A stretch of 12,043 nt of DNA from an uncultured archaeon. GTDB taxonomy: Archaea; Asgardarchaeota; Lokiarchaeia; Sigyniarchaeales; SOKP01. Position 1 is the stretch's first letter. Each line of letters starts with the position of its first letter. A model generated the notes under the pieces. The model searched no databases and had not been told where the DNA came from. It was given only the letters and a program-made list of their open reading frames with translations. Where the stretch lies: the NCBI GenBank assembly GCA_964508365.1, contig CAZDTP010000088.1, forward strand, positions 1 to 12,043, in the 5' to 3' direction. The position numbers and the translations under genes were made by a program. Shown piece after piece: positions 1 to 12,043 of the stretch.

Positions 1-394
1 TGTAAACAGGTGCTCCAGGGGTTGCCGGGTTGGAAACATTAATAATTGCCAAGCCAGATAAACCATCCGCTACGTACGCGAAATCTCCGCTCACGAAAAC
101 ACCCCATGCATACCCGGTTGTGTCTTCGTAGGTATACGGCCCAGGATTTGCTGGGTTGGCAATATAGATAATCCCCAACCCCGAATCAAAATCTGCTACA
201 TAGGCGTAATCTCCTCTCACGTAAACATCCATTGCCTCTCCCATCGTACTTTCGTAGGCGGGCGTTCCCGGGTTTGTCGGGTTGGAAACATCGATGACCG
301 CCAATCCCGAATAGCGATCTGCAACGTAGGCGTAATTCCCGCTCACGTAAACGCCATGTGCCTCTCCGGTCGTGTTTTCATAGATGGGCGTTCC
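1..394 (-). repeat. Coding tandem repeat, 126-bp/42-aa unit, 3 full copies plus a partial fourth
   Basis: Units at 394..269, 268..143, 142..17 and 16..1 align without gaps (shared YE.T.G.A..V.V.G..AYVAD..SGL..I...NP..PG). Confidence 0.88.
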
Positions 395-529
395 CATGTA
401 TATAGGATCGAGAATACTGCTAGCCGTCAACCTCGCTTGGGTAGGATTCTTCTCTTTACTTGGAATTAGGAAAATCATTGAAATTAGTAGAGTAATCAGC
501 ACGATATTTATCATTTTTGATCTTAGCAT
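1..529 (-). CDS. Secreted or membrane-anchored LVIVD-repeat (beta-propeller) protein, 5' part only; runs off the left edge
   Basis: Manual translation from ATG at 529: MLRSKMINIVLITLLISMIFLIPSKEK... (basic N-terminus plus hydrophobic stretch), then 42-aa repeats such as GTPIYENTTGEAHGVYVSGNYAYVADRYSGLAVIDVSNPTNP, matching the LVIVD pattern (V.V.G.YAYVAD...GL.IIDVSNP..P). No stop in 176 codons. Absent from the ORF track, presumably because the stop lies outside the window. Confidence 0.88.
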   Translation of the reverse strand, partial: MLRSKMINIVLITLLISMIFLIPSKEKNPTQARLTASSILDPIYMGTPIYENTTGEAHGVYVSGNYAYVADRYSGLAVIDVSNPTNPGTPAYESTMGEAMDVYVRGDYAYVADFDSGLGIIYIANPANPGPYTYEDTTGYAWGVFVSGDFAYVADGLSGLAIINVSNPATPGAPVY

Positions 530-617
530 TGATTCACACAACTCTCTTTATTTTTTTTCAAATGAATCTCACCAAAATTTTTGATTAAAAGTTATTAATT
601 AATTAGATCGTTTGTAA

Positions 618-647
618 TAAAAAGTCATAAGGACTAAAATTCTACAA
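618..647 (-). promoter_or_regulatory. Conserved 30-bp upstream element with TATA-like end, copy S1 (upstream of LVIVD gene)
   Basis: TTGTAGAATTTTAGTCCTTATGACTTTTTA; ungapped match to S2, S3, S4; ends 89 bp before the LVIVD ATG. Confidence 0.55.
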
Positions 648-690
648 TAAAAAAATAGAGAAGTTTGAACTTCTATAAAATTAATTAGAA

Positions 691-714
691 GGGAGGATTT
701 CGCCCAAATCTCCC
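691..714. other. GC-rich bulged hairpin and short direct repeat in AT-rich intergenic DNA
   Basis: gggaggattt-cgccc-aaatctccc (9-bp stem, one bulged G); CCCAAATCT is tandemly repeated at 703..720. Confidence 0.35.
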
Positions 715-762
715 AAATCTCCTAAAATAAATAATTCCTAAACTCAATATCTGTTTAATCAA

Positions 763-792
763 TATAAAATCACTAGGACTAAATTTATACAA
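763..792 (-). promoter_or_regulatory. Conserved 30-bp upstream element with TATA-like end, copy S2
   Basis: TTGTATAAATTTAGTCCTAGTGATTTTATA; same orientation as S1 and 145 bp upstream of it. Confidence 0.55.
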
Positions 793-867
793 AATATTAT
801 AAGAATAGCAAAGAGGTTTTCAAAAAAAAAAGAATAACCAAATAAATGCTTTAATCTATATGTAATA

Positions 868-2187
868 CTATTGCTTCTTTCTTTCGTTATTTTCGTCTAG
901 ATATTTCATTTCTTCATCTGAGATTTTTCCAATCTCATCTTTAAACTCCTCATAAAGCGTGGAGAATTCAGAAATAAACGAGAGGGGTGATTTTATCAAC
1001 TCAGTTTTAATAGCTTCATATTCTTCTTCGTCTGGAAATATTTTTCGAAGTTTGTTTTCTAGTTCTAACGGAATTTTTATGTATTTTCCTGTTAGAAAGA
1101 GCGGTTGTTTTTTGTTTTTAATGACCTTATAAGGGAAGTTTGAAAAATACTTTTCAATCAATTCGAATGCTGCATCGTATTGAGACATATCCTTAACCGA
1201 ATTTTTTAATTCTCGTTCAAATTTCATCTCAAAATCGTCAGTGAACTTAATTACAGAATCTCTTAACAATTTTGAAGTTTTTGAGGCGACTAAACCTACA
1301 GTTATATTTTTAGATTCTTTTAAGATCAAAATACCCTTTTCTAGATTTATATCTAAAAGACCACCAATATGCATTACTTCTTCGCTCATAAGCTGTACTG
1401 CATTTAAAAAGCCAGTGAAAATTGCTTCACTTATATTTGTATCAGACCAATCATGATCATACAAGGGTTGACCATCCCTATCTTTAACAACAATTCTATA
1501 GATTGTAAAGGGTAATATGTATAATAATTTTGGTTCTCTCGCAAGTGTAAATATAAAAATAAGAGAGCCTATCATAGTCATAAAACCAGATACTAATATT
1601 AGGAGTGTTTCAAAAAGATATAAAACATAAAATATAAGCCCTAAAGGACAAATGAATAAAATCCCTATAAAGAAAATATTAGCTTCCTTTTTTATTAAAA
1701 AAGGAGCATTCCTCCAAGTTTTTATACCCCAATAAAATAAATATAATATAGAGATACTAGTAAACAAAATTCCCATAATATTAAAGGATCCTGCCCAATC
1801 TACTCTCAGGTATCCCGCTTCCAAATCTATTCTAGTAGCACCAGGTTGCATACCGATGTAGATAAATAATGTACTTAGCCCACATATGACTAAAAGGCCT
1901 TTAGAATAAAATGTTTCTTTAATTGTATAGGTCACACCAATCGTTATACATATGGTCATGGGTATAAGAATTAATCCATCAAAAATAGAAATAAATTCAT
2001 TAATTAAAAGAATTGCTAAACCGTCAAATAAGATATATATCCAGAAGAAAATCCATCCTAGTCTAATAAAGAATAGTGATTTAATCTTCTTAGATTTTGG
2101 AGAATAATAGGAGATACTTAAAACAATTAAACCTAGAGCTACGATTATAAAATCAACAATAACCTCCATATTCCAATTTAAAACCAT
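868..2187 (-). CDS. 7-TM membrane protein fused to a C-terminal longin-like domain, copy 1 (439 aa)
   Basis: Seven hydrophobic segments in residues ~7-215 with basic inside loops. The soluble part (YRIVVKDRDGQPLY...IFTGFLNAVQLMSEEV...GILILKESKNITVGLVAS...FTDDFEMKF...FELIEKYF) has the beta-beta-alpha-beta-beta-beta-alpha-alpha pattern of longin folds. About 52% identical to 5711..7015 by manual count (227/434). Confidence 0.8.
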   Translation of the reverse strand: MVLNWNMEVIVDFIIVALGLIVLSISYYSPKSKKIKSLFFIRLGWIFFWIYILFDGLAILLINEFISIFDGLILIPMTICITIGVTYTIKETFYSKGLLVICGLSTLFIYIGMQPGATRIDLEAGYLRVDWAGSFNIMGILFTSISILYLFYWGIKTWRNAPFLIKKEANIFFIGILFICPLGLIFYVLYLFETLLILVSGFMTMIGSLIFIFTLAREPKLLYILPFTIYRIVVKDRDGQPLYDHDWSDTNISEAIFTGFLNAVQLMSEEVMHIGGLLDINLEKGILILKESKNITVGLVASKTSKLLRDSVIKFTDDFEMKFERELKNSVKDMSQYDAAFELIEKYFSNFPYKVIKNKKQPLFLTGKYIKIPLELENKLRKIFPDEEEYEAIKTELIKSPLSFISEFSTLYEEFKDEIGKISDEEMKYLDENNERKKQ

Positions 2188-2234
2188 TCTCTTTCTTTCT
2201 CTCTAATTATTAATTATGTTTTTTAAATTGAAGA

Positions 2235-3251
2235 TTATGTTGCATCGAGAATTTTAATAATATCTTCCTTTAAATCATTGTTTATGCACATTTCTCTGTC
2301 CAGATCTTGGTTTAAAGTAATTATACCATAATCTAATAAATTTTTTATGCGATAATATACATCTTCTCTCTTTTCATCAATTTTTTTATATATCTCTGAT
2401 TTGATGAAAGTATCATTCTCAATAAGCAAATGTATTATTTTGTTATTTATTCGATCTCTTAAGATGAAAAGGATTCTCCCAACATCCTCATCAAGTTCAA
2501 ATGGAAGAAGAACGGAGTAATGTCCAACTTTTATCTTTTTAACGTAATTAAATTTCAGAAGCATCTCCAAATGCCATACTAATTGTCCAGAACTCCCCGC
2601 TTCTTCTGATAAAGCTTTTTTTCTTATATTTGAAAAGTGTACTCCAGGGTTCATTCTTATATATCTGTAAATCCTATTTCTAACATGATTTGAAAGAACT
2701 GTTTCCCTTGAGAATTTTGAACCCTCAATCAATATTTTTTTATTTATTAAAAATTGTATTATGAATAAAAGACCATTTCTAGGTATTTTTAATCTTTTTT
2801 TTGCCGCGTTGTATAAAGTTTCCATATTCAATACTTTATTTTCACTTAAAAGTTCTTCAGCTATCTCTATAACGCTCTTTACAGTTGGATGTTCTAATCC
2901 GATTCCTTTAGTTAAAATCTGAAGTTTCATATTAGAGATAATTAATTGTATAGATAAATCTAAATGGGATATCTGATATACAATAATATATAAATCTTCT
3001 TTCAACTCGTTGAAAAGTTTTAAATAATCTGTTAATTTCCCTTTTGAAGCTTTTATAAATTTAAGTTTTATTAATTTTCTAATAATGGTGTTCTTTATAT
3101 TTCTATTAGAGAATTTATAAAGATTACTTTTTAGTAAAAATAAGTATAACTTATCTTTAAACAGAAATGATCTGGAATCTGGAGCATTAGAATTAGTCTT
3201 TAAATCATTTCTTAAATGATTCAACATAATAAGGAGGCTTCCACACATCAA
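2235..3251 (-). CDS. Multi-winged-helix transcriptional regulator (COG3398-like double wHTH plus N-terminal helical domains), copy 1
   Basis: R.RIY.YI..NPGVHFS.I...GSSGQLVWHLEMLLKFNYV followed by a second ArsR-like wHTH. About 55% identical to 4719..5669 from the shared Met (127/231, manual count). Start uncertain: 3251, 3227, or the conserved Met at 2930. Confidence 0.8.
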   Translation of the reverse strand: MMCGSLLIMLNHLRNDLKTNSNAPDSRSFLFKDKLYLFLLKSNLYKFSNRNIKNTIIRKLIKLKFIKASKGKLTDYLKLFNELKEDLYIIVYQISHLDLSIQLIISNMKLQILTKGIGLEHPTVKSVIEIAEELLSENKVLNMETLYNAAKKRLKIPRNGLLFIIQFLINKKILIEGSKFSRETVLSNHVRNRIYRYIRMNPGVHFSNIRKKALSEEAGSSGQLVWHLEMLLKFNYVKKIKVGHYSVLLPFELDEDVGRILFILRDRINNKIIHLLIENDTFIKSEIYKKIDEKREDVYYRIKNLLDYGIITLNQDLDREMCINNDLKEDIIKILDAT

Positions 3252-3285
3252 TACAAATTCTATGAAACAATAATTGAATCAATCC

Positions 3286-3315
3286 TATAAAATCATATAG
3301 ACCAAAATTCTACAA
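3286..3315 (-). promoter_or_regulatory. Conserved 30-bp upstream element with TATA-like end, copy S3 (upstream of regulator copy 1)
   Basis: TTGTAGAATTTTGGTCTATATGATTTTATA; ends 35 bp before the ATG at 3251. Confidence 0.6.
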
Positions 3316-3517
3316 AAAAAAAATCAATCTACCTTTTTTATTAGACAAAAGTAAAATCCTATAGTATCATGAATATGAGGATAAAACCGTTTTGAGAATT
3401 TCAAATCATCTAATAAGTTAGTTCCAAAAACTTCAGTTAAATCTTTCACTCCATAATCATATTGAAATATTTTTAATATTAAGTTATATTCTTAAGGTTT
3501 ATAAGAGTATCTAAATA

Positions 3518-3537
3518 TTAGGACAACATAGTCCAAA
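3518..3537. promoter_or_regulatory. Imperfect palindrome TTAGGAC-N6-GTCCAAA upstream of the methyltransferase
   Basis: The half-site resembles the RGTCC core of S1-S4. It lies just downstream of a TATA-like TTTATAAG at 3498..3505. Confidence 0.3.
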
Positions 3538-3633
3538 AGGAAATAATGTATATTCAATTAGAGTTGATTTTTAATTTCTTTAAATACTAATTCTATCCTC
3601 AATCTTGCTAAACAATATGGTTATCTTCCCTAT

Positions 3634-4539
3634 ATGATTGAAAGATATTTTCAATTCTTAGGAGAAGATCAAACAATCCAACTATTAAAGGCAAATGAAA
3701 TTCCATTAACACCTTCAATAAGAGTTAATTTGCTAAAAATAGACGCGCAAACCTTAGAAAATAGACTAAACGGCAAAGGGTTTAAGTTAGAACCAATTGA
3801 TTGGATACATAATGGATTCAAAATTAGGAACTCTCCTTTAAATTTAGGATCAACTCACGAATATCTTCAAGGATTTTATTATATACAAGGTGTTGCTCCA
3901 ATGTTGCCTGCATTCATTCTTGACCCAAATCCAAGTGATGTTGTGATTGATATGTGCGCAGCTCCAGGTGGAAAAGCAACACACTTGGCACAAATCATGA
4001 ACAACAAGGGAAGTTTAATATTAATAGAAAGAAATAGAAATAGGATACCCGCTTTAGATTTTAATCTTCGAAGAATGGGTGTTTCCAATTCGATTGTTAT
4101 AAATGAGGATGCTGTGAATCTGTCAAAAATGAATTTGAAGGCAGATAAGATTTTATTAGACGCACCATGCACGGGAGAGGGATTAATTAGGCAAGATCCT
4201 AGTAGAAAAAGGAGTAAAACTATGAAAGATATCAATAAATTAAGCACGATTCAAAGAAAATTACTAAAAACTGGATTAAATTCCTTAAATCCCGGAGGAA
4301 AACTATTATATAGTACCTGTTCGATTGCACCAGAAGAAAACGAATTAGTTATAGATGATGTGCTAAAAGATAATTCAGACTTCGCTATTGTTAAGCTACC
4401 AAGAAAATACGGCATAGATGGAATAATTGAAGTTTATAATAAAATGCTTAGGGAAGATCTCAAATATTCTCAGAGACTTTATCCTCATATTCACAATACA
4501 ATTGGATTTTTCGTATGTTTAATTCAGCGGAAAAAATGA
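3634..4539 (+). CDS. nop2: NOL1/NOP2/Sun (RsmB/NSUN) family RNA m5C methyltransferase
   Basis: SAM-binding DMCAAPGGK, motif IV LLDAPCTGEG and motif VI YSTCSI (both catalytic Cys present), and C-terminal RLYPH.H.T.GFF. Homology probably extends upstream of 3634 (see findings). The symbol is family-level. Confidence 0.93.
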   Translation: MIERYFQFLGEDQTIQLLKANEIPLTPSIRVNLLKIDAQTLENRLNGKGFKLEPIDWIHNGFKIRNSPLNLGSTHEYLQGFYYIQGVAPMLPAFILDPNPSDVVIDMCAAPGGKATHLAQIMNNKGSLILIERNRNRIPALDFNLRRMGVSNSIVINEDAVNLSKMNLKADKILLDAPCTGEGLIRQDPSRKRSKTMKDINKLSTIQRKLLKTGLNSLNPGGKLLYSTCSIAPEENELVIDDVLKDNSDFAIVKLPRKYGIDGIIEVYNKMLREDLKYSQRLYPHIHNTIGFFVCLIQRKK

Positions 4540-4551
4540 TATAAAAATAAA

Positions 4552-4560
4552 TTTTTTTTT
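4552..4560 (+). terminator. Oligo-T tract, possible archaeal terminator of the methyltransferase
   Basis: T9 begins 13 nt after the stop; overlaps the 5' end of element S4. Confidence 0.3.
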
Positions 4561-4586
4561 AGAAATTTGGTCCTAATGTGTTTATA
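4557..4586 (+). promoter_or_regulatory. Conserved 30-bp upstream element with TATA-like end, copy S4 (upstream of regulator copy 2)
   Basis: TTTTAGAAATTTGGTCCTAATGTGTTTATA; ends 133 bp before the ATG at 4719. Confidence 0.6.
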
Positions 4587-4718
4587 TATCTCTATTTCTT
4601 AATCAACTTGAATTAATTCTTTTTACGATAGGTAAGAGAATTGGGTGGAATTCTGTGTTTTCTTCAATAAAAGATTTAATCCAAATTTTTCTTTCAACAT
4701 AATGTCATTTAATAAGAA

Positions 4719-5669
4719 ATGATGCTTCAAAGTGAAATAGTTTTTTATTTGTTAAGGTTCTATCTTTGTACTAAAAATAATAAAATTGAAAGAAGAAATA
4801 GTTTTAAAAAGCTAATAAAAGTTGAAATTTGGGGAGCTTCTTTTGGAACTTTTTCAAGATTTATAGAATTGTATTTTGAATTGAAACAGGAATCTAAAGA
4901 TAATGCAGATATTAATGAAAATTTGGTAATCTGGATTAAGATTGATAAAGATTGGGATATTATGAAAGAAAAAATTATTAATCCACCCTTAAATTTAGAA
5001 CATCCGAACGTACAGCGTGTTATCGCCATAGCAGAAGATATGATGAATCAGAGTAAGATTCTCACTATAGAAAGATTGTATAATGTTTCGAAAAAAACTT
5101 TAAAAATCCCCCGATCTGGTCTAATATCAATTATTCATTTTTTAATCAATAATAATGTGTTACTTGAAGGTTCAAAATTTTCAAGGGAAACAGTTCTTAT
5201 GAATCATTTTAGGAAAAACATCTTAGATTATATACGACTAAATTGTTGTCCTCACTTTTCAATTCTAAGAAAAGAGGTTTTATCCGAGCGAGATGGAAAT
5301 CTAGGAAGCTCTGGGCAATTAGTTTGGCATTTAGAGATGTTAATGAAATTTAATTATATAAAAAAAGTAAAAGTAGGAAATTTCACAGTGTTTCTACCCA
5401 TTGAGATGGAAGTTGAGTTAGGAATAATTAATTTTCTATTAAGAGATGAAATAAATAGGAAAATCGTAGAATTATTAACAACACAAATTTCAATTAAAAA
5501 TTCAGAAATTTTTAAATTAATAGATGAAAACCGAGGAAAAGTCAATTACAGACTAAAAAATTTAATTGACTACGATTTAATTTGCCTTAAAGAAGATTCA
5601 AATAAGGAAGTCTATTTAAATCCAGATAAACAAGAGGATGTTATCAATATATTAAATATATTCAAATAA
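4719..5669 (+). CDS. Multi-winged-helix transcriptional regulator (COG3398-like), copy 2
   Basis: Paralog of 2235..3251 with an identical putative recognition-helix segment GSSGQLVWHLEML and EGSKFSRETVL. Alternative start at the conserved Met 4962. Confidence 0.8.
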   Translation: MMLQSEIVFYLLRFYLCTKNNKIERRNSFKKLIKVEIWGASFGTFSRFIELYFELKQESKDNADINENLVIWIKIDKDWDIMKEKIINPPLNLEHPNVQRVIAIAEDMMNQSKILTIERLYNVSKKTLKIPRSGLISIIHFLINNNVLLEGSKFSRETVLMNHFRKNILDYIRLNCCPHFSILRKEVLSERDGNLGSSGQLVWHLEMLMKFNYIKKVKVGNFTVFLPIEMEVELGIINFLLRDEINRKIVELLTTQISIKNSEIFKLIDENRGKVNYRLKNLIDYDLICLKEDSNKEVYLNPDKQEDVINILNIFK

Positions 5670-5710
5670 CGTTTATAAAAAAGTTAATTTAAATTTGTGA
5701 GAACGGAAAA

Positions 5711-7015
5711 ATGGTATTAAATTGGACACCTGAAGTAATCGTTGAAATATTCACGAGTGCAATCATCCTATCTGCTACTGTATTAATGTACATTACACCG
5801 AGAACTAAGAAAATAAAATCTTTATTTTATATTAGATTAGGTCTTTTTTTTATGGGAATGCTCTTTGCATTAGACTTATTGGCAAATCTCTTTTTGAACA
5901 CATTACTTTCCCGGATTTGTGGTCTTATGTTATTTCCTAGTGCAGCGTTATTTGCGATTGGGATTAATTATACAATTAAAGAAACATATAATTCAATTTT
6001 CTTAATTATAGTAGCAGGGTTAGGTGTATTATATTGTTACCTTGCATTTCAACCTGGAGCTATCGGATTTGAATTTGAGGGAGGACATTTAAGTGTAAAT
6101 TGGATTGGATTGTATGAAGCGGTAGGTTCATTTTTTATATTCTTTGTTGGTAGCGCATCGTTTTATTGGGGTTTAAAAACGTGGTTGAATGCTCCATTTT
6201 TGATAAAAAGAGAAGCTCTTATATTTTTTATGGGTACCGTAATAAATGGACCATTAACTCTAATAATATACCTTTTTTACTATTGGAATCCAATTTTTAT
6301 TCTATTTGCTTACGCTACTACAGGTTTAGGAAATTTGATTGTTTGTATAGGAATATTGAAAGAGCCTAAACTCCTTTATATTTTACCATTTACCGTTAAT
6401 AGGATTGTTGTAAGAGATCGAGAAAGAAATCCATTATTCAGTCACGATTGGTCTCGTTCTAGCTTAAATGAATCAATTTTTATAGGATTTCTAAATGCAG
6501 TGCAACTTATGAGCGAAGAAGTTATAAATATGGGGCGGCTATTGGACATTAAATCAGAAGAAGGTATCCTTACATTATATAAATCTGAATTGATCTCAGT
6601 TGGTTTAGTTGCATCTAAATACTCTAAATTATTACGAGAGTGTGTTTTACAATTTACTCAAGATTTTGAGCAAAAATTTGAACGAGAGTTGAAAAAACAG
6701 GTTTGGGATATAGCCCAATATGAGGGTGCATTTGAATTAATTGAGAAATATTTTTCAAACTTTCCGTCTCATGTTATTTCTAGTAGAAACCAACCTCTAC
6801 TTTTATCAAGTAAATATGTGAAACGAGTAGGGGAATTAGATAATAAACTTAGAAAAATGTTCCCTGATGAGAAAGAATATGAAAATATAAGAAATGAGAT
6901 GCAGAAGTCCCCAATTGGCTTAGCATCTGACTTTTTTTCTCTCTACGGCGAGCTAAAAGGCGAAATTGATAAAATCGAAGATAAAAAAGTTGATCAGCTT
7001 GATCTGAAAGACTAA
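5711..7015 (+). CDS. 7-TM membrane protein fused to a C-terminal longin-like domain, copy 2 (434 aa)
   Basis: Colinear ungapped paralog of 868..2187 (shared MVLNW start, EPKLLYILPFT, GFLNAVQLMSEEV, AFELIEKYFSNFP); begins 41 nt after the regulator stop. Confidence 0.8.
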   Translation: MVLNWTPEVIVEIFTSAIILSATVLMYITPRTKKIKSLFYIRLGLFFMGMLFALDLLANLFLNTLLSRICGLMLFPSAALFAIGINYTIKETYNSIFLIIVAGLGVLYCYLAFQPGAIGFEFEGGHLSVNWIGLYEAVGSFFIFFVGSASFYWGLKTWLNAPFLIKREALIFFMGTVINGPLTLIIYLFYYWNPIFILFAYATTGLGNLIVCIGILKEPKLLYILPFTVNRIVVRDRERNPLFSHDWSRSSLNESIFIGFLNAVQLMSEEVINMGRLLDIKSEEGILTLYKSELISVGLVASKYSKLLRECVLQFTQDFEQKFERELKKQVWDIAQYEGAFELIEKYFSNFPSHVISSRNQPLLLSSKYVKRVGELDNKLRKMFPDEKEYENIRNEMQKSPIGLASDFFSLYGELKGEIDKIEDKKVDQLDLKD

Positions 7016-7032
7016 ACTGCATTAATAAACGC

Positions 7033-7614
7033 TTATTGTTTTCTCCTTAGATAATAACCTTTATCAGTTAAAATATTTGCAACTATATCTCCTTGATTGA
7101 GTAATTTATAATTAGTATAATCAATTTCTGAACGAGCAAGAGCTATAAGTTCTCTTGATTCATTTAAGACTAGCAGTATTGCATCTTTTTGTACGGCTGA
7201 TGGAATATTAAAGATCATCCTTTTTAATATCGGATTTCCATATAGAATTGCTTTCTCTCCTTTATTAGATATAATTAAAATATTTTGATCTGGAATTTTA
7301 TTTTCGTTTAAAAAGAATTCTGCTCCTTCCAAGCTTAAATGAAAAATTCCCTTCCTAATAAAACCAAAATAAACACCTGCTGAACACACGATTTCTACTT
7401 TAAGGATTTTTTCCAAAAGATTGCCTTGATCACGGGAAATTAAATAGATTGAAGGAAACTTGCTTTCAACTTCCAACCTATTTGAGGAAATGTATAATCT
7501 ATAGTCGTTTTTCTCTAAATAAGGTAATATTACGAGGGATAATTTTAAAAGTGAGTCTATAATAATTTTTTTTTCAATTTTATTAATAAGCCTAAATTTT
7601 ATTAAATCTCTCAT
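7033..7614 (-). CDS. nip7: NIP7/UPF0113 family ribosome-biogenesis protein with C-terminal PUA domain
   Basis: SAGVYFGFIRKG.FHLSLEG, GEKAILYG, LVLNES.ELIALA and terminal TDKGYYLR match archaeal Nip7-like proteins. Confidence 0.85.
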   Translation of the reverse strand: MRDLIKFRLINKIEKKIIIDSLLKLSLVILPYLEKNDYRLYISSNRLEVESKFPSIYLISRDQGNLLEKILKVEIVCSAGVYFGFIRKGIFHLSLEGAEFFLNENKIPDQNILIISNKGEKAILYGNPILKRMIFNIPSAVQKDAILLVLNESRELIALARSEIDYTNYKLLNQGDIVANILTDKGYYLRRKQ

Positions 7615-7690
7615 TCTCTAATAAAATAAAAAGAAATAAGTAGTTTTATAATTATTAATCATTAAAGTTATTAAAAAATAGTGTTGAAAA
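7615..7690. promoter_or_regulatory. 76-bp divergent promoter region shared by nip7 and vps22
   Basis: Divergent starts at 7614 and 7691; central TTTTATAA (7644..7651) preceded by a purine-rich tract. The AT-rich background lowers significance. Confidence 0.4.
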
Positions 7691-8407
7691 ATGGGCATTC
7701 GCAAAATCGAGGACGAAATAGATTTAAGAGAAGCCATGAAGAAAAAAGCAGCTGAGTTGAAGCTTATGGACATGGAAGCAAAAGCTGCAACAGAAAACTT
7801 TACAAAAGAAAGGCTTACAGAATTAGCTAAAACCCATGGAGTCATTTTGGCGTTAACTCCTGAATTAAAGAATGAAGTTAAAGCTTTACAAAAAAAGTTT
7901 AACATTCCATCGTCCAAAATAATTACTGAACAGATTACAGAAAACGATGTTTTAAAGAAATTTTCAAAAATAGACCATGAAAATTTGGGAATGCTTGCTT
8001 ACCAAAGAATCTTGATGCAGAAAGAAGAAATAGGAGTAGGGTTAACACCAATTTCTAGAATCTATGGATTAGTAAATACGGGGATCTTAAAAGGGATATT
8101 AGACATTAAAGATTTGTTAAAAGCTTTAAAATTACTCAAGAAAAATCATATTATCGATGATTTGCAAGAATTTGATTCCGGTATCGTAATGGTAAGATTT
8201 TTTCCCGTTCAATACACTACTGATCAAGTGAAAGTTGTAGGAGTTGCTAAAGAAAAGGGTTTTATTTCTCTTGAAGATGTATGTATTGCCCTAAACTGGT
8301 CTCAAGATCGAGCATCAGAGACTTTGAAGTCATTAGAAGACACAGGAGTGGCAAAATTGAGAGAATCTCTCTTAAAGGGAAAGCAATGGTACTTCCCCTC
8401 TTTATAA
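7691..8407 (+). CDS. vps22: ESCRT-II Vps22/Vps36-like (EAP30 domain) protein
   Basis: Aligns by eye with eukaryotic SNF8/Vps22: ERLTELAKTH..TPELK, DLLKALKLLKK, PVQYTTDQVKVVGVAKEKGFISLEDVCIALNWSQDRASETLKSLEDTGVA, WYFPSL. Confidence 0.9.
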   Translation: MGIRKIEDEIDLREAMKKKAAELKLMDMEAKAATENFTKERLTELAKTHGVILALTPELKNEVKALQKKFNIPSSKIITEQITENDVLKKFSKIDHENLGMLAYQRILMQKEEIGVGLTPISRIYGLVNTGILKGILDIKDLLKALKLLKKNHIIDDLQEFDSGIVMVRFFPVQYTTDQVKVVGVAKEKGFISLEDVCIALNWSQDRASETLKSLEDTGVAKLRESLLKGKQWYFPSL

Positions 8408-8412
8408 TTGAG

Positions 8413-9303
8413 TTATTCTATTTTTATTTTAAAAGAAACTTGATCATCATCTAGTCTAATAATCGTCCCCTTCTTATCTTTTTCTAACATTTTAAAAATT
8501 TTAATTATATCATCATTGGGAAGTTTACTAAACGCTCTATTAGATTCTCTAATTTCAAATATTAATATTGGCTCTAATGGAGAAATTTCCATGGCCCAAT
8601 CGTATATTTCTTCTGCCCAATTATCTAAACTCTTCCAATAAACTCTTAATTTCTCTTTACTTTTGGATAACCATTCAGCTTGTTCTTTATTAACTAGTTC
8701 TTCAGCAATTTCTTCTAAGGCTTGTTTTCGGTCTTCAAAATTAGAAAAGGGTTTTTCAGATTCAGTTTGCCGAAGATATAAAATATGAAGTATAGCATAC
8801 CGTGCGTAATCGAAAAGAACTTTAGACCATTCATTTTTCCAAGATTCGTAGTCTTTCAAGTCAGTTTTTCTATTTGGAATTGAATACATAAAGATATATC
8901 TTTTTTCTTCAAGCCACGGGTAATCGTTAAGTAACAATTCATAAGTTGATATTTCTTTAGTAACAGCCTCTCTCTCTTTTATTATTTCTAGCTCAATCTC
9001 TCGAAGTTCATTTTCAATTTGAGCGGCGTTTTGCTCGTAGGCTTTTTGGTCGATTTCTCCTAGTTTTGATGTAAGGATATCTTCAATTTTATTTAACCGT
9101 TCTTCAATTTCTTCACTTGGAAGCCCTTCTTGGATCGAATCTGAAACAATTTTCTCTGAATCAACTTCAATTTCTTTTAATTCCTTTTGTTTCTTTAGTT
9201 CTTTTAATCGAGCTAATTCCTTCCTTAAGCCATCTAATTCTCTTTCAGGTTTTTCTTTTGCCTCCTCAACAGCTTCTTTTGGTTTTTCTTTTTGACGTTC
9301 CAT
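8413..9303 (-). CDS. vps25: ESCRT-II Vps25-like protein with ~120-aa charged coiled-coil N-terminal extension
   Basis: WKNEWSKVLFDYAR and AEELVNKEQAEWLSKSKEKLRVYWKSLDNWAEEIYDWA match the Vps25 tandem winged helices (compare human LEWLDKSKSSFLIMWRRPEEWGKLIYQW). Confidence 0.9.
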   Translation of the reverse strand: MERQKEKPKEAVEEAKEKPERELDGLRKELARLKELKKQKELKEIEVDSEKIVSDSIQEGLPSEEIEERLNKIEDILTSKLGEIDQKAYEQNAAQIENELREIELEIIKEREAVTKEISTYELLLNDYPWLEEKRYIFMYSIPNRKTDLKDYESWKNEWSKVLFDYARYAILHILYLRQTESEKPFSNFEDRKQALEEIAEELVNKEQAEWLSKSKEKLRVYWKSLDNWAEEIYDWAMEISPLEPILIFEIRESNRAFSKLPNDDIIKIFKMLEKDKKGTIIRLDDDQVSFKIKIE

Positions 9304-9324
9304 AATCTACATCTTTAAAATTTT

Positions 9325-10542
9325 TTAAAATTCTCCGAATTCTTTAGCCCATTGCTCGTATTGACGTAAAGAAGAACCTGTAGTCATAGGTTTTACTTTT
9401 TTTAGAGTTTTAGTAAAGTCTTGTAAGTTAATATCCCTTACAATTACTTCTTTATCGGAATTTTCTAAGAGGCCTCCCATATCTAATTCCCGGATTGGAA
9501 GCATAATAACTTCACGACATACATTAGAGATGTCTCTTCCAGAATATCCATCAGATCTAACTCCTAACTCAATAAAATCTTCCTCGGGTATAGCCATATT
9601 AATTCCTGCGGTGTGAATCTTGAATATTCCAACTCTGGCTGGTAGATCTGGAAGAGGAACATACACTTTTTTTTCAAATCTACTAAGCATGGCAGTATCA
9701 ATATCCCAAGGTCGATTCGTTGCCCCTAAAACTAACAAAGGTTTTTTAGACCCTGATTTAATTCCTTGAATTTCGGCTAATAGTTGAGTTTTTACTCTCC
9801 TTTCTCCACCACCTTCATGACCTTCGCCTCTCTTAGTAGCCACAGAGTCAATTTCATCCATAAATATTAGACTAGGGGCTTTTATTCGAGCAACTTTAAA
9901 AAGAGAACTTATTAACTTTTCACTTTCTCCTAACCATTTGCTTAATAAGTCGGCTGACGAGACACTAAAAAAAGTTGCTTCACATTCTGTTGCTGCTGCC
10001 CTGGCTAGCAATGTTTTTCCACATCCTGGCGGCCCAAATAAAAGAATCCCTGACCATGGCTTTCTTGCTCCTTTGAATAAATTGGGTTTCATAATTGGCA
10101 AAACGATAGCTTCTCTTAAGGCTTGTTTGCTTCCATCTAAACCCGCGATGTCTATCCATTTCACATTAGGCGATTCAGTTAATATAGTTCCCGATATTGA
10201 ATCTATTATTTCTTGTTCCTCAGCAGTGTATTCTCCTTCTACCACAGCTGATTCGCCCTCTTTTGGTTCGCTTGGTTTACTGGATGGCTTTCCCCTTTTA
10301 GCACGAGGACCACTTAAGTGAGTTTTTAGTACGTTAGCACGATCTAAGTATTGTTCAATTTGTTCGTGACACTTTCTAATCATTATAGGATTTTTATTGT
10401 ATTGTACGAATTGTATTAAGATTTCAGCAGCTCGCTGATATTTATTTAGCGCTTGTCTATATTGACCATTTTCATCTAACGCAACTGCGGCTTGCGCTTC
10501 TTGTACAGCATATTGGTATAGTTTGCTATCAACACTACTCAA
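9325..10542 (-). CDS. vps4: Vps4 AAA+ ATPase with N-terminal MIT domain (TTG start)
   Basis: MIT-like helices (AQAAVALDENGQYRQALNKY), Walker A GPPGCGKT, pore loop SKWLGESEK, Walker B IFMDEID, RGEG..ERRVKTQLL, GATNRPWDID, C-terminal YEQWAKEFG. No eukaryotic beta-domain insertion. Sits upstream of and co-oriented with vps25. Confidence 0.93.
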   Translation of the reverse strand: MSSVDSKLYQYAVQEAQAAVALDENGQYRQALNKYQRAAEILIQFVQYNKNPIMIRKCHEQIEQYLDRANVLKTHLSGPRAKRGKPSSKPSEPKEGESAVVEGEYTAEEQEIIDSISGTILTESPNVKWIDIAGLDGSKQALREAIVLPIMKPNLFKGARKPWSGILLFGPPGCGKTLLARAAATECEATFFSVSSADLLSKWLGESEKLISSLFKVARIKAPSLIFMDEIDSVATKRGEGHEGGGERRVKTQLLAEIQGIKSGSKKPLLVLGATNRPWDIDTAMLSRFEKKVYVPLPDLPARVGIFKIHTAGINMAIPEEDFIELGVRSDGYSGRDISNVCREVIMLPIRELDMGGLLENSDKEVIVRDINLQDFTKTLKKVKPMTTGSSLRQYEQWAKEFGEF

Positions 10543-10639
10543 CGGCGATAACCTTTTAAAAGTAATTATCTATCTTATCTATCTTAAAATATTATTAATA
10601 TTTATAATATACTATAACAAGTATATAAGTAAATTTTGA

Positions 10640-11960
10640 ATTTAATTGATAATATCAATCAGTATTATCAGACTCTGGTTTCCTTTAAATAAAGATAATT
10701 ATATTTAACTATTAACTTGAGATTATCTGAAACGATATACTTAAATTCTTCCGAACAAATTTCTAAATTGTGTCATTTAGCTAAGAATTTATTCAATTTA
10801 GCTAATTGGTATGTAAGACAAGATTTTTTTAAATTAAATAATTTCATAAATTACTACGATCTGGATTATGTATTAAAAGATAAACAAGCATATAGAAGAT
10901 TACCTTCTCAGACTTCTCAACAGATTCTAAAACTAGTCAATAGAAATTGGAGATCGTATTTTGGAGCATTAAAAGAATATAGAGCTAATCCTAATAAATT
11001 TAGAAAAAAGCCTAGAATTCCAAGCTATAAAAAGAAGAACGGAGAATATATCGTTGTTTTTTCAAACCAGCAGTGTAGAATTAGGGAGGGGTATCTACAC
11101 TTTCCAAAAAAAGTTAATCTCAAACTAGTGAAAACAAGAATTACTGAAAAACTAAAAGAAGTAAGGATTATTCCATTAGGGATAAAGTATAAAATAGAAA
11201 TAGTTTACGAAAAAGAAAAGCAGGATTTAGGATTAAATAAAAATGCGATGGTATCAATTGATTTAGGACTGAATAACCTTATAACTGCTGTAAATAATAT
11301 TGGGTTAGATCCAATTATTATTAAAGGTAAGATTATAAAATCCATAAATCAATATTACAACAAGCAATTAGCATATTATAGAAGTATCGAAAACAAGAAG
11401 AATAATTTTCAAGACACAAAAAGACTTCAAAAATTACATCTAAAGAGAAACAATAAAATAAACACCATCTTTCATAGAATTTCTAGATGTTTAATTGAGT
11501 ATTGCATCAAAAATAATCTTGGAACTATTATTATTGGATACAATGATGGTTGGAAGCAGAATATCAATTTGGGTAAAAAAAATAACCAGAACTTTGTTCA
11601 GATTCCATTCTTAAGGTTGATTAATCAAGTTAAATATAAATCAGAACTGATTGGAATTACGGTAATAACAGTTAACGAGAACCACACATCTAAGTGTAGT
11701 TTTCTCGATAATGAAGAGATTAGGCATCATAAGAAATATATAGGCAAAAGAATTAGTCGGGGTTTATTTAGAACTTCCAATGGCAGACTTATCAATGCCG
11801 ACATAAATGCAAGTTATAATATCATGAAAAAAGCATTCCCAAACGCCGTTTCGGTTGATAGGATAGAGGCATTCGGACTGATGCCACAAATAATGCAACA
11901 AAATATCGTTGATACTATTATTTGAAATAAAATGAGTATAGTTTTATTCATTTTGATGGT
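10640..11960 (+). mobile_element. IS200/IS605-superfamily TnpB-only (IS1341-like) element; ends approximate
   Basis: tnpB with no tnpA in the 174 bp upstream. Small inverted repeats at 10645..10670 and 11929..11954 could be subterminal hairpins. Exact ends not determined. Confidence 0.6.
10717..11925 (+). CDS. tnpB: TnpB RNA-guided endonuclease, rearranged RuvC-II type (TTG start)
   Basis: N-terminal AKNLFNLANW and LPSQTSQQ; RuvC-I SIDLG (D182); IIIGYN (G274 at the usual Glu position); E321 in VNENHTSKC; RuvC-III NAD (D362); family-typical KKAFPNA tail. Confidence 0.93.
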   Translation: MRLSETIYLNSSEQISKLCHLAKNLFNLANWYVRQDFFKLNNFINYYDLDYVLKDKQAYRRLPSQTSQQILKLVNRNWRSYFGALKEYRANPNKFRKKPRIPSYKKKNGEYIVVFSNQQCRIREGYLHFPKKVNLKLVKTRITEKLKEVRIIPLGIKYKIEIVYEKEKQDLGLNKNAMVSIDLGLNNLITAVNNIGLDPIIIKGKIIKSINQYYNKQLAYYRSIENKKNNFQDTKRLQKLHLKRNNKINTIFHRISRCLIEYCIKNNLGTIIIGYNDGWKQNINLGKKNNQNFVQIPFLRLINQVKYKSELIGITVITVNENHTSKCSFLDNEEIRHHKKYIGKRISRGLFRTSNGRLINADINASYNIMKKAFPNAVSVDRIEAFGLMPQIMQQNIVDTII

Positions 11961-11990
11961 CTCCCCAATTATTTGAATATATCTTAGGAA
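11800..11990 (+). ncRNA. Expected omegaRNA (reRNA) region overlapping the tnpB 3' end; boundaries unknown
   Basis: Position inferred from known TnpB biology. Direct support is limited to a 10-bp hairpin AAAATGAGTA-tagttt-TATTCATTTT (11929..11954, one G-U pair). Confidence 0.3.
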
Positions 11991-12043
11991 CATTTACAGT
12001 AAACATTGGTCTACAAAAAATTATATATCTCAAATCTATTTAT

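Follow-up and report, generated by a model that had tools for sequence, protein, structure and literature searches.

By what route a predicted seven-transmembrane (7TM) protein with a cytoplasmic longin domain would pass a signal into the cell is the question raised by receptor a, which is encoded in the 12,043 nt stretch of Asgard archaeal DNA analysed here (the window; Table 1). In eukaryotes, longin domains count as hallmarks of membrane traffic, and the expansion seen among the Asgard archaea has been read as proto-trafficking. An earlier note on this DNA proposed a receptor whose longin domain relays the signal directly, possibly to a small GTPase. The receptor gene nearly always adjoins that of a winged-helix (wHTH) regulator, and the protein is therefore probably an undescribed, kinase-free sensor that works via this regulator and not via a small GTPase.

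Table 1. Features of the window and the basis on which they were assigned
Feature	Position	Strand	Details and basis
Promoter/operator-like element c1	626..644	-	5' of the gene for an LVIVD-like surface protein (2-541, minus strand)
Short hairpin and U-tract	691..714	-	GGGAGAUUU-GGGCG-AAAUCCUCCC, between c2 and c1; conserved in relatives
Promoter/operator-like element c2	771..789	-	About 80 nt 3' of the receptor a stop, same orientation
7TM-longin-tail receptor (paralogue a)	868..2187	-	439 aa; ORF and translation, homologues, AF2 model
Helical C-terminal tail, aa 353-439	871..1131	-	Acidic, candidate wHTH docking surface; model and co-occurrence
Cytoplasmic longin-fold domain, aa 228-352	1132..1506	-	AF2 topology and structural superposition
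Seven-TM sensor region, aa 1-217	1537..2187	-	Predicted N-out/C-in; hydropathy and model
wHTH_a, multi-winged-helix ArsR/Lrp-like regulator	2235..3251	-	338 aa; Pfam, profiles, conserved adjacency
Promoter/operator-like element c3	3294..3312	-	Upstream of wHTH_a; core TAKAAWTTTRGTCYNNRTG then TTTATA
RsmB-to-Vps4 block	3634-10542		
Promoter/operator-like element c4	4560..4578	+	Upstream of wHTH_b
wHTH_b, paralogous partner	4719..5669	+	316 aa; Pfam HTH_HVO_0163_N (sub-threshold), HTH_24; row of alignment A4
Receptor b, paralogous 7TM-longin-tail protein	5711..7015	+	434 aa; 53 % identical to receptor a

The receptor a ORF begins with ATG, and the N-terminus MVLNW is kept in more than 400 homologues, so that the start codon can be taken as correct. 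These homologues, from Promethearchaeota, Loki and Thor MAGs, are of the same length and every one is named hypothetical. Using the 7TM-longin profile, matches were obtained in 260/300 sampled Asgard genomes (E <= 1e-10), and two forms could be distinguished, a long form with a C-terminal tail and a tail-less short form, the latter occurring phylum-wide. The genome itself encodes three long-form receptor/wHTH pairs. Receptor b, which the earlier note did not mention, aligns to receptor a across 431 residues (BLASTP E 3e-156); its place in the tree is with L052, that of receptor a with L024 and L067. A profile search of the PDB sequences with the receptor-family alignment returned chance matches only. 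No account of a 7TM-longin protein was found in the literature searched, which agrees with the earlier remark that a characterised protein of such architecture is not known. A 2026 preprint reports an Asgard 'class C GPCR' cluster and '7TM proteins', in too little detail to identify the 7TM-longin family.

The structure was taken from an MSA-based AlphaFold2 (AF2) model (pLDDT 88.1, pTM 0.79), the single-sequence model (pLDDT 43.6) being unusable. A hydropathy scan of receptor a distinguished seven hydrophobic segments, and the AF2 model contains seven transmembrane helices (aa 7-27, 36-61, 64-90, 96-113, 133-160, 163-189 and 196-217); between TM4 and TM5 it places a beta-hairpin (aa 118-131) on the extracellular side. 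Loops rich in Lys and Arg follow TM1 (SPKSKKIKS), TM3, TM5 (KTWRNAPFLIKKE) and TM7 (AREPK), and a topology with the N-terminus outside and the C-terminus inside is therefore predicted. The seven helices (and not fewer than six), the basic loops and the orientation which the earlier note had read from the sequence are thus all recovered. No kinase or cyclase domains were detected in receptor a by Pfam, and TM7 holds no lysine, the residue that binds retinal in microbial rhodopsins, as had also been noted; rhodopsins are absent from the listed fold matches of the protein. HisKA and HATPase_c are absent from both receptor a and receptor b, neither of which is a histidine kinase. Among 45 homologues the invariant or near-invariant positions of the TM region are N4, W5, E8, R42, D55, P115, W153, G154 and T157. 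The extracellular N-terminus (MVLNW..E) is conserved, while the cytoplasmic face is highly conserved in the loop KTWxNAPFLIKKEA and the linker EPKLLYILPF; conservation is strongest on this face and in the longin domain, which is the best-conserved part of the receptor family.

When superposed with VIA-align, the TM bundle matches mGlu5 (Z 14.4, 208 residues aligned, rmsd 3.6), GABA-B (Z 13.5) and Ste2 (Z 13.2). The modelled bundle thus resembles class C, class D and adhesion GPCRs (Z 12-14.4), with values that are borderline for helical bundles, helical models reaching Z 13-14 against unrelated chains according to the tool's note. As modelled, receptor a shares with the eukaryotic GPCRs the seven helices, the N-out/C-in topology and a similar bundle arrangement, but differs in that sequence identity is 5-15 %, the class A motifs DRY (after TM3) and NPxxY (TM7) are absent, and no heterotrimeric G protein is implied. 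The conserved NAPF of receptor a sits in the post-TM5 loop. Since the scores of the alkaline ceramidase ACER3 (Z 14.0-14.1, 194 residues aligned) are on a par with those of the GPCRs, and Z 13-14 is common among helical bundles, the TM domain might be read as an enzyme or transporter, such as a CREST/ceramidase-like hydrolase, to which the longin domain is a regulatory or oligomerisation appendage. We consider this highly unlikely, as no conserved histidine or other metal-site residue is found in the TM region of the 45 homologues, with no histidine among the invariant or near-invariant positions to match the His/Asp/Ser metal site of the CREST/alkaline ceramidase-PAQR proteins. Furthermore, the TM domain also heads histidine kinases, as sensors usually do, and the cytoplasmic face and the longin domain are where conservation is highest.

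In the AF2 model, residues 229-348 adopt the order beta-beta-alpha-beta-beta-beta-alpha-alpha, the five strands making up an antiparallel sheet (DSSP: E229-236, E241-246, H254-274, E277-282, E285-291, E295-301, H306-328 and H334-348). This domain superposes on Sec22b (1ifq) with a Z of 14.7 and an rmsd of 2.6 A over 122/127 residues, and on the longin domains of VAMP7 (Z 13.4), synbindin (12.8), CPLANE (12.4), sedlin (11.7) and SRX (11.7). The top Foldseek match is zeta-COP (E 6.8e-4), with Roadblock/LC7 chains as weaker matches, while an exhaustive search by other means listed longins only (VAMP7, Sec22, synbindin, CPLANE, AP-3 sigma, sedlin and SRX); PAS, GAF and roadblock-permuted topologies are absent among its 50 listed matches. 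As modelled, the cytoplasmic domain therefore has a true longin fold. The longin-like domain of about 120 aa proposed previously is supported by the Sec22b and VAMP7 superpositions, and zeta-COP, AP-3 sigma, synbindin and sedlin are matches of the kind which the earlier note expected from an AlphaFold model, with no PAS or GAF fold in their place. At the sequence level, receptor a matches no Pfam longin family, Fuz_longin_1 is matched by 2/83 family members (E about 1e-3), and paralogous domains in the same genome match Fuz_longin_1, Intu_longin_1 and Sybindin, these latter matches falling below the cut-off. The domain shares fold and topology with the eukaryotic longins (Sec22b, VAMP7, Ykt6, AP sigma, COPI zeta, the TRAPP proteins sedlin and synbindin, Mon1/Ccz1/CPLANE and SRX), but reaches no Pfam longin threshold. 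While eukaryotic longins are followed by a SNARE helix or belong to soluble complexes, and act in the context of GTPases and coats, that of the receptor follows a 7TM bundle and is found in the context of a transcription regulator and histidine kinases.

This context is evident from the fusions in which the 7TM domain takes part. The 7TM-longin unit is joined to HisKA and HATPase_c in a paralogue of the same genome (contig C63, 14123-16000) and in three further proteins (P0205, P0226 and L132), which supports a signalling role for the unit. In another Asgard genome (G284), PAS-HisKA-HATPase(-REC) is fused to this 7TM domain, with the PAS domain (about aa 255-369) in the position that the longin domain occupies in receptor a (aa 229-352). 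One protein of 676 aa, recovered twice (P0123 and L133), fuses the receptor to a wHTH core which is 41 % identical to wHTH_a (E 2e-52). A search of representatives gave fused forms of 598-676 aa; a separate search for fused forms above 770 aa gave none, which is weak evidence according to the search tool's own note. The sensor thus occurs with longin alone, longin and tail, longin, tail and wHTH, longin and HisKA-HATPase, or PAS and HisKA-HATPase(+REC). On the basis of the adjacency and fusion to the wHTH, the HisKA-HATPase fusions and the PAS domain in the longin position, the longin domain most likely acts as the transmitter module of a modular 7TM sensor. One 7TM sensor with interchangeable cytoplasmic modules is also what characterises the 7TMR-DISM/HisKA_7TM proteins (PF16927). 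Receptor a has no match to HisKA_7TM in Pfam; whole-length matches to this model are weak, the best (18.2-21 bits, a paralogue on C91) falling short of the cut-off of 28.6. Comparison by hhalign of the divergent alignment (A2) with six Asgard HisKA_7TM regions gave a probability of 19 % (E 0.0012) with all seven helices in register, and PF16927 is present in the closest Atlas clusters that have a name (scores 0.85-0.87), which serves as a lead only. These sequence comparisons, all sub-threshold, are concordant but weak hints of kinship between the two 7TM domains. We know of no 7TMR-DISM/HisKA_7TM member that includes a longin domain or whose output is a wHTH protein encoded by a gene of its own, and literature searches concur.

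The wHTH gene, only touched on in the earlier note, is the conserved partner of the receptor. The wHTH_a gene lies 47 nt upstream of receptor a in the same orientation, and its product matches the Pfam families HTH_HVO_0163_N and HTH_20. The wHTH family profile matches Lrp/AsnC-type and AdcR regulators in the PDB, and the nearest Atlas clusters carry HTH_24, HTH_5 and TrmB; by its profile, the family resembles DNA-binding regulators of the ArsR/Lrp/TrmB type. Winged-helix domains can also make protein-protein contacts. A relationship of the wHTH to ESCRT-II was rejected by hhalign (probability 0.2 % with EAP30 and 6 % with Vps25). Related loci were collected with the family alignment (A1) and not with A2, and in 72/79 of those of the long form a triple winged-helix gene adjoins the receptor gene, nearly always directly upstream; in the genome analysed here it does so in all three long-form pairs. 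By contrast, in none of the twenty short-form loci, whose receptors lack the tail, does a wHTH gene occur within 4 kb, so that the wHTH neighbour co-occurs with the tail. The latter comprises 87 aa, with helices at aa 374-438 (pLDDT 55-89) in the AF2 model, in keeping with the helical tail of about 80 aa described earlier. Gene adjacency, the single fusion and the co-occurrence with the tail suggest that receptor and wHTH are in contact and that the tail takes part in this.

Signalling from the longin domain to a small GTPase, for which it would serve as a GEF, GAP or platform as in Mon1-Ccz1, TRAPP, Ragulator or SRX-SRbeta, would make the receptor a proto-form of GPCR-to-G-protein coupling. 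The true longin fold is compatible with this, as are the sub-threshold matches of paralogous domains to Fuz_longin_1, Intu_longin_1 and Sybindin, which are GEF-type longins, and the genome encodes about 60 Ras-superfamily GTPases. Another membrane protein with the same domain (C26:13827-14609) is encoded among three GTPase genes, and one short-form gene (L121) directly adjoins a GTPase gene. However, GTPase genes occur in 6/79 long-form loci, fewer than the roughly 14 predicted by their density in the genome, and none is adjacent to the receptor; they are not enriched in short-form loci either (5/20, about three expected), and neither the window nor the contig of the third pair contains one. 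The longin domain is also interchangeable with PAS in related kinases and lies upstream of HisKA in paralogues, and a transmitter therefore fits better than an effector platform. GTPase coupling thus appears unlikely: of the earlier proposal, a signalling role gains support from the HisKA fusions, while a GTPase output gains none here. More remote than any other reading considered is that the 7TM domain is a true GPCR homologue whose longin domain couples directly to an Asgard small GTPase, as an archaeal forerunner of receptor-to-G-protein signalling beside ESCRT genes; to such coupling the modelled fold similarities alone would point.

The ESCRT genes form part of a block, RsmB - wHTH - 7TM - Nip7-like PUA - EAP30(Vps22/36) - Vps25 - Vps4, which is kept in about 30 Lokiarchaeial genomes. 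The synteny with ESCRT-II and Vps4 is thus conserved within the Lokiarchaeia, synteny here meaning gene order alone. This conservation could indicate that the pair is part of the ESCRT or trafficking machinery, the receptor acting as a cargo receptor or anchor whose longin domain recruits ESCRT-II, Vps4 or a coat, and the wHTH protein being ESCRT-II-like and not a DNA binder; winged-helix domains are indeed what ESCRT-II subunits consist of, and eukaryotic longins serve in trafficking. There is, however, little probability in this, considering that housekeeping genes (RsmB and Nip7-like PUA) intervene, that gene orientations vary, and that the pair's basal clades, as well as the third pair of the same genome, are found at unrelated loci. 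The short-form loci likewise have no ESCRT context, the wHTH profile matches DNA-binding regulators, and the histidine-kinase fusions point to signalling.

A candidate site of action for the wHTH regulator is provided by an element with a 19-nt core followed by a TATA sequence. Its four copies in the window are the only ones in the 4.07-Mb genome. Among 37 loci with the RsmB/ESCRT context, the element is found upstream of the wHTH gene in 21, and a copy equivalent to c2, downstream of the receptor gene, in 26. For pairs at other loci it is present on the gene strand in at most one (0-1/33), with a few copies on the opposite strand. The element is thus confined to the RsmB/ESCRT-context clade, and therefore not universal in receptor/wHTH pairs. 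Judged from its sequence and placement, it is promoter-like and appears to mark the wHTH-receptor operon and a downstream transcript; the wHTH protein may bind DNA at this element, which could also simply be a lineage-specific promoter. The hairpin and U-tract downstream of c2 possibly represent a small transcript. Its folding energy is no better than that of shuffled sequence (z 0.41), and Rfam and tRNA scans of the window gave no matches, for the hairpin or elsewhere.

We give an even chance to a model in which the receptor is the membrane sensor of a kinase-free, two-gene signalling pair of the Asgard archaea, mainly the Lokiarchaeia, with the longin domain as transmitter and the wHTH protein controlling a small regulon. 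The 7TM bundle, by means of its conserved N-terminus and TM4-TM5 hairpin, would sense what we infer to be an extracellular or membrane cue, and the signal would cross the conserved cytoplasmic face, through the post-TM5 loop and the linker, into the longin domain, which would transmit it from the place held by PAS in histidine kinases with a related sensor. Where the tail is present, it and the longin domain would together bind or release the co-transcribed triple winged-helix regulator. The latter would in turn control its own operon and the transcript just downstream of the receptor gene, the members of this regulon sharing the promoter-proximal element. Membrane proteins that hold or release a DNA-binding regulator without phosphotransfer are found in the PtsG-Mlc system of Escherichia coli, PutA and the anti-sigma systems. 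The mechanism proposed for the receptor and wHTH, whose interaction is suggested by the gene neighbourhood, is the same as in these systems, but the proteins are unrelated.

The longin fold is thus widespread in a 7TM sensor family, where it is paired with a transcription regulator and found at the position of PAS in kinases. If the proposed mechanism is true, some of the longins counted as 'eukaryotic signature' proteins of the Asgard archaea would be parts of signal transduction and not of GTPase or vesicle machinery, and longin gene counts would be read differently in models of eukaryogenesis. It would also define, for archaea, a path by which a 7TM receptor acts on transcription without a kinase. 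The GPCR-like bundle bears on the origin of the eukaryotic 7TM receptors. With the receptor, its partner and a candidate DNA site all defined, the idea is testable.

The target gene, carried on contig C88 (12,043 bp, which the window covers in full) of an Asgard genome of 4.07 Mb with a G+C content of 31.8 %, encodes a 439 aa protein (by translation) in which seven hydrophobic segments could be distinguished by hydropathy scan. AlphaFold2 modelling on an alignment of 83 sequences (A2) gave a pLDDT of 88.1 and a pTM of 0.79, and prediction from the single sequence a pLDDT of 43.6. The model comprises seven transmembrane (TM) helices, with TM4 and TM5 joined by an extracellular beta-hairpin; residues 229-348 form a cytoplasmic domain (order beta-beta-alpha-beta-beta-beta-alpha-alpha), and residues 374-438 a tail of four helices. 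The loops following TM1, TM3, TM5 and TM7 are basic, and the predicted topology is thus N-out/C-in. The seven-helix topology claimed in the earlier note is borne out by these data, as is its claim that a kinase, cyclase and TM7 lysine are absent, with no kinase or cyclase domain detected using Pfam and no lysine in TM7 of the translated sequence. The features of the contig are listed in the table; three 126-nt tandem copies (family D1) were found in the DNA of the LVIVD-like gene by repeat search.

Features of contig C88
Feature	Position	Strand	Remarks
LVIVD-like repeat surface protein	2-541	-	open at contig end
Promoter-like element	626-644	-	upstream of LVIVD-like gene, after target stop
Hairpin (GGGAGAUUU/AAAUCCUCCC) and U-tract	691-714	-	conserved, short; about 60 nt past element copy downstream of receptor gene
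Promoter-like element	771-789	-	upstream of LVIVD-like gene, after target stop
Target, 7TM-longin-tail	868-2187	-	ORF
wHTH_a, multi-winged-helix protein	2235-3251	-	
Promoter-like element	3294-3312	-	upstream of wHTH_a
RsmB/F methyltransferase	3634-4539	+	
Promoter-like element	4560-4578	+	upstream of wHTH_b
wHTH_b	4719-5669	+	
Second 7TM protein (paralogue b)	5711-7015	+	53 % identity to target, E 3e-156
Nip7-like PUA protein	7033-7614	-	
EAP30 (Vps22/36-like)	7691-8407	+	
Vps25-like ESCRT-II subunit	8413-9303	-	charged N-terminal extension of ~150 aa
Vps4 (MIT + AAA + Vps4_C)	9325-10542	-	
TnpB/OrfB (OrfB_IS605-type)	10717-11925	+	402 aa; next to Vps4 at contig end

Foldseek comparison of the cytoplasmic domain against the PDB had zeta-COP as its top match (E 6.8e-4), with AP sigma subunits, VAMP7 and roadblock/LAMTOR chains behind it, and VIA-align against 991 chains ranked the Sec22b longin first (Z 14.7, rmsd 2.6 A, 122/127 residues aligned, model range 228-352) and VAMP7 next (Z 13.4). 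A Foldseek-independent search of 48,161 representative chains included solely longins among the matches listed, namely VAMP7, SYBL1, Sec22, synbindin, CPLANE, AP-3 sigma and mu, sedlin, SRX and TRAPPII, and no chain of the alternative PAS or GAF folds. The longin-like domain previously proposed to follow the seven helices is thus upheld by both the model and the fold searches, and the helical tail by the model. The apparent link to longin families at the sequence level is weak, with no Pfam match in the target and sub-threshold scores for Fuz_longin_1, Intu_longin_1 and Sybindin in paralogous copies of the longin domain only. By its modelled fold, the domain belongs to the longins.

The TM bundle superposes on the class C GPCR mGlu5 (Z 14.4, 208 aligned, rmsd 3.6), on GABA-B, Ste2 and adhesion GPCRs, and no less well on the ceramidase ACER3 (Z 14.0-14.1), Z scores of a size that also arises between unrelated helical bundles. 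Three weak signals may link the bundle to the Pfam family HisKA_7TM. This profile matches the paralogue on contig C91 of the same genome over its whole length at 18-21 bits, below the cut-off of 28.6; one member of the 83-sequence family alignment matches it; and the nearest named ESM Atlas clusters carry it (scores 0.85-0.87). Aligned as a profile against six true Asgard HisKA_7TM regions, the seven helices fell in register, but at a probability of just 19 %. Membership of the target in HisKA_7TM, 7TMR-DISM, GPCRs, rhodopsins or CREST hydrolases is not demonstrable. HisKA_7TM proteins proper (genomes G014, G020, G025, G041 and G058; loci L103-L108) occur mainly in Asgard families without 7TM-longin profile matches, being found in 3/5 genomes of family f18 and 1/1 of f20, versus 0/5 and 0/1 for 7TM-longin, and one sensor family may stand in for the other.

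A word-indexed search with the target yielded 408 homologues, all of them 430-440 aa long, bearing no name or the label 'hypothetical', and originating from Promethearchaeota, Loki, Thor and Hod MAGs. Exhaustive searching distinguished 582 clusters at 50 % identity, including a shorter form of ~355 aa ending after the longin domain; the named members are Asgard (Loki, Sigyn), with the sole exception of one labelled Bathyarchaeota. The 7TM-longin profile (E <= 1e-10) has matches in 260/300 sampled genomes of the phylum and 61/69 genera, although the weaker matches may span just part of the profile. Most of the tailed long forms fall in the family to which the contig belongs. No account of this architecture turned up in literature searches, in agreement with the earlier note, which knew of no characterised example.

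The gene order RsmB - wHTH - 7TM - PUA - EAP30 - Vps25 - Vps4 is kept in about thirty Lokiarchaeial genomes. In a tree of 81 receptor copies, those in this RsmB/ESCRT context form derived clades and those at unrelated loci branch deeper; the target groups with copies from loci L024 and L067, and paralogue b with that from L052. We interpret this synteny as retention of gene order accompanied by local duplication; it is no evidence of shared function.

In 72/79 Asgard loci, a homologue of the contig's winged-helix (wHTH) protein is encoded next to the receptor gene in the same orientation, nearly always just upstream, and just downstream in two (L078, L087). All three tailed copies in the genome have one just upstream, including the C91 copy amid otherwise unrelated neighbours, and a 676 aa protein (P0123, locus L133 of genome G019) combines receptor, tail and wHTH core in one chain, the core sharing 41 % identity with wHTH_a (E 2e-52). 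No wHTH gene lies within 4 kb of the tail-less forms (0/20 loci). This co-occurrence of tail and partner suggests the tail as the contact site for the wHTH protein. Against the PDB, the wHTH family profile matches Lrp/AsnC-type and AdcR regulators, and its nearest Atlas clusters carry HTH_24, HTH_5 and TrmB. Hhalign comparison with the neighbouring ESCRT-II subunits gave probabilities of 0.2 % and 6 %, indicating no specific relation. The basic N-terminal extension of wHTH_a (~100 aa; 2904-3251, minus strand) is conserved, and forms a separate tblastn match upstream of the wHTH core in several relatives (L024, L033, L035, L037, L039, L041, L043), where it may be a small ORF of its own or reflect a change of frame.

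The four promoter-like elements of the contig (consensus TTTGTAGAAWTTTRGTCCTAWTG, core TAKAAWTTTRGTCYNNRTG, with TTTATA about six bases further on) are each oriented towards the downstream gene. The degenerate 19-mer has no further exact match in the genome, and two more with one mismatch (chance range 1-5). Among RsmB/ESCRT-context relatives the element occurs upstream of the wHTH gene in 21/37 loci and in the 450 nt that follow the receptor gene in 26/37, versus 0-1/33 on the gene strand for receptor-wHTH pairs at other loci, a few of which have it in the opposite orientation just ahead of the wHTH gene. We regard the element as a candidate operator for the wHTH protein, and its distribution would fit an autoregulated small regulon with putative DNA binding. 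The hairpin, which may be a small RNA or terminator, has no Rfam match and its stability is not unusual versus shuffles. The overall mechanism that we infer for the receptor-wHTH pair has, in our judgement, an even chance of being correct.

The earlier note also proposed a possible output from the longin to a small GTPase. About sixty Ras-superfamily GTPases are encoded in the genome, and none in the window. Across 79 long-form loci (890 kb), a GTPase gene occurs in six versus about fourteen expected from genome density, and is adjacent in none; for twenty short-form loci the figures are five versus about three. The GTPase output step thus lacks support but retains a low probability. Elsewhere in the genome, a 260 aa membrane protein with the same longin-like domain (C26:13827-14609; L022:3828-4610:+) sits among three small-GTPase genes (C26:10473-10967, 11752-12246 and 15315-15788), with which it may pair.

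The 7TM-longin profile has fourteen matches in the genome, comprising the three tailed copies, two tandem tail-less copies on contig C13, a 625 aa protein on C63 in which HisKA and HATPase_c follow the 7TM-longin region, and others where the longin-like domain alone is terminal in other membrane or soluble proteins. On contigs C114, C65, C7, C47, C16, C18 and C5 (L016-L023) it ends unrelated membrane proteins, among them two multi-TM proteins (547 and 741 aa) and one with an Ig-like ectodomain and a single TM helix, and also occurs in soluble ones; within this genome the domain is a mobile module of the cytoplasmic side. The kinase fusion is also present in P0205, P0226 and L132. Genome G284 encodes the same 7TM domain (profile positions 1-225, E about 1e-41 to 1e-45) ahead of PAS, HisKA and HATPase_c, in some cases with a receiver domain added, the PAS (residues ~255-369) occupying the location of the longin in other forms. 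From these fusions and the placement of the PAS domain we conclude that the TM domain serves as a sensor module, with the longin in the transmitter position. The target works in the manner of prokaryotic 7TM receptors with interchangeable intracellular modules.

Follow-up and report, generated by a model that had tools for sequence, protein, structure and literature searches.

In the ECF sigma/anti-sigma, RsgI/SigI and BlaR1-BlaI/MecR1-MecI systems, a membrane sensor and a DNA-binding protein are encoded side by side and make contact in the cytoplasm, and the operon regulates itself and controls neighbouring genes without a phosphorelay. The two gene pairs found in a 12,043-nt stretch of Lokiarchaeia DNA (the window) share this arrangement, yet their parts are different: the receptor combines a seven-transmembrane (7TM) domain, a longin domain and a helical tail, unrelated to the single-pass anti-sigma factors or the sensor protease, and its partner (HTH) is a triple winged-helix (WH) protein as opposed to a sigma factor or a BlaI dimer. 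Moreover, contact and control are merely predicted for the window pairs, unlike for the ECF sigma/BlaR1-type systems. ToxR, CadC and ArnR of Sulfolobus tether a DNA-binding module to a membrane sensor, much as a natural fusion of the two proteins in one genome (G158; 7TM-longin-tail-3xWH) does. However, sensor and HTH are separate proteins in nearly all genomes, and the fusion runs from sensor to HTH, which is opposite to ToxR, and has no OmpR-type or HAMP domain.

The individual domains also have described relatives. The longin domain matches the eukaryotic longins (Sec22b, VAMP7, Ykt6, AP sigma, COPI zeta) and the Asgard eukaryotic signature longins in fold and topology over 120-127 residues (Z 11-14), but it is placed C-terminal to a 7TM domain and followed by a tail predicted to dock the HTH protein, and there is no SNARE motif and no evident adaptor or GTPase partner. 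Asgard archaea are reported to have NPRL2-like longins joined to domains of two-component signalling (Liu et al., preprint 10.1101/2020.10.19.343400); there too the longin is a signalling module in a prokaryote-style pathway, and the genome containing the window encodes a 7TM-longin-HisKA-HATPase protein of that kind. The window pairs differ from these fusions in that they have no kinase or receiver and their predicted output is a bound winged-helix protein; overlap between the families is not established. Seven TM helices, an N-terminus outside the cell and a cytoplasmic output module are shared with 7TMR-DISM and class C GPCR proteins, but a large extracellular domain and a G protein, cyclase or kinase output are lacking, and a superposition of the TM bundle on mGluR 7TM domains reaches Z about 12, a value that unrelated helical bundles can also give. 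A 2026 preprint (10.64898/2026.10.28.762692) names 'class C GPCR' as an Asgard structural cluster, the identity of which with the window protein has not been established. In the HTH protein, the third winged helix and its flanking helices match the ArsR/SmtB repressors CzrA, SqrR, BigR and SmtB, whereas the two extra WH domains in front are predicted to bind the receptor tail. We found no paper describing this 7TM-longin/HTH family.

In our view each pair is probably a two-protein, kinase-free module of Lokiarchaeia that signals from the membrane to genes; all of its functional steps rest on models and comparative genomics, in the absence of DNA-binding, transcript or interaction data. The 7TM domain, which has GPCR topology, would sense an unidentified signal at or within the membrane, the longin domain would relay the change to the tail, and the tail would hold, release or re-orient the three-WH regulator. 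The regulator is inferred to bind a GTAGAAWTTTGGTCC element, and through this binding it would control the operon that encodes it, together with the neighbouring genes for surface proteins. As a covalently fused form exists, release of the regulator is not obligatory: it may work while membrane-bound, or be freed by cleavage. The first-pass annotation had observed paired HTH-membrane operons around nop2, which we confirm, and had interpreted them as a signalling system, an interpretation that is supported, since most of its inferences passed the tests that were feasible.

The two pairs, each an element-regulator-receptor series, lie in opposite orientations on either side of an RsmB/Nop2-type rRNA methyltransferase gene (nop2, 3634-4539, plus strand; Pfam Methyltr_RsmB-F, E 5.8e-55). 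Pair A is on the minus strand (HTH ORF 2235-3251, membrane ORF 868-2187) with a 47-nt spacer (2188-2234), and pair B is on the plus strand (HTH ORF 4719-5669, membrane ORF 5711-7015) with a 41-nt spacer (5670-5710). In spacer B there is a TATA-like TTTATAAA stretch, which leaves room for an internal promoter and for separate transcription of the two genes. Membrane proteins A and B are 53% identical over 431 aa without gaps (E 3e-156), the HTH proteins 46% over 318 aa (E 4e-89; about 55% in the conserved core), and at the DNA level the two arms contain inverted repeats of 36-170 nt with 72-83% identity. All four ORFs are uninterrupted and both genes of both pairs have a dN/dS of 0.21-0.45 against orthologues (NG86, a rough estimate), in agreement with the proposal that both copies are intact and under purifying selection.

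The membrane protein has no Pfam or NCBIfam match, and its architecture was read from AF2 models. The 7TM domain of protein A (1528-2187, minus strand; residues 1-220) has helices at residues 7-28, 36-61, 64-90, 96-112, 133-160, 163-189 and 196-217 (pLDDT mostly 80-95) with a beta hairpin between TM4 and TM5; the N-terminus is outside, the C-terminus inside and the basic loops cytoplasmic. The cytoplasmic longin-fold domain (1129-1527, minus strand; residues about 221-353) follows the order beta-beta-alpha-beta-beta-beta-alpha. When aligned with VIA-align, residues 227-353 superpose on Sec22b (1ifq_B) at Z 14.3 and rmsd 2.8 over 124/128 aa, and further matches are VAMP7 (Z 13.4), Ykt6 (12.4) and AP sigma (about 11.5), so the 7TM-longin assignment stands, while Pfam longin families do not match the sequence. 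The C-terminal tail (868-1128, minus strand; residues 354-439), the predicted HTH docking site, contains the invariant residues P401 and F408. Confidence in the modelled longin helix and tail is only moderate, pLDDT falling below 50 for residues 249-274 and much of 354-439. Membrane protein B (5711-7015, plus strand) is a paralogue with the same 7TM, longin and tail.

The conserved core of the regulator begins at M108 in HTH-A (ATG 2930-2928) and at M82 in HTH-B (ATG 4962). Its only Pfam match to reach the cutoff, and that barely, is HTH_HVO_0163_N, an uncharacterised archaeal domain (E 2e-7 for HTH-A; E 2e-4, sub-cutoff, for HTH-B), and HTH_20 and HTH_5 match below threshold. Residues 1-107 of HTH-A are a poorly constrained N-terminal extension (dN/dS 0.54; pLDDT below 55 for 1-115), and half of the homologue start sites are at the M108 equivalent. 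Over residues 122-337 the AF2 model has three WH domains, which fits the multi-wHTH factor proposed earlier; the third (model residues 237-338) superposes on the four repressors named above (Z 11.4-11.8, 87-97 aa) and is, as modelled, of the DNA-binding ArsR/SmtB type.

Adjacency of the two genes was the refutation test that the first-pass annotation had set for itself, and the pair passed it. Across 399 Asgard genomes, 91 of the 94 full-length membrane-protein homologues are linked to an HTH gene, with 83 having it directly upstream, 5 in reverse order and 3 being second tandem copies behind a pair; the other 3 have none, at least one of them near a contig end. Because the genomes are related, fewer independent observations underlie 91/94 than the count suggests. 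Tail-less homologues (~360 aa) have no HTH neighbour among the matches listed. The G158 fusion is a 676-aa ORF (L044:2458-4488) comprising 7TM, longin, tail and three WH domains. A paralogue in the window's own genome (L014:5124-7001) joins the 7TM-longin module (31% identity, E 3e-28) to HisKA and HATPase_c domains; the statement that the system is without a histidine kinase is correct for both window pairs, but not for this paralogous sensor module.

The physical coupling of sensor and factor suggested earlier is favoured by the fusion, by a predicted contact and by co-variation of the partners. Complex prediction for receptor and HTH gave 0.70 (runs 0.71, 0.70 and 0.61), whereas the highest of 3 controls was 0.00; 58 of 80 solved complexes attain a value of 0.70, as do 2 of 110 mismatched pairs. 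The runs have at least 44% of contacts in common, with a partner pLDDT of at least 79. The predicted interface is formed by tail residues 356-432 and HTH residues 128-266, including an F408-W226 contact, and contains 12 of the 16 conserved tail positions. In the complex model the tail packs on winged helices 1-2, over the conserved SSGQLVWHLEML helix of the second; because this helix would normally read DNA, WH1-2 may be purely protein-binding modules. Among 39 distinct pairs, HTH identity correlates (Spearman) with that of the tail at 0.64, the longin at 0.56 and the TM domain at 0.34, and adding the tail raises R2 from 0.46 to 0.62. Tail A is 87% identical to that of the L075 partner, compared with just 36% for the TM domains. 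The tail co-varies with the HTH protein, even where the TM domain has been swapped.

A regulator adjoining the gene that it regulates is the commonest cause of such conserved pairs, and the HTH protein might simply be an autoregulated repressor or activator, encoded beside a transporter, enzyme or structural membrane protein with which it has no signalling contact. In line with this, the signal and the sensing function are unproven and the 7TM hydrolase ACER3 is a further structural match of the TM domain (Z 12.9), yet the TM region lacks invariant His residues able to form a PAQR/ceramidase metal site. We regard such a purely local regulator as unlikely in view of the single natural fusion, the complex score relative to the controls and the tail-HTH co-variation, to which are added the restriction of the HTH neighbour to tail-bearing homologues (among the matches listed) and the role of the 7TM-longin module as N-terminal input of a histidine kinase in the paralogue.

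For the signalling module that we prefer, the presumed output site is a 15-nt sequence directly upstream of BRE/TATA, located before the pair's operon and before the next downstream gene(s). The core GTAGAATTTTGGTCC (up to 3 mismatches), 7-9 nt before a TTTATA-like box, has four copies in the window: upstream of HTH-A (3286-3324, core 3299-3313, minus strand, TTTATA), upstream of HTH-B (4545-4590, core 4559-4573, plus strand, TTTATATA; conserved in G247 at L061, position 7708), 77 nt past the stop of membrane gene A (763-801, core 776-790, minus strand, TTTATA) and before an LVIVD gene (618-656, core 631-645, minus strand, TTTTTA box). With its T-run and TATA context the core is absent elsewhere in the 4.07-Mb genome. 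Elements before the HTH gene and past the membrane gene are conserved in ~27 loci, the latter ~70 nt past the stop in nearly all orthologous loci; the LVIVD-side position is also occupied in G252, G190 and L075, and the intergenic region holding the HTH-A element is 98.7% identical over 382 nt in L075. A GGGAG-N-GGCGAAATCCTCCC box (691-714, minus strand) lies ~45-50 nt past the TATA of the first post-membrane element, a distance that is fixed in ~25 loci; it contains no ORF, and RNAalifold yields no consensus structure for it.

The LVIVD gene (5' part, 2-541, minus strand, truncated by the contig end; GC 0.49 compared with about 0.28 elsewhere) begins 76 nt after its element and encodes a secreted LVIVD-repeat beta-propeller (Pfam LVIVD, E 1.6e-37) with an N-terminal hydrophobic signal or anchor. 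It is a candidate target of pair A. That the factor controls its own operon and the LVIVD gene, as had been proposed, fits the conserved element before both, with DNA binding being an inference; a different factor could bind the element instead, or it could be a basal promoter of unusual length. Signal peptides are present in the products of genes downstream of the pairs, among which are NosD/beta-helix, LVIVD and Ig-like proteins; the element-led genes code for secreted or surface proteins of variable kind, in the window the LVIVD propeller. A third pair in the same genome (contig C91) has around it five copies of another element, ATGCAAAAAAnnnTACCTTA-N8-TATA, which precede SBBP, FG-GAP and LRR genes, among others, and have no close match on other contigs of the genome (one weak, 2 mismatches). 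This element contains the reverse complement of the core from the window's contig (C88), and its pattern occurs in other genomes beside four HTH homologues.

This regulon is left unaccounted for if the HTH protein is not a transcription factor but an ESCRT-II-like adaptor, coupling the longin membrane protein as cargo receptor or recruiter to neighbouring ESCRT-II/Vps4 machinery. Pair B does sit in such surroundings: the order nop2 > HTH > membrane gene < nip7-like PUA gene, followed by EAP30, Vps25 and Vps4, is shared by 10 genomes from two genera. Longin folds are a hallmark of trafficking, the tail docks on WH1-2 in the complex model as a protein partner would, and in Foldseek the whole HTH model matches VPS22/VPS36 best (E 3e-4 to 3e-3), ESCRT-II subunits being the only ones at E <0.001 (3cuq_A, 3e-4). 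However, these matches are poor (TM 0.2-0.35, rmsd 11.6-14.5 Å) and RPC34, SarS, MukE and ScpB score alike, as any tandem-WH chain would; the top Z-score matches are DNA-binding ArsR/MarR proteins, and the Pfam EAP30/ESCRT-II models miss the HTH protein while matching the genuine ESCRT-II subunits that the window encodes. Many of the pairs, the third pair of this genome among them, are not near ESCRT genes, and a paralogue carries a histidine kinase, which leaves a trafficking accessory improbable.

Eukaryotic longin domains act mostly with small GTPases, and the longin might accordingly be a GEF/GAP platform for an Arf/Rab/Rag-like GTPase encoded elsewhere, which would be the true output, with the HTH protein secondary. 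Although one tail-less homologue adjoins a Ras/Rab-like GTPase gene (L071) and Arf/Rab/Rag-like GTPases are numerous in Asgard genomes (preprint 10.1101/2020.10.19.343400), this is very improbable, as neither the window nor the neighbourhoods inspected around tail-bearing pairs (not a systematic genome survey) contain a GTPase gene, the conserved partner is the HTH gene and the predicted contact is made through the tail, not the longin core.

The two pairs, described as a duplicated operon in the first-pass annotation, were not duplicated in place but are ancient paralogues; membrane protein B belongs to a clade of its own (38 rows), its closest relative being 82% identical. Beside pair A is the relic of a second, foreign nop2 3' end (3324-3471, minus strand), recognised by its similarity to the C-terminus of the G241 nop2 (90.5% identical over 148 nt; 84% over 51 aa), compared with just 54% aa identity to the window's own nop2. 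Since pair A carries this relic it must have been inserted: pair A, its candidate target gene and the foreign nop2 stub form an upside-down insertion upstream of nop2. A recent in-situ inverted duplication is ruled out by the age of the paralogues and by the relic. The intact nop2 is the resident copy, 88% identical to the G247 nop2 and 64% to that of G241, and lies outside the proposed signalling system. In comparison with a close relative, two parts are swapped cassettes: the 7TM region and the target gene.

The two pairs of genes around nop2 could be confirmed directly from the ORF coordinates. Pair A runs on the minus strand, with the HTH ORF at 2235-3251 and, after 47 nt, the membrane protein ORF at 868-2187, and pair B runs on the plus strand, with its HTH ORF at 4719-5669 and, after 41 nt, its membrane protein ORF at 5711-7015. 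The RsmB/Nop2 methyltransferase gene (3634-4539, plus strand) lies between them, and a TATA-like stretch is found inside the spacer of pair B. The two membrane proteins align without gaps at 53% identity (E 3e-156) and the two HTH proteins at 46% identity (E 4e-89); these values together with the layout show that the first-pass annotation, which had described two HTH-membrane pairs around nop2 with 41- and 47-nt spacers, was correct as written. The window is one complete contig (C88, 12,043 nt) of a 4.07-Mb genome, and the closest protein matches of the window are in Promethearchaeota/Lokiarchaeota MAGs. Its right half holds an Asgard ESCRT cluster, consisting of a Nip7-like UPF0113/PUA gene (7033-7614, minus), a Vps22/36-like EAP30 gene (7691-8407, plus), Vps25 (8413-9303, minus) and Vps4 (9325-10542, minus), at the end of which lies a TnpB gene (OrfB_IS605 plus Cas12f1-like TNB; 10717-11925, plus). 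Searches with Rfam at gathering thresholds and with ARAGORN found no RNA genes in the window.

Our preferred interpretation is that each pair consists of a receptor and the regulator it acts through. We consider this the best reading and a fairly probable one, while DNA binding, the signal and co-transcription have not been shown. The proposal of a signalling pair had been made before, and it finds support in the fold, the adjacency of the genes, a complex model and a promoter element; other parts of it, for example the description as an inverted duplication, had to be corrected. To examine adjacency, each protein was searched against 399 genomes of the phylum and the coordinates were compared. 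The membrane protein family comprises 408 database clusters at E values up to 0.001, and 94 full-length genes were found in these genomes. In 83 of the 94 an HTH gene lies directly upstream on the same strand, with a median of 71 nt between the aligned ends; five have the reverse order with the membrane gene first, three are an additional membrane gene in tandem behind a pair, and three lack an HTH gene in the vicinity, with at least one of the three located near the end of its contig. As the genomes are related, the counts are not independent, but they cover nine or more genera and identities as low as 25-40%, and the expectation that homologues of the two genes would recur as neighbours is thus borne out. 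One of the reverse-order cases (genome G158, contig C223, L044:2458-4488) is a single ORF of 676 residues in which the 7TM domain, longin domain and tail continue into three winged helices, leaving four further reverse-order loci. A third pair is present in the genome studied here, on contig C91, its genes separated by only 3 nt.

The element in front of the pairs occurs four times in the window as a T-run, the 15-nt core GTAGAATTTTGGTCC (also given as GTAGAAWTTTGGTCC; up to three mismatches), 7-9 nt and TTTATA, which places the core, by prediction, just upstream of the BRE. No core with this full context was found elsewhere in the 4-Mb genome. Across about 27 orthologous loci the element is kept at two places, oriented with the pair, namely upstream of the HTH gene and about 70 nt after the membrane stop codon, and often there is a second downstream copy after another 145-150 nt. 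Behind the downstream copies lie diverse genes that begin with a signal peptide or anchor; they encode an LVIVD propeller (in this window and in genome G252), NosD/beta-helix proteins, Ig-like or Kre9_KNH proteins and several proteins without a known family. The pair on C91 does not have this element. Instead, its 11-kb contig (L013) contains five plus-strand copies of ATGCAAAAAAnnnTACCTTA-N8-TATA, at 142, 930, 2599, 3412 and 8186, which surround the third pair and precede, among others, SBBP, FG-GAP and LRR surface-protein genes and a small membrane-protein gene. Only one weak match with two mismatches was seen on the other contigs of the genome, and the pattern is rare in other genomes, where four HTH homologues have it within 2 kb. 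The C91 element includes the reverse complement of the C88 core, and judged by eye the C91 HTH promoter carries a related site in the C88 orientation at similar spacing. Elements specific to a paralogue around regulators specific to that paralogue fit a transcription factor and its operators, which is an inference made in the absence of binding data.

A rival reading, which we find unlikely, is that of an ordinary local regulator without signalling contact to the membrane protein. This rival is to be weighed against the natural fusion of the two proteins and their predicted contact. A separate conserved box, GGGAG...GCGAAATCC (also GGGAG...CCTCCCTTT), lies at a fixed distance of 45-52 nt downstream of the TATA box that belongs to the post-membrane element in about 25 loci. 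Its general form is GGGAG-N7-12-GG(C/T)GAAATCC(TCCC)TTT; in the window it is found at 691-714 on the minus strand, and other examples are at L016:2931-3006 and L034:2940-3020. There is no conserved small ORF at the box, and RNAalifold predicted no pairs from 23 sequences; possible explanations are a short transcript, a leader and a second DNA site.

The membrane protein had been labelled 7TM-longin from its sequence, and this label is supported at the level of the fold as modelled. The AlphaFold2 model, made with 66 homologues in the alignment, has a mean pLDDT of 73.5, with most of the TM part at 80-95, and predicts seven TM helices and a short beta hairpin between TM4 and TM5. The sequence, with Lys/Arg-rich loops after TM1, TM3, TM5 and TM7, places the N-terminus outside and the C-terminus inside. 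Residues 227-353 are modelled as a cytoplasmic beta-beta-alpha-beta-beta-beta-alpha domain, and DSSP of the model finds the order of strands and helices of a longin domain (E229-236, E241-246, H254-271, E276-282, E285-291, E295-301, H306-328), with the first helix at pLDDT below 50. In VIA-align this domain superposes on Sec22b (1ifq_B) with Z 14.3 and rmsd 2.8 A over 124 of 128 residues, on VAMP7 (4afi_B) with Z 13.4, on Ykt6 (3bw6) with Z 12.4, and on AP sigma and COPI zeta with Z 11-12. The tail that follows (354-439) is helical and of low model confidence. Sequence comparison gave no family: neither membrane protein matched Pfam longin, sybindin, Roadblock or any other family in hmmscan at E up to 0.01, NCBIfam had no match, a profile search against PDB sequences returned nothing, the only hits of the ESM Atlas features search were unnamed Promethearchaeota clusters, and an exact look-up of a 97%-identical membrane protein (P0005) found no record. 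The TM bundle resembles ACER3 (Z 12.9) and the 7TM domain of mGluR/class C GPCRs (Z about 12; Foldseek E about 5e-3). Since unrelated helical bundles can reach such Z values by chance, we claim only topology for the likeness to GPCRs. The only part of the 7TM domain outside the membrane is the short hairpin, and the interior of the bundle contains conserved polar residues. A metal site of the PAQR/alkaline ceramidase type finds no support, as the 66 homologues share no invariant or nearly invariant His in residues 1-220 that could serve an intramembrane Zn site.

Related proteins carry the same module into other contexts. A distant fourth paralogue in the same genome, on contig C63 (L014:5124-7001, 625 residues), joins a 7TM-longin part (31% identity, E 3e-28) to HisKA (E 1.5e-20) and HATPase_c (E 1.1e-29), and the module therefore also provides the input to a classical sensor kinase. 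Fusions of longin domains with two-component modules have been described from Asgard archaea (10.1101/2020.10.19.343400), and the C63 paralogue fits these fusions. Open frames of similar length (627-636 residues) are found at matches in genomes G250, G175 and G240. Tail-less homologues of about 360 residues occur across the phylum, often in tandem arrays of two or three (L069 of G142, L071 of G244), and none of those listed has an HTH neighbour. One of these arrays adjoins a Ras/Rab-like GTPase gene, which together with the longin fold raises the unlikely possibility of a longin-GTPase route; the five tail-less neighbourhoods inspected are heterogeneous, and the recurrent partner of the full-length proteins is the HTH gene.

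The regulator is modelled with three winged-helix domains in residues 122-337. Its sole Pfam match at cutoff is HTH_HVO_0163_N, an uncharacterised archaeal domain (31.3 bits against a cutoff of 31). The third domain, WH3 (residues 237-338), superposes on DNA-binding ArsR/SmtB and MarR proteins, among them CzrA (6cdb_B; Z 11.8, rmsd 3.1, 89 of 95 residues) and SqrR, BigR, HlyU and SmtB (Z 11-11.8). The ArsR sequence families stay below cutoff (HTH_20 at 19.3 bits against 27; HTH_5 at 18.4 against 22, for the C91 paralogue), and a PDB profile search with the regulator returned only archaeal HTH proteins at E 0.07-0.7. An ESCRT-linked adaptor, which the neighbouring cluster might suggest, is another rival reading that we find unlikely. 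Foldseek with the whole HTH chain ranked ESCRT-II VPS22/VPS36 first (3cuq_A, E 3.2e-4), yet at TM 0.20-0.3 and rmsd 12-14.5 A, with other tandem-WH proteins alongside and ESCRT-II missing from the 50 best by Z. The EAP30/ESCRT-II sequence models did not match the HTH proteins while matching the window ORFs at 7691-8407 and 8413-9303. No HisKA/HATPase_c or receiver domain was found in the four proteins of pairs A and B, in agreement with the earlier statement that the system lacks them, which does not extend to the C63 paralogue with its kinase core.

The start of the regulator is less clear. The first 107 residues of the HTH-A ORF (window 2934-3251, minus) and the first 81 of HTH-B (4719-4961, plus) form basic N-terminal extensions, and it is doubtful that they belong to the protein or that the long ORFs begin at the true start codon. 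In about half of the homologues the first residue is precisely the one that corresponds to M108, a nearly invariant position; the extension is modelled at pLDDT below 55, is a separate ORF of 121 residues in genome G190, and has a dN/dS of 0.54-0.76 compared to 0.2-0.45 in the core. There is no clear Shine-Dalgarno sequence before the internal ATGs (M108, M82), and so the start codon remains uncertain.

In order to examine how the two proteins might meet, receptor residues 218-439 and HTH residues 116-338 were submitted to complex prediction, each with its own alignment. The median score (ipSAE) was 0.70 (runs 0.71, 0.70 and 0.61), compared to 0.00 for the best of three controls; in a benchmark, 58 of 80 solved complexes attained this mark, as did 2 of 110 mismatched pairs. 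At least 44% of contacts were common to the runs, with a partner pLDDT of at least 79. In the predicted interface, tail residues 356-432, and not the longin core, lie on winged helices 1 and 2, leaving WH3 free. The invariant F408 of the tail packs on W226, likewise invariant, in the SSGQLVWHLEML helix, and residues 399-400 face the EGSKFS loop (177-180). Of the 16 conserved tail positions, 12 fall within the interface. The model supports binding of the tail to the regulator, although such a test does not show binding and is no measurement. Further support for the contact comes from the G158 fusion and from covariation: across 39 distinct pairs, identity in the HTH core correlates with that of the tail (Spearman 0.64), the longin domain (0.56) and the TM part (0.34), and adding the tail to TM and longin raises R2 from 0.46 to 0.62. 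In eight comparisons where the HTH proteins are at least 80% identical but the TM parts less than 50%, the tails are still 77-95% identical.

Under the receptor-regulator interpretation, the 7TM domain would sense something in or at the membrane, the longin domain would transmit the change, and the tail would hold WH1-2 of the regulator, while WH3 may read the 15-nt site; the outputs would be the operon itself and the adjacent surface-protein genes. Tail binding could block, permit or localise DNA binding, and we make no choice among the three. The existence of a natural 7TM-longin-tail-WH fusion indicates that permanent tethering is compatible with function. The system is alike in kind to anti-sigma/sigma pairs, BlaR1-BlaI and membrane-tethered one-component regulators, with no protein family in common, and we found no description of a 7TM-longin and triple-WH pair in the literature. 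In Asgard archaea, longin domains and 7TM receptors usually count as eukaryote-like features and are read as signs of vesicle trafficking. On our reading, the longin domain is here part of a prokaryote-style signalling module whose likely output is transcription of surface proteins and whose paralogue feeds a histidine kinase. If confirmed, this would give a family of several hundred proteins without a Pfam entry its first function, would show a role of longin domains before eukaryotic trafficking, and would provide a simple, testable circuit from receptor to promoter (tail, three-WH factor, 15-nt operator) in organisms whose regulation is almost entirely obscure.

The inverted arrangement had been taken for a duplication, and this part of the earlier proposal does not stand. 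In a FastTree phylogeny of 120 membrane proteins, A (32 rows, support 99) and B (38 rows, support 100) form separate clades with their own orthologues, the nearest relative of membrane protein B is 82% identical, and dS between A and B is about 2. These results and the relic of a foreign nop2 rule out a recent in-situ inverted duplication. The order nop2, element, HTH and membrane gene, followed by the convergent PUA gene and then EAP30, Vps25 and Vps4, is shared by ten genomes from two genera. An A-type pair occupies the slot in G241 and G190, and a B-type pair does so in G247, G232, G184, G246, G240 and G211; G234 also has its B-type pair beside the ESCRT genes, though on the upstream side of nop2, and G185 has one HTH gene followed by a B-like and then an A-like membrane gene. 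Directly upstream of the pair A element, a pseudogene stub of the last 50 or so codons of nop2 (window 3324-3471, minus) is 90.5% identical over 148 nt, and 84% over 51 residues, to nop2 of G241, another genome of the genus, compared to only 54% at the amino acid level to the resident nop2, which is itself 88% identical to that of G247. The relic being G241-like and the resident gene G247-like, pair A came from a G241-like lineage as part of an A-type slot and was inserted upside-down, with its elements and target gene, beside the resident B-type slot. An assembly chimera on the A side is ruled out, since four independent metagenome contigs from close relatives (L075-L078) have the same divergent nop2/HTH-A junction, with the intergenic region 98.7% identical in L075, the one compared. 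These contigs lack pair B, their nop2 adjoining the PUA gene, and the presence of pair B therefore varies by lineage.

Alignment of the window with L075 also revealed a mosaic of conservation (7TM region compared as window 2187-1143 against L075:11062-12100; window 1-545 compared as well). At the nucleotide level nop2, the intergenic region and HTH-A are 93-100% identical, identity drops at the start of the membrane gene to 42-62% in the 7TM region, rises to 65-78% in the longin domain and to 86-97% in the tail and the two downstream elements, and falls below 50% in the target gene, which is LVIVD here and encodes a Kre9_KNH/Ig protein in L075. Protein identities are 36% for the TM part, 72% for the longin domain and 87% for the tail, and G252 shows the same pattern (HTH 84%, tail 83%, TM 37%). 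A divergent 7TM domain and target gene in a near-identical background indicate that the sensor domain and the target gene were replaced while the regulator, docking tail and promoters were kept, and this cassette-like swap points to strain-level diversification of the cell surface. A further-reaching idea, which we find doubtful and put forward only tentatively, is that of a receptor of Lokiarchaeia's own, in which a 7TM domain of GPCR topology acts through the longin domain on a directly bound transcription factor, without kinase, G protein or second messenger, and in which the sensor and a surface-protein gene are exchanged together as cassettes between close relatives. If true, it would suit the recognition of partners, surfaces or viruses, each strain having a different sensor and displayed protein.

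The LVIVD-repeat gene fragment at the left edge of the window (1-541) differs from its surroundings in composition, with a GC content of 0.49 compared to about 0.28 in the remaining contig, and is built of 126-nt tandem repeats, present in three copies that are 68-72% identical.
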